Part shown: positions 1-64,000 of the stretch, in pieces | Layout of the letters: each line of letters starts with the position of its first letter | Position numbering within the stretch: position 1 is the first letter of the stretch | NCBI GenBank assembly: GCA_963722255.1 | Contig: CAVRJO010000001.1 | Location: forward strand, 448,001 to 512,000 | Source of the DNA: Candidatus Babeliales bacterium | Lineage (GTDB): Bacteria > Babelota > Babeliae > Babelales > JANWKD01 | Reading direction: 5' to 3' | Length of the DNA stretch: 64,000 nt | The notes under the pieces: model-generated | Told to the model about the DNA's origin: nothing | The model's database searches: none | The model's input: only the letters and a program-made list of their open reading frames with translations | Position numbers and translations under genes: made by a program

Positions 1-32
1 TATGAAGGATCGAAATTCACTGGTGTTAAGAC

Positions 33-380
33 TTAATTATAAAGATTCTTCGTACGTATTACGTTATTTATTGCCTCTCTGCATTCTTCACATTTAACAT
101 AGCACATCTTTATTTTTGCTAGTTCTTGCATTGATACAGTATGAGGACCTCCCTGAAGCTCAATCAAGCTATTAATATAATCAGGACTTCCTCTTACAAG
201 CTTTTTACACCCCTTTTGACAACCATGCATGGCAATAATATTTGAAAAAATCCTTGTACAATGAGGATAATCAAGCAATGGAGAAGTTTTTACATCCAGT
301 TCATACATCATTGCATAACCAACAGAAGCATACATAAACAAAATACAATAAATTCCTTTAATAATAATTCTTATTTCCAT
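33..380 (-). CDS. hypothetical Cys-containing secreted protein
   Basis: ORF track 33..428; likely start MEIRII at 380; hydrophobic N-terminus ending VGYA-M. Confidence 0.55.
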   Translation of the reverse strand: MEIRIIIKGIYCILFMYASVGYAMMYELDVKTSPLLDYPHCTRIFSNIIAMHGCQKGCKKLVRGSPDYINSLIELQGGPHTVSMQELAKIKMCYVKCEECREAINNVIRTKNLYN

Positions 381-551
381 ATAAATCCTTTTTTGCATAC
401 AATGTGCCATTATGTATGACTGTACCAAAATGAATCATCTCAAACAATAGTAGAACTAAATACCTTTAAAAAAAATCAATTGAGATTATCAGAGTTTTTG
501 GCTATACTAATAACTCAAATCTGTTATAACACTCTTTAGTGTATCATTTTC

Positions 552-628
552 GTGCCCGTAGCTCAGTTGGATAGAGCAACGGATTTCTAATCCGTAGGTC
601 ATAGGTTCGAATCCTATCGGGCACACCA
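552..628 (+). tRNA. tRNA-Arg(UCU)
   Basis: Cloverleaf GTGCCCG...CGGGCAC-A-CCA; anticodon arm ACGGA-TTTCTAA-TCCGT; T-loop GGTTCGAATCC; encoded CCA. Confidence 0.97.
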
Positions 629-2083
629 ATTTCTAGTTTTTACAGATTCAAGTATCATACCAAACACCGGATGTAGCTCTAGATCGAGGTTTCCATCTTT
701 GAATGTACAGTTCGATAGTAAAGCCTCTAAGACTCTTCGTTTTTTCTCTGGATTTCCATTTTTAAACCACAGAGCGGCATTTTTGGCGAGTTCTAAAATA
801 AAATAGGCATTTTCAAGATAATGGCCATCGGCCCTTTGTGCAGAAACAAGCTTCAAACTGAACTCTTCTTTTTCTGCGATCCATTGCCTAGTATGTTTTT
901 GCCAAAACTCCTCACTAATTTTGCCATCAAGTTTATCAAGGTAGGCCTGATCAACTCTTTTTTGTAGAAGCTTAATCTGTTTTTCAAGCTCCCCTACCAA
1001 GTTATTATGATATTCGATCTTATCTTTGAAACTTTCACGCATAGCTTCCAAGACAATTTCTTGGACTTCATCAGTGATATTTATTTGGCCTAACAATGCT
1101 TCAAATTGCGCCTCTAAAGACTCTTGTCTAATATAACCCTGCTTGCAATTGCCCTTATAGCCAGTGCAATGATAGTAGATGTATTTGTTTTTCTTTAATT
1201 CAGCGGTCAATGAGCATCCACAAACTCCACAACTAATGAGATTAGTGTAAGGGAACATGCCTTTTTTTGATTTGCTTTTGCGTGGATTAATAAGAACGTT
1301 TTGGACTCGTTGAAATAGCTCTGGGCTAATTAATGGCTCATGTGAAGCGTTTTCATATTTTTTACCATTCCAATAGAATACGCCCGTATAAAATTCGTTT
1401 TTAAAAATAGTTTCTATCTTGCTGGTATAAAAATTTTTTCCATTTCTATACACCATACCATCAGCCAACATTTTCTTACGCAGAGCCAATAAGGAGTATG
1501 CTCCTGTTGCATACAATTCAAACATTTTTTTAACAAACGGAGCAGCATGAGGATCAACTCTTATCATGCTTTTTCCACTCTCACGTACGTTTAAATATCC
1601 ATATGGAGCGGATGATGGGTAAGTACCTTGAGAAGCTTTCTCGGTCATACCTTTTTTTACTTCTTCTGATAAGTTATCAACATAGTTTTTAGCCATTAAA
1701 GCTCTGATTCCAAAGACAAATTTTTCATTTGAGCGAGAATCCTTACTTAGTATCACATTTTCTTTTACAAGATGAATTGTTATACCTGAATAGATAATAA
1801 GTTCTTCAAGAAGAGCATAATCAGATATGTTTCTCAGTAAGCGATCTGTTTTTTCCACTAAAAGATGCTTAACGCTTTTATCTTCTTCAAGATATTTTAT
1901 CATCTTGTTAAATTGCGTTCGGCCTGCCTTTTTTGCCGTCTCGACATCAATAAACTCTTCAACGATTCTAAAGTTGTTTTTTGAAGCATACTCTTTTAAT
2001 AGCTTTAGCTGGGCAGGAATGGAAAAGCCTTCGTTTTCTTGGTCTTTTGATGATACTCGAGCATAGATGATAGCTTTATTCAT
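614..2083 (-). CDS. large serine recombinase/integrase (resolvase + recombinase + Zn-ribbon)
   Basis: YARVSS catalytic motif, EKTDRLLRN, PYGY, CGVCG...YYHC Zn ribbon, coiled coil; 3' end overlaps the tRNA. Confidence 0.95.
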   Translation of the reverse strand: MNKAIIYARVSSKDQENEGFSIPAQLKLLKEYASKNNFRIVEEFIDVETAKKAGRTQFNKMIKYLEEDKSVKHLLVEKTDRLLRNISDYALLEELIIYSGITIHLVKENVILSKDSRSNEKFVFGIRALMAKNYVDNLSEEVKKGMTEKASQGTYPSSAPYGYLNVRESGKSMIRVDPHAAPFVKKMFELYATGAYSLLALRKKMLADGMVYRNGKNFYTSKIETIFKNEFYTGVFYWNGKKYENASHEPLISPELFQRVQNVLINPRKSKSKKGMFPYTNLISCGVCGCSLTAELKKNKYIYYHCTGYKGNCKQGYIRQESLEAQFEALLGQINITDEVQEIVLEAMRESFKDKIEYHNNLVGELEKQIKLLQKRVDQAYLDKLDGKISEEFWQKHTRQWIAEKEEFSLKLVSAQRADGHYLENAYFILELAKNAALWFKNGNPEKKRRVLEALLSNCTFKDGNLDLELHPVFGMILESVKTRNWCAR

Positions 2084-2092
2084 GTTTATAAT

Positions 2093-2452
2093 CTAATTAT
2101 TATAGTAGCTTTCAAGACCAATTTTTCTTTTGAACCATATCCACCAGGTTGTATTTTTATTATTACGTTTTTCTTCTGGTTTATATGTATAGGTATCGTT
2201 TTGACCATCACAATAACCGATGGGCTTAAAATAAATTATTTTTTCAGAAGTCCCCGTGAAATGCTTATAACCATCATAGCTATCTGTTACCCAAGCTTCA
2301 CCTGTTTGTTGATCAATAACTACAGAACCAGTAGAACTAAAACTTGCAACCTGGTATTTATTATGACTTTGGTTCATAACAAGAAATAAAATAAAAATAA
2401 CTAGAACTGTAGCCCAATTGATACTATCGATATTATCCATTTTCATCCTCAT
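2093..2452 (-). CDS. hypothetical membrane-anchored protein
   Basis: ORF with N-terminal TM helix; co-oriented with and overlapping neighbours. Confidence 0.65.
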   Translation of the reverse strand: MRMKMDNIDSINWATVLVIFILFLVMNQSHNKYQVASFSSTGSVVIDQQTGEAWVTDSYDGYKHFTGTSEKIIYFKPIGYCDGQNDTYTYKPEEKRNNKNTTWWIWFKRKIGLESYYNN

Positions 2453-2685
2453 TTGCTTCTTGCATATGGATTAACAAACTTATATCCATTGCTTGGCTTA
2501 AAATGGCCTCGTGTAGTTTTTGTTTTAATGCGACCATTTACGCTACTTTTTTGACCAAATCCAACATAAGGGGCTTTTGTAGTATAGCCCTTATTGACTT
2601 TGAATGATGACCTTCTAGCAGCATGTATTTCAATAATGCAGATGCATGTAATAACAAAAAAAATCGGGTTAACAAACCTCTTCAT
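2449..2685 (-). CDS. small basic secreted hypothetical protein
   Basis: Signal-like N-terminus (MKRFV...); repeated KGY/RGH..K...YV.PY motif. Confidence 0.6.
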   Translation of the reverse strand: MKRFVNPIFFVITCICIIEIHAARRSSFKVNKGYTTKAPYVGFGQKSSVNGRIKTKTTRGHFKPSNGYKFVNPYARSK

Positions 2686-2730
2686 TTTAATCCTATCAAT
2701 TAGATTGTTGAACAAATTTCATGCCCATTG

Positions 2731-2928
2731 CTACTCAACATCTTCTTGTGAACTTTTCCTAAATTCTTTCTCATAAAGTAACCGAATCCCCTCACAAAAC
2801 AAGGTAGATTTATCGGTTTTATTGCGATTTCTAAGCCGCTTAATGAATACCTCATTTAACAAAGTTTCATCTTCCTCTGACATATAAACAGTAGTTTTCA
2901 TTTTTTTAAGTAATTCTGATTCTTGCAT
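2731..2928 (-). CDS. ribbon-helix-helix (CopG-like) DNA-binding protein
   Basis: KTTVYMSEED beta-strand/helix followed by DKSTLFCEGIRLL; 65 aa; heads the recombinase operon. Confidence 0.6.
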   Translation of the reverse strand: MQESELLKKMKTTVYMSEEDETLLNEVFIKRLRNRNKTDKSTLFCEGIRLLYEKEFRKSSQEDVE

Positions 2929-3143
2929 GTTATTTTCCTGATAAAAGTAAATTTTACTAGGTTAAATATACTTAAAATCCAACGATGCGTCAAGCCACTG
3001 CGCCACCATAAATCCATAACCATTTGACGGCATTTTTCTAAATGATACGATTAATATAAAACACTATTGATTTATAACAATCTAATACATAATTAATATT
3101 TACAATTTGTCGTTATTATTTGCAGCCTTATATGAAGGATATT

Positions 3144-3932
3144 ATGAAAAAACTATTAATTATTGGAATAATTTTTGTGGCAATCTCGAGTACATCATTT
3201 ATTTTGCTAAAATATGTCGCTCAAATAGATACACAATCCTCAAAATATAATATCGATAATAATGAGTTCATCTTTACAAAAGAAGAAGAAAAAGCTCTTT
3301 CACAAAAAAAATATGATTCAATGGATGATTTAATAGTAGATGCGCATTATGGCAATCCTGGAGCTCTATGGATGTTGGGTATGAGCATGCTTACAGGTAG
3401 TGCTGGTTTTCATTTAGATACAGAATCAGCAAATAGTTATTTTGCTCAATCAGCCTCTCTTGGTTTTGCTCCATCTATCAATCAGGTCCACTTCATGTAT
3501 TTAATCGATCTTGAAAATCCTTTTCTCGCCCTTATTTATCTTAACCTTACAGTATCTAGCGGTCATATTGAACTTGCAGGCTATTATAGTAAACTTCGAG
3601 CTGAATTCATAAAAATATATGGGCTAAATACTATGAATGAAATCGAAAAAATAGCGATACACAAAAAAACATTAATTTCTAAATTCTGCAAAAAAATTCA
3701 AGATGATCCATCAAAGTTTATATATCTTACGATGTCTGAATCTGACGGTCTTATAGGAGAAGATGTTCTTTTTGATATGAATTATTGGGAAGGCATAAGA
3801 AATGGCAGCATTGTTACGGGAAATTTAGAAGATTGGCTTAGAATGCCTGATAACTATTGCCTCAAAATTGAAAGGCTCGCTCAAAAAGCAAATCGCAATA
3901 TTGGAAGATTTGCATCATATGTTGATAATTAA
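3144..3932 (+). CDS. Sel1-like repeat protein, membrane-anchored/secreted
   Basis: AHYGNPGALWMLG...G...A..YF..SA.LG..P Sel1 pattern; N-terminal hydrophobic segment; AAGGA RBS. Confidence 0.75.
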   Translation: MKKLLIIGIIFVAISSTSFILLKYVAQIDTQSSKYNIDNNEFIFTKEEEKALSQKKYDSMDDLIVDAHYGNPGALWMLGMSMLTGSAGFHLDTESANSYFAQSASLGFAPSINQVHFMYLIDLENPFLALIYLNLTVSSGHIELAGYYSKLRAEFIKIYGLNTMNEIEKIAIHKKTLISKFCKKIQDDPSKFIYLTMSESDGLIGEDVLFDMNYWEGIRNGSIVTGNLEDWLRMPDNYCLKIERLAQKANRNIGRFASYVDN

Positions 3933-3933
3933 T

Positions 3934-4257
3934 ATGAAAAATATTACTAAATCATGTTTATTTATAGTACTTATCTCTGTGTTAACAATGTTCATTAAGC
4001 GTTCTAATGAAAATTGCTATGACGATAATTTCATTCCTTATGGAATAAAGGCTTTTGATGTTTTTGTTTACAATACTAAGACAGACAAAGAATATTTCGC
4101 TGGTAGTATTGGAACAGATTACACTAACTCTCAAATGAGCCTAAGTAATGCCCAAAGTTTAGCATACGATTTTGCAGAAGCTCATCACCTGAAGAATTGG
4201 GACTATCTTTGTTGCACAGTAACTAATTCATCAAATTGTGTTACAAAAGTTAAGTAG
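3934..4257 (+). CDS. hypothetical exported protein
   Basis: ORF 3868..4257, likely start MKNITK; TM/signal segment; C-terminal WDYLCC...CVTKVK. Confidence 0.6.
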   Translation: MKNITKSCLFIVLISVLTMFIKRSNENCYDDNFIPYGIKAFDVFVYNTKTDKEYFAGSIGTDYTNSQMSLSNAQSLAYDFAEAHHLKNWDYLCCTVTNSSNCVTKVK

Positions 4258-4466
4258 GTATAGATTAACCATAAATGGAGGCGATAAATTTATGAATAGC
4301 AATAAAGCTTTCTCTTTTCGGAGTTATTATGAATAAAGTTATAAAAACATTTCTTTATATAGTATTCTGGCCATATTTGATTTATAAAATAATTGATAAA
4401 TTTGATTTATAATTATTTATCTGTTTTTGCGTTTGCTTAGATATTTCGATAAAAGGAAAAATAGCA

Positions 4467-5096
4467 ATGACCCACTGGGGCTGGTACTGGAAAATTAAAC
4501 GTAAGCATGAACCAAAAGCATTATGTAATTCGTGGCACTTTAATGAAATTGATTCATTTCGAATGTTTAAGAACAAAAGATTAATTCAACTGATTAAAGA
4601 AAGCAGCGACCGTACTAGTTTTGAAATTCCATCATATAACCTCAAAGCAACACTACTAGATAATGATAGTTTGAATGTAACGTATAATAATGGTTCTTAT
4701 GTTATTCCCACAGAAAAAAAGCCTTGCAATTATGGTGGGTATTATTACTTTTTTCATTGCCCCAAATGCGAAAAAAGAATGCGGAAATTATATTGTATGC
4801 AAGGAGAGTATCTTTGTCGGAAATGCTTAAATCTTGGTTACCTTACACAGCGTCTTAGTGCTTCAAATCGATCGCTATTAATGGCAGGCAAAATCAAAAT
4901 GATACTAGAAAACAAAAGTGGTTCTCTTGATAGAAAACCACCTTGGATGAAGAGAAAAACATTCAAAAATCTAAAAGATAAGCACTTTGAATATTATGAA
5001 ATTAAATTTGTAAGAGCACTGCGTGATGAGCTTATCATGTATTATCCAAAACAAAGTGCATTGATTGGATTATACTCCATTCCCCCCTTCAATTAG
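4467..5096 (+). CDS. Zn-finger hypothetical protein typical of genomic islands
   Basis: F.CPKC..R..KLY....LCRKC.NLGY.TQ and KPPWM..KTF motifs. Confidence 0.75.
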   Translation: MTHWGWYWKIKRKHEPKALCNSWHFNEIDSFRMFKNKRLIQLIKESSDRTSFEIPSYNLKATLLDNDSLNVTYNNGSYVIPTEKKPCNYGGYYYFFHCPKCEKRMRKLYCMQGEYLCRKCLNLGYLTQRLSASNRSLLMAGKIKMILENKSGSLDRKPPWMKRKTFKNLKDKHFEYYEIKFVRALRDELIMYYPKQSALIGLYSIPPFN

Positions 5097-6296
5097 TCTC
5101 TTCATTAATCTTAAACCATTTTGCAATTCACCTGTTTTAGCGCGGAGTGAATTTGGCCCTAAGCTGATTTCATTTACAAGATCTTCATAAACAAACCTAC
5201 TTACTGTCCGTTCGCTGATGTAATGTTGTATAAAATTAATTAACGCCTGTTCTTCTTCGCTCCATTCAGGCTTTATTAAGTGTAAATTATTTTGTATTTG
5301 TGTTGGTAACTTTTCTATAATCCAAGCTCTAAGATCTAGTCCTTGTTCTATTGCTTCCCCAATATCTTTACCGATGATAGTAGGATATCTTTGTGCGTGA
5401 GAATAAAGCTGCTTCCATTTATCAAACATGCTATTTCCGGCATCGTCATTATCATGACAAATAAGCAAAACAGTTTTATTACGAGCCAAATGATCAGTTA
5501 CAGGATCAGGTTTTTTGGTACAGCCACCGACAGCTACAATAACGGCAAAATCACCTACAGAATGATGTAATGCATATGCATCGAGTTCAGACTCAACAAC
5601 AACCATTACGGGATGTTTTTTATTGCCAATTATATTAAGGCCATTCATGCTTTCCGATATAGCAACATACTTGGGCAATTCGTCATTTATTTTCCAATCC
5701 CTACGTCGAATTTTTAACCGAATAACCTGATCTTCCTGTTCAATGGTTGGTATAACTATTCCAGCAGGTAACCAGATGTCTTTTTTTAGGCCCCAATCAG
5801 ATCCATACAAGCTTTTGTTTTCAGTAAGCCCCCCTATTTTATATTTTTTGATTGCCTCAATAGGCAAGCCACGCTTATTTAGCACCTGCAAAATATCTTC
5901 TTGCGATAGCATGATCTCATGTGCTTCTTGTACAATCCCCCATGCCTGTTGCATCCAACCATTTGAAGGTTTATTAAGCGTCATAATTGGACTTTCATTT
6001 TTTTTAGTTATAAAAATAGCCGATTTTTGGTCAAGAAGTTTGGCGCCGACATATTCAGCAGCTTCTTTAAAGGAATAACCAAGAAATTCAATACAAAATT
6101 GTATAGAATCACCTCGAGCATCACACTGACGACAAAAATAATAACCGATACAATTCTTTTGTTGCTTGTTCGGTTGAATAACAAAGCGATCTTTACCTCC
6201 GCATTCGGGACAGGAAGAATGGTATTCTCCGCCTTGTGTTGTTGCCACCCATTTAGCCACAATACCTATTCTTTTAACAAGCTCGATTAAAACCAT
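5070..6296 (-). CDS. primase with N-terminal Zn-binding domain (P4 alpha-like) and Toprim domain
   Basis: CPECGGKDRF...FCRQC..GD Zn-binding domain; VVESELDA and CHDNDDAG Toprim motifs. Confidence 0.85.
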   Translation of the reverse strand: MVLIELVKRIGIVAKWVATTQGGEYHSSCPECGGKDRFVIQPNKQQKNCIGYYFCRQCDARGDSIQFCIEFLGYSFKEAAEYVGAKLLDQKSAIFITKKNESPIMTLNKPSNGWMQQAWGIVQEAHEIMLSQEDILQVLNKRGLPIEAIKKYKIGGLTENKSLYGSDWGLKKDIWLPAGIVIPTIEQEDQVIRLKIRRRDWKINDELPKYVAISESMNGLNIIGNKKHPVMVVVESELDAYALHHSVGDFAVIVAVGGCTKKPDPVTDHLARNKTVLLICHDNDDAGNSMFDKWKQLYSHAQRYPTIIGKDIGEAIEQGLDLRAWIIEKLPTQIQNNLHLIKPEWSEEEQALINFIQHYISERTVSRFVYEDLVNEISLGPNSLRAKTGELQNGLRLMKRLIEGGNGV

Positions 6297-6564
6297 AAAC
6301 TACCTACATGTTATTAATTACCCGAATCTGCCCAGATGATGTCCAAGCACAAGACACACCAAAAAGCTGATCCAATCAAACATGTCCATATGGTCCATAC
6401 TTACCATCATCATTCTTATTGTTAAATTTCTTTTTGTTTTTACAGGTATTTCTTTTATGTTTTTTGCACAGATAAAATAATGCATGGTCAGTATGGCCGT
6501 CATGGACATAGCCTTTTCAATAGGGGATTTTTACATTTTTAAATCATGGACACAATTGGCCACA

Positions 6565-8175
6565 CTACAGTTCATCATTAGAGTTATAGGTGTCATTCCA
6601 AATCCTTTCTGTTTCTTTGAACGCCTTACAAAATTCCTTGCGAGTTTGCTCTAGGGATGGAAATATATATTCTCTCACACGCCTGCATTGTATGCTTCTG
6701 CGAGTTTCAGATGTCGATGGGATAAGCTTTTTAAGGGTCATACCAAATTGATTATTTGATTCTGCTTTATGGCCATTGATTCGACACCACGCAACATAAT
6801 CATCGTAAACATCTTTTTTTGGAATTTGTGATTGCCAGACGCCACTTCCAATATTATTATTTTGTCTATTATCATCATCAATCATTCCAATATAGAAACT
6901 ACCATCAAGTAGAGCTTCATAAATATACATCTCAGCAGAAGTTGAACTGCGAAGTTTTATATCAAATGCAGCATCACTAGCAGGTATTTTGCGTGGGTCA
7001 AAATCCGTTAAATCTTCATTAAGTAAATCATAAAGGAGAGCCTCATAACCGCCATCTGTAAGCTGGGTATCTAAAGCCTTAAAATACTCATGATCTTCTT
7101 TACGCTCTTCTGATACACGTAAGACAAAAAAACGTCTATCATCTCGATCAAGGTGAACAGGCCAGTCTTCATTACTGCTCATAATCACATGCTTATAGTT
7201 TCTTACCAAAATTCTGTCTTTACCTTTTGCTTCTATAAGACATGTCTCCTCAGTTATCATCGCTTTAAGAATACCTATCTCTTTTCTATGACCACCCCAA
7301 AATGATTCATTAGCATGAATAAGAACTGCATTTTTTAGATGAAAATTAAAATGCGAAACAAGCTCATATACGTTGCCTAAAGGCGCATAGTGTAGCCCTA
7401 ATAAAACCCCCAATGGATTAACAAAACTGTTTTTACCAACCCCTTGTGTTCCACAAAGCACTAATGCTGTATGCACCCTATCAGGATGCTGAAATATGTA
7501 AGCAAGCCATTTGCGCAAATACAAATAATTACTCGGGTTTTTGGCACATATATTATCGCTAACATGATCCCAATAAAGTGAAGCTGATCCCTGTTTTGGT
7601 TCTTTTGCAAAACCTTTCCATATATTATAAAGACCTTTTGCCTCAATAATTTTTGGATCAGTTGCCGGATCGAAAGTAATGTTTATGTATTCTCGCCTAG
7701 ACGAACTTTTAAGCCAAATCTCTGCTTTAGTCTTCATCTTACCATCGGGACAGCTTACTTGTTTGTTTTCATACTGACTTTTAAAAGATGCCTTACTTTC
7801 AAGAACGAAGTTTTTTCCACCAAAATTAAAATCTTCTTTTTCTGTAAGGATATAAAACTGATCGGTGTGCATTACTGCATGTTTTTGATTAAGTTCATTA
7901 ACAACGTCATCTTCAATCCAAAGAATAGATCGTTCTTCTTCAAGACTACGAAAAGCATTCTGCAACATGATAATGTTCGATGCTTCTGCTTGCCCAATAT
8001 CATCTTCGATTTCTATTGCTAAAAAATCTTTAATTGATTGAGCACCATATCCTATTGCAGCTTTTTCTTCACATAGCTTCTTTTCTTTTTCAAACCATGC
8101 ATCTTTGAGAGCGTCAACATCAATTTTTGGTAAACGCGCTTTTGTATCGTGTCTTTTTGTGGTATCATCGTACAT
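6565..8175 (-). CDS. primase-associated SF3/D5-like helicase (DUF5906-type)
   Basis: Walker A GTQGVGKN, IHANE, IEAKGKD, SSN...DDRRFFV motifs; C-terminal winged-helix-like region. Confidence 0.85.
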   Translation of the reverse strand: MYDDTTKRHDTKARLPKIDVDALKDAWFEKEKKLCEEKAAIGYGAQSIKDFLAIEIEDDIGQAEASNIIMLQNAFRSLEEERSILWIEDDVVNELNQKHAVMHTDQFYILTEKEDFNFGGKNFVLESKASFKSQYENKQVSCPDGKMKTKAEIWLKSSSRREYINITFDPATDPKIIEAKGLYNIWKGFAKEPKQGSASLYWDHVSDNICAKNPSNYLYLRKWLAYIFQHPDRVHTALVLCGTQGVGKNSFVNPLGVLLGLHYAPLGNVYELVSHFNFHLKNAVLIHANESFWGGHRKEIGILKAMITEETCLIEAKGKDRILVRNYKHVIMSSNEDWPVHLDRDDRRFFVLRVSEERKEDHEYFKALDTQLTDGGYEALLYDLLNEDLTDFDPRKIPASDAAFDIKLRSSTSAEMYIYEALLDGSFYIGMIDDDNRQNNNIGSGVWQSQIPKKDVYDDYVAWCRINGHKAESNNQFGMTLKKLIPSTSETRRSIQCRRVREYIFPSLEQTRKEFCKAFKETERIWNDTYNSNDEL

Positions 8176-8195
8176 ATAAAGTCCTCTACTTATTT

Positions 8196-8229
8196 AAAAA
8201 GTCACAGGTTGGAACTATGTGACTTTTTT
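8196..8229. terminator. intrinsic terminator between spoVG-like gene and helicase
   Basis: AAAAAGTCACA-ggttggaacta-TGTGACTTTTTT stem-loop flanked by A/T runs. Confidence 0.7.
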
Positions 8230-8235
8230 TATTGG

Positions 8236-8505
8236 TTATTCAGTTTTTTGCATTACTTCTTCAAATTTTTTAGTTACCGCTTGTTCTATTTGAGTAGCTA
8301 TTTCTTTGTTTATTGGATAAAAAAAATTCAAATTATTTCGAGTATTTTTACGCATGGGATACGTTAGTCGATACCCACCCGATGGCCGTGTAAATATTCC
8401 TATCGAACCCAAATAAACGGCATCTTCAAGAACAAAGCTTGCAAAGCCAACAAGCCCGTTATGGGACTCAACGGGAACAATTTGAATTTCATTTATTTGT
8501 ATCAT
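8236..8505 (-). CDS. SpoVG-family nucleic-acid-binding protein
   Basis: I.EIQI.PV....GLVGFASFVL...I.I......G.RL.YP.RK.....FYPINKE....IE SpoVG pattern. Confidence 0.8.
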   Translation of the reverse strand: MIQINEIQIVPVESHNGLVGFASFVLEDAVYLGSIGIFTRPSGGYRLTYPMRKNTRNNLNFFYPINKEIATQIEQAVTKKFEEVMQKTE

Positions 8506-8653
8506 TAGTTTTCCCCTTTCTTATATCCTCTTTCGGACGAAGGTCCATAACCGCTGCAAAAAAACCTACAAGCTGCTTACGCTCATCAGATGATAAGGGC
8601 CCAGGTTCTCTTGATTGAATATGTATTGTCATGGTTATTTTTTTTTCTTTCAT
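8489..8653 (-). CDS. small hypothetical protein (54 aa, below the ORF-track cutoff)
   Basis: Hand translation MKEKKITMTIHIQSREPGPLSSDERKQLVGFFAAVMDLRPKEDIRKGKTNDTNK*; overlaps the spoVG start. Confidence 0.5.
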   Translation of the reverse strand: MKEKKITMTIHIQSREPGPLSSDERKQLVGFFAAVMDLRPKEDIRKGKTNDTNK

Positions 8654-8763
8654 AGAAACGAGTCTACGAAATGATTTGGGGTGCCGCTGGGGCGCCCCGT
8701 GAGGCTTATGTAATTAACAAAAACGGTGAATTAAAAAAGAAAAGTTCTTAATGAAGTAAATGA

Positions 8764-9978
8764 CTATTGTATTGAATACTTTGGATTAAGCCATATTTTT
8801 TTTATCGGGTTTTTAGCATCGGTGATTCTTGTTTTTTCAAATGCCAATGATAAGCCAATCTTTTTTAGTTGCTTATTTATAGACTTTCGCGTTTCATGCA
8901 GCTCATTCTCTTCTTGAATGCATAAATCTTCTGCAATAGGTAATCCAGCCACCTTCGACCATAAAATTTTATATGATATTGGTTCAGATGGGTTTTTAAT
9001 AAATGCTCGAACAAATCGTCCTGTACGATACTTTGTGTTAAAAGACATTTCGTCGATTCCGTATCGTACTATTACCGTTGTGCCTCGAGAAATAAATGAT
9101 AGGCATTGTTTTGTTGTTGATACAACAATCTTATTGTCATTGATCTCATTCTGTAAGAGCTTGCTGCTGCGAAAATTAAAGAAGATGTGATATCGATTGA
9201 CACCCTTGATTTAAGAAATTCCCATACACGATGCATATGAACCCTGACATTCTTCTATATCAAAAAATTTTTCATCAGATTGCGATTCTTCCATAGCTTT
9301 ATCAAAATTTTCAGCATCTAAGCTTAGATAATAAGCCGCTGAATGATGATTACTTTGCAAGAAGCCCTGTATTTTATTCGGCCTACTCTTAAGTTCGTAA
9401 AATAAATAGAACCGAATAAGATAAGCAAAGCTATTATAAAGACTTGATTTTCTATCGCGATCAAAATTTATTATTTCTTGATGCATTCTTGAAAAACTTG
9501 GCGAAAATATATACTCAATAATATTATTGCCTTTAGTAAGCCTAATTAAATTCTTTAGAATTTGGGTATGTTTTGTTGGGTGATCATGTTTGATTAAGTT
9601 ACACATTTGACGAATAATTTCGTACATATCATATATCTGTTCCGCACTGTTGGCTGGGCATCGATTTTTAATTTTGTGAATTTCTTCAATACCTATAGAT
9701 AATATAGGAATAACAGCTTGATATCCCTCGATTAAAGCTATAGCTATTTCAATCTCACTCAAAGCTTTAACTTTAATCTCGACAAGTGGGATTAATGCTT
9801 CTCTGCCCATATTTGCTACAACGTGACGATCATTCTCTAGTATTGGACTTGTGGCAAGCTCTTTGGCAAATTCACTAGCTGCGGGCATATAGTTTTTTGG
9901 GCTTAATGCTATAAGGCTACGATCATATGCACCTTGCATATGATCATGAAGTTTTTTTGATTCTATGTTGTTCATCAA
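8764..9978 (-). pseudogene. ~404-codon gene with C-terminal winged-HTH-like domain, split by one in-frame TAA
   Basis: ORFs 9211..9978 and 8764..9048 are in the same frame and the intervening 9049-9210 is stop-free; only the TAA at 9211-9213 interrupts. Confidence 0.65.
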
Positions 9979-10128
9979 TACACCTTCTTGAATAATTTAA
10001 TAAATATCAAATTATTTTATCACAACTTTTGATACCACTACCAACAATTTATATCACCGGTATTAGTTTCTTTATTGCAAAGATTATGCTTTCACTAATC
10101 GAGAAGTTGCGGAAGTACTCCGAAGGGC

Positions 10129-10405
10129 ACACCAGCCTACGCCAAGGCTACGGCTGGCACGCCAATTTTTTTAAGGAATGGCAAATAGATTTTAATATGG
10201 CGTAGGCTGTCCGCCGAAATAAGCGAGCATTAGCGAGACACGAAGGCTGGACTGGCGAGGTCAATAATTTGGTGAATCCTTTTTTGTGCTACGCTTTACA
10301 AGCTTACGGCTGGCGCGGCCAGTTTTTTAAACGAAATGATATTAATAGAAAATTGATAGCGTTTGCTGTCCGCCGGAGCCTTGGCGCAGGAGGACTGGCA
10401 GGTCA
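10129..10405 (+). repeat. GC-rich structured repeat array (units A1,B1,A2,B2) upstream of GIY-YIG copy 1
   Basis: A units CCAGCCTACGCCAAGGCTACGGCTGGCACGCCAATTTTTTTAA; B units GCGTAGGCTGTCCGCCG...GGACTGGC, partly reverse-complementary to A. Confidence 0.85.
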
Positions 10406-10424
10406 GTTATTTAGGGACTTTACA

Positions 10425-10667
10425 GTGCATTATGTATACATAATTCAATCTTTAAATCTTCAAGATCAAATATATGTTGGCTGTACCGAAGATTTAAAAA
10501 AACGTCTTTCAAATCACAATACAGGCACTACACCCCATACAGCAAAATATTTACCTTGGAAATTAATTTTTTATGCAGGCTTTGAAAATAAGTTTAAAGC
10601 GTATGAATTTGAGAAATTTTTAAAATCTGGTTCTGGTAGAGAATTTAGAAATAAGAGATTGTTATGA
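10425..10667 (+). CDS. small GIY-YIG nuclease (YhbQ/UPF0213-like), copy 1
   Basis: GTG start; HYVYIIQS...YVGCT.DL.KRL..HN.G...T....PW.L..Y..F.....A..FE..LKSGSGR; 80 aa. Confidence 0.92.
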   Translation: MHYVYIIQSLNLQDQIYVGCTEDLKKRLSNHNTGTTPHTAKYLPWKLIFYAGFENKFKAYEFEKFLKSGSGREFRNKRLL

Positions 10668-11140
10668 ATATAAAAAATATTAAGCTCTTTGAGCCCTTAT
10701 GTAAATTTCTTCTTTCTATTTTGTTTATTAAATTTACAATTAGCATCATGCATAACTCTACTTTTGAAATTTCTTGGCAAAGCTTTCTTTTTATTGTACT
10801 TATTTTTGTAAGCATCAATATGCCCAGAATTATTAGGCTATTCATTGGAGCTGAAGGATTGGAAATTGAATTGGATAAAATTGAAACAACAAAAAAAGAG
10901 ATTATTGAAATTCAAAAAGATATCAAAAATACATATAAACAAATGTTGCATTTGTTTGTTGCTTTCATAGAAAGCACAAAACGGCAAACCTGGAGCGGAC
11001 CGCCTAATTATGATGAATTAATTTCAATGATTAATGCAAATTGCAAGAATCAAGGCTTTACTAAAACTGACACAGATTATGTTTTTGCGCATAAAACTTT
11101 ATGGGAAGAAAAAGACAAAAAAACAAATAAAAGAAATTAA
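10664..11140 (+). CDS. hypothetical membrane protein (2 TM + coiled coil)
   Basis: ATGA overlap with the GIY-YIG stop; two hydrophobic helices. Confidence 0.65.
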   Translation: MNIKNIKLFEPLCKFLLSILFIKFTISIMHNSTFEISWQSFLFIVLIFVSINMPRIIRLFIGAEGLEIELDKIETTKKEIIEIQKDIKNTYKQMLHLFVAFIESTKRQTWSGPPNYDELISMINANCKNQGFTKTDTDYVFAHKTLWEEKDKKTNKRN

Positions 11141-11525
11141 ACTCTAATTGGATGAACTTTTTTATCAAAAATAATCTTTTGAAAAATATCTTACTTTCTT
11201 TTCTTAATGTTTATGGTTATTGAAAACCATCCTTGGATTCGGAACAAATAAAATTGGTTAAGCTGTGTAACAGCTCTCTTGCTCATCAGCATATGTTTCA
11301 GCGGAAATAGGATTGCATGAAGCAAACCAATTTAGTGGGGTACGATGCAGAATCTGAGTTCTGTTGAGCAAGGACATGAGCGTTCCTTTGAAGAAGAGAG
11401 TACTTTGATTACTACAGGAAGAAGTATATGCGATTTGGAAATAAATACAATGAATACTGAGCAAAACCGTTAATACTGGATACCACTAAGTGACACTTTT
11501 CTTTTTTTACTTTAAAGACTTCAAA

Positions 11526-12302
11526 CTAAGATTTTTTTAGGTGATCTTTAATAGCATTAGCGATATCAATATATTTATTACTATCATAGCGGGAACAACC
11601 GGCAGCTTTTTTTTCAGCATCGTCAAGCGCTCTTTTGCATATATCAATTGTAGAATAAGGAAGAAGAGCTTTAACAATATCAGTACGGCCATATTCTGCA
11701 GCATACATGAGTGCTGTTTGTCCATTATGATCTTTAGCATTAAGATCAGCTCCAGCAGCTATAAGAGCTTTAACAATATCAGTACGGCCATATTCTGCAG
11801 CTATTATGAGTGCAGTAGAATAATCATTACTTTTAGCATTAAGATCAGCTCCAGCAGCTATAAGAGCTTTAATGATATCAGTATGGCCGTTTTTTGCAGC
11901 TACTATGAGTGCTGTTTTTCCGTACCCATTATCTTTAGCATTAAGATCAGCTCCAGCAGCTATAAGAGCTTTAATGATATCAGTATGGCCTTTTGCTGCA
12001 GCATGTATGAGTGCTGTCCAATTATAATTATTTTTAGCATTAACATCAGCTCCAGCAGCTATAAGAGCTTTAACAATATCAGTACGGCCATATTGTGCAG
12101 CAAACATGAGTGCTGTGTACCCATCATCTTTAGTATTAACATCAGCTCCAGCAGCTATAAGAGTTTTAACAGCTTCGGTATTGCCATTTATCGCGGCATC
12201 AAAGAGTTGATCGCCAAGATCTCTTTGCGTTAAAGCGGATGCAGTAGAAGCAGCAAAAAGCGCAAGAGTTAGCATTAGTAGAGCATTTTTTAACAATTTC
12301 AT
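11526..12302 (-). CDS. secreted ankyrin-repeat protein
   Basis: Signal peptide plus about 6 near-identical repeats TALxxAA..G.TDI.KALIAAGADxNAK. Confidence 0.95.
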   Translation of the reverse strand: MKLLKNALLMLTLALFAASTASALTQRDLGDQLFDAAINGNTEAVKTLIAAGADVNTKDDGYTALMFAAQYGRTDIVKALIAAGADVNAKNNYNWTALIHAAAKGHTDIIKALIAAGADLNAKDNGYGKTALIVAAKNGHTDIIKALIAAGADLNAKSNDYSTALIIAAEYGRTDIVKALIAAGADLNAKDHNGQTALMYAAEYGRTDIVKALLPYSTIDICKRALDDAEKKAAGCSRYDSNKYIDIANAIKDHLKKS

Positions 12303-12620
12303 AATAAAAATCCAATAAATAACGTGTTTGAAAAGTGCTATCCGAAATTAAAATGAGCAGTCAAATAGCTCCAAAATTATTAAATTAGAATAGCGGTGAC
12401 CAAAATAGAAACCCCAGTGAAAAAATTCTGCCTTATTATTTTTGGAAAGTCAAACCCGGGAATGCACCAATCACTTGCAAAGTGTTCGATTCTATAAAAT
12501 TGATGAATAATAATTCTAGTAAATTTTTAGCTCAATATTTAACTCTCGAAACACCGTCTGGACATGCTGTAACGTAAAATCTATAATTATAGTATTGTTT
12601 CTGAATGCATCCACTATGTG

Positions 12621-12756
12621 ACACCAGCCTACGCCAAGGCTCCGGCTGGCACGCCAATTTTTTTAAGGAATGGCAAATAGATTTTGTAGCGTAGGCTGTC
12701 CGCCGTAGCTTGCCAAGCCGGAAGGCGTGGATAAGCGAAGGCTGGACTGGCAGGCC
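12621..12756 (+). repeat. second copy of structured repeat (A3,B3) upstream of GIY-YIG copy 2
   Basis: 12621-12685 matches 10129-10193 at 64/65 nt; B unit follows. Confidence 0.9.
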
Positions 12757-12792
12757 ATTCTCTAATAAGTTTTTATCCTTTTGGTATATCAA

Positions 12793-13035
12793 ATGCATTA
12801 TGTATATATTATTCAATCAATTAATCACTCTAATGAGACATATGTTGGTTGCACTGAAAATTTAAAAAAACGTCTTTCTAATCACAATGCGGGTACAACT
12901 GCTCATACTGCCAAATACTTACCTTGGAAACTGATTTTTTATGCTGCTTTTGAAGATAAAATTAAAGCGTATGAGTTTGAAGAATTTTTAAAATCAGGAT
13001 CGGGTAGGGAATTTAGAAATAAAAAATTAATATGA
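12793..13035 (+). CDS. small GIY-YIG nuclease, copy 2
   Basis: 80 aa; 65/80 residues identical to copy 1 by manual alignment. Confidence 0.92.
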   Translation: MHYVYIIQSINHSNETYVGCTENLKKRLSNHNAGTTAHTAKYLPWKLIFYAAFEDKIKAYEFEEFLKSGSGREFRNKKLI

Positions 13036-13137
13036 ATTTCACTAAAGCTTCAGCTGGCAAGCCAGTTTTTTAATGAAGGTGAGTAAAGTTAAACCAAAAT
13101 CTTTTATAGCAAAAGCTATTAGTCGAAAGCCTCTGAC

Positions 13138-13854
13138 ATGAAAATTATTTTCGCACGGTACAATAAATTATTAGTTTTAATTGTGATTCAATTTGGTTTT
13201 GCAAACTATCTCAATGCAGTAGAACATCCCTTTAATGACCCAGAAGCTCAAATTCAAGCTTACGATTTATTCAAAAACTTTGGTATAATGGATACCCCAT
13301 TCATTATACCAAAGAATCTTTCAAATGTAGCTCTAAACAGATTTGAAGTAGATAAGACAGGTATGCACATCTCCATTATTGTTGACCGTAAATCTTGGAA
13401 AATGCTCAATGAAATGGAGCGTGAATTTGTATTATGTCATGAGATCAGCCATATTAAGAGGAAACATTATATAGTAGCGTTGCTTTCTTACTTATTAAGA
13501 AATATAGCAGTCACTTTAGTTCCTCTTGTGACGATTCATCATCTTGATAAGCACAATTATAAAGCATTATCTAATTTGACGACCAAAATATCTATTTCTA
13601 TTTTAATTACAGCAATAATAAAATTTTGCTCTTTAGTTTTAGATGCTAAAATAGCTCGTGAATTAGAATATCAAGCGGATAAAGATGCACTATTTATGAC
13701 CAAAAATTTACAAACTGGAATAGAAGCCCTTAAAAAAAGAAACCTTATAAAGAGCGATGAAGTAGATTTTTGGGGATCTCTTTTTACAGATCACCCTAGT
13801 ACTGATGAGAGAATTAAAAAGCTTAATCAACTTGCGTCAAAGCTAAAGCTTTGA
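13138..13854 (+). CDS. M48 (HtpX/Ste24-like) zinc metalloprotease
   Basis: HEISH, E..AD and HPS..ERI motifs; TM helices. Confidence 0.85.
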   Translation: MKIIFARYNKLLVLIVIQFGFANYLNAVEHPFNDPEAQIQAYDLFKNFGIMDTPFIIPKNLSNVALNRFEVDKTGMHISIIVDRKSWKMLNEMEREFVLCHEISHIKRKHYIVALLSYLLRNIAVTLVPLVTIHHLDKHNYKALSNLTTKISISILITAIIKFCSLVLDAKIARELEYQADKDALFMTKNLQTGIEALKKRNLIKSDEVDFWGSLFTDHPSTDERIKKLNQLASKLKL

Positions 13855-13995
13855 ATAATATCAAAATCTTTGCTTTTGCAATAGGCGCATAACTTGGGCT
13901 GGCAATGACAAGCCCGCTTCTTTTTGTTCTTCTGTGCTAACACGAGCAATGACGATGGCTTTCATGATTAAAAAGCAATTTTAGGAGTATTTTCG

Positions 13996-14811
13996 ATGAG
14001 CACAAAATTCCAAATATTTATAATTTCTTTATTGCTTTGGGGAGCATTAAAAACTGAAATTCAACCTGAAGCATATCACGAAAGCAATGTTAGACAATTG
14101 AAATTTGCAAAACAAGAACTTAATAAATTAAATTTTTCAGACAAAGAAAAGATTTTAGATATTGGATCTGGTGATGGTCAAATATCATGCTATATAGCAA
14201 AAGAGTTTATTCCAAACGGACAACTTGTTGGTATTGATACTAGTGCAGAAATGATTACCTTTGCTTCTTCACACAAAACAAGTCCCAATGTTTCTTATAT
14301 TTGCGTAAATGCTTTGGATTATAGAGCTCCCGAAGAATACAATGTCATTGTTTCATTTTCTACCTTGCATTGGATTGAGCCCTATTCAAAAGTTTTGGAA
14401 AATATCGCTCAATCATTAAAGCCTGGGGGCTATGCCCTTCTTTGTCATGGCATTGAAACTCCACCTTTTCCACCAATAATACATAAATTACTTACTACGC
14501 AAAAATGGCAAGCATATCAAAATAATGCCGAAGTTCTTAAATATCCATCTTTAATTAATGTTGCTTCTGCTATTGAAAAATCAGGGCTATCTATTGAAAA
14601 CTTAGAAGTAAAAAAATATGATAAATGGATATCGCCTGATCTTCTGATCAAAAATTGGCTTTCATTGCCTCTTTTTGATTTTATTCCGGTCAATTTGCGT
14701 GAAGAATTTTGCAAAGAGATTTTGAAAGAATATATAAAACAAAATCCGCTTAATGATAAAAATGAATTGCTTCATTGGAGTCCAGTTGTCGTGATGGTTC
14801 TTAAAAAGTAA
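13996..14811 (+). CDS. class I SAM-dependent methyltransferase (trans-aconitate MTase-like)
   Basis: ILDIGSGDG, GIDTSAEMI, SFSTLHW, LKPGG motifs. Confidence 0.88.
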   Translation: MSTKFQIFIISLLLWGALKTEIQPEAYHESNVRQLKFAKQELNKLNFSDKEKILDIGSGDGQISCYIAKEFIPNGQLVGIDTSAEMITFASSHKTSPNVSYICVNALDYRAPEEYNVIVSFSTLHWIEPYSKVLENIAQSLKPGGYALLCHGIETPPFPPIIHKLLTTQKWQAYQNNAEVLKYPSLINVASAIEKSGLSIENLEVKKYDKWISPDLLIKNWLSLPLFDFIPVNLREEFCKEILKEYIKQNPLNDKNELLHWSPVVVMVLKK

Positions 14812-14984
14812 TTCAGAATAATTTATATTTAGGAACATTGGAAATAATTGCACGAAGCATTTTTAACTATTTTTTATCAGAAACTTGATTTGAAAAATTG
14901 TCATAGTTATATTGTTGTACGGTTGAAATATTTTTTAACTATTGAGAAAATACTTATTCATTTAAAAGCCAAAAAAGGAACATT

Positions 14985-15614
14985 GTGATACAGCTTGTAT
15001 GTTTTTTACTTTTGCTATCAGTTTATTCTTTAAGCTTTTTTCCTGCACTACCAATGGAGGAAAGTCGTGAAATATTATATTCTCCAGCATATAGTGCAAA
15101 TGCAAACCATGGTCATATAGAAGAAATGGCTTATATTATAGAAAGGCATCTAGAATCGGGTGGCTATTTAGATAGCAAAGAAGATCTCGCTCAACAACTC
15201 GACACTATCAAAAGAAATGAGCATTTTAAAACAGCTGTTGAGTGGTTTGCGCGATATTACATTAGAGTTCGTCAGGATGCTGCTTGCTATGATGATCCAA
15301 AAGCAGTGGCTGATAGGGTGGAAGATTATTTAGAAAAGCAACCATTTGCTCAAGCAATAAGCAGCAATATATCAAAACAAGAACTTAATAAAATATATCT
15401 TGAACAACTACCATGGGTTGAGCAAATAACAGAGGACCCTTTCTTTCCTGCTCCTGTCATTGGTTTTTATCTCACAGATCCATACGATCTACATCCAGAT
15501 GATAAATCTATAATTCTACGCAACTATCCAATTCCACAACACCCGAGTCAAGAAAAAAGACAAAATGCACTTCTAGAATTCAAACAATGGCTAACTTGGG
15601 TAACTCAAGAATAA
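14985..15614 (+). CDS. hypothetical secreted protein
   Basis: GTG start with AAGGA RBS; signal peptide followed by MEE. Confidence 0.7.
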   Translation: MIQLVCFLLLLSVYSLSFFPALPMEESREILYSPAYSANANHGHIEEMAYIIERHLESGGYLDSKEDLAQQLDTIKRNEHFKTAVEWFARYYIRVRQDAACYDDPKAVADRVEDYLEKQPFAQAISSNISKQELNKIYLEQLPWVEQITEDPFFPAPVIGFYLTDPYDLHPDDKSIILRNYPIPQHPSQEKRQNALLEFKQWLTWVTQE

Positions 15615-15788
15615 TTCTTTATAGCACTTTTATATAAGTAAAGAACTTGCTCAACTTATCAATGGAACTACATTTAGTCGTTGGAAAAAATTTTAAATTG
15701 ATAGATTTACACTATAATTGATATGGTAGTAAAATTTTGATACATTTTAAAGAAATTAAGAAATATACTTTTAAAAAGGATTAGATAT

Positions 15789-16094
15789 ATGAAAATAAAA
15801 TTGTTCAAAGTATGTACCATGTTAATTAGCAGCTTGATAACGAGCTCAATGATTAATGCAATGGATTTAAAAGAAGTAAGCTGTGAAAGATGGGTTAACG
15901 TACTTAAAAATAATGGCATACTAAGCCCTAAAGCAGAACAATGTGCTGCATTATTACCAATTTTTTTACAAAAAAACCCAAAAAGTGATGCCGAGCTTTC
16001 AACACTTCGCACAAAGCCTCCTGTTATGCAGTCTTTTATATTGCAAGATCTTTGTACAAAGCTAATGGAAGCATCACAAAAAGGTGAATTATAA
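15789..16094 (+). CDS. hypothetical secreted protein
   Basis: AAGGA RBS; signal peptide ending INA-MDL. Confidence 0.65.
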   Translation: MKIKLFKVCTMLISSLITSSMINAMDLKEVSCERWVNVLKNNGILSPKAEQCAALLPIFLQKNPKSDAELSTLRTKPPVMQSFILQDLCTKLMEASQKGEL

Positions 16095-16216
16095 TCATAG
16101 CAAGAGCATCTTTTGACAAAAATACTATTTATCTTTGGGTAAAAAAACTCCACCGCTGTCTGCAATGTTGTTTTTTAAGGTATAACCCCACTCATTTAGG
16201 CACAAATATTTATATT

Positions 16217-16885
16217 TCATTTTTTTAAGAAAATGTTCATATCAGAGTACCACCAATGAACACCAGCAAAAAAGCAAAAAAGACCCAAAATAGGAATAAT
16301 AACGGGAATTTGATTATCTATTGAAGGCTTAACTTCTTCATATTCAATAGGGTTTTCAGAGGCAATAATCTTTTCTAATTCGAACAATAACTCATCTTTA
16401 GATTTTCTACCCTTAATTTTACCCCACACTTTTCCGTTTTTAAAAACAAGAAAGCTAGGAACTGCTTCAACATTATACTCTTTCATTATTCCAGGATGAT
16501 CACTGCCATCAATAGCAGCAAATACATAACCGTCTTTTTGTTTTGCAAGTTCTTCAAAAATCGGCTTCATATATTTACATGGTGTACACCACGTAGCATA
16601 AAAATCAACAACAACCGGTTTTGATTCATTACGCACTAATTCAAAAAAGCTTGTTTCAGTATGGAGCTCAATAACTTGAGCACGATTGGCCTCAGATTTT
16701 ATTTGTTTGTCATGCTGTGCATTCTTAGGTTTATAAGCACAAACACCATCTTTGCACTTCATTTCATTTTCTGCATGAACAGTTATTTTCGTTTGATCTT
16801 TTTCTTCTGTTTCCATGGCTTTTACACCAATGCTTACTGTTGCTCCTAATAATAAGAGCATACATAGGTTAAGTTTAGTTTTCAT
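16217..16885 (-). CDS. exported thioredoxin-domain protein with C-terminal TM anchor
   Basis: VVDFYATWCTPCK active site; signal peptide; C-terminal hydrophobic helix. Confidence 0.88.
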   Translation of the reverse strand: MKTKLNLCMLLLLGATVSIGVKAMETEEKDQTKITVHAENEMKCKDGVCAYKPKNAQHDKQIKSEANRAQVIELHTETSFFELVRNESKPVVVDFYATWCTPCKYMKPIFEELAKQKDGYVFAAIDGSDHPGIMKEYNVEAVPSFLVFKNGKVWGKIKGRKSKDELLFELEKIIASENPIEYEEVKPSIDNQIPVIIPILGLFCFFAGVHWWYSDMNIFLKK

Positions 16886-18958
16886 TGAGACCTCCAAAGG
16901 ATAATTTTACTATTAAAGAATGCTATATCCTCATAGAGTAGCATAAATCTCAAATTTGTCAATTCAGCTATTAATATAATTTATAATTCATAAAGTATAT
17001 TTTATTCTAATTGGATTTAACAAAAAGGGCTAGGAGGTTATACTGCATTAGCTTTAATTGTAAAAAAAAATCAGGTTCAAAGTATGTTATCATGAGCCAT
17101 TATCCTCCTACTAATAATTCAGATCAAGTAAATAGACTGAAAAATGCATTAAACAAGCTGCAAAATCATCCAAATGATCAAATCTCAGATAACTATCTTA
17201 TTGTAGTAGTTCCTAGCGAATGGTCACTAGAACTGACGCAGCCAATCCTTTAAAAAACTTATCCGTCGAAATTTTTAGGAAAACTAAATTTCTCTTGTAA
17301 CTTTTTATTTTCTACCTATTAGAAAAATAAGATATTTACTTTTAAATAGTATATTTGTTAAAATTTTAATATGCAATTATGCAATAAATTAATAAATAGT
17401 GATTTATAAGGTAAATTAGATGAAAAATTTTATTTTTTATGGCATTTTTGCCCTATTGTTTATGTCAGGAGAAGTTCATGCAATGGAGGAAAGAAAAAGA
17501 AAAGAGCCTGAAAAAGAGGAACCAGCGCAAACACGTCCAGAACTACAACAACCTCCCATTAAACGTCGAAGAATAATTTCAAAACCTACAAAAGTTAAAA
17601 CTTTAAAAGAAATTTCAAAACAAAAGTTTATTGAAGTAGCACCTGAAGTTGAAAATTTATCTGAACTTTTGGCATCAATTCCCGCTGAAGAATTACGACA
17701 ACAGATAAAAGCTGAATTTCAAAAAAGATTACCCTTTGAAGAAACCAGACTTCATAATGCAAGATCTGAACAAGAAATTGAAAATCTTTTAATACTCGGT
17801 GTTAATCCAAATTTGCAAGATAGAAGTGCCAAAACTGCTTTAAATGCTCTTATTGATAAAGGTCACCTTGATGCAGCATTTCATTTAGTTTCAATTGCTC
17901 ATGAGGCAATTCCTTACCAAAATATTCCTTTAGAAAAATTAGAAAAAGACGAAAGTATAAAACCGATAATTAAAGCACTTTTAATTGCAACACAAGGAAA
18001 TGGTCTTGATGTAAGCACTCCTGATGTTTATAAAGTTACTCCTTTACAAAGAGCTATTCAACATGAAGATTTAGAATTAGCAGTTGAAATTATTGAAATT
18101 CTTAAGCAACAACAAAAGATAGATTCAATTTATGATGTAAACCTAGCAGATATGACAGCATTAACATTAGCTATTCTTTATTTGCCTCAGCTTATTACCA
18201 CCTTCAAAGAATTAGGTATAGACTTAACGATAAAAGATGAAGCTGGAAATCCTTCACTACTTTTCCTTGCAGTAAAAAATGATAAAGCAGATGCAATAAA
18301 ATATTTAATTAATGCAGGAATAGATATCAATGAAAAAAACAATGATGGCATCAGCGCTTTAATGGGTGCAGCATCTAATAATTCACCATTAATTAAATTG
18401 CTCCTTGAAAATGGGGCCGATCCTAATGCAATGAATAATAATGGCGGAACTGTTTTAATGTTTGCAAGATTGCATCCAGAAGTAATAAAACTACTTTTGG
18501 ATGCAGGTGCTCAAATTAATAAACAAGATATATTTGGTAACACTACACTTATACATGCAATAGTAGATAATATAGAATCAGCAAAACTACTCATTAATGC
18601 CGGAGCAAATATTGCTTTGGAAGATCAGGAAGGTAAAACTGCCTTATTCATAGCAGCGACCGAAAATCCTAGCGCAATAGAACCTTTAATTAAAGCTGGT
18701 GCAGATCCTAATAAACCTAATAGTAAGGGAAAGCTTCCCTTATTTACTGCTGCAAAGAGAGGTGCATTAGAAGGTGTTAAAAAACTTTTGGAATTTGGTG
18801 CCAATCCCAATAAAAAAAGTAGAACAAGTTCTATGCAATTTAAAACTCCTTTAGAAATTGCTATAATATAATGAACCCCAGAAACTTGACACGATAAAAT
18901 TAAAAATGTGTTAGTTTTTAATGAACATGAAAGTGAACATTATTATCGGGGAATTTTT

Positions 18959-19234
18959 ATGGCAAGAAGATATAAAAAACATAGTAGTTCATTCAAAGCA
19001 AAAGTAGCTATAGATGCTATTAGAGAACAAAAAACTTTAAACGAACTAAGTCAGGAACATAGCATTGCTCCTGCACAAATCTCTATCTGGAAAAGACATG
19101 CTGAAGAAAATATGAGCAACCTTTTTGAGGGGAAACAAGAAAAGGACCAACAAGAGGAAATTGATAGGCTTTATCGAGTAATTGGTCAAATAACGGCAGA
19201 GCGTGATTTTTTAGAACGCTCGCTCAATCGATAG
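18959..19234 (+). CDS. IS3 transposase OrfA
   Basis: FKAKVAIDAI..QKTLNELS HTH; LYRVIGQIT.ERDFL. Confidence 0.9.
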   Translation: MARRYKKHSSSFKAKVAIDAIREQKTLNELSQEHSIAPAQISIWKRHAEENMSNLFEGKQEKDQQEEIDRLYRVIGQITAERDFLERSLNR

Positions 19235-19254
19235 ATTTAAAGCAGCGTAAGGAA

Positions 19255-20136
19255 ATGGTTGAGTGTGTAAATGAAGCAATAGACTTTAAAAGAAAATGTG
19301 AACTTTTAGATGTATCGAGAGGATCGATGTATTACAAGCCTAAACCTCAAAAAAATAATGATGCAATTATTATGAATGAGCTACGTGAAATTTATCAAGA
19401 AACGCCTTCCTATGGCTATCGGCGCATGACAGTAGCTTTAAGAGAAAATGGTTTTTTGGTTAATCATAAAAAAGTCTTTATGTTGCTTAAGATAGCGGGC
19501 ATCCAGGCCATTTACCCTCGCAAAAAAACAACCATACGAAATCAGGGGCACAAAGTATTTCCTTATTTATTGCGTGGGTTGCTTATTAATCGACCAAATC
19601 AGGTTTGGCAAGTAGATATAACCTATATAAAAATACGGGGTGGTTTTGTATATTTGGTTTGCTTAATTGATGTTTTTAGTCGAAAAATCATGGGATGGAA
19701 ATTGTCAATTTCTCTTGATACAGCGTTATGCATAGAGGCGTTCAATAGTGCTTTGCAACATGGTATTCCAGAAATTGTTAATAGCGACCAAGGATGTCAA
19801 TTTACCAGTGCTCTGTGGGTTGAATTAGTGCAACAATATGGAATTCAAATAAGTATGGATGGTAAAGGAAGATGGGCAGATAATGTTTATATTGAGAGGC
19901 TTTGGCGTACGATAAAATATGAGATGATACATTTGCATAGCTTTGATACAGTTCAACAGGTAAGAGATGCGCTTGCAAGTTACATTGTTTTTTATAATAC
20001 ACGACGTTATCATTCAAAGCTTAATTATCACGCACCAGACGCTATTTTCGCAAAAAAAATTATTCCATCTAAAAAAGAATTATTCGAAAGTTTTATAGCT
20101 TCACAAATTTATAAACTTGGAGCCGCTATGATTTAA
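19255..20136 (+). CDS. IS3 transposase OrfB (DDE integrase core), fused to OrfA by -1 frameshift
   Basis: YGYRR, WQVDITY, NSDQGCQF, DNVYIERLWRTIKYE; slippery T TTT TTA at 19207-19213 with open -1 frame. Confidence 0.92.
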   Translation: MVECVNEAIDFKRKCELLDVSRGSMYYKPKPQKNNDAIIMNELREIYQETPSYGYRRMTVALRENGFLVNHKKVFMLLKIAGIQAIYPRKKTTIRNQGHKVFPYLLRGLLINRPNQVWQVDITYIKIRGGFVYLVCLIDVFSRKIMGWKLSISLDTALCIEAFNSALQHGIPEIVNSDQGCQFTSALWVELVQQYGIQISMDGKGRWADNVYIERLWRTIKYEMIHLHSFDTVQQVRDALASYIVFYNTRRYHSKLNYHAPDAIFAKKIIPSKKELFESFIASQIYKLGAAMI

Positions 20137-20431
20137 ATTTTTTTTTAATTTCGTGTCTTGACAAAGGGGTTCACTATATAACAACTAATAAACCTGAAAT
20201 AGTAAAACTATTATTAGATGCAGGTGCCAATGTAACCCAAAAAGAACTAGAACTTGCACATGATAATTCTGAAATACAAAAATTGCTTCTTGAATATTTT
20301 AAAAAATGATTTGCAAATTAATCCACAGGTATAGTTTTTGGGTTAAAAACTTTTATAAAATCAAATAAATATTTGCTTCATGTTAAATAATAAGCTGTTT
20401 TAATGGTTCATTTTTCATCAAAGGAAAAGCT

Positions 20432-22948
20432 ATGAATAACCCAAACCAATCACTATCTTGGTGGAATGACCCTCAGGAAAAAATTATTGAATTATTAAAT
20501 ATTAATGCACACAATGGGTTAACTGATTCTCAAGTAAAAGAATATAGAGCTCAGTTTGGATCAAATACTTTTGCTGAAAACAAGCCAAAATCCCTTATAT
20601 CATTACTTATTGAAGGCATTAAAGAACCAATGATGCTTTTATTGTTAATAGTTGCGGTAGTTTCATTGATATTTGGCAAAATTGGTGAAGCGCTAACAAT
20701 GATATTTGTTGTTGCAGCGTATATTTCAGTTGAATTAATAAATAAGTTCAGAACTGACCGTACCATGGTAAATCTTAAAAAGCTTGCATCTCCAACTACA
20801 AAAGTTATGCGTAATGGCAAAATAGTTGAAATACAAACAAAAGATATTGTTGTGGGGGATATTTTAATTTTATCTGAAGGAGTTATTATCCCAGCCGATG
20901 CTCGGCTTTTATCTTCATATGGGCTTATTGTTAATGAAGCTTCGCTTACGGGAGAATCCTTACCTATTGAAAAGGATGCAGATGCTAAGATAGCTCAAAA
21001 TGCCACCCTTGGAGAGCGCAAAAATTGTGTTTTTTCAGGAACCATCGTATTAAATGGCGAAGGAACTGCCATTGCACTATCAGTTGGGCAGAAAAGCGAA
21101 TTTGGAAAAATTGCTCAGCAAGTACAAGCGACACAAAAAGAGACAACAGTATTGCAAGAATCTATGACAAAACTTGCAAAAGTATTGGCGATATTTGCTT
21201 TATTTGCAAGTGCTCTTATTCCAGCTCTAGGCTATTTTAGAGGACTGAGTCTTGAAGAAATGATTCTTACGTGGCTTTCCCTTACCTTTTTAATGATTCC
21301 CGGACAACCACCAATTATCATAACCATGTCTCTTGCACTTGCTGCTTTTGTTCTTGCAAAAAAACAGGTTATTGTAAAACGCCTTCGAGGTGTTGAAATA
21401 ATAGGTCAAGTAACCTCTGTAATTAGTGATAAAACAGGCACAATAACTGAGAATGCAATGGCTCTCGAAACTTTTTTTACCCTTGATGAAGAAACAAAAA
21501 AATTACCCGATAATATACAAGAAAAAATAGTATTAGCTCTTCCTGATTATTATGCCGACCCAACCGATAAAGCTGTTTTTAATGCATTAGCAATGACCAA
21601 AAAAAAATTTAAACATATAGGCTTTAGTGGATTTTCAACCAATAAGCCATGGCGTGATTTGACCTATAAAAAAAATGGAATACTCGTGCATGCTCTTGCA
21701 GGAAATCCGGAAATTTTAATTTCACATTCAAAACTTTCTTCTGAACAAAAAAAAAGAATGGAAAATATTGCAAAGCAACAAGCCGGTTTAGGCAAAAGAG
21801 TCACTGCTTATGCATACCTTGAAAATAATCAACAACAACTTAATGAACTTAAAGACCTTACTTTTGTTGCTCTTGCAGTCATGAGTGATCCAGTTCGCCA
21901 TAGTGTTAAAGAAGCAATTACTACGTTGGAAAAGGCTGCTGTTAATACGATTATTGTAACGGGAGATCATAAAGCAACAGCGCAAGCTATAGCTTCTGAA
22001 ATTGGGATTTCGGGTGAGGTTATAACCGGCGATCAAATTGAGAAAATGAATGATAAAGAACTTATTTCAAAACTGAGCCAATCTAATATTTTTGCAAGAA
22101 TGGATCCTTCCCAAAAGCTGCGCCTTGTTAAAATATTACAACAACAAGGAGAAATTGTGGCAGTAATAGGAGATGGTATTAATGATGCACCAGCACTAAA
22201 AGCAGCTCAGGTTGGTATTGCTATGGGCCGGATGGGCACAGATTTAGCAAAAGAAGTTTCAGATCTTATTTTAACCGATGATAATTACATTCATATTCCG
22301 GATGCTATTGCAGTAGGCAGAAAAGCTTTGGATAATTTCAAAAAAGGACTTACTTATTATTTATCTGCCAAATCTATATTGCTTACTATTTTTCTCATCC
22401 CATTGTTATTAAGGATCCCCTTTCCTTTTGCACCAATTCAGATAATTCTTATTGAGCTCTTAATGGATTTGGCTTCTTCAACGATTTTTGTTACCGAAGA
22501 GGCTGAACCCGGTATTATGGAAAGACCGGCACAAAAAATAAAAAATTTTCTTGGAAGACCTCTCATACTTAACATTATACAAAACGGTACAGCTCTTGCC
22601 GTTGGCATTCTATTCATATATCTAAGGACTTATCAAAAGTACGATGTAACGACTGCTCAAACAGCAGCTTTCGTTACATGGCTTTTAGGACATATTCTTT
22701 TAGCTTTAAATCTTAAGCAAGAAAAAAAGCCTCTTGTTATTCAAGGAATTTTGGCAAATTATTTTGGTTTTTTTTGGCTTTGCGCAATGATATTTTTTTC
22801 GTTTCTTATAACTTCTATTTCCCCGCTTCACCCTTATCTCAAAACAACCTGGTTACCGATTTCCATTTGGATAGAGATACTAATAATAGTATGTTTATCA
22901 ACTTTTTGGATCGAAGTTGTAAAATTAATGAAATATAAGAAAACTTAA
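20432..22948 (+). CDS. cation-transporting P-type ATPase (type II-like)
   Basis: LTGES, DKTGT phosphorylation site, TGD, GDGINDAPAL motifs. Confidence 0.95.
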   Translation: MNNPNQSLSWWNDPQEKIIELLNINAHNGLTDSQVKEYRAQFGSNTFAENKPKSLISLLIEGIKEPMMLLLLIVAVVSLIFGKIGEALTMIFVVAAYISVELINKFRTDRTMVNLKKLASPTTKVMRNGKIVEIQTKDIVVGDILILSEGVIIPADARLLSSYGLIVNEASLTGESLPIEKDADAKIAQNATLGERKNCVFSGTIVLNGEGTAIALSVGQKSEFGKIAQQVQATQKETTVLQESMTKLAKVLAIFALFASALIPALGYFRGLSLEEMILTWLSLTFLMIPGQPPIIITMSLALAAFVLAKKQVIVKRLRGVEIIGQVTSVISDKTGTITENAMALETFFTLDEETKKLPDNIQEKIVLALPDYYADPTDKAVFNALAMTKKKFKHIGFSGFSTNKPWRDLTYKKNGILVHALAGNPEILISHSKLSSEQKKRMENIAKQQAGLGKRVTAYAYLENNQQQLNELKDLTFVALAVMSDPVRHSVKEAITTLEKAAVNTIIVTGDHKATAQAIASEIGISGEVITGDQIEKMNDKELISKLSQSNIFARMDPSQKLRLVKILQQQGEIVAVIGDGINDAPALKAAQVGIAMGRMGTDLAKEVSDLILTDDNYIHIPDAIAVGRKALDNFKKGLTYYLSAKSILLTIFLIPLLLRIPFPFAPIQIILIELLMDLASSTIFVTEEAEPGIMERPAQKIKNFLGRPLILNIIQNGTALAVGILFIYLRTYQKYDVTTAQTAAFVTWLLGHILLALNLKQEKKPLVIQGILANYFGFFWLCAMIFFSFLITSISPLHPYLKTTWLPISIWIEILIIVCLSTFWIEVVKLMKYKKT

Positions 22949-22956
22949 AAATAAGA

Positions 22957-23667
22957 CTATTTATTAATCACCGGCGTAAATTGTTCTAATTGATAGATAC
23001 CAAGCTTTTTTTCGATAGTTGCTACTTTATCTACCATATGTTCAAAACCATTTTGACCAAATAATTTATGCTCTAAATCCTCAAATTTTTCTCCTAAATC
23101 TTCAAATTCTTTTTCACTTATTAATGAACGGACTTGAGGGAATAAGACCGTATCTTCGCGCGCTTCATGAGGGCGATACATAGTAATAAATTTTTGCAGC
23201 AAACTCTTGATAACTTTTTTATCTTTTGAATCGAAAGATTTTTTTGTAGTAACTATTGTTTTTAACTTGGCCGTAATTTCGCGACCCTTATTATGTTGAT
23301 TTTTTAGTGTTCTGACAAGCCTCACTTCTTTTTTGTTTTTTTCAAAAAGTGGAAATATATAATTCTCTTCCAACATTTCATGATAATCTTCGATAAAAGA
23401 TTTTATTATTCCTACTGCATCGCTAAGGACAGATGCGGGAAAATGAGTAGCGCTCTCTATCCTTCTTATAATTTCTTCATAAATTAAGAGAACTCGGTTC
23501 AATATGCCATGTTCTCGCATTAAATCTTCCGTTAGAGGAATTTCAAAATCCTCTTTTTTACACTTATTCATCGATGCTTCCTTTTTATCAGCACATACGA
23601 TCTGATTCGTCGTTATATAAAATATGAACGTTAATAAAAAAAATTTTGCTTTAAAAAATCTTTGCAT
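22957..23667 (-). CDS. hemerythrin-domain protein
   Basis: EDLMREHG, YHE..EE.YIFP, QH..GR, H.AREDTVLFP motifs. Confidence 0.88.
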   Translation of the reverse strand: MQRFFKAKFFLLTFIFYITTNQIVCADKKEASMNKCKKEDFEIPLTEDLMREHGILNRVLLIYEEIIRRIESATHFPASVLSDAVGIIKSFIEDYHEMLEENYIFPLFEKNKKEVRLVRTLKNQHNKGREITAKLKTIVTTKKSFDSKDKKVIKSLLQKFITMYRPHEAREDTVLFPQVRSLISEKEFEDLGEKFEDLEHKLFGQNGFEHMVDKVATIEKKLGIYQLEQFTPVINK

Positions 23668-23982
23668 TTTGGTTTCCTTAAAGGCTACACCCATAGTTTC
23701 AAAGATATGTATCTTTATAAGCATATATTCTTTATTTTAGGCCAAGCAAGAAAAGAGTAGTATAAATGTGGTCATAAATTTTCCTTCACAGTTACTAAAA
23801 ACTTATATTCCAGGATGTCCAAAGAGTAATGTTATATTTATCTAAAGTGCCAAAAAGATATACAAATTTGTTATAGGAAAAAAAATCTTTCTAATTTCCC
23901 AAGACATAAAAAACGTGTATGATGAATGGTATTGTAAATGATAAAAAAAAATTGTTTTTAATCATCTCAGGAGTCATTCATC

Positions 23983-24828
23983 ATGATTAAAAGGTTATTA
24001 TTAGGACTGGCATTATTCAACATATTCGCACTACAAGGTACTACTACTCATTTAGAAAAAACTATTGCATTGCATGATGAGATTGCAGAACATAAAAATT
24101 ACAATATTACTGTGGAAACTCATCCAATTCTTTACAAAATGGTTGAAGAACTGGTTTTTAGAGCGAACGTTGCTATGCCAAAGTATATAACAATATATGG
24201 AGCGGAATATCAGGTTGTTTCTAGAAATGGAGTTGTACAATCAAAAGAGCGCGATATTGGTGCTTATATTGATTTTTTGGGTGACTTGCATATTTGTTAT
24301 GAAGTTTTAGAACACGCAACATATGATGAAATTAATGGAATCATTGCTTTGGCTATAGCAGAAAAGTCTATTAATAAGCCGGAAAAAATTGCATTAACCG
24401 GTTTTGCTACTTTTGGCACTACGCTTTTATTAATTTATCTCTTGAATAAACAGTATAAACTGGGCCTAGGATCAGGTATTATTAATACATTGAATGATAA
24501 GTATTTTTGTGAAAGAGAAAATTTTATTCAATCAATAATCTTTTTTCTTATTGCACCCTCGCTCTTAACAACAAAGCTTGTTTCAAATTATTTGCAAAAG
24601 AGAATCGATCTTAAAGCAGCAAAATTAGTAACTGCGCAAGATATTGTTGATGGTCTTAAGAGAATATTTAAGATTAAAGAATCTTATTTCAAAGAAAATA
24701 TAGTAAGTCGAATTGCCTCGGCACTCAAGCTTAAAACAATAGCAAATACAATATTCTATCCAATACGAGCTTTTACTTTTGAAGAACGAATAAGTTATTT
24801 AGAAAAAGAAGCGGTTTTGGCTCTTTGA
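23983..24828 (+). CDS. hypothetical exported/membrane protein (degenerate M48-like)
   Basis: Signal peptide, HP.LY.MVEEL...ANV.MP and 2 TM helices, but no HExxH. Confidence 0.65.
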   Translation: MIKRLLLGLALFNIFALQGTTTHLEKTIALHDEIAEHKNYNITVETHPILYKMVEELVFRANVAMPKYITIYGAEYQVVSRNGVVQSKERDIGAYIDFLGDLHICYEVLEHATYDEINGIIALAIAEKSINKPEKIALTGFATFGTTLLLIYLLNKQYKLGLGSGIINTLNDKYFCERENFIQSIIFFLIAPSLLTTKLVSNYLQKRIDLKAAKLVTAQDIVDGLKRIFKIKESYFKENIVSRIASALKLKTIANTIFYPIRAFTFEERISYLEKEAVLAL

Positions 24829-24845
24829 ATGGAATACACTTATTC

Positions 24846-25742
24846 CTAAAAACTTATATTCCATGATGTCCAAAGAGTAACAATATATTTGTTGCCAAAG
24901 GTTTGAGGAAGATGGTCAAGTCCATAGGCAGCATAGAACAAAAGTCTGTTAGAAACATTGTTAATTGAAAACTTATACTTATAGACGCCATAAAAGTTAC
25001 TTCGTATATAATTTGCTTTCTGTACAATTTCATCAAGATTTGGGGATATACGAGCTCCATATCTGTAACGTGATGTATACCCAAATTCTACACCATGATG
25101 CAGATTCCAGTTATTTTTGTAAGCCAGAAGAAAATCTGAAATATTACCAAGAGTAAAAATATGTTTTTCTCCAACTGTATCAAGACCCTTTCTTGGAACA
25201 AAATAGATGTAGCGCATCCCATACAATAAAAAGTTAGTATGATTCAGTGTATAGGAGCCATCAAGTTGTGCTCCTATTCCAACAAGACTATACCCAAAAT
25301 CAACATGCTTAAGCCGTAAAAGTTTGTGTGTTGGAATTCCAAATAAACCGGACAACGTTACAACATTACGATCATTTTTCATAAGATTACGCCCAAAGGT
25401 AAACAAAATATCATCAGTTTCTGTACCGGAAAAGGTAGTTATATGATCGGCTCTTTCTACTATATGCGATACGGCAGCGTCGGTACGGAAATAATAGGGC
25501 CCAAAATCATAAATAAATGAACCAAGGCCACCTACAAAATTCTGTTTTACTCCCGTATATTTCCTGCGAAACTGATCAAAAAAAAGTCCAACGATAGTAT
25601 GACTTTTTCCATTCGGTTTTTCAAAGATAGGCTGCTTTGTAATTTGTGCAATGCGAAAGTTGTATACCATTGATATCGATACTAGATCTCTACACGATAT
25701 CATACTAAGAATGAGCAGACATCCATATTTTGTATAGTTCAT
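24846..25742 (-). CDS. hypothetical exported protein, possible outer-membrane beta-barrel
   Basis: Signal peptide; alternating aromatic/Gly beta-strand pattern; terminal Phe (WNISF). Confidence 0.6.
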   Translation of the reverse strand: MNYTKYGCLLILSMISCRDLVSISMVYNFRIAQITKQPIFEKPNGKSHTIVGLFFDQFRRKYTGVKQNFVGGLGSFIYDFGPYYFRTDAAVSHIVERADHITTFSGTETDDILFTFGRNLMKNDRNVVTLSGLFGIPTHKLLRLKHVDFGYSLVGIGAQLDGSYTLNHTNFLLYGMRYIYFVPRKGLDTVGEKHIFTLGNISDFLLAYKNNWNLHHGVEFGYTSRYRYGARISPNLDEIVQKANYIRSNFYGVYKYKFSINNVSNRLLFYAAYGLDHLPQTFGNKYIVTLWTSWNISF

Positions 25743-25813
25743 TACTTGTATCCTATTTTATAATTAGACTACTCTGAATAGTATAGATTAGTTTACTCCA
25801 AATAATGAAATGA

Positions 25814-26179
25814 GTGAAAACAATGAAGAATAACGAATTTAATTCAATGCAACTAGCTGAAGAGCGAACACTCCTTGCACTTGAGCGCACCTTTTCTGCT
25901 TGGCTTAGAACTGCGCTTACTGCGATGGCTGGTGGACTTGCGATTTTAAGATTAATCAGTTTTAGAAGTGAAACACATAAAATAATTGCCCATATTATTG
26001 GAGAGACACTTATTCTTTGGGGATGCCTCTTACTTGTTCTTTCATCAATTGACTATAATAAGATGCGCAAAAAGCTTTCTATGGCAAAAAATTATAAAGG
26101 CTCACAATGGGGATTTATTCTGCTCGTATTACCACTTTTGATTATATCAGCATTATTAATTTGGGTTACTGTGCCTTAG
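25814..26179 (+). CDS. DUF202/YidH-like membrane protein
   Basis: LAEERTLLALERTFSAWLRT motif; 3 TM. Confidence 0.85.
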   Translation: MKTMKNNEFNSMQLAEERTLLALERTFSAWLRTALTAMAGGLAILRLISFRSETHKIIAHIIGETLILWGCLLLVLSSIDYNKMRKKLSMAKNYKGSQWGFILLVLPLLIISALLIWVTVP

Positions 26180-26226
26180 ATTAATTTAGACAAGTATTTC
26201 GTTAAAAAACTCTCGTATACACATAA

Positions 26227-26263
26227 TAAAGAGCACTTTGTTGATTTTACAAAGTGCTCTTTA
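26227..26263. terminator. bidirectional terminator-like hairpin between convergent genes
   Basis: TAAAGAGCACTTTGT-tgatttt-ACAAAGTGCTCTTTA perfect 15-bp stem. Confidence 0.75.
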
Positions 26264-26313
26264 ATTTTATAATAAAAAAGTTTAGATTTTCTTAAGAAAA
26301 AAAGCTCATATGC

Positions 26314-27477
26314 TTATTTTTTACCTAATGCATATGCAAGACGTTCGCGACTTTTAATAACACCTTGTTTATAGGTTTCAAGATCCTCTTGTATACCTTC
26401 TTGCACCGATTGCTTACGTCCATGCTCATTAATAATTTCAATAGAAAGTGAAGCTCCTGCATCAATCAGCATATCAATTGCAAAGGTATTGTTCATAATA
26501 AGTGCCATACAAAGAGGTGTTGACTGGCTTTTGCCAACAGCAAATACAGTGTTTACATCAGCACCCTGATCAATGAGCTTTTTAAGCTCTTCTTGACTTG
26601 CCATAGCTCGTATATAGTGCATACCAATATCTGGACCACTCATTTTAACTTCTTGCTTAATCAGAGACGGTAAAGCCGCAATTTTATTTTTTATATATTC
26701 AAAGTTTTTCTGAATTGCCTCAGTCATTTGAGCTGATGAATCAATATGCTTATTAACCACTTCTTGAATAGTTGTATCCATTTTAGCGCCTGAACCCATC
26801 AAGAGGTCAATAATCTCTTCTGTTCCCGTGATAATAGCCACACTCATAGCAGAAAGAGTTCCCTGTGGTGTTTCAACCGTTCCATTAAGGTCAACACCGG
26901 AAGCGATAGATTTTTTAATGGCTTCCAAATCGCGTCCACTAATCGCCATAAGCAATCCCATCAAAATCTCAGCTTGAGAAGCTGTCATAGGTTGATTTAA
27001 ATCTACTATTTTTTTGAATTCTGTAATAAGCTGATCTTTTGGCATTCCACCTTCAATCTTACCCCATTGAACTCCATTTTTAAAAATTACAAACGAAGGA
27101 AAAGCTCTTACGCCACATTGAGCAGCTATTGTACGATTTTTATCTCCATCAATTGCAGCAAAAACCATATTTTGTTCTTCTTTGGCTAATTCAGCAAATA
27201 GCGGCTTAATCGCTGTGCATGGTTGACACCACGTAGCATAAAAATCAACAATTACCGGTTTTGTACTATTTTTAACAAACGATTCAAAGTTTTCACCGGT
27301 TAGTTCAATAACAACTGTTTGGCTTTTTACAGAAGCTTCTTGTTGAGGTTTTATAGTATGCTTATTTGGATCATAAGAACATACGCCATCTTTACATACC
27401 ATATTCTGTTCTGAACCTATGGCCGATCCTGTCATTACAACAAACATTGCAAAAGTAAATAATTTGATTCTTTTCAT
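26314..27477 (-). CDS. exported thioredoxin with C-terminal ankyrin-like repeats
   Basis: VDFYATWCQPC; GVDLN/GADVN/LIDAGA ankyrin-like motifs; signal peptide. Confidence 0.85.
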   Translation of the reverse strand: MKRIKLFTFAMFVVMTGSAIGSEQNMVCKDGVCSYDPNKHTIKPQQEASVKSQTVVIELTGENFESFVKNSTKPVIVDFYATWCQPCTAIKPLFAELAKEEQNMVFAAIDGDKNRTIAAQCGVRAFPSFVIFKNGVQWGKIEGGMPKDQLITEFKKIVDLNQPMTASQAEILMGLLMAISGRDLEAIKKSIASGVDLNGTVETPQGTLSAMSVAIITGTEEIIDLLMGSGAKMDTTIQEVVNKHIDSSAQMTEAIQKNFEYIKNKIAALPSLIKQEVKMSGPDIGMHYIRAMASQEELKKLIDQGADVNTVFAVGKSQSTPLCMALIMNNTFAIDMLIDAGASLSIEIINEHGRKQSVQEGIQEDLETYKQGVIKSRERLAYALGKK

Positions 27478-27670
27478 AAAGAACTCCTTGCGATAAGAAT
27501 TAATAGTAGAATCTTCAATCGCTTTAGCATACACTATTCTAATTGAAAAACAAGATGCGCTCATTCATATATAAATAAATATAACCATTTCTTCATTGAA
27601 CAATCTTCTCTTGCTTGTTTTTAATCCATTTTTCTATGCTTTCAAATGGATCATTTGTTAAGAATTCAGT

Positions 27671-28672
27671 ATGAAGATACGTAAGGAGTTTGCTATGAAT
27701 AACTCAATAACCAAGCTCATTCTTGATCCTGTTATACAAAAATTTGTTGACGATCTTGCTAAGCAAGGCGGCAAACCGGTGTATAAGCTCTCGTTTGAAG
27801 ATGCCCGCAAACTACTAGATGATTTGCAATCAAAGCCGGTTGAACTATTACCAGCCGATACCGAGGATCGCACAATATCGGAAGGATCAATTGGGCCTGT
27901 TAAAATTCGTATTATTCGTCCAAAAGGAAACACAAACATCTTACCGGTGATTATCTATATGCACGGCGGCGGGTGGGTACTTGGAGACAAAAAAACTCAT
28001 GATCGGTTAGTTCGTGAAATTGCCAACGGAGCACAAGCGGCTGTAGTCTTTGTGGAATACACTCCTGCACCTGAAGGTCAATATCCAATGGCTCATGAGC
28101 AAGGATATGCTACCGTTCAATGGGTAGTAAAGCATAGTAAGGAACTTAATCTTGATTGTTCGCGCATGGTAATTGCAGGTGACAGCGTTGGCGGACTTAT
28201 GGCAACTGCAATTGCTATGATGTCACAAGAACGCGGCGGCCCTCGTTTCCTTTTTCAACTACTCTTCTATCCGGTAACTGATGCTAATTTTGATACACCT
28301 TCTTATCAACAATTTGCAGAAGGGCCCTGGCTGACAAAAGCTGCAATGGAATGGTTTTGGGATAGTTATGTTCCTAATAAAACAGATCGCACAAAGCCAT
28401 TAGCGGCTCCTTTGAGAGCATCATTAGATCAGCTTAAACATTTACCCCCGGCATTAATTTTTACTAATGAATATGATGTATTGCGCGATGAAGGTGAAGC
28501 ATATGCGCATAAGCTTACGCAAGCTGGTGTCTCAGTCTCAGCATTTCGCTCGATTGGTGCGATTCATGATTGTTTAATGCTCAATCCAATTACACAGTCT
28601 CCGGGTGTACGATCAACAATAACTTTAGCAAATCGAAAGCTTTTAGAAATTTTCACAAAAAAAGAAAAATAA
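27671..28672 (+). CDS. alpha/beta hydrolase, HSL-family esterase/lipase
   Basis: HGGGW, GDSVGG, D.LRDEG and H catalytic motifs. Confidence 0.92.
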   Translation: MKIRKEFAMNNSITKLILDPVIQKFVDDLAKQGGKPVYKLSFEDARKLLDDLQSKPVELLPADTEDRTISEGSIGPVKIRIIRPKGNTNILPVIIYMHGGGWVLGDKKTHDRLVREIANGAQAAVVFVEYTPAPEGQYPMAHEQGYATVQWVVKHSKELNLDCSRMVIAGDSVGGLMATAIAMMSQERGGPRFLFQLLFYPVTDANFDTPSYQQFAEGPWLTKAAMEWFWDSYVPNKTDRTKPLAAPLRASLDQLKHLPPALIFTNEYDVLRDEGEAYAHKLTQAGVSVSAFRSIGAIHDCLMLNPITQSPGVRSTITLANRKLLEIFTKKEK

Positions 28673-28676
28673 AAAT

Positions 28677-28967
28677 CTATTTTCTGCTATGAACAGTAGA
28701 TGGATTAGGATCTTCTTCAATATATCGATATCGTTTATAATATCTTTCTCTGCTTGGGCTATCATTAAGAACTCTACCTTGATAATATCTTGCTCTCCCA
28801 TACTCAGCAGAAGCCGGTCCTTGTCTTAAAGGAGAATATCTGTACCCAGAAACAAGAGCCCTTTGGTCTTGCCCTGCACCAGCAGTACTGCCTGCATAAG
28901 GCGTACTATGTATTCTTATATATATCAGTACACCAATAAATAATGCACTATATAACCATTTCTTCAT
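28677..28967 (-). CDS. small hypothetical exported Arg/Tyr-rich protein
   Basis: Signal-like N-terminus MKKWLY... Confidence 0.55.
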   Translation of the reverse strand: MKKWLYSALFIGVLIYIRIHSTPYAGSTAGAGQDQRALVSGYRYSPLRQGPASAEYGRARYYQGRVLNDSPSRERYYKRYRYIEEDPNPSTVHSRK

Positions 28968-29068
28968 AAGCAATCTTTCTTTTTTTAGATTCTAGAGCAT
29001 TACAAATCCTATTATTTCTAATTGTAACAATTTGGCTATAAATAATGCAATATAATCTAAACAAAATG

Positions 29069-30661
29069 TTAGTCTTGCTTAGTTGTTACAACTTGTTCAT
29101 GAATATGCATAAGCAGTTTCTTTGCAGCACTATCCAGGGCTTGATTAACGTCTGGACACAAGGTACCCTCCATAGAATATTCTTGAGCATCTAAAGAACC
29201 TGAAATAATGCTAAAAAAATAATGGCTTTCCGGTTCATCTATCAGTCCACCCTTAATATGAGTTTTATAAATCGGTTGTTCTCTTTTAAGGTCTTTCAAC
29301 AAATTCGATAATAATAAATATGGCCTTGTGCGTGGTTTTGTAAGCTTATCAGGGATATTTTCAATAAATTTTATTTTATTTTTATCAAGATCAAAACCAA
29401 ATAGTCGATTTGCGCAATGAGCATAAAGATTCTCAGCAGCACTTTCAATTGCAGCCTTTCGTGTTAGTGCCGGCGTTCCTCTTATTGCCTTGCACAACCT
29501 ATTACTATGCGCAACACCAATAAATTTATACTCTTTTGATCCATCTTTTTCTACTTCAAATTTTGGCATATCAACTTTTTGTTTATAGGCAATCTTATGC
29601 AGCTTAACTAAAGCATTACTGGGTAACCCTGCTAACCAATCTTCTATGGAAAGATCAAAATCTTGATCAGGATTTTTTTGATACCACTCTTGCAAACTTT
29701 CAGGAGATGGTAGCAACATTTTCTTAAGCTCATCCTGGTCAGGCAATAATTCAACAAATCTGCATGCAGCACGATAAAATGCAGCACTCTTTATTGATAA
29801 GTTTATTTTACTTTCATCACTATGCTCATACCTAAAACTTTTGCCTGCAGTTAATAAGCTATCGCTTATCATTGTACATTCTATAGCCATTATTGTGGTC
29901 TGTGCTTCATAGTTCGTCTCATAGTTAATTGTAATTTTTTTGTTATTATTACTCCTCCATTGTGATAGTAGAGACTCTGGCGTCCTAGGAAGCTTGGATT
30001 TTTCCTGCAACATTGGTAACCAAAAGCGTAAAATGAAATTTTGAGCTGCTTGTGGACCACCGTCTTTATAGAGTGCAGCAATAAGTGCCATACATGATGC
30101 TTTGAGCATCGAAAGTGTAATGTTCCAATTCTTACCTTTAATACAATAGGATTCTAACCCAAGAACCTTTGACAAATCTGCCACATGTTCTTTTCGCATA
30201 AGCGCTGAACATGTATGCTCAATATCTTTGAATTTCGCCCCTTCATACTTTTTGGCAAGGACGGCCATTAATAGTTCTTGCACTATCGCAGAACCAAACC
30301 ATTCATAAAATGCACAATTACGATCTGGACAATACTTGCAAGGCGTTAATGCTTTTACTAACCTTTCAATTTTTTTAAAATTATGCCCAAGGATATATTC
30401 TAGGTGTGGAAGATCATAAAAATCAGGAAATAAATAGGCTGCTATTTTTTTATTTTCCTTTTTTTTCGCTGCATAATTAAAAGCAGTGAGCCCTCTGATA
30501 TCTTTTTGTTTAGGATCAACACCTCTTTCTTCCTTCAATGATCTTACTGCTTCAAAATCATGAGCCAACACTGCTTTTATAAGTTCAGATTGTTCCTCCT
30601 CCATACAAAAAAGGCTACAAACAGTACCAAATATTAACAACCAAAGACAAAAGATATTCAT
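29069..30661 (-). CDS. secreted protein: ankyrin + degenerate RNase III domain + dsRNA-binding domains
   Basis: Ankyrin LIKAV...GLTAFNYAA; RNase III-like LEYILGHNF...YEWFGSAIV...ALIAALYKDGG; dsRBD-like motifs ending KAAIESAA and ALDSAAKKLL. Confidence 0.75.
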   Translation of the reverse strand: MNIFCLWLLIFGTVCSLFCMEEEQSELIKAVLAHDFEAVRSLKEERGVDPKQKDIRGLTAFNYAAKKKENKKIAAYLFPDFYDLPHLEYILGHNFKKIERLVKALTPCKYCPDRNCAFYEWFGSAIVQELLMAVLAKKYEGAKFKDIEHTCSALMRKEHVADLSKVLGLESYCIKGKNWNITLSMLKASCMALIAALYKDGGPQAAQNFILRFWLPMLQEKSKLPRTPESLLSQWRSNNNKKITINYETNYEAQTTIMAIECTMISDSLLTAGKSFRYEHSDESKINLSIKSAAFYRAACRFVELLPDQDELKKMLLPSPESLQEWYQKNPDQDFDLSIEDWLAGLPSNALVKLHKIAYKQKVDMPKFEVEKDGSKEYKFIGVAHSNRLCKAIRGTPALTRKAAIESAAENLYAHCANRLFGFDLDKNKIKFIENIPDKLTKPRTRPYLLLSNLLKDLKREQPIYKTHIKGGLIDEPESHYFFSIISGSLDAQEYSMEGTLCPDVNQALDSAAKKLLMHIHEQVVTTKQD

Positions 30662-30781
30662 GGCAAACCCTAAGATTAAAAAAAGTTGTTCAAAATTATT
30701 TTTAGGATATCAGATAATGCAAGATTTAAAAAATTCAATTACATCTTTTAATCTATTTTTGTGTTTCATCTTCAGGATATA

Positions 30782-31291
30782 TTATCTTTTTTTATGCACT
30801 ACAGCCCAAGGTGTTAGTGTATGCGGTTTGCAAATAGCCTTACTGTATATATCTTCTACCGCTAATCCATACACTAATAATGCATCACCAATCAATGATC
30901 GATGGCATCTCCATGGAACAGCTTCAGCACACATAAGCGCTACCGTTTTCTCATTTGCAAGTTTAATAATCTCATCTATACCTTTTTTAAACTCTTCTGT
31001 TTGCATATAATCTGCAAAACCTCGAAAAGAAGCATTTCTCCATGCTGTATTAAGAGAATCAGCATGAGCATGACGCAAACCACCTAAGTTTTTTTGATGG
31101 CGATACCCAATATGATGATTTCTTAAAACATGCGCTAACTCATGTTCATTAAATTGCGGATTATGACGCGACTTTGGGATTGTACGAATATCAACTAATT
31201 CTGTAATAGCATACTGCTTAAGAATTTCTAAAAAGTCCTCTAGTGTTCGTGTAGAATGTCCTATGGTATAAATGCGTAATTTTTTATTCAT
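30782..31291 (-). CDS. DUF488 family protein
   Basis: IYTIGHSTR, LVDIRTIPKSR, MCAE..PWRCHRSLI motifs. Confidence 0.9.
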   Translation of the reverse strand: MNKKLRIYTIGHSTRTLEDFLEILKQYAITELVDIRTIPKSRHNPQFNEHELAHVLRNHHIGYRHQKNLGGLRHAHADSLNTAWRNASFRGFADYMQTEEFKKGIDEIIKLANEKTVALMCAEAVPWRCHRSLIGDALLVYGLAVEDIYSKAICKPHTLTPWAVVHKKR

Positions 31292-31428
31292 AAAAAACCA
31301 GCCTTTTTTTTGCTACAAAAAAATATTTTGCCCTTGTAAAGATATGAATATTTTTAGTATATTTTTTGTCATCAGTTTATTGTGACAAATAGTCTACCTC
31401 ATTTGATAAAGCAAAGGATACATCTGCT

Positions 31429-32697
31429 ATGAAGCTAAAAATATTAGTTATTACACTGTTATTTCCTCTTAATTTTTTAATTGCAATGGAAGAAGATTCT
31501 TCACAACTACCAGAAAAAGATTATTCTCCTGAAGAATTAGTGCCCATAGTTATGGAAAAAGCTCGAGCAATATTTTCAAAAAATCCTAGTTTTGATAATC
31601 GCAATTTGATTAGCGAATTCTTTTCGCAAAATCCTCAGTTCAATGCTCCAAAAGAGATAAGTGAAGGCATTGAATATAACAAAAATCTTAAATCAAAGAA
31701 CGTAGTAGTAATTGGCGCAGGCCCCAGCGGACTTATTGCCGCTTTAGCACTAGCCAAAGATGGCCATACAGTGGACGTATATGAAAAACGTTCACAAGAA
31801 GAATTTGCTCTCCGTTGGCAAAATGTTTCTATTAATGTACCAGATCTTGTCAAACGAGATTTTCCAGAGCTTGATGAACTTTTAGAAAAGCAAAAACTTA
31901 TACAGCATGAAATGGAATTAGATGATCCCACTAAGATTCGTTCCTATCGAATAGCTATCGGCGATCTCCAAAAAACATTGGCTCAGCTTTGCAATAGTTT
32001 CAAGGTAACTATTCACTATGAAGGAGATTTTGAACCAAAAGAAGTTGATGCTGCGCATATAGTTCTTTTGGCTACAGGCGCTACTACATTTGACCAACTA
32101 AAACCTTCGTTAGTTGAACAATATAACTTTAAAAGTTTTCCCGAATACACAACTCATGGTGTTGCAGCTTTATACTACAAACCAGAAACCGATCTTCAAC
32201 CGGGATTAACAAAAAATCGAATAGTTGGTAATAGTACTGTAAACTGGGGCTTTAAAGTAACTTTAGTTGGAAATGGGCTAGAATCTCAAGCTGCACGATT
32301 AGCAACTCTTTACCCAACCGTTACAAAATTTAGTTCGCCTTCAATAAATCCCGCCTTATATTGGTATCTTTATGCTACCAAAAAAGAACAACCTACAACA
32401 CTACCTTTTTCTGAAACAGTCGACGTCCATTCGTTTGTTGATTTTATTCCGTCTCTTGCAACTAAAGGTGCATTAATGCATGAAGGTAAACCATTAATTG
32501 TTTGGGGCGATGCTCGAACCAGCGCTCATCCATTAACAGGTGCTGGACTTACTATTCCGTTTCGTTCTATTAAAGCACTTTTGCACTGCGTACGTAATTT
32601 TGATACTGATGCATCAAGTTTAGAGCGGTATAATAAACAAACAGAACCATTAGCGCGAGAACTGTTCATTAAAACTCTGTTGGTGACGTTATTTTAA
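31429..32697 (+). CDS. secreted FAD-dependent oxidoreductase/monooxygenase-like protein
   Basis: VVVIGAGPSG...VYEKR; GDA....HPLTGAG; signal peptide + MEE. Confidence 0.8.
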   Translation: MKLKILVITLLFPLNFLIAMEEDSSQLPEKDYSPEELVPIVMEKARAIFSKNPSFDNRNLISEFFSQNPQFNAPKEISEGIEYNKNLKSKNVVVIGAGPSGLIAALALAKDGHTVDVYEKRSQEEFALRWQNVSINVPDLVKRDFPELDELLEKQKLIQHEMELDDPTKIRSYRIAIGDLQKTLAQLCNSFKVTIHYEGDFEPKEVDAAHIVLLATGATTFDQLKPSLVEQYNFKSFPEYTTHGVAALYYKPETDLQPGLTKNRIVGNSTVNWGFKVTLVGNGLESQAARLATLYPTVTKFSSPSINPALYWYLYATKKEQPTTLPFSETVDVHSFVDFIPSLATKGALMHEGKPLIVWGDARTSAHPLTGAGLTIPFRSIKALLHCVRNFDTDASSLERYNKQTEPLARELFIKTLLVTLF

Positions 32698-32753
32698 ATA
32701 ACACTCCAAAAAAACTTGGGCTCTTTATAAAACCATTTTTTGGATATCAAAGT

Positions 32754-33185
32754 TTATTCTTCGTAGCTTCTTTTACTTCTCATTTTCTTTATGGCACTAC
32801 GCTTTGTTTTTTTCTGTAACCGTGATTCCTTTACCGCTCTAGAAACTTTTGTTTTCATACGTATTTTAGGTACGTAGAGTGCTTTTTTAACTTCAAGTGC
32901 AAGCTGCTCAAAAGCGGCTTGTTTATTTTGCTGCTGGCTACGTGATGCACCACTATGAATAATAAGATCGCCTTCAGTGGTTAAACGAGATTGCAAATTG
33001 GAAAAAACTCGTTTTTTTTGATCTTCATTAAGCGCTGATGTAGTATTCACGTTCCAGCGAACCGTAACACGAGTTTCAGTTTTATTAACATGCTGGCCAC
33101 CCGGGCCACCAGCTCTGCTTGTTGTAATTTCAAGCTCATGCTCCGGTATAACTATGCCATTTTTAACCCAAATATCATTCTTCAT
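32754..33185 (-). CDS. arfB: alternative ribosome-rescue peptidyl-tRNA hydrolase ArfB
   Basis: SRAGGPGGQHVNK GGQ motif, RSQ..N, basic C-terminal tail. Confidence 0.93.
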   Translation of the reverse strand: MKNDIWVKNGIVIPEHELEITTSRAGGPGGQHVNKTETRVTVRWNVNTTSALNEDQKKRVFSNLQSRLTTEGDLIIHSGASRSQQQNKQAAFEQLALEVKKALYVPKIRMKTKVSRAVKESRLQKKTKRSAIKKMRSKRSYEE

Positions 33186-33253
33186 ATAAATCCTAAAGTA
33201 GTAATTATACCAACTTTACTCAATTATTATGTTCATTTACAACATTCTAGCTT

Positions 33254-34324
33254 TTATGTAACACCAAAAAATTTTTGACAGCGTTCAATAAGTCGATCAA
33301 ATTCATGCTGATTTGCTGTTAACAAATCTTGACCACGCAAAAAAGTTATACCAAGAATTCCAGATTCTTTTGGTGCATAATAAATAAGTTCATCACGCGG
33401 CATACCTTTCAAATTTGTCATTATCACTTTTACATTAATCATATACTGTAACTGATTAAGAGGCGGTTGATTTTTGAGTGTAATAAGATGACCTTGCACA
33501 GGTATGATTCGTTTATCACCCGTAAGAATTTTTGCACCCATTCCTGCACAATTAAAAATAATTTTTTCTTCAACAGCTTCAAATGTTTCAACTTCTCCTT
33601 GAACTATTTTAATTCCTAATTCACGAATATTTCTATGCAACTCTTGCATCATTATAGAACTATTAATAAAAATCGTATCATAGTTCATTACTTCATACTT
33701 TTTTCCATTATCAAAATCTATAGTCACCTTTTGGGGCAATGCTAGCAATCCCTCAGAACAATATGGTTCAAATCCCGGGTCAATATCCAACCCATAATAT
33801 GCCGGCATTACTGAAGAGCCTGAATATATAAAAGGATGTTCACCACGAGAAATTTGAAGATAAGTAGTATATGATTCAATACCAAAAGAACGGAAAAGAG
33901 CTTGTTCAAATTCTGTAGAACATTTTCGATGGCGTGGGAAAAAAAATCCTGCAGCTTTTGTTGAAGGAATTCCATCGATTTCTTGTGCAACAATATGCAC
34001 CATATATCCTTTACGAGCAAGGAGTATCGCTGTTAAAAGACCATGGCACCCTGCACCAATGACACAAATAGGTTTATTTCTAAATTCTAAATTATAGTGC
34101 ACCCGCTCTTCAAATTGTCGAATTGATTCATGAACAGATCCAAAAAGAAAGGTCCACCCAGCACCTCCATGACCGTAATTATGGCAAATCAATTTGTCCT
34201 CACGAATTTCTGAATATACCTGGAATATACGTTCACGGTGTGCACGGATGCAGCTAATCTTTTCTTTAATATGCTCTTCTGAGATTGAGGGCGGCGTAAG
34301 ATAAATTATTTTTTTAGTATTCAA
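33254..34324 (-). CDS. D-amino-acid-oxidase-like FAD oxidoreductase, circularly permuted
   Basis: HNYGHGGAG near N-terminus, then VIGAG..G Rossmann motif, NCAGMGA, PVQG. Confidence 0.8.
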   Translation of the reverse strand: MNTKKIIYLTPPSISEEHIKEKISCIRAHRERIFQVYSEIREDKLICHNYGHGGAGWTFLFGSVHESIRQFEERVHYNLEFRNKPICVIGAGCHGLLTAILLARKGYMVHIVAQEIDGIPSTKAAGFFFPRHRKCSTEFEQALFRSFGIESYTTYLQISRGEHPFIYSGSSVMPAYYGLDIDPGFEPYCSEGLLALPQKVTIDFDNGKKYEVMNYDTIFINSSIMMQELHRNIRELGIKIVQGEVETFEAVEEKIIFNCAGMGAKILTGDKRIIPVQGHLITLKNQPPLNQLQYMINVKVIMTNLKGMPRDELIYYAPKESGILGITFLRGQDLLTANQHEFDRLIERCQKFFGVT

Positions 34325-34451
34325 GATTTGACTATCGAGTTTATAATGCTTTATTAATTTTTAAATATATCGTCTTAATGGATTTAAAGCAATATTCTAT
34401 CTGGATATTAAATCCAATTAGACAAAAGGCGTTATTAATTATATACTGATT

Positions 34452-34769
34452 ATGATAAAAATAAGCTTTTTAAAACATTACTTTGGGAGTTATATGAATC
34501 TTTGGTTAATAATCACAACTGCATTAACAAGTTTTATTATGGGATCAAAAAATCTTTCTGCTTTAAAAAAAATAAAAACACAAAATAGTTTTATTTATTA
34601 TGCTTTTGCAGCTCTATGCTTTATCACTCCTGCTATAGGGTTTAGTTTTATATTCCTCAACATACAATCATCAATGATCAATGGTATTTTTTTCGGGCTA
34701 GCAATAGGCATCGTAATGGCCATTCCGGCCTGTTTCATGCAATTTTATTATAAAAAAAACAATAATTAA
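34452..34769 (+). CDS. small membrane protein (DUF1761-like)
   Basis: 3 TM helices; resembles its downstream neighbour. Confidence 0.55.
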   Translation: MIKISFLKHYFGSYMNLWLIITTALTSFIMGSKNLSALKKIKTQNSFIYYAFAALCFITPAIGFSFIFLNIQSSMINGIFFGLAIGIVMAIPACFMQFYYKKNNN

Positions 34770-34778
34770 GAGGTTTAT

Positions 34779-35159
34779 ATGAATATTTTAGCAATTGCTC
34801 TTGCCACCATCTCTAACTTTGTACTTGGTGGATTATGGTATTCCCTATTATTTGGAAAAATTTGGCAAAAAGAGGCTAACATAAGTTTTGAGCAGATACA
34901 ATCTAACCCAATTCGACCATATTTTATTGCATTTATCTGTTCTTTGCTTGCTGCTCTTGGATTTGATTACCTGGTAGCGAATTCAGCATCCTTAGAAAAT
35001 AATCTGATACTAGGACTTATTATTGGCGGCTTTGTAGCAACATCACTTTGCATTAACTATCAATTTGCGGCTCGCAGCATTAAACTTTTTTTAATTGATG
35101 CAGGATATCATGTGGCACGATTTATTATTTATGCAATAATCTTTTGGTATATTCAATAA
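34779..35159 (+). CDS. DUF1761 family membrane protein
   Basis: LGGLWYS.LFGK.W and LFLIDAGY motifs. Confidence 0.85.
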   Translation: MNILAIALATISNFVLGGLWYSLLFGKIWQKEANISFEQIQSNPIRPYFIAFICSLLAALGFDYLVANSASLENNLILGLIIGGFVATSLCINYQFAARSIKLFLIDAGYHVARFIIYAIIFWYIQ

Positions 35160-35181
35160 AAAAGATTATTAGATAATTTTT

Positions 35182-35227
35182 AAAGAGAGCTTTTAGAATC
35201 AAAAATTTCTAGAGGCTCTCTTTTTTT
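35182..35227 (+). terminator. intrinsic terminator
   Basis: AAAGAGAGCTTTTAGAA...TTCTAGAGGCTCTC followed by T7. Confidence 0.7.
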
Positions 35228-35330
35228 AGTATAAAAAGCATTCGACAAGGTCCTATAGCAAGAGTACAATAAGTATCAAATTATAATAGAAGTAAAGTAG
35301 GCCAAAATCGGTAAAAATTCAGAGAATTCC

Positions 35331-35675
35331 ATGCAAATTGTAAAAGATCACATAACAATAGAAGAATTAAAACAGATGTCAGAAAAGATGTTTGGCGATT
35401 TAGTAAAAGCAGTAGTTGATATTGAAAAAGAAATCATGGTAGTTGATGCGGAACTTCATGCTGATGAGGAAGCAGTACTGTTAGAATCAGAATCTGAACA
35501 AAATAATCTTTGGGGAATTAACTTACATCCAAATAAACTACCCGATGAAAGCTGGATAGAATTTGATTCCATGATAAATATTCGTCCTAGTTGCAACAAT
35601 AGGAGTCGTTATATAAATAATCCACAAATCAGAGAAAAAATAATAAAAATTGTAAACAAATTGGTACAAAAATGA
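35331..35675 (+). CDS. DUF5674-like protein
   Basis: VKAVVDI......DAELHAD.E..LLE..S.Q.NLWG.N...IEFDSMINIRP motif. Confidence 0.8.
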   Translation: MQIVKDHITIEELKQMSEKMFGDLVKAVVDIEKEIMVVDAELHADEEAVLLESESEQNNLWGINLHPNKLPDESWIEFDSMINIRPSCNNRSRYINNPQIREKIIKIVNKLVQK

Positions 35676-36010
35676 AAGTATACCACCCTTCACTTGCCTC
35701 TGGTCGCTGGTTTAACTTTTCTTTAGCTGAACAATTAGCAAATGTTGGCAGTGATATTGAACGTACAATTCAATGGAAGAAAAAAGGTGATCTTGAATAT
35801 AGCAATAATGCATTTGAAAGAGCTTTAGAACTATTAAATTTAACTATTGAAGATCCAAAGCACAGAAAAAGACTTAAAGAGCTTTTGCGGGTACGTGAAA
35901 TCCTTTTAGATTATTTTCTTGGTGATAATATATACTCTTTTACAGATGAATTTTGGCAAGACTATTTTTATCAATTTAATTATGCAGCGGCACTTCAAAA
36001 AGGACGATAA
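35672..36010 (+). CDS. conserved helical hypothetical protein coupled to the DUF5674-like gene
   Basis: ATGA overlap; RWF..SLAEQLANVGSDIER...AFERALEL...KELLR.RE motif. Confidence 0.75.
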   Translation: MKVYHPSLASGRWFNFSLAEQLANVGSDIERTIQWKKKGDLEYSNNAFERALELLNLTIEDPKHRKRLKELLRVREILLDYFLGDNIYSFTDEFWQDYFYQFNYAAALQKGR

Positions 36011-36031
36011 AATAAAAAATAAGGAGAACTC

Positions 36032-36607
36032 ATGAAAAACTCTTTAGTAGCTTTATTTTTTTTACATTTTTGCGCTATTTTTAGCATGAATAATATCGAT
36101 GATTCTGACAAAGCTCTTAAACTTAGAGTGGTTTCAAAAAAAGAAAATTCGGAATACCCAATGTATAAATCCCCAACTATTTTAATAACAACTCACGCAA
36201 AACACCCTGATTTTATATTTTCTGAATTAAAGAAGTATCCAGTGCAAGATCTTTTTAATTTTCATTATGCTCAGTATAACAATCTTTTACATTGCCTTGT
36301 AGAAGGGTTAGTTGATAAGAAAGATTCTGTCGAAAATTTTGCCCAACTTATTAATGACTACAAACGAATATTTAAATGGCTTGTTAGCATTGGTTTTAAT
36401 ATTAACGAAGTGAATGATCATCACAACACTCCTCTTGTTTTAGCCTACAGTGCAGAAGATCACTCTGTACAGCCTCTTATTAATTTTTTAGAGCATGATT
36501 TACAAGCAAAAACAACCTATTTTTCTTTAGCGCCTGAAATGAGATTTTGCAAAAACGTCTTGTGGGAATTTTTTACCTGCCAATGGTGTAAACAAAAACA
36601 TTCTTGA
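36032..36607 (+). CDS. secreted ankyrin-like protein (paralog 1)
   Basis: Signal peptide; NLLH...GFNINEVN....TPL; Cys/Lys-rich C-terminus. Confidence 0.75.
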   Translation: MKNSLVALFFLHFCAIFSMNNIDDSDKALKLRVVSKKENSEYPMYKSPTILITTHAKHPDFIFSELKKYPVQDLFNFHYAQYNNLLHCLVEGLVDKKDSVENFAQLINDYKRIFKWLVSIGFNINEVNDHHNTPLVLAYSAEDHSVQPLINFLEHDLQAKTTYFSLAPEMRFCKNVLWEFFTCQWCKQKHS

Positions 36608-36649
36608 ATAAAAAATTAATTATTAAATACATTATCGATAAGGAATACA

Positions 36650-37240
36650 ATGAATAAACTATATGCACTATTATTATTTTTATTATTTATACCAATTTTT
36701 GGTATGGATCAACAAGATTTACCAGAATTTACGTATATAAGGTTTGAAGATTCAAAATATCCAATGTATGAATCACCCGGGCAATTAATCGATAATCATA
36801 TTCAATATCCAACATTTATACAGATCCAATTAAAAAAATATCGCATACAACAACTTCTAAACTTCAGACAACTTTACAGTCACAATAATCTCCTTCATTG
36901 TATTATTAAAAATTTAGCCGAAAAGAAAGAATCTCTTGAAAACTTTAGTGACCTTATAGAAGAATATAAACCAATACTTACCTGGCTTGTTAGCATTGGT
37001 TTGGATGTTAATGAAGTCAATGATAATCGTACTACCCCTCTTATGTTTGTTTATAGGGCACAAACTATCGTAGACTTCCAAGAAAAGGGAAATAAAATAC
37101 AATCATTAATCGATTACTTGGAACATGATTTACATGCAAAACCAACATATCTTTCTCTTGACCCTGAAATAAGATTGTGCAATAATTTCTTGTGGAAACT
37201 TTTTACCTGCCAATGCTGTAAAAAACAAAAATATTCTTGA
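36650..37240 (+). CDS. secreted ankyrin-like protein (paralog 2)
   Basis: Tandem paralog sharing YPMY.SP, WLVSIG, LEHDL.AK and FTCQ.C. Confidence 0.75.
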   Translation: MNKLYALLLFLLFIPIFGMDQQDLPEFTYIRFEDSKYPMYESPGQLIDNHIQYPTFIQIQLKKYRIQQLLNFRQLYSHNNLLHCIIKNLAEKKESLENFSDLIEEYKPILTWLVSIGLDVNEVNDNRTTPLMFVYRAQTIVDFQEKGNKIQSLIDYLEHDLHAKPTYLSLDPEIRLCNNFLWKLFTCQCCKKQKYS

Positions 37241-37310
37241 ATGTTGCAGCGCAATACAATAAAGTAGTAATGAAAGAAATCATTTTCATTATCATGAAAA
37301 GAGATCAAGA

Positions 37311-38162
37311 ATGTTTATACAAATATTGATTCTAACTATGACTCTTATAACAACGGCATCTGCGCATCAAAACCTCTCATTATTACGCGAACATAATCCT
37401 TTTTCCTATGATCTTGGCATAAAAATTATACCAAGCAAGATTAAGAATGCTGATGTTACAATCTGTTGTCATGGGTATGGGCATAATAATCAAATTGTTG
37501 ATGTTGTGCATTCTTTTAATATCATTCCCGGCATCTTAATTGGATTCAATTTTCCTGATTACAATATCACACCGGCTATTGATCACACAAAAGCTGCCTA
37601 TGGTACCATTAAAGAAATTCTACCGCTTCTTTATATTCTAAAAAGATGCGTACATGATCTTCAACTCAAAAAAATAAATCTTTATGGATTTTCAGCAGGT
37701 GCCGGAGCGATTATTAATGCACTTGCAGCATTAAATCAAACGCGCTTTGATACAGAATTACACACTATTGGTATCACACAAGCAATTAAGAAAGAGATCA
37801 TAAATGCGCTTGAAAAAGGATTAATTATTCTCGATTGCCCTTTAAAATCATGCGAAGAAATAATTGATCTTCGTGGCAAAAGTCCTGAATTTGAAATTTT
37901 GGCATCTAATTATAAAAAAAATAGTATGCGGCAAATTGATTCATTACAATTTTTAGCGGGATTACAACTAAACATACTTCTACATTTCCAAAAGCCTGAT
38001 CAAATTTTAGGCAACCGAGATGATACTCTTTTTATTGAACGGTTGCAAAAAGCCAATAAGGGAACTACCACCGTAGTTGTAGGTTTCGATGGTGGTCATA
38101 ACACTATGCATAGAACCTTATGGAATGCATATAAAAAGCTTCAAGGCTCAGCGTTAAACTAA
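37311..38162 (+). CDS. exported alpha/beta-hydrolase-fold protein
   Basis: CHGYG, GFSAG nucleophile elbow, D and GGH motifs. Confidence 0.7.
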   Translation: MFIQILILTMTLITTASAHQNLSLLREHNPFSYDLGIKIIPSKIKNADVTICCHGYGHNNQIVDVVHSFNIIPGILIGFNFPDYNITPAIDHTKAAYGTIKEILPLLYILKRCVHDLQLKKINLYGFSAGAGAIINALAALNQTRFDTELHTIGITQAIKKEIINALEKGLIILDCPLKSCEEIIDLRGKSPEFEILASNYKKNSMRQIDSLQFLAGLQLNILLHFQKPDQILGNRDDTLFIERLQKANKGTTTVVVGFDGGHNTMHRTLWNAYKKLQGSALN

Positions 38163-39325
38163 GGAACAACCGGACTTTTATGTTTACTGATATTTGCAAG
38201 AATAGATTTATCTATATTTAAATGAGCTTGCACAAGTTCAAAAGGAGTAAATGCAAGCCACTGAGCCAATGAAATATCAGCAAATCTATCAGTTCTAAAA
38301 ATTTCAAGAAAACGTAGTGTCGTAGTACCAATATTTTCAATATAGTGAGGCATTCTGCTTGGAACTGAACCCACATCGCCCGCTTGATAATTAAAGGTGC
38401 GTGCATTACTTCTTGGAGCAAATACGGTCATACGTGCATAACCTGAAATATAAAATTGCCACTCATCAGCATTGGGATGCCAATGTAATTCTCGCATGCC
38501 CCCCGGCTCTATTTCCACCAAAGCAGCCGCAATTGTTTGGGAAGCAGGAAACAGTTTTGAATCAGTAATTCGAACAGTACCACTCTTTGTTCGTAGTGGT
38601 TCTTGCTCCGACATATGGTGGCTAAATGTTCTTGGTACCGACCCACTGCCAACAATTTTATCTTTTGCAAGCAATGGCGGAACTTTTGACTGAAAAATAT
38701 ACAACTCTTTTTCAGGAATACGAGCAAAAGCTGATTCAGCGACACTAAAATTTTTGGCAAGAACTTCTTTTGGTGTATGCGCTAACCAATCTGTAAGAAG
38801 AAACGTTTCATCTTCTGAGAATTTACCATCATCAAACACAAGCAAGAATTCACACCCATTATCTGCCAATCCTTGAATTGAATGTGGAATTCCTGCAGGG
38901 AAAAACCATAAATCTCCCTCACTCACATCATCCTGAAATGCACAGCCATTTTCATCAACGGCAGTAATACGCGCATGACCTTTTAGTACATATGCCCATT
39001 CAGCGGCATGATGCCAGTGCATTTCTCGAATACCGCCGGCAGTAAGATGCATCATAACACCAGCAATAGTTGGCGAACTTGGTAATTCTCGAATCGTTGT
39101 TTCTCGAGTCCACCCTCCTTCGTAAAGTCGCATATGGCTATCAGAAAATGACCATTTTAAATTTGGTAAAAGACCATTATCAGTTTTTGGTGGAACAAAC
39201 ATATCGGGATTTTCAACGTCTCTTTCATGATTTGTTGGCCCAAAAATTGGGGCACCTAATCGATCTTTCATTGGTTCAGGTTGAAAACCCTCTCGTAATT
39301 TTTTATCTTCTTGGGCCATAAGCAA
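38159..39325 (-). CDS. oxalate decarboxylase family bicupin
   Basis: Two Mn-binding cupins: REMHWH..AEW and RELHWHPNADEW; PHSIQG. Confidence 0.92.
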   Translation of the reverse strand: MLMAQEDKKLREGFQPEPMKDRLGAPIFGPTNHERDVENPDMFVPPKTDNGLLPNLKWSFSDSHMRLYEGGWTRETTIRELPSSPTIAGVMMHLTAGGIREMHWHHAAEWAYVLKGHARITAVDENGCAFQDDVSEGDLWFFPAGIPHSIQGLADNGCEFLLVFDDGKFSEDETFLLTDWLAHTPKEVLAKNFSVAESAFARIPEKELYIFQSKVPPLLAKDKIVGSGSVPRTFSHHMSEQEPLRTKSGTVRITDSKLFPASQTIAAALVEIEPGGMRELHWHPNADEWQFYISGYARMTVFAPRSNARTFNYQAGDVGSVPSRMPHYIENIGTTTLRFLEIFRTDRFADISLAQWLAFTPFELVQAHLNIDKSILANISKHKSPVVP

Positions 39326-39536
39326 ACCTTATATGTATATACTAATTTCGATACAATACTTTGAGACTAGAGTACCTCTATACACTTTTAAAAAACAATA
39401 AGAAGAAGTCGTAAAGATTTTATAGATCTTTAAAAAATCACCAAATACTAGAAGAAATGATGTTGCTTTTTAATTAAAATTTCAGCTAAGTTTGTTATAA
39501 ATAACTCAAAGTATCTTGAAATAAGGGAGTTTAGAA

Positions 39537-39689
39537 ATGCCTTATAAAGTTGGTAAAAAAACAAAAACCAAAGGATGGCCAATATTAAAAAATGAAAATG
39601 GAAAGTGGAAGGTAATAGCGCATTCAGTGAGCAAAGAAAAAGCAGAAGCTAGTATTAGAGCACGTCATATGGGTGCTCATCAAAAGTAA
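39537..39689 (+). CDS. small basic hypothetical protein (50 aa, not in ORF track)
   Basis: AGGGAG RBS; MPYKVGKKTKTKGWPILKNENGKWKVIAHSVSKEKAEASIRARHMGAHQK*. Confidence 0.65.
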   Translation: MPYKVGKKTKTKGWPILKNENGKWKVIAHSVSKEKAEASIRARHMGAHQK

Positions 39690-39703
39690 AAAATCCAGCA
39701 AAA

Positions 39704-40024
39704 TTACATTGAGCGAAAATGCTGCAAATCATTGAACCCAATATCAAGAAAATAGGAACTACCATTAAGACTCATGTATGCAACCAATGCAGTTGCCCCT
39801 AGAGCTCCCAATGTACGCACAACTGATTCAGGACCCTTGCTGTTATTTTGGATGTCATTCATAATTTTCCAGATTACTGCTCCTCCAACCAAAAGTATGG
39901 CAGCTCCACCAACAACTTTTCCCGTCCCCTGAATTGCCAAAGAACCTTTCTCACTAATTGGAGTAGTTGTTGCAACATTAAAAAGTAAAAGTGAAAAAAG
40001 CGATATGTTTATTATTTTTTTCAT
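39704..40024 (-). CDS. small exported/membrane protein (paralog A)
   Basis: Signal peptide + 2 TM; N-terminus nearly identical to paralog B. Confidence 0.7.
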   Translation of the reverse strand: MKKIINISLFSLLLFNVATTTPISEKGSLAIQGTGKVVGGAAILLVGGAVIWKIMNDIQNNSKGPESVVRTLGALGATALVAYMSLNGSSYFLDIGFNDLQHFRSM

Positions 40025-40039
40025 AAAATCCTATTTTTA

Positions 40040-40366
40040 TTACTTTAAATCTTTAAGACCGTTGTCCAAGAGATGGATACCACTAAAAGTAAGGGCTATT
40101 ATCATTGCATAGGACCTTATATTGGGATAAATATCTATATATCCTGGAATAAGTGTCAGTGGTTGAAGATCCTTATGTTCAATAGCGTTATAAATTTTTA
40201 CATTTAAACCCGTACCCAATCCTAGGCCAACTAAATATACAGCAGCCCCACACACAACTTTTGCCGCCCCTAACATTGCCAAAGAATTTTTCTCACTAAT
40301 CGGAGTAGTTGCTGCAACATTAAAAAACAAAAGCAAAAAAAGCGATATGTTTATTATTTTTTTCAT
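40040..40366 (-). CDS. small exported/membrane protein (paralog B)
   Basis: MKKIINISLF..L.FNVA.TTPISEK shared with paralog A, including upstream RBS region. Confidence 0.7.
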   Translation of the reverse strand: MKKIINISLFLLLFFNVAATTPISEKNSLAMLGAAKVVCGAAVYLVGLGLGTGLNVKIYNAIEHKDLQPLTLIPGYIDIYPNIRSYAMIIALTFSGIHLLDNGLKDLK

Positions 40367-40480
40367 AAAATCCTATTTTTTATTTAAAAGAGTTATTATC
40401 GAACCAGCTTTTATCCATAAAAAATTAACACTTTTCAGTATAAACATGAAACAACATTTTGTAAAAAAAATATTAATTTT

Positions 40481-41930
40481 TGTTAGCGCAAAGTGATAAG
40501 TTCCTATTATAGCGCAAAGTAAAAAGTTCCGGTTTTTAGGGTAAACTTAATCTTGTAAACAAAAAGAAAAACTCTAAAAATGCAACGGAACTTATATGGA
40601 ATATATTACCATGAATCGCAAAGAACGAGAACAGGCAAAAGTGTTTGTTCAGGTTAAAGAAGGAAAAATGACACAGGCAGAGGCTGCAGCCCGTCTGAGA
40701 TTTACAGAGCGGTGGGTCAGAGAAAAATATGGAAGATATTGTGAATCTGACGACTTTGGCCTTGTACATGGCAATAGGGGAAAAGAAAGCCCAAATAGAT
40801 GGGATCAAGGAGAAGAACGATTGTTAATCTCATTGTTAGAAAGCGATTGGCAAGGCTTTGGGCCAACCTTTGCGGCTGAAAAACTTAAAGAGTTGCATGG
40901 AATAAAGATAAGTCGAGAAGCTGTTAGAAAGGTCATGATTAAGGCAGGAATATGGCAACCTAAAAAACAGCGCAGCAAGCATCGCAAGCGACGAGAAAGA
41001 AGGCGTATGTTTGGCATAATGATTCAGCTTGATGGCTCTCCACATGACTGGTTTGAAGGGCGTGCTGGGGTATGTACCTTACTTGTTTTTATTGACGATG
41101 CTACTGGCCAAATCCTTTGGCTTGAGTTTGCCCCTTCTGAATCGATGCATGCTTTAATGACCGCAACTAAAAATTACGTTGAAAAATATGGGATTCCTCA
41201 AACTTTTTATACTGACCACGGTTCTGTTTTCCATGTTAATTTGAGTAATCAAGAAAATATTAAAAAGACCCAATGGGAGCGCGCTTGTAAAGATTTGGGA
41301 ATTGATGTTATACATGCCAATAGTCCTCAGGCAAAGGGCCGCGTTGAACGTTGCAATCAAACCCTTCAAGATCGCCTTATTAAGGAAATGAGACTTGCTG
41401 GGATATCATCAATAGATCAAGCAAATAATTATCTGCGAACAAGCAATTATATTGCAAAGCATAATGCTGCATTTCAAGTTCCTGCTGCCCAAGAAGGCGA
41501 TGCCCATGCTAGCGCTCAATCATTTGATTTAAACGATATATTTAGCACACAAGAGACTCGTATTCTTACGAATGATTTTACTATTACCTACCAAAAACAG
41601 ATTTTTCAATTAAGCGATCAGCAAAAAACAATCATTTTTCCAAAAAATACCATTGTTGTTAAAGTACATTTAAATGGAACCATAAAACTGTGGATTCGAA
41701 AAACAGAACTTTCTTTTAGCGAAATCTACCAACGACCAACCCCCCAAATTCAGGAGAAAAAAATATCTGACTGTATACCAAGAAAGCCTTCAAAAAATAG
41801 CCAACGTTGGGCAGGCGGGTTGCCCCCTAGTGAGAGTAGGTTGAAGCCGGTCGCGCCGGCCGTGGAGGCGCTTTAATGTTAGGAACTTTTTACTTTGCTA
41901 AATACCGGAACTTTTCACGTTGCGTTGACA
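40481..41930 (+). mobile_element. IS1202-family (ISNCY) insertion sequence
   Basis: TGT...ACA ends with doubled internal GCAAAGT..AAGTTCC motifs; 15-bp duplication AAAAATATTAATTTT at 40466-40480 and 41931-41945. Confidence 0.9.
40596..41876 (+). CDS. ISNCY/IS1202-type DDE transposase
   Basis: HGNRG, FGPTFAAEKL, QLDGS.HDWFE, IDDAT, YTD, SPQAKGRVER motifs. Confidence 0.93.
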   Translation: MEYITMNRKEREQAKVFVQVKEGKMTQAEAAARLRFTERWVREKYGRYCESDDFGLVHGNRGKESPNRWDQGEERLLISLLESDWQGFGPTFAAEKLKELHGIKISREAVRKVMIKAGIWQPKKQRSKHRKRRERRRMFGIMIQLDGSPHDWFEGRAGVCTLLVFIDDATGQILWLEFAPSESMHALMTATKNYVEKYGIPQTFYTDHGSVFHVNLSNQENIKKTQWERACKDLGIDVIHANSPQAKGRVERCNQTLQDRLIKEMRLAGISSIDQANNYLRTSNYIAKHNAAFQVPAAQEGDAHASAQSFDLNDIFSTQETRILTNDFTITYQKQIFQLSDQQKTIIFPKNTIVVKVHLNGTIKLWIRKTELSFSEIYQRPTPQIQEKKISDCIPRKPSKNSQRWAGGLPPSESRLKPVAPAVEAL

Positions 41931-42056
41931 AAAAATATTAATTTTTTTACAAAATGATCTCAATAAGCAACAAAACATGTTCGTTCGCAAAAAAATCGGG
42001 TATTTGTGGGTATAATTGGATATAAATATGGGTATATTAGCTTAAAAATTTAAAAT

Positions 42057-43247
42057 CTATCCCATGATCTTCTTAATCAATTGGCCAGCTTTAGACCAAG
42101 GGATTAAATTTCCTTGCTCTCCGGAAAATAACTTGTCTCCACCATAAACTACATAGGAGTTTTCTTGAGGATGCTCTGCTATAAGATTCCATTTTTTTAA
42201 TGCATTAAAATAGTTTGAGTTATACATTTCTCCTGATTTAATTTCAATAGGAACAAAATGATCACCTTTAGCAATAAGACAATCAACTTCTATATCTCCA
42301 TTTTTATCTCGCCAAAAATAGCATGGTGCCTGTAAACCCTGATTGTAAAACTGCTTATAAAAATCGGAGATAATAAATCCTTCAAAGAGGTTTCCATACA
42401 AAGAATTAAGAGACAAACTCTTTGCCGAATCAATTTCTAATAATGAACATGCCAAACCTGTATCATAAAAGTAGATTTTGGGAGTCTTGGTGATTCGTTT
42501 ATTGAAATTATTCCAATGAGGTCGCAAAAGAAAAATAATATAATTCGCTTCAAGAACAGTAAGCCAGCTATGAACAGTCTGTACACTAATGCCACAATTG
42601 GTAGCTAAATCGGTATAATTTAAGAGTTGTCCAACCCGAGCAGCACAAAGCTTAAGAAATTTTTGAAACGTACTTAAATTCGTTACATTAATAAGTTGCC
42701 GCACATCGCGCTCTATATACGTCTGAATATAGGAGGGATACAACTCACGAGGTTCAAAATCAGAGCTATAGATACGAGGATAACTACCTTTGAATATAAT
42801 CTCTTCAGGATGATCATTATCCAAAAGTTTACTTTCGGCCAATTCATGTAATGAAAACGGCAACAGGGTCAAAATCCCAACTCTGCCTGCCAAAGACTGT
42901 GTAATCGCTTCGTTCATTAAAAAATTTTGTGATCCCGTTAAAACAAAATAACCGGGACGATTTTTTTCATCAACAATTACTTTTATATATGATAATAGCT
43001 CTGGAAAATTCTGAAACTCATCAATAATAAGGCCTTGTTCATTCTCATATTTTCTTAAAATGCCTTTAGGGTCAGATTTAATAAGAGATAAAAGTTCAAG
43101 ATCGTCTAAATTAAGATAGGCATAATTTTTAAAGGCATGCTTAGCCAAGGTTGTTTTTCCTGATTGACGAGGCCCCAAAAGAGCAATCACGGGAAATTTA
43201 CTATATCTTTCAAAGGTTTTTTCTAAATCTCTGGTAAAAAAAGGCAT
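42057..43247 (-). CDS. AAA+ ATPase with DUF4143 / PD-(D/E)xK C-terminus
   Basis: GPRQSGKT, IIDEFQ, LTGSQ, LAGR, KTPKIYFYDTG, EVD...PIEIKS motifs. Confidence 0.9.
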   Translation of the reverse strand: MPFFTRDLEKTFERYSKFPVIALLGPRQSGKTTLAKHAFKNYAYLNLDDLELLSLIKSDPKGILRKYENEQGLIIDEFQNFPELLSYIKVIVDEKNRPGYFVLTGSQNFLMNEAITQSLAGRVGILTLLPFSLHELAESKLLDNDHPEEIIFKGSYPRIYSSDFEPRELYPSYIQTYIERDVRQLINVTNLSTFQKFLKLCAARVGQLLNYTDLATNCGISVQTVHSWLTVLEANYIIFLLRPHWNNFNKRITKTPKIYFYDTGLACSLLEIDSAKSLSLNSLYGNLFEGFIISDFYKQFYNQGLQAPCYFWRDKNGDIEVDCLIAKGDHFVPIEIKSGEMYNSNYFNALKKWNLIAEHPQENSYVVYGGDKLFSGEQGNLIPWSKAGQLIKKIMG

Positions 43248-43423
43248 GATCGGATTCCCCACCTTTATGCTAATCTCTAACTCTTGTTTAAGATTAGCAT
43301 AAATAAACCTATAAAAGCTAGTAAAAAATAGGCAAATTTATCGGGTTAAACCTGTTTTCTTGAAGAATTGGATATTTGTGGATATAATTGGGTATAATTG
43401 GATATAAATATGGGTATCAAACA

Positions 43424-44473
43424 ATGTTAAAAATCTCAGAAATCACTATTACATCAGAAATTTTAAATCTCATTGCTGAAATTGATCAATTTAAAGGAGC
43501 GTGGCAACTATTTGGCCAATTAACTCCTGAAAGGCTCAATGCATTACGTCATGTTGCAACCATAGAAAGCATAGGATCATCAACGCGCATTGAGGGGGCT
43601 AAGCTTTCTGATGATGAGATCGAAAAGCTCTTATCGGGCATAAAAACCAATTCTTTTCGTTCACGCGATGAACAAGAGGTTGCGGGATATGCTTTTGTAT
43701 GCCATGAGATATTCACCAGTTATGCATCAATACCTTTCACTGAAAATAGCATTAAACAGCTTCATCGTTGGTTATTACAATTTTCTGAAAAAGATGAACG
43801 GCACAGAGGTGAGTATAAAAAATTCCCAAATAATGTTGAAGCCTTTGATGCATCTGGCAAAAGTTTAGGTGTTGTTTTTGAAACAGCGAGCCCCTTTGAA
43901 ACGCCACTCGATATGCAAGAACTTATTGCGTGGACACGTGAACATTTAGAAACAAAATCATTACATCCCTTACTCACAATAGGTATGTTCACTGTTCTCT
44001 TTTTGGCCATTCACCCCTTTCAAGATGGAAATGGAAGACTTTCACGCATACTTACCACACTACTTCTTCTTCAAGCCGGCTATTTATACGTACCCTATAG
44101 TTCGCTTGAAAGTATTATTGAACATCATAAAGAGAAATATTATATTGCCTTACAACGCACCCAACGGTCACTAAAAAAAGAACATCCGGATTATCATTCA
44201 TGGCTTATCTTTTTTTTACGTTCTCTCAAAGAACAAAAAAATCATCTTGAACAAAAAATTTCACGTGAAAAAATGATAGGCTTGCACATAACACCCCTTT
44301 CGGCACAAATTCTTTTATTACTTAATGAACATGGACGCCTTACCATCAGCGAGCTGGTTGAGATGACTGCTGCCAATAGAAATACATTAAAAAAACATCT
44401 GATTCAAATGGTACAAAGCCTCCATATCGCCAAGCATGGAAAAGGCAGAGGCACCTGGTACACACTTGCATAA
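43424..44473 (+). CDS. Fic family protein with C-terminal winged HTH
   Basis: HPFQDGNGRLSR canonical Fic motif; SSTRIEG inhibitory-type motif; C-terminal G.GRGTWY. Confidence 0.93.
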   Translation: MLKISEITITSEILNLIAEIDQFKGAWQLFGQLTPERLNALRHVATIESIGSSTRIEGAKLSDDEIEKLLSGIKTNSFRSRDEQEVAGYAFVCHEIFTSYASIPFTENSIKQLHRWLLQFSEKDERHRGEYKKFPNNVEAFDASGKSLGVVFETASPFETPLDMQELIAWTREHLETKSLHPLLTIGMFTVLFLAIHPFQDGNGRLSRILTTLLLLQAGYLYVPYSSLESIIEHHKEKYYIALQRTQRSLKKEHPDYHSWLIFFLRSLKEQKNHLEQKISREKMIGLHITPLSAQILLLLNEHGRLTISELVEMTAANRNTLKKHLIQMVQSLHIAKHGKGRGTWYTLA

Positions 44474-44550
44474 AGCAAACTGATATTGCATATTTATCTT
44501 TTCTTAATTAGATTCATGCCAAACTGTTAGTTAAAAAGGAGTTACTAAGT

Positions 44551-45516
44551 ATGATAACTACGCATATGGCATCCAACGAAATCTATGATGCTAAAAAATT
44601 TATAAAAAAGATTCTGATCTTTTTTTCACCTCTTATTGTTATATTTCTTGTGAATTATATTGTTGACCCCTTTAATCTAAATCGCATGGTGTCATTGCCA
44701 TTTGATAAACAAGAGATCGCCTGCCACTTTAATGAACGCTTATGGAAACTTACTAATTTTCTTAATCATCCCGTAGAAAATATCATTCTTGGTGATTCGC
44801 GAGCAAGTCGACTTTCAGAAAAAACAGTTGAAAAGCTTATGAACAAGCCTTTTACCAACCTTTCCTTGAGTGGTGCTACACTTGTAGAAATTATTGATAC
44901 CTTCTGGTTTGCATCGGAACATATAAAACTTCAAGAAGTTATTTTATGCATTAACTTTGATCGTTTTAATGACTGGCAAAAGGCCAATGGTGTCACACAA
45001 GCAGTGAATAGTATAAATAACCCTCTTATGAACTATTTTCAACCACAAACATGTAAAGCCGCCGGATTGTTATTTTTACAAAAAGTAACCATTAAAAAAG
45101 TTATTTCACAACAACCCCCGGTAAGCCGAGATGCTTTTTGGCAATTTCAAATCGATGAGGTTGATATGGGTTACAAACGATTTGTATTTCCAAGTTATGC
45201 TTCAAGCCAATTATCATCAATTGCTAACTATTGCAAAAAACATGCTATAAGTCTTTCTTTTGTCATTTTTCCAACACATTATGATTTGCAAAAACGAATA
45301 GATCATGCGAATCTTAGGCAACACGAAGGAGCATTTAAAGAATTTCTTACTTCATTAGCCCCGGTTCATGATTTTGATATCGCAAATGATTTCACTTTAA
45401 ATAGGGATAATTTTGATGACCCAAAACATGTATCTTTTACAGCAATGGATAAGCTTATAACATCCTGCTGGAGTTCAAATATAACCAATGCAAAAAAAGA
45501 TCAGACGGATGATTAA
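44551..45516 (+). CDS. membrane-anchored SGNH-like protein (probable O-acylation partner of MBOAT)
   Basis: N-terminal TM + VDPF; ILGDSR; NLSLSG; F.D..H motif; adjacent to MBOAT gene. Confidence 0.65.
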   Translation: MITTHMASNEIYDAKKFIKKILIFFSPLIVIFLVNYIVDPFNLNRMVSLPFDKQEIACHFNERLWKLTNFLNHPVENIILGDSRASRLSEKTVEKLMNKPFTNLSLSGATLVEIIDTFWFASEHIKLQEVILCINFDRFNDWQKANGVTQAVNSINNPLMNYFQPQTCKAAGLLFLQKVTIKKVISQQPPVSRDAFWQFQIDEVDMGYKRFVFPSYASSQLSSIANYCKKHAISLSFVIFPTHYDLQKRIDHANLRQHEGAFKEFLTSLAPVHDFDIANDFTLNRDNFDDPKHVSFTAMDKLITSCWSSNITNAKKDQTDD

Positions 45517-46944
45517 AACTGAAAATAAATAAATTGATGTCCGCCAAATTCACCAAGTAAAAAAATAGCTCCAATGCTGATATAATACATAATAATACGA
45601 AGATACTTTGAAACATGCACCAAATTATACCGAATATGGCCAGTGTAATGCTGTAGCAGTTGAACTAACCAAACCCCTAGAGTAAGCATAAAAAGGGGTA
45701 GGATATCAAAGCTTCTTGCCATAACTACTGCTCGACGTAGCTGCAATAAAGAAGACCAGTGCGTAAGATCCATAAACATATGCTGCACAACATACCATGC
45801 GTCAGAAAGACTATTTGCCCTAAAAAAGATCCAGGCAAAACAGGTAAGACTAAAAGTAATAACGACACGAACACTATGAGGTAAAGCAGCGTACTAATAA
45901 ATTGGGAATATAGAGTGCCATAAGCATATACAACCCATGCAATGCTCCCCAAATGACAAAAGTCCAATTTGAACCATGCCATAACCCACTTACCAAAAAA
46001 GTTACTATAATATTCATTTGAAAACGTATAAAAGAAACTCTATTACCGCCTAAGGGAATATACACATAATCACTAAACCACGTCGAAAGTGAAATATGCC
46101 ATCGTTTCCAAAAATCTTTTATGGACGCAGCAATATAGGGCTGCCGAAAATTTTCCATTAACTTGATTCCCATGACTCGGGCAATACCAATTGCCATATA
46201 ACTGTAACCGGCAAAATCACAAAAAATCTGAAATGCAAAAAGATAGGTTGCAAAAAGAAGTGGCCATCCAATATAGTCATGAACATTATTGTAAACGGCA
46301 TCAACATACTTTGCCACATTATCAGCTACTACAATTTTTAATACCATGCCTCCAAGAAAAGTTCTCAAGCCGATAATGGCATTATCATAGGAAAATTGTT
46401 CTCGTTTATTAAATTGAGCTAATAAATTACGTGCTCGCTCAATAGGGCCAGCAACAAGCTGTGGAAAATAGGTAACAAATAAAGCAAATTTTCCAAAATG
46501 GCGCTCAGCTTTTTGTTTTCCATAAAAGACATCCAGGGTATAACTCATAGTTTGAAAAGTAAAAAATGAAATACCAACTGGTAAGGTAAAAGTAAAAGGA
46601 GCATAGGAATGTTTTATGACAAAAAACTCTAGCATACTATGCAAGGCATGATAAAAGAAATCGATATACTTAAAAATAAATAAAATACCTAACGTAATTA
46701 CCATACTTAGATAGAGATAGAGCTTTTTTGCTTTACCTGAAACAGTGTCTTCTATTGCAATACTTACGGCATAATTTACCACCGTTGCAAGGCCAATCAG
46801 AAGAATATACAAAGGCTGCCAGCTCATGTAAAAATAACAACTTGCAATGAGTAAGACAAACCAAGAATATTGGGTGGGAACCAGATAATATCCCAGTGTG
46901 ACAATGGGGAAAAATAGACAAAAATGAAGCGAATTAAACAGCAT
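45513..46944 (-). pseudogene. MBOAT O-acyltransferase (AlgI/DltB-like), frameshifted near 3' end
   Basis: LPVGISFFTFQ, FWKRWHISLS, SGLWHG motifs; C-terminal CFAWIFFRA...FIYFQF continues in the +1 frame from about 45880. Confidence 0.85.
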
Positions 46945-47107
46945 AGAAATCCTTTTTCAATAAACCACACCAAACCTACCAAGAATAGAAATAAAAAACA
47001 ATTTTAGCAGCCCAGTTATGTTTTATTCTAAAAAAATGTAAACTAATACTATTCTGCTTGTGTATTTACCGTAGTATACTTAATAACCTAAAAATTTAAG
47101 GATCTCC

Positions 47108-47656
47108 ATGGAAGATTTTAAAACAATGCTTTTTGACACTATAAGTGCATTCAAAAACCAAAAAAATGAACCTATTGATTGGACCATTGCATGGGAAGAT
47201 GCTGATAAGTTCGAAATGATCCTTGATGCTGTCGATGCTTTAATTGATGGTGTAGCGCTTATACCGGATATTGAAGAAGCAAAGCGTATTAACCTACTAG
47301 GTAGGCTTGCGTTAAATCGTTCTCATATTTCACATTGTTATGGCAACGAACAGCAAATTGCTCACTTTATTAAGCATGGCCAAAACTTAGAAGGCATCCT
47401 TAAAGATGTTCTTAATGCATCTAACTGGTTAAAAACAGCTCAGGATAGATTTGAAGAGTATGTAGAATTTGAAGATACGGTTACTGAAGAAACAGATGTA
47501 ACCCAAAAACAACTTGATCATTTCCGCCCTATCTTAATGGCTCTAGCTGCAATGGCAATCATCACTATCGAACAAGAAGAATCTTCTGAAGAAGATGAAG
47601 ATGAATTCAATGTTGAAGAAGAAGATGAAGACGAATGTGGTGAATACTGCGATTAA
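47108..47656 (+). CDS. hypothetical protein with acidic C-terminal tail
   Basis: 182-aa ORF with AGGA RBS; E/D-rich tail. Confidence 0.7.
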   Translation: MEDFKTMLFDTISAFKNQKNEPIDWTIAWEDADKFEMILDAVDALIDGVALIPDIEEAKRINLLGRLALNRSHISHCYGNEQQIAHFIKHGQNLEGILKDVLNASNWLKTAQDRFEEYVEFEDTVTEETDVTQKQLDHFRPILMALAAMAIITIEQEESSEEDEDEFNVEEEDEDECGEYCD

Positions 47657-47712
47657 TCATCTACAAGTTTATATAGGTAATCTTGAATAAAATTGAGATT
47701 ACCTATATTTTT

Positions 47713-48564
47713 TTATGCTTTTACCATTCTCATTGATAGATACCAACCAAATCTCTTTGATAAGAAATATAACCATGAATTTGGAATAAAACGGTATAGA
47801 CGACTTACTCCAGGTATGTGGGGCAAATCTTCTCGATTTAGTTTTCTTATATCAGTTTTTATTACCTTAAAGCCAGCTTTAGAACATATTTTTTTTAACT
47901 CATTCTTGCCATATACATTCACCAAAGCTTTGCATGAACTTGTAGTAAATTCAATCTGAGATAAACGATCTTTAAGAGACATTTTTAAAAATTTACCGGA
48001 TAATAACCAATCAAAAACCATAAGATGTAAAAGATAGAAAATAGAATATTTATAGTAAACGATAATCTGAACTTCTCCAGAATCTTTTACATATGCATGC
48101 ATATTTTCTAAAGCTTTACTCATATTTGGTGTATGATGTAAAACACCAAAACTAAAAATATAGTCGTACTGTTCGGGCAATGACAGTTTTTCAACATCCA
48201 TTTCAAAAAACTTTCCTTCAAGACCACAATAATCAAGATGTTTTTTTGCAATTATCGGATTATCAGGCGTTATATCAATACCAGTGTATTCTGCACCCGC
48301 TTTGCAAAATTGATATGCATCATATCCGGCACCACAGCCAATTTCTAAAACTTTCTTTCCTCGAAAACGTTCAAAATGAACTATTTCATTCATCCATTCA
48401 CATTCTTGTGTAGATCTTTTTTCCAAAACAGAAAAAAAGAACTCACTCGTTCCTTTTGCGTAACCATTGCCAAATGTCCATCCTGCAGGATTAGTTCCCC
48501 AGACATTTTTTGTTGCCTGTTTTATTGCTTCTTCATTATTCACAAAAGACTCCTTTAATAACAT
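47713..48564 (-). CDS. class I SAM-dependent methyltransferase (polysaccharide locus, paralog 1)
   Basis: VLEIGCGAG, GIDIT, SFGVLHHT motifs. Confidence 0.88.
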   Translation of the reverse strand: MLLKESFVNNEEAIKQATKNVWGTNPAGWTFGNGYAKGTSEFFFSVLEKRSTQECEWMNEIVHFERFRGKKVLEIGCGAGYDAYQFCKAGAEYTGIDITPDNPIIAKKHLDYCGLEGKFFEMDVEKLSLPEQYDYIFSFGVLHHTPNMSKALENMHAYVKDSGEVQIIVYYKYSIFYLLHLMVFDWLLSGKFLKMSLKDRLSQIEFTTSSCKALVNVYGKNELKKICSKAGFKVIKTDIRKLNREDLPHIPGVSRLYRFIPNSWLYFLSKRFGWYLSMRMVKA

Positions 48565-48583
48565 TCATTTATTGCATTCTTCT

Positions 48584-49843
48584 TTAGAGCTCACGCTCCA
48601 TAATGCGTTCAACATGGCTCTTCCAATCATAGCATTCAAGTGCCTTTTTTCGTGCATTTGAGCCCATCAGTAGGCGTAGATCATCTTCACATTCAATCAT
48701 TCTACATGCAGCTTGCACAAATGCCTGAATCTCTTTTGGGGGTACTATGATACCCAGTTCATCGCGAACTACAAGAGGGCTTTCTAAATCTTTCATGTGT
48801 AAAGCAGGAGAAACAACCTCAGCCACTTGATCAAGGTCAGATGCAATAATCGGTTTACCCATACTTAAATATTCAAATAACTTTGTTGGTGAACCAAAAA
48901 AAGGCGTTCCATCTGCATTTGGTTGTGTTGGTGATAAAAATGCATCGCATGCAGATAAATAATTTTTTGCCTCCACAGAAAGGACTAATCCGGTGCAGGT
49001 AACTTTTTTTTGATTAATATATTCCTGAACTTCGTGTTTAAAAAATGGCAGAAGATCTCCATCTCCAATCAATAAAAAATGTGCTTGTGGCTTCTGCTTA
49101 AGAATCTCAGGTATCATCGCTGCCAAAGTGGTAATACCGTGCCACTGGCTAAATGTGCCTATAAAACCAAAGACAAAAGAATCTTCAATATCCAGCTTCT
49201 TTCTGATGCTATAACGCACATCATTCAACTTCATCGGATCTAATCGCGCGGTGTGCACCCCATTGGGATTAACAAGAATTTTCGTTTTTTTTACACCGCG
49301 TTGCACAAGTTCATCTTCTAAAGGTTTTGAAACAACTACAATCTGATCTGCACAATGAATATTAATCAATTCAAAAAAACGAAGTAACCATGTTAACTTA
49401 ATAAACTTCTTTTTAGACCAATGTAGATCAAGCCATACTTCAGAACCGTTATATTCCAAAATTAAAGGAACTTTAAACCACTTGCTTAAAATAACACCGG
49501 TACAGTTTAAAACCGCATAGCGTTGGTAGATACAATCAATTTTATTTTTTTTACATACTGCATAGCTTTGAGCAACAAAAAAAAAGTTTGAAATGAAACA
49601 GCAAACCTTCCATTTAAGCCATTGCCAACTTTTAGGAATAGTTAAGGGTTGCATAAAAGAAATTGCAAGCCCATCAAATTGCTCAATCATAATCGATGAA
49701 GCGACAATCACGGTGTAACCAAGAGCAAGAAATCCTTCAATTACTCCCAAAGTATGGCTAACCGATCCTCCTGCTTGTAATATTTTTTTGCTATAATCTG
49801 TTCTTAAATACAAAATTGTTTTTTTAGCATCCATTATCTTCAT
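48584..49843 (-). CDS. glycosyltransferase family 4
   Basis: LEYNGSE, NPNGV, GFIGTF..WHG, SPTKLFEYLSMGKPIIAS. Confidence 0.92.
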   Translation of the reverse strand: MKIMDAKKTILYLRTDYSKKILQAGGSVSHTLGVIEGFLALGYTVIVASSIMIEQFDGLAISFMQPLTIPKSWQWLKWKVCCFISNFFFVAQSYAVCKKNKIDCIYQRYAVLNCTGVILSKWFKVPLILEYNGSEVWLDLHWSKKKFIKLTWLLRFFELINIHCADQIVVVSKPLEDELVQRGVKKTKILVNPNGVHTARLDPMKLNDVRYSIRKKLDIEDSFVFGFIGTFSQWHGITTLAAMIPEILKQKPQAHFLLIGDGDLLPFFKHEVQEYINQKKVTCTGLVLSVEAKNYLSACDAFLSPTQPNADGTPFFGSPTKLFEYLSMGKPIIASDLDQVAEVVSPALHMKDLESPLVVRDELGIIVPPKEIQAFVQAACRMIECEDDLRLLMGSNARKKALECYDWKSHVERIMEREL

Positions 49844-49867
49844 TATTTTTTTTATATCCCTACTTAT

Positions 49868-51826
49868 TTATATGTGATGAGCCATCAAATTTTGCAATGT
49901 CCAAAGCTGCACAGAACCATTAAATGACGTTGTTTGATTTCTTACCATAAGTTCATTAATTGCTGAGATATTTAAATAGTCAGCCCACTTATTATTGACA
50001 GAATTAAGTGAATCTAAAAAATGAGTTTTAAAATAGGTTCCCTGTTTAAACCAGTGTGTCGTTGGCGACACAAAGCCCATCTTTTTTCTATAAATAATAT
50101 CGTTAGGAATAATTCCCTCTGCAGCTTTCTTTAAAATATATTTGGTGACACCATTACGATATTTTAATGCTGTAGGAATTTGAAACGCAAATTCAACCAG
50201 TGCATCATCTAAAAAGGGAACTCTTGCTTCAACTGATGTTGCCATGGTTATTTTATCAACGCGTGTTAATAAAAGTTCCGGAAGTCTATGCTTTAACTCT
50301 AAGTACATCATTGAACTAAAAAAATCAGCATTCGGCAAACGATTGTATAATTCAGCAAGATGATACTCAACGAATGCATAACTGTCATCGCTTTGTTTAA
50401 AATAAGGAAAAATTGCTTTAATAACCGGATCAACTGGTTCTTGAAAATCAAAAGATCTAACAACTTCTTTTTTCCATAGTTCAGAAAATGCTACTGCCCC
50501 ACTCCAGAAAAAATTCTTATTCTCTGCCCAGTTTTTTATAGCATCGAGTCTATTTAATTTTTTTTGTAAAAATGGTTTTGCAAGAGAATAAATACCTTGT
50601 TTTGCTAATGCTGGAAGATATTTTTGTGAATGTTTCCAATAACGATTATAAACATCTAAATAAACACCATATAAAGAATACCCACAAAAAAGCTCGTCAG
50701 AACCTTCCCCAATCAAGGCCACCGTTGTTCCGGAATCTTTCAAAAGTTTAGCAATATAATAGAGGGGAATACTAACGGTATCCGCCAATGGTTCATCTTG
50801 GTGATAAATCATTTTTTCAAAAAATTCAAAAGCTTCCTTTTCAGAAATTAGAAGCTCATGATGTTCGGTTGAAAATCTTTTGGCCACTGAGCGAGCCCAT
50901 TCAAATTCACTCAACTCTTGATCATCTGAAAAAGCGATGGTAAAGGTTTTGACTGTGCCAACAAGTTCGCTCATTAAAGCAACATTAAGACTTGAATCTA
51001 TGCCCCCAGAAAGAAACGCTCCATACGGAACATCCGACATCAAATGCTTTTTAACTGATTTACGTAAAAGAGATCTCAGCAATTGAATACAATATTCTTC
51101 GTTGCGCATATGAGCTGAGTCATAATGTTGTTTTGGAGTTAAAGGATTATACCATTCTTTATAGGTGATATTTTTTTGTGCATCAACTTTAAGGTAGTGA
51201 CCTGCAGGCATCTTATAAATGTTTTTATATAAGGTCATAGGCGCAGGAGTAGCTAAATAGGTCAAATAATGTGACATAGCCTGTACATTAAGTTCTTTAC
51301 TGATCCATGGTAACTGCCATAGTGCTTTTATTTCAGAAGCAAAACTTAACACATCTCCCAATAATGAAAAATAGATTGGTTTAATGCCATAGCGATCACG
51401 AATCAAAAAAAACTCTTTGGTAATAAAATCATAGAGCACAATAACAAACATGCCTTCAAGTCGTTCAAGAGCTTGAATTCCCCATTGTTTGTATGCATGC
51501 ATAATTGTTTCTGTATCGGAATTTGTTGTATAGCAAGCACCTAAACTTTCAAGTTCACTGCGTAATTGAGGATGATTATAAATCTCTCCATTACAAAGTA
51601 CCGCAACAGTTTTTCCAGCATCAAAAAAAGGCTGGAATGCAGCATCTGAAAGATCCACTATGCTCAGCCGACGATGAAAAAGTGCTAACTGCTCTTCATC
51701 AGACATCCATATTCTATATCCATTTGGCCCTCTATGGGCAACAGATTGTTGCATTTTTTCAAGAAGATCATGATTCGGCCAATAGGATTTTTGAGAAATG
51801 TTGATATAGCCACCAAGCCCACACAT
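49868..51826 (-). CDS. asnB: asparagine synthase (glutamine-hydrolysing)-like amidotransferase, paralog 1
   Basis: MCGLGG N-terminal Cys, HRGP, NGEIYN, LSGGIDSS, GEGSDELF, EARVPFLD. Confidence 0.93.
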   Translation of the reverse strand: MCGLGGYINISQKSYWPNHDLLEKMQQSVAHRGPNGYRIWMSDEEQLALFHRRLSIVDLSDAAFQPFFDAGKTVAVLCNGEIYNHPQLRSELESLGACYTTNSDTETIMHAYKQWGIQALERLEGMFVIVLYDFITKEFFLIRDRYGIKPIYFSLLGDVLSFASEIKALWQLPWISKELNVQAMSHYLTYLATPAPMTLYKNIYKMPAGHYLKVDAQKNITYKEWYNPLTPKQHYDSAHMRNEEYCIQLLRSLLRKSVKKHLMSDVPYGAFLSGGIDSSLNVALMSELVGTVKTFTIAFSDDQELSEFEWARSVAKRFSTEHHELLISEKEAFEFFEKMIYHQDEPLADTVSIPLYYIAKLLKDSGTTVALIGEGSDELFCGYSLYGVYLDVYNRYWKHSQKYLPALAKQGIYSLAKPFLQKKLNRLDAIKNWAENKNFFWSGAVAFSELWKKEVVRSFDFQEPVDPVIKAIFPYFKQSDDSYAFVEYHLAELYNRLPNADFFSSMMYLELKHRLPELLLTRVDKITMATSVEARVPFLDDALVEFAFQIPTALKYRNGVTKYILKKAAEGIIPNDIIYRKKMGFVSPTTHWFKQGTYFKTHFLDSLNSVNNKWADYLNISAINELMVRNQTTSFNGSVQLWTLQNLMAHHI

Positions 51827-51876
51827 ACAGTCCCCTTTTTTTTGCATTAAACATCACTAACACTGTGCGCTCTATT

Positions 51877-52740
51877 TTACGCTTTAATCATACGAATAGA
51901 TAGATATGCTCCAAACTTTTTTGATAACGAATATAACAAAGAATCAGGAATAAAACGGTACAACTTTTTAATAAACGGAAAACCCGGTAAATCATCACGG
52001 ACTAATTTTCTAACATCAGTTTTAATTATTTTAAATCCTGCCTGTTTGCATAACTTTTGCATCTCTTTTGCACTATAAAGATTCACAAGCGCTTGTGCAC
52101 CACTATGGGTTACTTCCATTTCAGACCGACGCTCTTTTAGTGACTTTTTTAAAAACTGAAATTTTAATACCCAATCATATAAAATCAGCTTTAGAATATA
52201 AAAAATAGAATGTTTATGATAGACAATAATCTGCGCTTCACCATCATCTTTTAAAACACGACGAATATTTTTAAGAGCTTTAGCTATATTAGGCGTATGA
52301 TGCAAAACTCCGAAACTAAAAACAAAATCATAGCTGTCAGTTAAAGCAAGCTCTTCAACATCCATCTCCAAAAAAGTTGCATCGTAGCCAAAATATGCAA
52401 GATGCTTTTTTGCAATTATTGGATTATCCGGTGTCAAATCAATACCCGTATAGATCGCGCCATGGCTACAAAATTGATACGCATCGTATCCTGCACCACT
52501 ACCAATTTCTAAAACTTTTTTACCCCTGAATCGCTCAAAATGAACGATCTCATCCATCCATTCACATTCTTCTGTAAAACGACGCTGTAAAACTGATTCA
52601 AAAAACTCTTTTGTTCCTTTTTTATATCCATTACCATATGACCAACCGGCCGGATTTGTCCCCCAAACTATCTTTGTCGACTCTTTTATCTTTTGATTAT
52701 CCATTAATGACTCCTTTACCATTTTTTTACTTTCTAACAA
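51877..52740 (-). CDS. class I SAM-dependent methyltransferase (paralog 2)
   Basis: Close paralog of 47713..48564 (WGTNPAGW, FERFRGKKVLEIG). Confidence 0.88.
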   Translation of the reverse strand: MLESKKMVKESLMDNQKIKESTKIVWGTNPAGWSYGNGYKKGTKEFFESVLQRRFTEECEWMDEIVHFERFRGKKVLEIGSGAGYDAYQFCSHGAIYTGIDLTPDNPIIAKKHLAYFGYDATFLEMDVEELALTDSYDFVFSFGVLHHTPNIAKALKNIRRVLKDDGEAQIIVYHKHSIFYILKLILYDWVLKFQFLKKSLKERRSEMEVTHSGAQALVNLYSAKEMQKLCKQAGFKIIKTDVRKLVRDDLPGFPFIKKLYRFIPDSLLYSLSKKFGAYLSIRMIKA

Positions 52741-52746
52741 ACTATC

Positions 52747-54213
52747 CTACTTTTTTAATGCGACACCTTTCGTTGCTACATAGTGTTTCCAGATGCGCAC
52801 TTTTGAAATAAACCATCTTTTTTCATCAGGCTCAATAACCTCAAATACCCATACATAAAAAGGCCAAATTAATCCACTTACCGCTACCGCAAAGATAGAA
52901 TAATGCACATATTGCAAGAGACAATGCATAATAACAATAAAAAATATAATAAAAATAAAAATCTTATTCATTTTTTTTATATTAATAAGTGGATACTGAT
53001 AAATTTTCTTGCTTAGTATAAAACAAAGAAACGCATACAACATAAATGCAATGCTATTAGAAACAAAAATCCACCACAAGCCCAAATGAACAGTAGTATA
53101 TAAAAGAAAACATTGCACACCAAGAACAAAGCATGAAATGAAGGGGACATAGAAAGTTCTGGTTGATAATCCAAAAGCTGTCTGAAAAAGTCGAGCAATT
53201 TCTATAAAGAACAATGGTAAAAAAAATAAGGGAATATAAGAGAGCACATACTTATACGGAGATGGAAATAAAAACTGTACAGCACACATCGCACCAAGAA
53301 TTGAATAAAAACAAAAAGTTGTTAATGCTAATGCATAATAGGTAATAAGCCGCGAAATAAGATAATCAGCCGTTTCTTCTTTTTGAGCATTATAGATCAG
53401 AAATTGCCATGCATCTATCATTGCAATAGCAATCATTTGAAAAATTGCACCGAATCTCCATAAGATTCCGTATAATCCCAATGATTCAAATCCTAAATAA
53501 TTTTTTATAATAAGTTTATCAAAAATAAAAAAACTCATATAAATTAGATTATAAATAAGCAGTGGTCCACTAAATAAGAGCTGTTTTTTAAAAATTTCAA
53601 AAGAAAAAAAACGATTACGAAAAAATAAGGTGAAAAACCATGGAGCAAAAAGAGCGAAGGAACATACATTTGCATAAAAAAATGCTTTAATGCCAAGGTT
53701 ATAATGAACACCTACTAAAGTACCTGCTAAAGCTAAAAAATTTTGTACACAAAATACTAAACTATAGACTATTAATTTTTCTTGTACACGCAATAAGGAT
53801 AAAATTATGGTATACAGTGCAAAAAATGCCACACTACACACTGTTAAGGATGCATATTCTGAAAAATAGCTGTAGTTATGATGAAATACAAATAAAAAAT
53901 ATCCAAATAAAGCCATAACGAGCACTGAGCATAAAACAAATAAAAAAGAGTTTCCTATTGCTTGCAGCTGTTTTATTGATTCATCTTTATATAATACATA
54001 AAACCGAAAAAGTGATGTTGAAGCGCAAGAGGTTACTAATAACGTTCCTGTAGAAAAAAAAAGTTGATAGAAATCCCAGATGCCAAATTCGGCAAGCGTT
54101 AAATGAGATAAAAAATAAGGTAACATAAGAAAATTGAAAGTGCGTACAATAACTGAACTCATCGTATAAAAAAAAGTAATATAAGCCCCACGTTTAATAT
54201 ACTCTACTAACAT
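52747..54213 (-). CDS. Wzx-like oligosaccharide flippase
   Basis: Many TM helices; P......L...EFG and FD..II...LG...LGLY patterns; polysaccharide context. Confidence 0.82.
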   Translation of the reverse strand: MLVEYIKRGAYITFFYTMSSVIVRTFNFLMLPYFLSHLTLAEFGIWDFYQLFFSTGTLLVTSCASTSLFRFYVLYKDESIKQLQAIGNSFLFVLCSVLVMALFGYFLFVFHHNYSYFSEYASLTVCSVAFFALYTIILSLLRVQEKLIVYSLVFCVQNFLALAGTLVGVHYNLGIKAFFYANVCSFALFAPWFFTLFFRNRFFSFEIFKKQLLFSGPLLIYNLIYMSFFIFDKLIIKNYLGFESLGLYGILWRFGAIFQMIAIAMIDAWQFLIYNAQKEETADYLISRLITYYALALTTFCFYSILGAMCAVQFLFPSPYKYVLSYIPLFFLPLFFIEIARLFQTAFGLSTRTFYVPFISCFVLGVQCFLLYTTVHLGLWWIFVSNSIAFMLYAFLCFILSKKIYQYPLINIKKMNKIFIFIIFFIVIMHCLLQYVHYSIFAVAVSGLIWPFYVWVFEVIEPDEKRWFISKVRIWKHYVATKGVALKK

Positions 54214-54419
54214 ACCTCTTTATTTCCGATTATTTTTAAGAAAAATGGTAAATTCTAACTATTTTGCCAAACAATTGCCTGTAAACATTTCTACTTACTT
54301 ATAACAATACGATAAATTAAAGCAACAGCAAACATATGCATTATAGCTTTACAGCATGCAAAAAATTTTTTATGTTATGGCCTATACATAGTTTATAAAA
54401 TAAATACACGAAGAGCACA

Positions 54420-55538
54420 ATGAAGAAACTACTACTATTATTTTTATTTTCGGGATCATGTTTTTTGACACTTGCTTCAACTGGACAAAAAAAAGCACTC
54501 ATCTTTGGCATCACAGGCCAAGATGGCGCTTACCTTGCTGAATTTCTTCTCAAGAAAAACTACATAGTCCATGGTGTAAAAAGGCGTTCATCTTCATTTA
54601 ATACAGCACGTATTGATCACCTTTATCATGATTTACACGAGCCAAATTGTTGTACCTTTGTTTTACATTATGGCGATGTAACCGATAGCACCAATGTTGT
54701 ACGGATTATTCAAGAAGTTCAACCTGATGAAATTTATAATTTGGCAGCACAAAGCCATGTACTTGTTTCATTTGAAACACCTGAATATACTGCCAATTCC
54801 GATGCTCTTGGTACTCTTCGCATCTTGGAAGCAATTAGAATTTTGAAATTAGAAAATAAAACACGCTTTTATCAAGCATCAACAAGCGAACTTTTTGGAA
54901 ATTCACCTCCTCCGCAAAGTGAGCTTACTCCTTTCTGGCCACGCTCGCCCTATGGTGTTGCAAAATTATACGCTTACTGGATTACGGTCAATTATCGTGA
55001 AGCATATGGTATTTTTGCCTGCAATGGAATTCTTTTTAATCATGAATCTCCTCAACGCGGTGAAACATTTGTAACGCGAAAAATTACACGAGCAGTTGCT
55101 CATATCAAAAATGGATTACAGGATACGCTCTATCTAGGAAACTTAGATTCATTGCGGGATTGGGGATACGCTAAAGATTATGTTGAGGCTATGTGGCTTA
55201 TGCTGCAACAAGAAAAACCTGATGATTTTGTTATTGCAACCGGACAAGCACATTCAGTAAGAGAATTTGTTGAACGCGCATTTGCACATGTTGGCATTAC
55301 TATAGAATGGCAAGGAAGCGGCATCAATGAATACGGTATTGATGCCGCAACTAAAAAACGGCTCGTTGCTATAGATCCAAAATATTTCCGGCCCACTGAA
55401 GTTGATTATTTACTGGGTAATACAACAAAAGCCACGCAACTTTTGCAATGGAAGCCGCGAGTCTCTTTTGATGAATTAGTTGCTCTTATGGTTGACCATG
55501 ATTGTGCTTTGGTTACACAGAAAAATGCTCCTCATTAA
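54420..55538 (+). CDS. gmd: GDP-mannose 4,6-dehydratase
   Basis: [51 protein letters not shown]. Confidence 0.96.
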
Positions 55539-57736
55539 TCACGACTTCGGCGTTTAAATCGTGGCAATTTTTTTAATTCTTTAACTGTTTTTTCTACTTG
55601 TGAGGACATCCATTGTTTATTATGCTTTTCTACTAATGTTTTGAATTCTTGGGGCAAATCTTCATACCCAAATTGCAAAAGATCATCTATCACTACCAAT
55701 TTATTATTCTTTATTACATTCAAAATATACGTTACTATAAGTGCTTGATCTAATAGGACATATGACTGATTAAGAAATGAAAAAATAATAACTGGCGATA
55801 TGTCAAAAAATAACAATTTCTCTACAATACCTGTTGTGCCCATTTCACTCAATTGATACATAATATTATTTCCTATTATCCCTTTAAAATCTAATCTATC
55901 TTTTTTGAAATCACTACTTTCAAAAACAGTAAGCGTTCCACCCGTTTCACTACTACAAAATGCAATCGTAAGAGGATTAACCCCTTCAAAAATAATAGAA
56001 ATTATTACATTCGATATAAAACTTACTCTTACTATTGGATTATCAAATATTCTGGTCCACAACTTCTTCTTTGAATCCATATCAATACATAAAAATTCTC
56101 CATTATTTCTTAATAAAAGCTTATAGGAATCTGGGGAAAAATAAGCAGTTTCGTAAATCTTCGATGTTGCCCATATAATTTTACCATCAGTAACATCAAG
56201 TACAAAAACACCATTTTCTGTTAACAAAGTTATTAATCTATTATCCGGTGAAAAAACAGTAGTATAAGGCAAATTTTTTAAAGGGTTTAGCAATTTCCAT
56301 GAAAAAATATCTTCATCATCAACACTATTTTCTACCTTGATAAGTTCTTTGGAAACTGTAATTATTTTTTTTCCATCAGGTAAAATTCTAGTTAGATCCG
56401 ACTCAGAATTTTGTTTAGTTTTAATTTCCTGTCCCGTCATCATATCAATAGTTCTTACAAAATTTTCATCGTTAGAAAAACACAAATATTTTTTTTCCTC
56501 ATCAAAGTATAATTCACCGATCCTACTATTATTCAAATTCAATCGAAATACAATTTCGCCCGTTTTACTATCGATAAACAACATTGAATTACCATTATCA
56601 TCAAAACTTTCAACAATAATCCTTTTAATGGGTGAAAAAAAACCAAGAACTTTAAAACGTGGCAACTTATTTTTTTGCCATACTTGAATACCAGTTTGCG
56701 CATCAACAAGCTGCATATTATAATAGTTGTTAAAAATTAAAAGCTGTAAACTATCTGAAGAAAAATAAAAATTATTAGAAAAAGAATATGATGCAAGTTC
56801 CCAAATTTTTTTATTTGTTATTAGGTCTACCATAATTATCTTTGAATCAGAGTCAATAAGTGCTGCTAATTTAGTTTTATCGGGAGAAATATTCATGTGA
56901 TATGCACTATATTCTCTCTCAAGAATACGTTTTATCTCTGATTGAGGAAGAGTTTTAAAAATCAATGCTGCGTCATCACATACACGTTGAGATAAAGGTA
57001 GTTGCATCTCTTCGGGCAATCTTTGCATGAGGCTTACATACTCCCCAAGCTTTTCTGCAGAATCAATGCTCTTTAAATGTTTCACCAGAAGATTTTGATA
57101 TTTTTTTAATAACTTTTTACTATCAAGATAGTTTGCTGCATTAATCAAATCAACCAACATTTCATCTGATAAAGAGTCAGAATCATATGCTCTATTTGTT
57201 AAATCTTTATACACATAATCAAATACCTCTTCTGATAAATTCGGTAACGGAATTGGCAGAGTATAATCTTCAACATCTGCAAGGATATTTTTTAAGGTAT
57301 TCGATTTTTTTGCTTGCGCAATTGATAAAACATACTCTTTATTACCTACCTCAATAGTAATATTTGTTAATCGATCGGTGATAACCTCAGAATATTTATC
57401 AATCAATTGTTGAATCTTTAAAATTGAAGCCCCAGCAAGAAGCTGATTCATCATTGTATCATCAAGATCATTTTCATCATAGTTCTGATTTGTTAAATCT
57501 TTATGGATATACTCAAAAATTTCACTTGTAATACCATCAGGCAAAACAATTGCTTCCTCAGGATCAATACGCTTTTTCAGCAGTCTTTCTAACGTTTCAG
57601 ATTGTGATGCTTGCTCTCGAGTCAAAGAATAGACTTGGCCACCAACATTAATTTTTACATCCTCTTTTTGTTCCATTGCATACAAAAAAGAAATAGATAA
57701 AAAACAAGCACCAATCATAATTCTTTTACTATTCAT
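55535..57736 (-). CDS. secreted protein with two Skp1/BTB-like domains and a WD40/PQQ-like beta-propeller (paralog 1)
   Basis: A..S.TL..(I/L)L...I.LP....F..(I/V)...L..AANYLD repeated twice; multiple FSPD/W propeller blades. Confidence 0.8.
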
Positions 57737-57878
57737 CACAGATCCTCGCATCAATTTTAATACTATTATTTCTATTATAATAAGAAATCTGATAAAGGTT
57801 TTACAATAAATACTAAAGCTATACAGAAGAATGCTCTTTATTAATCGCGACTGCGGCGTTTAAATCGTGGCATTTTTT

Positions 57879-60080
57879 TTAATTCTTTAACCGTTTTTTC
57901 TGTTTGTGACGCTTCCATTGCTTATTATGCTTTTCTACTAATGTTTTAAATTCTTGTGGTAAATCATCATATCCAAATTGCATAAGATCATCTATCACTA
58001 CCAATGTATTATTCTTTATTGCATTCAAAATATATGTGACTATAAGTGCTTGATTTAGTGAATTTTCTTTATGATCAAAAAACGAAAAGATGGCTAATGG
58101 AGAAATATCAAAACAAATCAATCTCATACTTCCACGATCTCTACTTGTGAGAGAGAAATATACAAAATTATTCTTTATACTCTGAACTCTAACGTTTAGT
58201 AAATACCCCTGAAGACTTTGGATTTCAGATGTTATAATACGTTGGCCTGATTGTATTTTGTAAAATTCAATTGCATATTCGTTCTCGGGTAAAAAAACCA
58301 CATAAGCCACTACATCTTCGGCTACAAAAAATAAATCTCCGATCAGCTGTCCTTTAAACGATTTCGTCCACAATTTTCTTTTTTTAACTAAATCCAAAGC
58401 AGTAACTGAATCAGGAAAAGAAATTGACTGTAGTAACAATTCATTCGAACTAGGCGAAAAAAAAGTTAAAAAATGTTTAGTATCTTCATCAAAAATATTT
58501 GATTTTTCATACTGGATTTTTCCCGTGAGCATATTGAAAACAAAAATAAAATTTTGTGCTGTAGAACCAAGCACAAATAAACTATTATCTTTTGAAAATG
58601 ATGTTATACTAGGAATCTCTATTAATGGTTTTTTAAATGCCCAAGTAAAAGGGTCATTACCATTAGTACTGTTTTCCAACGTGAATAATTCTTTTGAAAC
58701 TTTGATTATTTTTTTCCCATCAGGAGAAATATATAATTTTTCATTTGAAAAATCACTTTTTGCATTCTTAATTTCTTGACCGGTGTCAATATTAATAGCC
58801 GAAACATATATAGTGCTCCAATCTTGATACTCTATGATCAAAGATTTTGAATCCGATTCATAATAAGAATTAATAATCCTGAAAGCAGCATGAGGCAAAT
58901 CAAACAAAATATCGCCAGTCAGACTATCAAGTATCTGTATTTTTTTACTTTCAAGAACTTGTATAACAATTCTATTAGGTCCCGAAAAAAACCTTGGGAT
59001 ATTATTTGGTAATATGGAATAATTCTTTTTCCACAATTGTTTTCCCGTGTAAGTATCAAAGAGTGTTAATTCGCCTTCCTTGTAGCTTAAAAGCCTCGAA
59101 CTGTCTGATGAAAAAACTATTTTGCTCTTATTTAACGCTTTGCTTTGCCATAATTTTTTATTTTTTACTAGGTCAAATACAGTTGAAACATCAGAAGTGT
59201 TAATTACCACACAAATGCTTGTATCCGGAGAAATAATAATTTGTTCACCTGATTGCTCGCGATCTTTTACCAGCTCAATATGCGATTGCTGCATAGTTTG
59301 GTAGAGCTCTTTACTTAGGGTGCATATATTTTGAGACAGCGGAATTTGCATCTCTTCAGGCAATCTTTGTATGAGGTTTTCATATTCCTCAAGTTTCTTT
59401 GCAGTATCAATGCTTGTTAAACGAATTACCAGAAGATCTTGATATTTTTTTAATAACTTTTCACTATCAAGATAGTTTGCTGCATTCACTAAATCAACGA
59501 GTGTTTCATCAGATAAAGAATCAGAATCATAAGCACTATTTGTTAAATCTTTATAGACATAATCAAATACCTCTTCTGACAAATTCGGTAATGGAATTGG
59601 CAAACTATAGTCTTCTACATCTGCAAGAATATTTTTCAAGGTGTTCGATTTTTTTGCTTGCGCAATTGATAAAACATACTCTTTATTACCTACTTCAATA
59701 GTAATATCAGTTATTCGATCGGTAGTGATTTCAGTATATTTTTCTATCAAACTTGGAATTTTAAGAGTGATCGCTGCATTAAATAATGCGGCAAGCATTT
59801 TATCATCAAGATCATTTTCATCATAGTTCTGATTTGTTAAATCTTTGTAAATATAGTCAAAAACTTTACTTGTAATACCCTCAGGCAAAACAATTACTTC
59901 CTCAGGATCAGTATGTTTTTTCAGCATTCTTTCTAACGTTTCAGATTGTGATGCTTGCTCTCGAGTCAAAGAATAGACTTGGCCACCAACATTAATTTTT
60001 ACATCCTTTTTTTGTTCCATTGCATACAAAAAAGAAATAGATAAAAAACAAGCACCAATCATAATTCTTTTACTATTCAT
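57879..60080 (-). CDS. secreted Skp1/BTB + beta-propeller protein (paralog 2)
   Basis: Tandem duplicate with near-identical N- and C-termini. Confidence 0.8.
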   Translation of the reverse strand: MNSKRIMIGACFLSISFLYAMEQKKDVKINVGGQVYSLTREQASQSETLERMLKKHTDPEEVIVLPEGITSKVFDYIYKDLTNQNYDENDLDDKMLAALFNAAITLKIPSLIEKYTEITTDRITDITIEVGNKEYVLSIAQAKKSNTLKNILADVEDYSLPIPLPNLSEEVFDYVYKDLTNSAYDSDSLSDETLVDLVNAANYLDSEKLLKKYQDLLVIRLTSIDTAKKLEEYENLIQRLPEEMQIPLSQNICTLSKELYQTMQQSHIELVKDREQSGEQIIISPDTSICVVINTSDVSTVFDLVKNKKLWQSKALNKSKIVFSSDSSRLLSYKEGELTLFDTYTGKQLWKKNYSILPNNIPRFFSGPNRIVIQVLESKKIQILDSLTGDILFDLPHAAFRIINSYYESDSKSLIIEYQDWSTIYVSAINIDTGQEIKNAKSDFSNEKLYISPDGKKIIKVSKELFTLENSTNGNDPFTWAFKKPLIEIPSITSFSKDNSLFVLGSTAQNFIFVFNMLTGKIQYEKSNIFDEDTKHFLTFFSPSSNELLLQSISFPDSVTALDLVKKRKLWTKSFKGQLIGDLFFVAEDVVAYVVFLPENEYAIEFYKIQSGQRIITSEIQSLQGYLLNVRVQSIKNNFVYFSLTSRDRGSMRLICFDISPLAIFSFFDHKENSLNQALIVTYILNAIKNNTLVVIDDLMQFGYDDLPQEFKTLVEKHNKQWKRHKQKKRLKN

Positions 60081-60173
60081 CACAGATCCTCGCATCAATT
60101 ATAATACTATTATTTCTATTATAATAAGAAATCTGATAAAGGTTTTGCAATGAATAAAAAGATCAGATTTATA

Positions 60174-62129
60174 TTACATTTCAACGGCTAGCAAATTTTG
60201 AAGCACCCATAATTGTACTGAAAAATCTGAATTAGGATTTTGATTTCTTTCAAAAAGCTTATCTATTTCTTGAATATCAAAATAATCGGACCATGCTGTT
60301 TTTGAATGAACAGTATCTAAAAAATGTTGCTTAAAATAGCTTCCTTGCTTGAACCATCTACTTGTTGGTGCAGCAAATCCCATCTTTTTTCGATAGATAG
60401 TATCATAAGGCAAGATGCCCTCCGCTGCTTTTTTTAAAATATATTTTGTGACACCATTTTTATATTTCAAAGAAGTTGGAATTTGGAATGCAAATTCAAC
60501 AAGTTTATGATCTAAAAAAGGTACACGAGCTTCAACTGATGTGGCCATGGTCATCTTATCAACGCGCATAAGAAGCAGCTCAGGAAGCCGTTGTTTGAGC
60601 TCTATATATGCCATCGAAGTAAAAAAATCAGCATCAGGATTTAAACGATTAAGCTCCTGCATATGATAATCAACAACAGTATAACTTGAATCAATTTGCT
60701 TAAATTCAGGATAAATTTTATTAATAATCGGATCAACTGCAAAATCAAATTCATTGTGCTTAAGAAGCGTCCGCTTCCATAATTCAGAAAATGCTGTAGC
60801 ACCTCCCCAGAAGATACTCTTGCCATCAGCCCAATTTTTCAAAGTATCTAATCGATTAAATCGTTCAGGAAATAACGTTGAAGCGGCATAATACATACCC
60901 TGCTTTGCAAAAGTTGGAATAAAGCGTTGAGAATTTTTCCAATAATGATTATACGCATCTATATAGGCACCATAGGTTGCATAGCCGCAAAAAAGTTCAT
61001 CAGAACCTTCACCAACTTGCACAACAGTAACTCCTGAATCTTTTAAAAGCTTTGAAACATAATAAAGAGGAATACAAACGCAATCTGCAAGAGGTTCATC
61101 TTGGTGATATACCATCTTTTGGAAAAATTCGAATGCTTCTTTTTCTGCAATAATAATTTCATGATGATCGGTATTAAATCGTCTGGCAATTTTACGTGCC
61201 CAAGCGAGTTCACTGTATTCTTGCCCGTCAGCAAACGACACATTAAATGTTTTCACTTGGCCAACAACTTCAGACATTAATGCTACATTCAAACTAGAAT
61301 CAATGCCGCCCGATAGAAAAACACCGTAGGGAACATCTGACATCATCTGTTGTTCAATTGAATTACGCAACATGGCGCGAATCTTTTTTATACAAAATGA
61401 CTCATCGGCCATCTGCTTTGCATCATAAACTATTTCAGGTCTTAAAAATGTGTACCAATTATGAAACGTAATATTTTTTTTTGCATCTACCTTAAGATAG
61501 TATGCTGCAGGTAATTTATAGATATTTTTATAGAGCGTCATAGGCGCCGGAGTCGCTAGATAAGTTAAGTAATGGTACATTCCTTGCGTATTTACCTCTT
61601 TGAAATTCCAAGGCAATTGCCATAATGCTTTGATTTCAGATGCAAAGCTCACTACATCATTTTGTAACGAAAAATATAATGGTTTAATGCCAATGCGATC
61701 TCGAATTAAAAAAAGTTCATGAGTCAGAAAATCATATAAAACTATTGCAAACATGCCTTCTAAGCGATTGATTGCATCAATTCCCCATTGCTTATACGCA
61801 TACACAATCGTTTCTGTGTCAGAATTTGAATAATAGATATAGCCAAAACCTTCTAACTCTTTACGCAGCTGTGGATGATTATATATTTCACCATTGCACA
61901 TGACAGCAACAGTTCTCTGGCTATCAAACATTGGCTGAAATCCTGCATCAGAAAGATCCATAATGCTCAGACGACGATGAAAAAGCGCTAATTGATCTTC
62001 ATGAGATAGCCATATTCTATAGCCATTAGGACCACGATGTTCTAAACTTTTTTGCATCTTTTCAAGTAACTGTTGATCACAAGAAAAAGAAGGTTGCTTT
62101 AGATTGAAATATCCACCGAGCCCACACAT
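60174..62129 (-). CDS. asnB: asparagine synthase (glutamine-hydrolysing)-like amidotransferase, paralog 2
   Basis: Same motifs as 49868..51826. Confidence 0.93.
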   Translation of the reverse strand: MCGLGGYFNLKQPSFSCDQQLLEKMQKSLEHRGPNGYRIWLSHEDQLALFHRRLSIMDLSDAGFQPMFDSQRTVAVMCNGEIYNHPQLRKELEGFGYIYYSNSDTETIVYAYKQWGIDAINRLEGMFAIVLYDFLTHELFLIRDRIGIKPLYFSLQNDVVSFASEIKALWQLPWNFKEVNTQGMYHYLTYLATPAPMTLYKNIYKLPAAYYLKVDAKKNITFHNWYTFLRPEIVYDAKQMADESFCIKKIRAMLRNSIEQQMMSDVPYGVFLSGGIDSSLNVALMSEVVGQVKTFNVSFADGQEYSELAWARKIARRFNTDHHEIIIAEKEAFEFFQKMVYHQDEPLADCVCIPLYYVSKLLKDSGVTVVQVGEGSDELFCGYATYGAYIDAYNHYWKNSQRFIPTFAKQGMYYAASTLFPERFNRLDTLKNWADGKSIFWGGATAFSELWKRTLLKHNEFDFAVDPIINKIYPEFKQIDSSYTVVDYHMQELNRLNPDADFFTSMAYIELKQRLPELLLMRVDKMTMATSVEARVPFLDHKLVEFAFQIPTSLKYKNGVTKYILKKAAEGILPYDTIYRKKMGFAAPTSRWFKQGSYFKQHFLDTVHSKTAWSDYFDIQEIDKLFERNQNPNSDFSVQLWVLQNLLAVEM

Positions 62130-62226
62130 ACTCATCCTTTTGAAAATATATTGTTATTGGTGCTACGTACTAGCAATTTTCTTGGTTATACCATGAAATA
62201 CACAAAAGGTGAAATGGATGTCTGTG

Positions 62227-63627
62227 TTATTTAAACTTAAATTTTTTTAAAGCAATAAAGCTCATGCAAAGAAGTAAAATGCCATGTCTAAAGCGACTAA
62301 TTTGTGTAGTGCCATAATTTCTATTTTTATATCGAATAGGCATGTCGACAATTTTTAAGTTAAGTTTGGCAGCGCCAAATAAAAGATCAAAATCGCCAAA
62401 AGGATCAAATTCTCCAAAAAAAGAACGATTAGCGACAATTTTTTCATAACTATGTTTAAAAAGAACTTTGGTACCACAGAGCGTATCTTTTATTGGTTGC
62501 TCAAGAAGCCAAGAAAAACCGATACCAAAACAATAGTTTGCAATGAGGTTTAAAAAACGCATTGCTTCTGATTCCATACCATATACTAAACGAGACCCAT
62601 TAATGAACTCACCTTTCCCATTCAATAATGCATCATAAAATTTGGGAAGCTCTTCAGGGGCAACGGTTAAATCAGCATCAAGAATCATGAGAACATCGCC
62701 CGTTGCTTGGGCAAAACCTAAGCGAACTGCATCTCCTTTACCTTTTCCTTGTTGTACATAATAAGAAATATTTTTTTCCGGGTAAAGTTCACATACTCGT
62801 TTAATTTCTTCAAGGGTATTATCTTTTGAATGACCTTCTACAAAAATTATTTCTGTTCTTTTTCCCATGAGAGGACATCGTTGAACAGCAGCTTCAATAT
62901 TGCCACGTTCATTACGACACGGAATGATTACAGAAACAGAATAGTCCAGCTTATTCAATTTTTTGGGAATTGGGCGAGCAACAATCCATTGGCTCAAGCA
63001 AAGCTTGTTTATAAGGGGCAAAGGAGCAATGAATGTATTAGCAAACCATGACAATACCGGAATATAATAGGGAACTAAAATATAACGATCTTTTGTAATA
63101 ACTTCACAATGTGCTAAAGATAAAAAATTGGCAACATCATGTAATGACAACCAGTTCTTAAACATTGTTGGACGACGCAATGAAAGTTTTTGGGTTATCC
63201 ATAAAACAGGTTCCCAGAGGCAAGAATAAAAATCGATAATAATTTTTGTTGATTCATGGCTCACTGTATGGATATGTTCAAATAATTTTTGGACATCATC
63301 TGTTTCCATTGTTGCCAAATTCATCATGATATAATCAAATGTTTGATCCAGCGTAATATTTTTAAAATCACCAACAACAAATTGATATTCCCGATACTGC
63401 TGCTGTGCATCATTAATACACTGAACATCTTCATCAACACCAACTCCCTGCGAAGGGTTTGTAGCTGCAAGTAAAAAGCCATTTTTACAACTTATATGCA
63501 ATACACGAGATCCTTGAGGTATAAAAGATTGATATAAACGCGCAATGAGCGAATGATAATACCAGTTCTTTTTTATCCAATATGCATATGGTTTTTCCAC
63601 ATGCGAAGTGAGTACTTGTGCCTTCAT
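62227..63627 (-). CDS. GT2 glycosyltransferase with N-terminal methyltransferase-like domain
   Basis: VIIPCRNE, GKGDAVR.GF, ILDADL, DTLCGTK, DPFGDFDLLFGAA. Confidence 0.9.
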   Translation of the reverse strand: MKAQVLTSHVEKPYAYWIKKNWYYHSLIARLYQSFIPQGSRVLHISCKNGFLLAATNPSQGVGVDEDVQCINDAQQQYREYQFVVGDFKNITLDQTFDYIMMNLATMETDDVQKLFEHIHTVSHESTKIIIDFYSCLWEPVLWITQKLSLRRPTMFKNWLSLHDVANFLSLAHCEVITKDRYILVPYYIPVLSWFANTFIAPLPLINKLCLSQWIVARPIPKKLNKLDYSVSVIIPCRNERGNIEAAVQRCPLMGKRTEIIFVEGHSKDNTLEEIKRVCELYPEKNISYYVQQGKGKGDAVRLGFAQATGDVLMILDADLTVAPEELPKFYDALLNGKGEFINGSRLVYGMESEAMRFLNLIANYCFGIGFSWLLEQPIKDTLCGTKVLFKHSYEKIVANRSFFGEFDPFGDFDLLFGAAKLNLKIVDMPIRYKNRNYGTTQISRFRHGILLLCMSFIALKKFKFK

Positions 63628-63735
63628 AACTACCTATCGACTTTTATACGGTATAACGTTACAATTATGTGCTTGTAAATATCTGCTTGTAAAAATTATA
63701 GGCAATTACGTAACCAAATCAAGAAGAGATTGTAG

Positions 63736-64000
63736 ATGGAAAAATTTGTAGAACAAGGAATGCTTTGGCTTTCTTTACTCAACCCATGCAGCATATCAAT
63801 ACTTGAAGATACCCAAGAACAACATACCCAAGTTCCGCTAATTCGAGAGCTTGAACATGATACCCTCAAACTGATTTCTTTACTTGAGCGTATAGTACAA
63901 ATTTATGGCAATGCACTTGAAAATAGTATGCTTGAATATTCGAACAGAATGCATCTTATTCAAATTCAAACTATAATTACCAAATTTCAAGAAAAACTAA
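63736..64000 (+). CDS. hypothetical protein, partial (runs off window)
   Basis: MEKFVEQGMLW... stays open to the window end. Confidence 0.5.
   Translation, partial: MEKFVEQGMLWLSLLNPCSISILEDTQEQHTQVPLIRELEHDTLKLISLLERIVQIYGNALENSMLEYSNRMHLIQIQTIITKFQEKL

Follow-up and report, generated by a model that had tools for sequence, protein, structure and literature searches.

Directly behind tRNA genes, and across bacteria, we find a family of cassettes that combine paired hairpins with a gene for a small GIY-YIG nuclease, and this family is apparently undescribed. Two copies lie in the stretch of DNA analysed here (the window), which comprises 64,000 nucleotides from a Candidatus Babeliales bacterium (GenBank assembly GCA_963722255.1, contig CAVRJO010000001.1, positions 448,001 to 512,000 of the forward strand). 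We consider it probable, at roughly 60%, that the cassette is an Ssn-like or REPIN/RAYT-like element of hairpins and nuclease that is anchored to tRNA ends. A literature search, with most subscription journals outside its reach, returned no paper in which small GIY-YIG genes, or hairpins of this kind, are connected with tRNA ends.

The link to tRNA genes was assessed at 80 homologous loci, which are the best matches of one search and include related genomes that are not independent of each other. At 60 of these loci, from many phyla, a co-oriented tRNA gene lies 82–435 nt upstream of the nuclease gene, and a co-oriented tmRNA is found upstream in four of the other 20, so that 64/80 are linked to a tRNA or tmRNA. 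In Babeliales relatives, 28 loci matched the gene, and 18 of them show the same arrangement. In the genome that contains the window, a covariance model of the main hairpin type (H, described below) gave 28 matches, 23 of which are linked to a tRNA or tmRNA. Fourteen directly adjoin the end of a tRNA or tmRNA gene and are without exception on the strand opposite to it; two (A1 and A3 in Table 1) adjoin displaced ends of tRNA-Arg; six follow a tRNA or tmRNA at a distance of 62–220 nt and share its strand, with hairpin B2 as a seventh of this type; and the remaining five lie elsewhere. About two thirds of the tRNAs in this genome have a hairpin trailer that begins at the CCA. The initial annotation of this DNA had placed the module at tRNA 3′ ends and had set a statistical link of the hairpin to the gene and to tRNA ends as a check; the placement is borne out, and the link holds.

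Read from the tRNA, the cassette consists of a bottom-strand H hairpin with the tRNA CCA built into the base of its stem, a short hairpin, a segment that is the exact complement of the bases after the CCA, a top-strand H hairpin and finally the 80-aa GIY-YIG gene. H is one asymmetric hairpin type, stem-CGWAG-inner stem-CGWAG-stem, occurring twice per leader in inverted orientation. The bottom-strand motif was found in 56/80 leaders, starting exactly at the CCA in 49, and the top-strand motif in 50/80, with a median distance to the CCA of 66 nt, while fewer than 1 in 80 shuffled leaders contained it. Downstream of the gene, the homologous loci showed neither enrichment of the H motif nor a closing hairpin. 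The reverse complement of the three bases after the CCA, followed by TGG, occurs nearby in 62/80 leaders (controls: mean 2.6, maximum 7), involving 17 different triplets, and a 9-mer complement occurs further on in 57/80 (controls: mean 7.2, maximum 13). Covariation of the stems had also been proposed as a check, and the stems do covary: for an alignment of hairpins pre-selected for a 4+2 bp complement, the covariation score was 0.468 against 0.161 for shuffles, with none of 500 shuffles as high. Wobble pairs are rare, at about 10 in roughly 1000 cells when the outermost pair is excepted. H is furthermore a dispersed repeat, with 28 copies in the genome of the window and up to 87 in relatives. 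All 29 gene-bearing relatives gave H matches (1–87 each), and among the 11 relatives without the gene H was found in four and was absent from seven. A cognate hairpin in many copies thus co-occurs with the gene, as is characteristic of the Ssn family.

Table 1. Positions of the cassette components, tRNA-derived sequences and island genes in the window.
Feature	Position	Strand	Description	Evidence
tRNA-Arg(TCT)	552..628	+	live gene	ARAGORN; Rfam tRNA 77.4 bits
Integrated island	614..10124		about 9.5 kb, splitting tRNA-Arg from leader 1	ORFs
Large serine recombinase	614-2083	-	island gene, overlaps last 15 nt of tRNA-Arg
Primase-like ORF	5070-6296	-	island gene
DUF5906/D5-like helicase	6565-8175	-	island gene	Pfam DUF5906/Pox_D5
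Displaced copy of tRNA-Arg 3′ end	10125..10134	+	GGGCACACCA, right junction of island
Hairpin A1	10130..10159	-	H-type, read on bottom strand; CCA/TGG is the stem base	covariance model R1, E 6.5e-8
Hairpin T1	10155..10172	+	TGGCACGCCA plus T run; 5′ arm overlaps 3′ arm of A1	sequence
Complement segment and hairpin B1	10198..10252	+	segment 10198-10209, then B1 10209-10252	inverted repeat
Second leader unit	10287..10396	+	truncated A2, T2 (10308-10320), hairpin B2 (10367-10396)	repeats; R1, E 4.5e-4
GIY1	10425..10667	+	80-aa single-domain GIY-YIG nuclease gene, GTG start	Pfam PF01541, E 1.6e-16
tRNA-end relic	12548..12626	+	conserved, about 80 nt, 3′ end GACACCA	homologous copies in relatives
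Hairpin A3	12622..12651	-	H-type, bottom strand, adjoins CCA of the relic	R1, E 5.5e-7
Complement segment and hairpin B3	12687..12747	+	B3 at 12698-12747	direct repeat
GIY2	12793..13035	+	80-aa GIY-YIG nuclease gene, ATG start	Pfam PF01541, E 1e-17
A4	13043..13074	+	degenerate 3′ arm of A with a terminator-like hairpin at 13052-13067; follows GIY2	75% identity

Both nuclease genes that had been annotated in the window are intact, and each encodes an 80-aa protein that belongs to the GIY-YIG superfamily, with PF01541 scores of 60.7 (GIY1) and 64.6 bits (GIY2) against a cut-off of 22.6. The domain covers residues 1–72, leaving the proteins within the single-domain, <150 aa definition of the Ssn family. 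A comparison of 20 relatives shows Y5, R27, H31 and E63 to be invariant and Y17 to be at least 90% conserved. NCBIfam offered no family for the nuclease except a sub-threshold match to a group I intron endonuclease; TIGR01453 reached 19 bits on the 80-aa protein against a cut-off of 56. The two proteins share 64 of 80 residues, not the 65/80 first reported. The pair has a dS of about 1.5 and a dN/dS of 0.07, and values of 0.06–0.10 for the genes here indicate strong purifying selection; the median over 72 Bradyrhizobium pairs is 0.06. On the protein tree, GIY1, GIY2 and one gene of the relative G003 form one starred clade of local paralogues. GIY1 and GIY2 are old local paralogues, and the double occurrence noted in the initial annotation does not count as independent evidence.

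The leaders of the two genes are described accurately by most of what had been noted from the sequence: their first segments (10129-10193 and 12621-12685) are identical at 64 of 65 nt, the A unit has four copies (starting at 10143, 10299, 12635 and 13043), and the interior of the B hairpins is variable. B1 has a long interior between CGAAA and CGAAG arms, and this interior also occurs directly behind a tRNA in the relative G004; the interior of B3 matches, as reverse complement, an insert that is common in the tRNA trailers of the genome containing the window. A mutually exclusive long-range pairing had been described as 11 bp, and is present with a length of 12 nt (10133-10144 with 10198-10209). 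Leaders identical at 64 of 65 nt beside genes at a dS of about 1.5 suggest that gene conversion or strong constraint has been at work. The description of the leaders as highly pairable stands on comparison and not on thermodynamics, since folding of single leaders as DNA gave unremarkable z-scores of only −0.8 to −2.0. Two of the four T hairpins of the A units (those of A2, 10308-10320, and A4, 13052-13067) were flagged as terminator-like, and the region holds three terminator-like sites where 2.3 are expected; T runs are absent from GC-rich relatives that carry the cassette. In Rfam searches, tRNA was the sole match in the window at the gathering score, with the leaders unmatched, and leaders of 20 loci gave no match at E ≤ 1.

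The hairpin CCAGCC/GGCTGG is present as claimed, and the CCA it uses belongs to a displaced copy of the tRNA end: the only tRNA in the window is tRNA-Arg at 552-628, so the CCA at 10132-10134 is not that of the live gene. Leader 1 is 9.5 kb downstream of tRNA-Arg, and leader 2 adjoins a decayed relic of a tRNA end (second ACACCA at 12621-12626), so neither leader starts at the live tRNA-Arg as had been stated. Co-transcription with the tRNA likewise fails for the present copies, because an island splits the first from tRNA-Arg and the relic ahead of the second has a near-consensus promoter-like site (12559-12587, 11 of 12 in the promoter scan). Both ends of the island bear the 10-nt sequence GGGCACACCA in direct orientation, at 619-628 and 10125-10134 (two matches against 0.06 by chance). 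Among sequencing runs that share words with this DNA there was no RNA data set; the best DNA data set contained 24% of the words and seven others 5–7% each. Assembly against four runs yielded short contigs, none of which connected tRNA-Arg with leader 1, and left the island nearly without coverage. Its recombinase matches an NCBIfam XisF/Ccr-type model at E 7.5e-31, below the family cut-off, and the relative G003 has a different island at the same place, with a recombinase that is 33% identical. The 3′ part of the relic is similar to the T arm of tRNA-Arg and to the 3′ strand of its acceptor, and copies with a hairpin trailer behind each are present in G003, G004 and G001 (two in G001). A simple tandem duplication was considered as the source of the ACACCA of leader 2 and was rejected, as synteny with these three genomes identifies a conserved tRNA-end relic.

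The cassettes show turnover. On the protein tree there are at least 45 changes of tRNA partner, against a lowest possible number of 25; near-identical proteins are found behind Ala, Arg and Ile tRNAs, and proteins of different phyla lie close together. The tRNA-Ala(GGC) of Bradyrhizobium was followed at 28 loci, where two cassette lineages occupy one site. The gene is kept in 24 of these loci and is broken in about 7 of the 24; the other four have hairpins only, and one of them retains the last ~25 nt of the gene. A completely empty tRNA-Ala site was sought in Bradyrhizobium and found in 0/28 loci, and neither these nor the homologous loci showed a clean insertion boundary, a target duplication or a right-end hairpin. 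In Babeliales there are several copies per genome and many copies with internal stops, and 11 of 40 relatives gave no match to the gene. The closest homologues share tRNA-Arg(TCT) across Babeliales families (loci L033, L034, L036, L061, L063 and L072).

By sequence profile, the nearest solved structures are 7cq2 and 1zg2 (E 3.9e-9 each), representing the SLX1 nuclease domain and UPF0213, the latter including BH0048 and EF2693. SLX1 differs in carrying a RING domain, in having a partner and in resolving branched duplex DNA; we know of no repeat or tRNA link for SLX1 or UPF0213 proteins. RAYTs belong to the HUH/Y1 enzymes and have IS200/IS605 transposases as relatives, and REPs are, to our knowledge, not tied to tRNA ends. 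The cassette resembles REP/REPIN-RAYT systems in its inverted doublet of imperfect palindromes, foldable as one long hairpin, in its intergenic dispersal, and in having a linked nuclease gene that is itself flanked by repeats, but the enzyme here is a GIY-YIG and not an HUH/Y1 protein. Among the options initially proposed, a REP/RAYT-like system is the best fit, given that the hairpin repeat is dispersed and inverted and is found together with the nuclease. Among free-standing GIY-YIG homing endonucleases, phage T4 SegB (PMC2330249) is likewise encoded within a tRNA gene cluster, with a selfish pattern of gain, decay and loss. The Seg and Tev enzymes differ in having a C-terminal DNA-binding domain and cutting duplex DNA, whereas the 80-aa protein is a catalytic domain alone, accompanied by hairpin repeats, and lacks their two-domain build.

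Also among the closest known systems is SsnA of Neisseria meningitidis, an Ssn nuclease with NTS/SRM hairpin repeats (Chenal et al. 2025, PMC11893778). Assignment to the Ssn family (cd10448) calls for cd10448 as top CDD hit or for a tblastn E < 1e-10 to N. meningitidis SsnA, and an Ssn enzyme is expected to cut single-stranded DNA beside its hairpin while leaving duplex DNA and RNA uncut. Shared with Ssn are a single-domain GIY-YIG protein of about 80–94 aa, the catalytic Tyr/Tyr/Glu (Y6, Y17 and E64 in SsnA; Y5, Y17 and E63 here), and an imperfect cognate hairpin, present in tens to hundreds of copies, which is found together with the gene and is concentrated next to it. The differences are that the hairpin here has another motif, that both hairpins lie upstream of the gene and are mutually inverted where Ssn has one on each side, and that the module is tied to the final base of a tRNA or tmRNA gene. 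The main text of PMC11893778, which also discusses REP/REPIN-RAYT systems, nowhere uses the word tRNA. The published SRM pattern, which as coded does match the NTS consensus, gave no match in the 1.62-Mb genome (shuffles 1–4), nor in any of 110 homologous loci that together span 330 kb. In supplementary data 4 of that paper, Mesorhizobium neociceri and M. tianshanense are scored NO for tblastn, YES for cd10448 psiblast and NO for a CDD score >100, Bradyrhizobium tropiciagri and B. liaoningense YES for all three, and Babela massiliensis NO throughout. Relatives of the window’s protein are present in these species of Mesorhizobium and Bradyrhizobium; the genome of M. neociceri gave one match only. 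This fits a protein that would be peripheral in cd10448 or beside it, bearing in mind that assemblies may differ and that the listed homologue may be another gene.

By analogy with SsnA acting on its NTS repeat, the nuclease would recognise the folded H hairpin in single-stranded DNA and nick it, and the inverted H pair may behave like a REPIN doublet. Nicking and repair would then allow hairpins to be copied, homogenised and dispersed, and over long times a cassette could be replaced or could move between tRNA ends. Synteny suggests that the local cassettes first stood at the 3′ end of tRNA-Arg(TCT) and were pushed away by later islands integrating into that end, in which case the displaced ends GGGCACACCA and ...GACACCA would be marks of old junctions. 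The leaders of GIY1 and GIY2 were probably homogenised recently over about 90 nt. We also offer, tentatively and as something that may well prove wrong, a stronger proposal: that the mini GIY-YIG protein and its inverted H hairpins are a new class of selfish REPIN-like element, in which the covarying stem sets the site of the single-strand nick and which homes to tRNA and tmRNA ends by building the CCA into its hairpin. If true, this would be a natural structure-guided ssDNA nuclease system, so far undescribed, in the tRNA ends of many phyla.

A different and rather unlikely account is that the gene has been domesticated, no longer moves, and serves the host at heavily transcribed tRNA loci, for example by processing single-stranded or hairpin DNA, the hairpins being both sites of the nuclease and terminators or processing signals of the tRNA. 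The low dN/dS would suit such a role, as would the tRNA partner shared by the closest homologues across families; purifying selection and a constant partner are equally expected of a useful host gene. Retention at one site in 24/28 Bradyrhizobium loci, T hairpins with T runs that look terminator-like in an AT-rich genome, and the CCA-anchored trailers on about two thirds of its tRNAs can be read in the same way. Against this stand the several copies per genome, many with internal stops, the roughly 7/24 broken genes and two unrelated lineages at one site in Bradyrhizobium, at least 20 extra partner switches on a tree that places proteins of different phyla close together, the 11/40 relatives in which the gene was not found, and the GC-rich carriers without a T run.

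We think it still less likely that the leader acts as RNA, as the 3′ trailer of a tRNA precursor and the 5′ leader of the nuclease mRNA, working as an attenuator, a processing or autoregulation site, or a guide. Its position between a strong tRNA promoter and an ORF invites the idea, together with the mutually exclusive pairings (CCA hairpin, T hairpin and long-range helix) and a top-strand B hairpin with G.A mismatches 10–40 nt before the start codon. However, the tRNA-proximal hairpin fits the motif only on the bottom strand, in 14/14 cases in the genome, so that a correct reading of both hairpins requires opposite strands; the stems are nearly free of wobble pairs, H is also dispersed away from genes on either strand, and no Rfam family matches. 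SsnA, moreover, does not bind RNA (PMC11893778), and nothing speaks for the ncRNA guide that was initially suggested. It is very improbable that nothing general lies behind the observations, only one local duplication and leftovers of island attachment sites. The single clade of GIY1, GIY2 and the G003 gene would agree with this, and island junctions do explain both ACACCA copies, but the same architecture is found again at 64/80 loci, which span many phyla, and also at other tRNAs in the genome.

If the reading as an Ssn-like or REPIN/RAYT-like element holds, a large fraction of the tRNA and tmRNA genes of bacteria would carry a small genetic passenger that has been annotated as a ‘hypothetical GIY-YIG protein’ and a ‘terminator’. 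The Ssn principle, in which a tiny nuclease is paired with a hairpin repeat, would gain a second hairpin code and a precise genomic address, and the element would provide a testable route to the spread and homogenisation of REP-type repeats. It also suggests a source of compact, hairpin-specific ssDNA cutters with readable specificity. Finally, as the cassette marks the original flank of a tRNA, the order of island insertions may be read at tRNA-linked islands.

The two small nuclease genes of the window, GIY1 and GIY2, are both intact and both match the GIY-YIG domain, as the initial annotation had proposed. Their proteins have 64/80 identical residues in our alignment rather than the 65/80 first counted. 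In the protein tree they fall into one starred clade with a gene of the related genome G003, so the three are local paralogues. The GIY1/GIY2 pair is old, because dS between the genes is 1.5 (dN/dS 0.07), and neutral DNA of such age is expected to be scrambled. Despite this age, the GC-rich leaders upstream of the two genes (genome G+C 34%) are nearly the same. A repeat finder confirmed that 10129-10193 and 12621-12685 are identical at 64/65 positions, and it also recovered the four annotated copies of the leader's A unit, three copies of the segment opening its B unit, and the long-range pairing, here 12 nt (10133-10144 with 10198-10209). From ACACCA to the 5' arm of B the leaders differ by one base and one small indel, and the B interiors are completely different. 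Near-identical leaders beside genes with a dS of 1.5 suggest that gene conversion acted recently or that the hairpin module is very strongly constrained. The source genome has a fifth small GIY-YIG ORF (C1:725306-725521, open frame of 100 aa, Pfam E 3e-12), which tblastn with GIY1 or GIY2 as query missed; it is thus a member of another small GIY-YIG family.

Features of the window around the two nuclease genes
Feature	Position	Strand	Remarks
tRNA-Arg(TCT)	552-628		only tRNA in the window
Large serine recombinase, 489 aa	614-2083	minus	directly after tRNA-Arg(TCT), overlapping its last 15 nt
Integrated island, ~9.5 kb	614-10124		after the recombinase: primase-like ORF, DUF5906/D5-type helicase, several small family-less ORFs
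GIY1	10425-10667		intact 80-codon ORF, GTG start; GIY-YIG domain match E 1.6e-16
158-aa ORF	10664-11140		ATG overlaps GIY1 stop (ATGA); hydrophobic N terminus; no family match
Ankyrin-repeat gene	11526-12302	minus	follows the 158-aa ORF
Element of ~80 nt	12548-12626		terminates in GACACCA, the second ACACCA
Promoter-like site	12559-12587		TGGACA-17-TATAAT, near-consensus 11/12
GIY2	12793-13035		intact 80-codon ORF; GIY-YIG domain match E 1e-17

The source genome carries a GC-rich hairpin trailer from the base after the CCA in about two thirds of its 36 tRNAs. Its third GIY gene lies behind tRNA-Asp with a leader of the same build between, and the fourth follows two tandem leaders that start at a ...CGCCA relic. 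Within the order (Babeliales/Dependentiae) the gene is present in 29/40 relatives, where multiple copies and internal stops are both frequent. Of 28 loci that were fetched and had a gene match, 18 have a co-oriented tRNA 15-460 nt upstream. A wider scan, taking one genome per species, gave 569 relatives among 602 candidate stretches, and the best 80 of the 569 were examined. These span Alphaproteobacteria, Verrucomicrobiota, Acidobacteriota, Patescibacteria and others. A co-oriented tRNA was found 82-435 nt upstream in 60 of the 80, with 24 different anticodons represented, and the remaining 20 loci include four with a co-oriented tmRNA and one with a convergent tmRNA. The suspected tie to tRNA ends in other genomes is thus general.

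The leaders follow a common plan. The tRNA CCA is followed by NNN-CTTCG, a small stem-loop and CTACG-N'N'N'-TGG; next comes a short hairpin, its 5' arm overlapping this TGG, then the segment CGAAG-N'N'N'-TGG, exactly complementary to the leader start, and last a hairpin G(T/C)CC..CGWAG..CGAAG..GG(A/G)C, with the start codon 10-40 nt further. The first hairpin, taken on the bottom strand, and the last, taken on the top strand, are one and the same structure (the H hairpin), built as stem, CGWAG, inner stem and loop, CGWAG and stem, with the CGWAG strands facing each other as G.A / W.W / A.G. We refer to this inverted pair and its gene as the cassette. The H motif occurs on the bottom strand in 56/80 leaders (exactly at the CCA in 49) and on the top strand in 50/80 (median distance to the CCA, 66 nt), while shuffled leaders give <1; downstream of the gene there is no enrichment of the motif. 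We see 17 different post-CCA triplets, with a matching 6-mer nearby in 62/80 leaders (permutation controls: mean 2.6, max 7) and the 9-mer complement further on in 57/80 (controls: mean 7.2, max 13). Pairing is therefore conserved while sequence varies, as expected of the structured leader first proposed. In 91 aligned hairpins the covariation score was 0.468 against 0.161 in shuffles (0/500 as high), a figure partly built in by pre-choosing hairpins for a 4+2 bp complement, and the covariation collapses with slid partners. Wobble pairs are nearly absent from these stems, which fits DNA better than RNA. The heptamer GCGAAGC is often present in the arms of cassette hairpins, and d(GCGAAGC) is an unusually stable DNA mini-hairpin.

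A covariance model search found 28 H hairpin copies in the source genome. Tracing the hairpin genome-wide in this way showed tRNA and tmRNA ends to be favoured: 14 copies adjoin such an end, always on the opposite strand, two are units A1 and A3, five lie elsewhere, and six are found on the same strand as a tRNA or tmRNA gene and 62-220 nt downstream of it, hairpin B2 of leader 1 being a seventh of this kind. Relatives carry 0 to 87 copies each. Copies occur in all 29 gene-bearing relatives and are missing from 7/11 relatives without the gene, although these genomes are related and so not independent. Two ARAGORN-predicted tmRNA genes lie 2 kb apart in the source genome (C1:795232-795599 and C1:797383-797822), and an H hairpin on the opposite strand adjoins the 3' end of each. 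A second trailer family at six tRNAs (e.g. C1:63511-63586, C1:128770-128844) reads CCA-GTCATTTC-loop-GAAATGAC-TGG, then CAGGCCAG; it is without the CGWAG motif, and here too the CCA forms the stem base. Its opening GTCATT is reminiscent of the Neisseria NTS, but the family does not fit the published SRM search pattern.

In the window itself, tRNA-Arg(TCT) adjoins neither leader. Within the window, GGGCACACCA is a 10-mer found at just two places, the tRNA end (619-628) and 10125-10134, with 0.06 matches expected by chance. Island DNA of ~9.5 kb has therefore entered the tRNA 3' end, and leader 1 starts at the old end that it displaced. This history is borne out by three related genomes: G004 has the same tRNA-Arg directly followed by a leader that shares the B1 interior, and then a GIY gene; G003 has a different island at the same position (recombinase only 33% identical), with leader and gene beyond it; and G001 has only the hairpin trailer behind this tRNA, and no gene. 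The element ahead of GIY2 is conserved in G003, G004 and G001 (two copies), with a hairpin trailer after each copy. Its 3' part is similar to the T arm and acceptor strand of tRNA-Arg, and the element also contains a T-arm-like hairpin. We interpret it as a tRNA end that an older insertion left behind and that has since decayed; its promoter-like site may drive GIY2. The claim that leaders begin at a tRNA 3' end thus holds in general, but in the window it is historical, the live tRNA lying far from both leaders; with this correction and that of the identity count, the initial annotation stands. At L063:1326-1500, from an uncultured bacterium, tRNA-Arg(TCT) is followed by an ~88-nt insert, a second tRNA-end copy GGCGCACCA and a leader whose type is the same as in Babeliales, a further displaced tRNA end ahead of a cassette.

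A tree of 109 proteins (79 columns, few supported branches) shows clustering of the tRNA label, with 45 changes against 59-67 in shuffles, yet far above the minimum of 25. Near-identical acidobacterial proteins lie behind Ala, Arg and Ile tRNAs, and proteins of different phyla nest together. For tRNA-Ala(GGC) of Bradyrhizobium, the tRNA end was present in 28 of the 29 loci examined, the locus of one unpublished genome having been excluded before the count. Type I genes occupy 20 of the 28 (about 6 broken) and type II genes, whose hairpin arms differ, 4 (1 broken). Comparison for empty sites gave hairpins alone at 4 loci, one retaining the gene's final ~25 nt, and no fully empty site among the 28. 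Two cassette lineages are seen at this one tRNA end (L188, L189, L176, L179 versus L164-L175), with proteins starting MWYVYIIRS and MKYVYILES and hairpin arms CGCTTCGCC and GCCTTCGCT. In the window's genus, tRNA-Gln carries a full cassette in G001 and only the first hairpins in the source genome, ahead of the same downstream gene. Overall, the cassettes show gain, decay and loss in the manner of a selfish gene. Selection on the intact Bradyrhizobium copies is, however, strongly purifying (median dN/dS 0.06).

By profile comparison, SLX1 and UPF0213 proteins provide the nearest solved structures. The nearest described system is Ssn (PMC11893778), whose SsnA from Neisseria meningitidis, a 94-aa single-domain GIY-YIG protein, binds and cuts ssDNA beside the NTS/SRM hairpin, is inactive on duplex DNA and on RNA, and co-occurs with hundreds of repeats. 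Protein size, catalytic positions and repeat logic are common to both. In contrast, the published SRM pattern matches nothing in the source genome or in 110 homologous loci, the cassette hairpins form an inverted pair upstream of the gene, and tRNA is absent from the main text of PMC11893778 and appears in the supplements searched only within gene descriptions. Mesorhizobium species carrying relatives of the window's protein are listed in a table there as positive for cd10448 by psiblast and negative by tblastn to SsnA, which suggests that cassette proteins are a peripheral branch relative to Ssn (cd10448).

Our comparisons establish the anatomy, tRNA association and turnover of the cassette; its chemistry and mode of movement are inferred. 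Most likely, a nuclease specific for the hairpin in ssDNA would be paired with a REPIN-like inverted hairpin doublet, and nick-induced repair at tRNA ends would both maintain and move the cassette.
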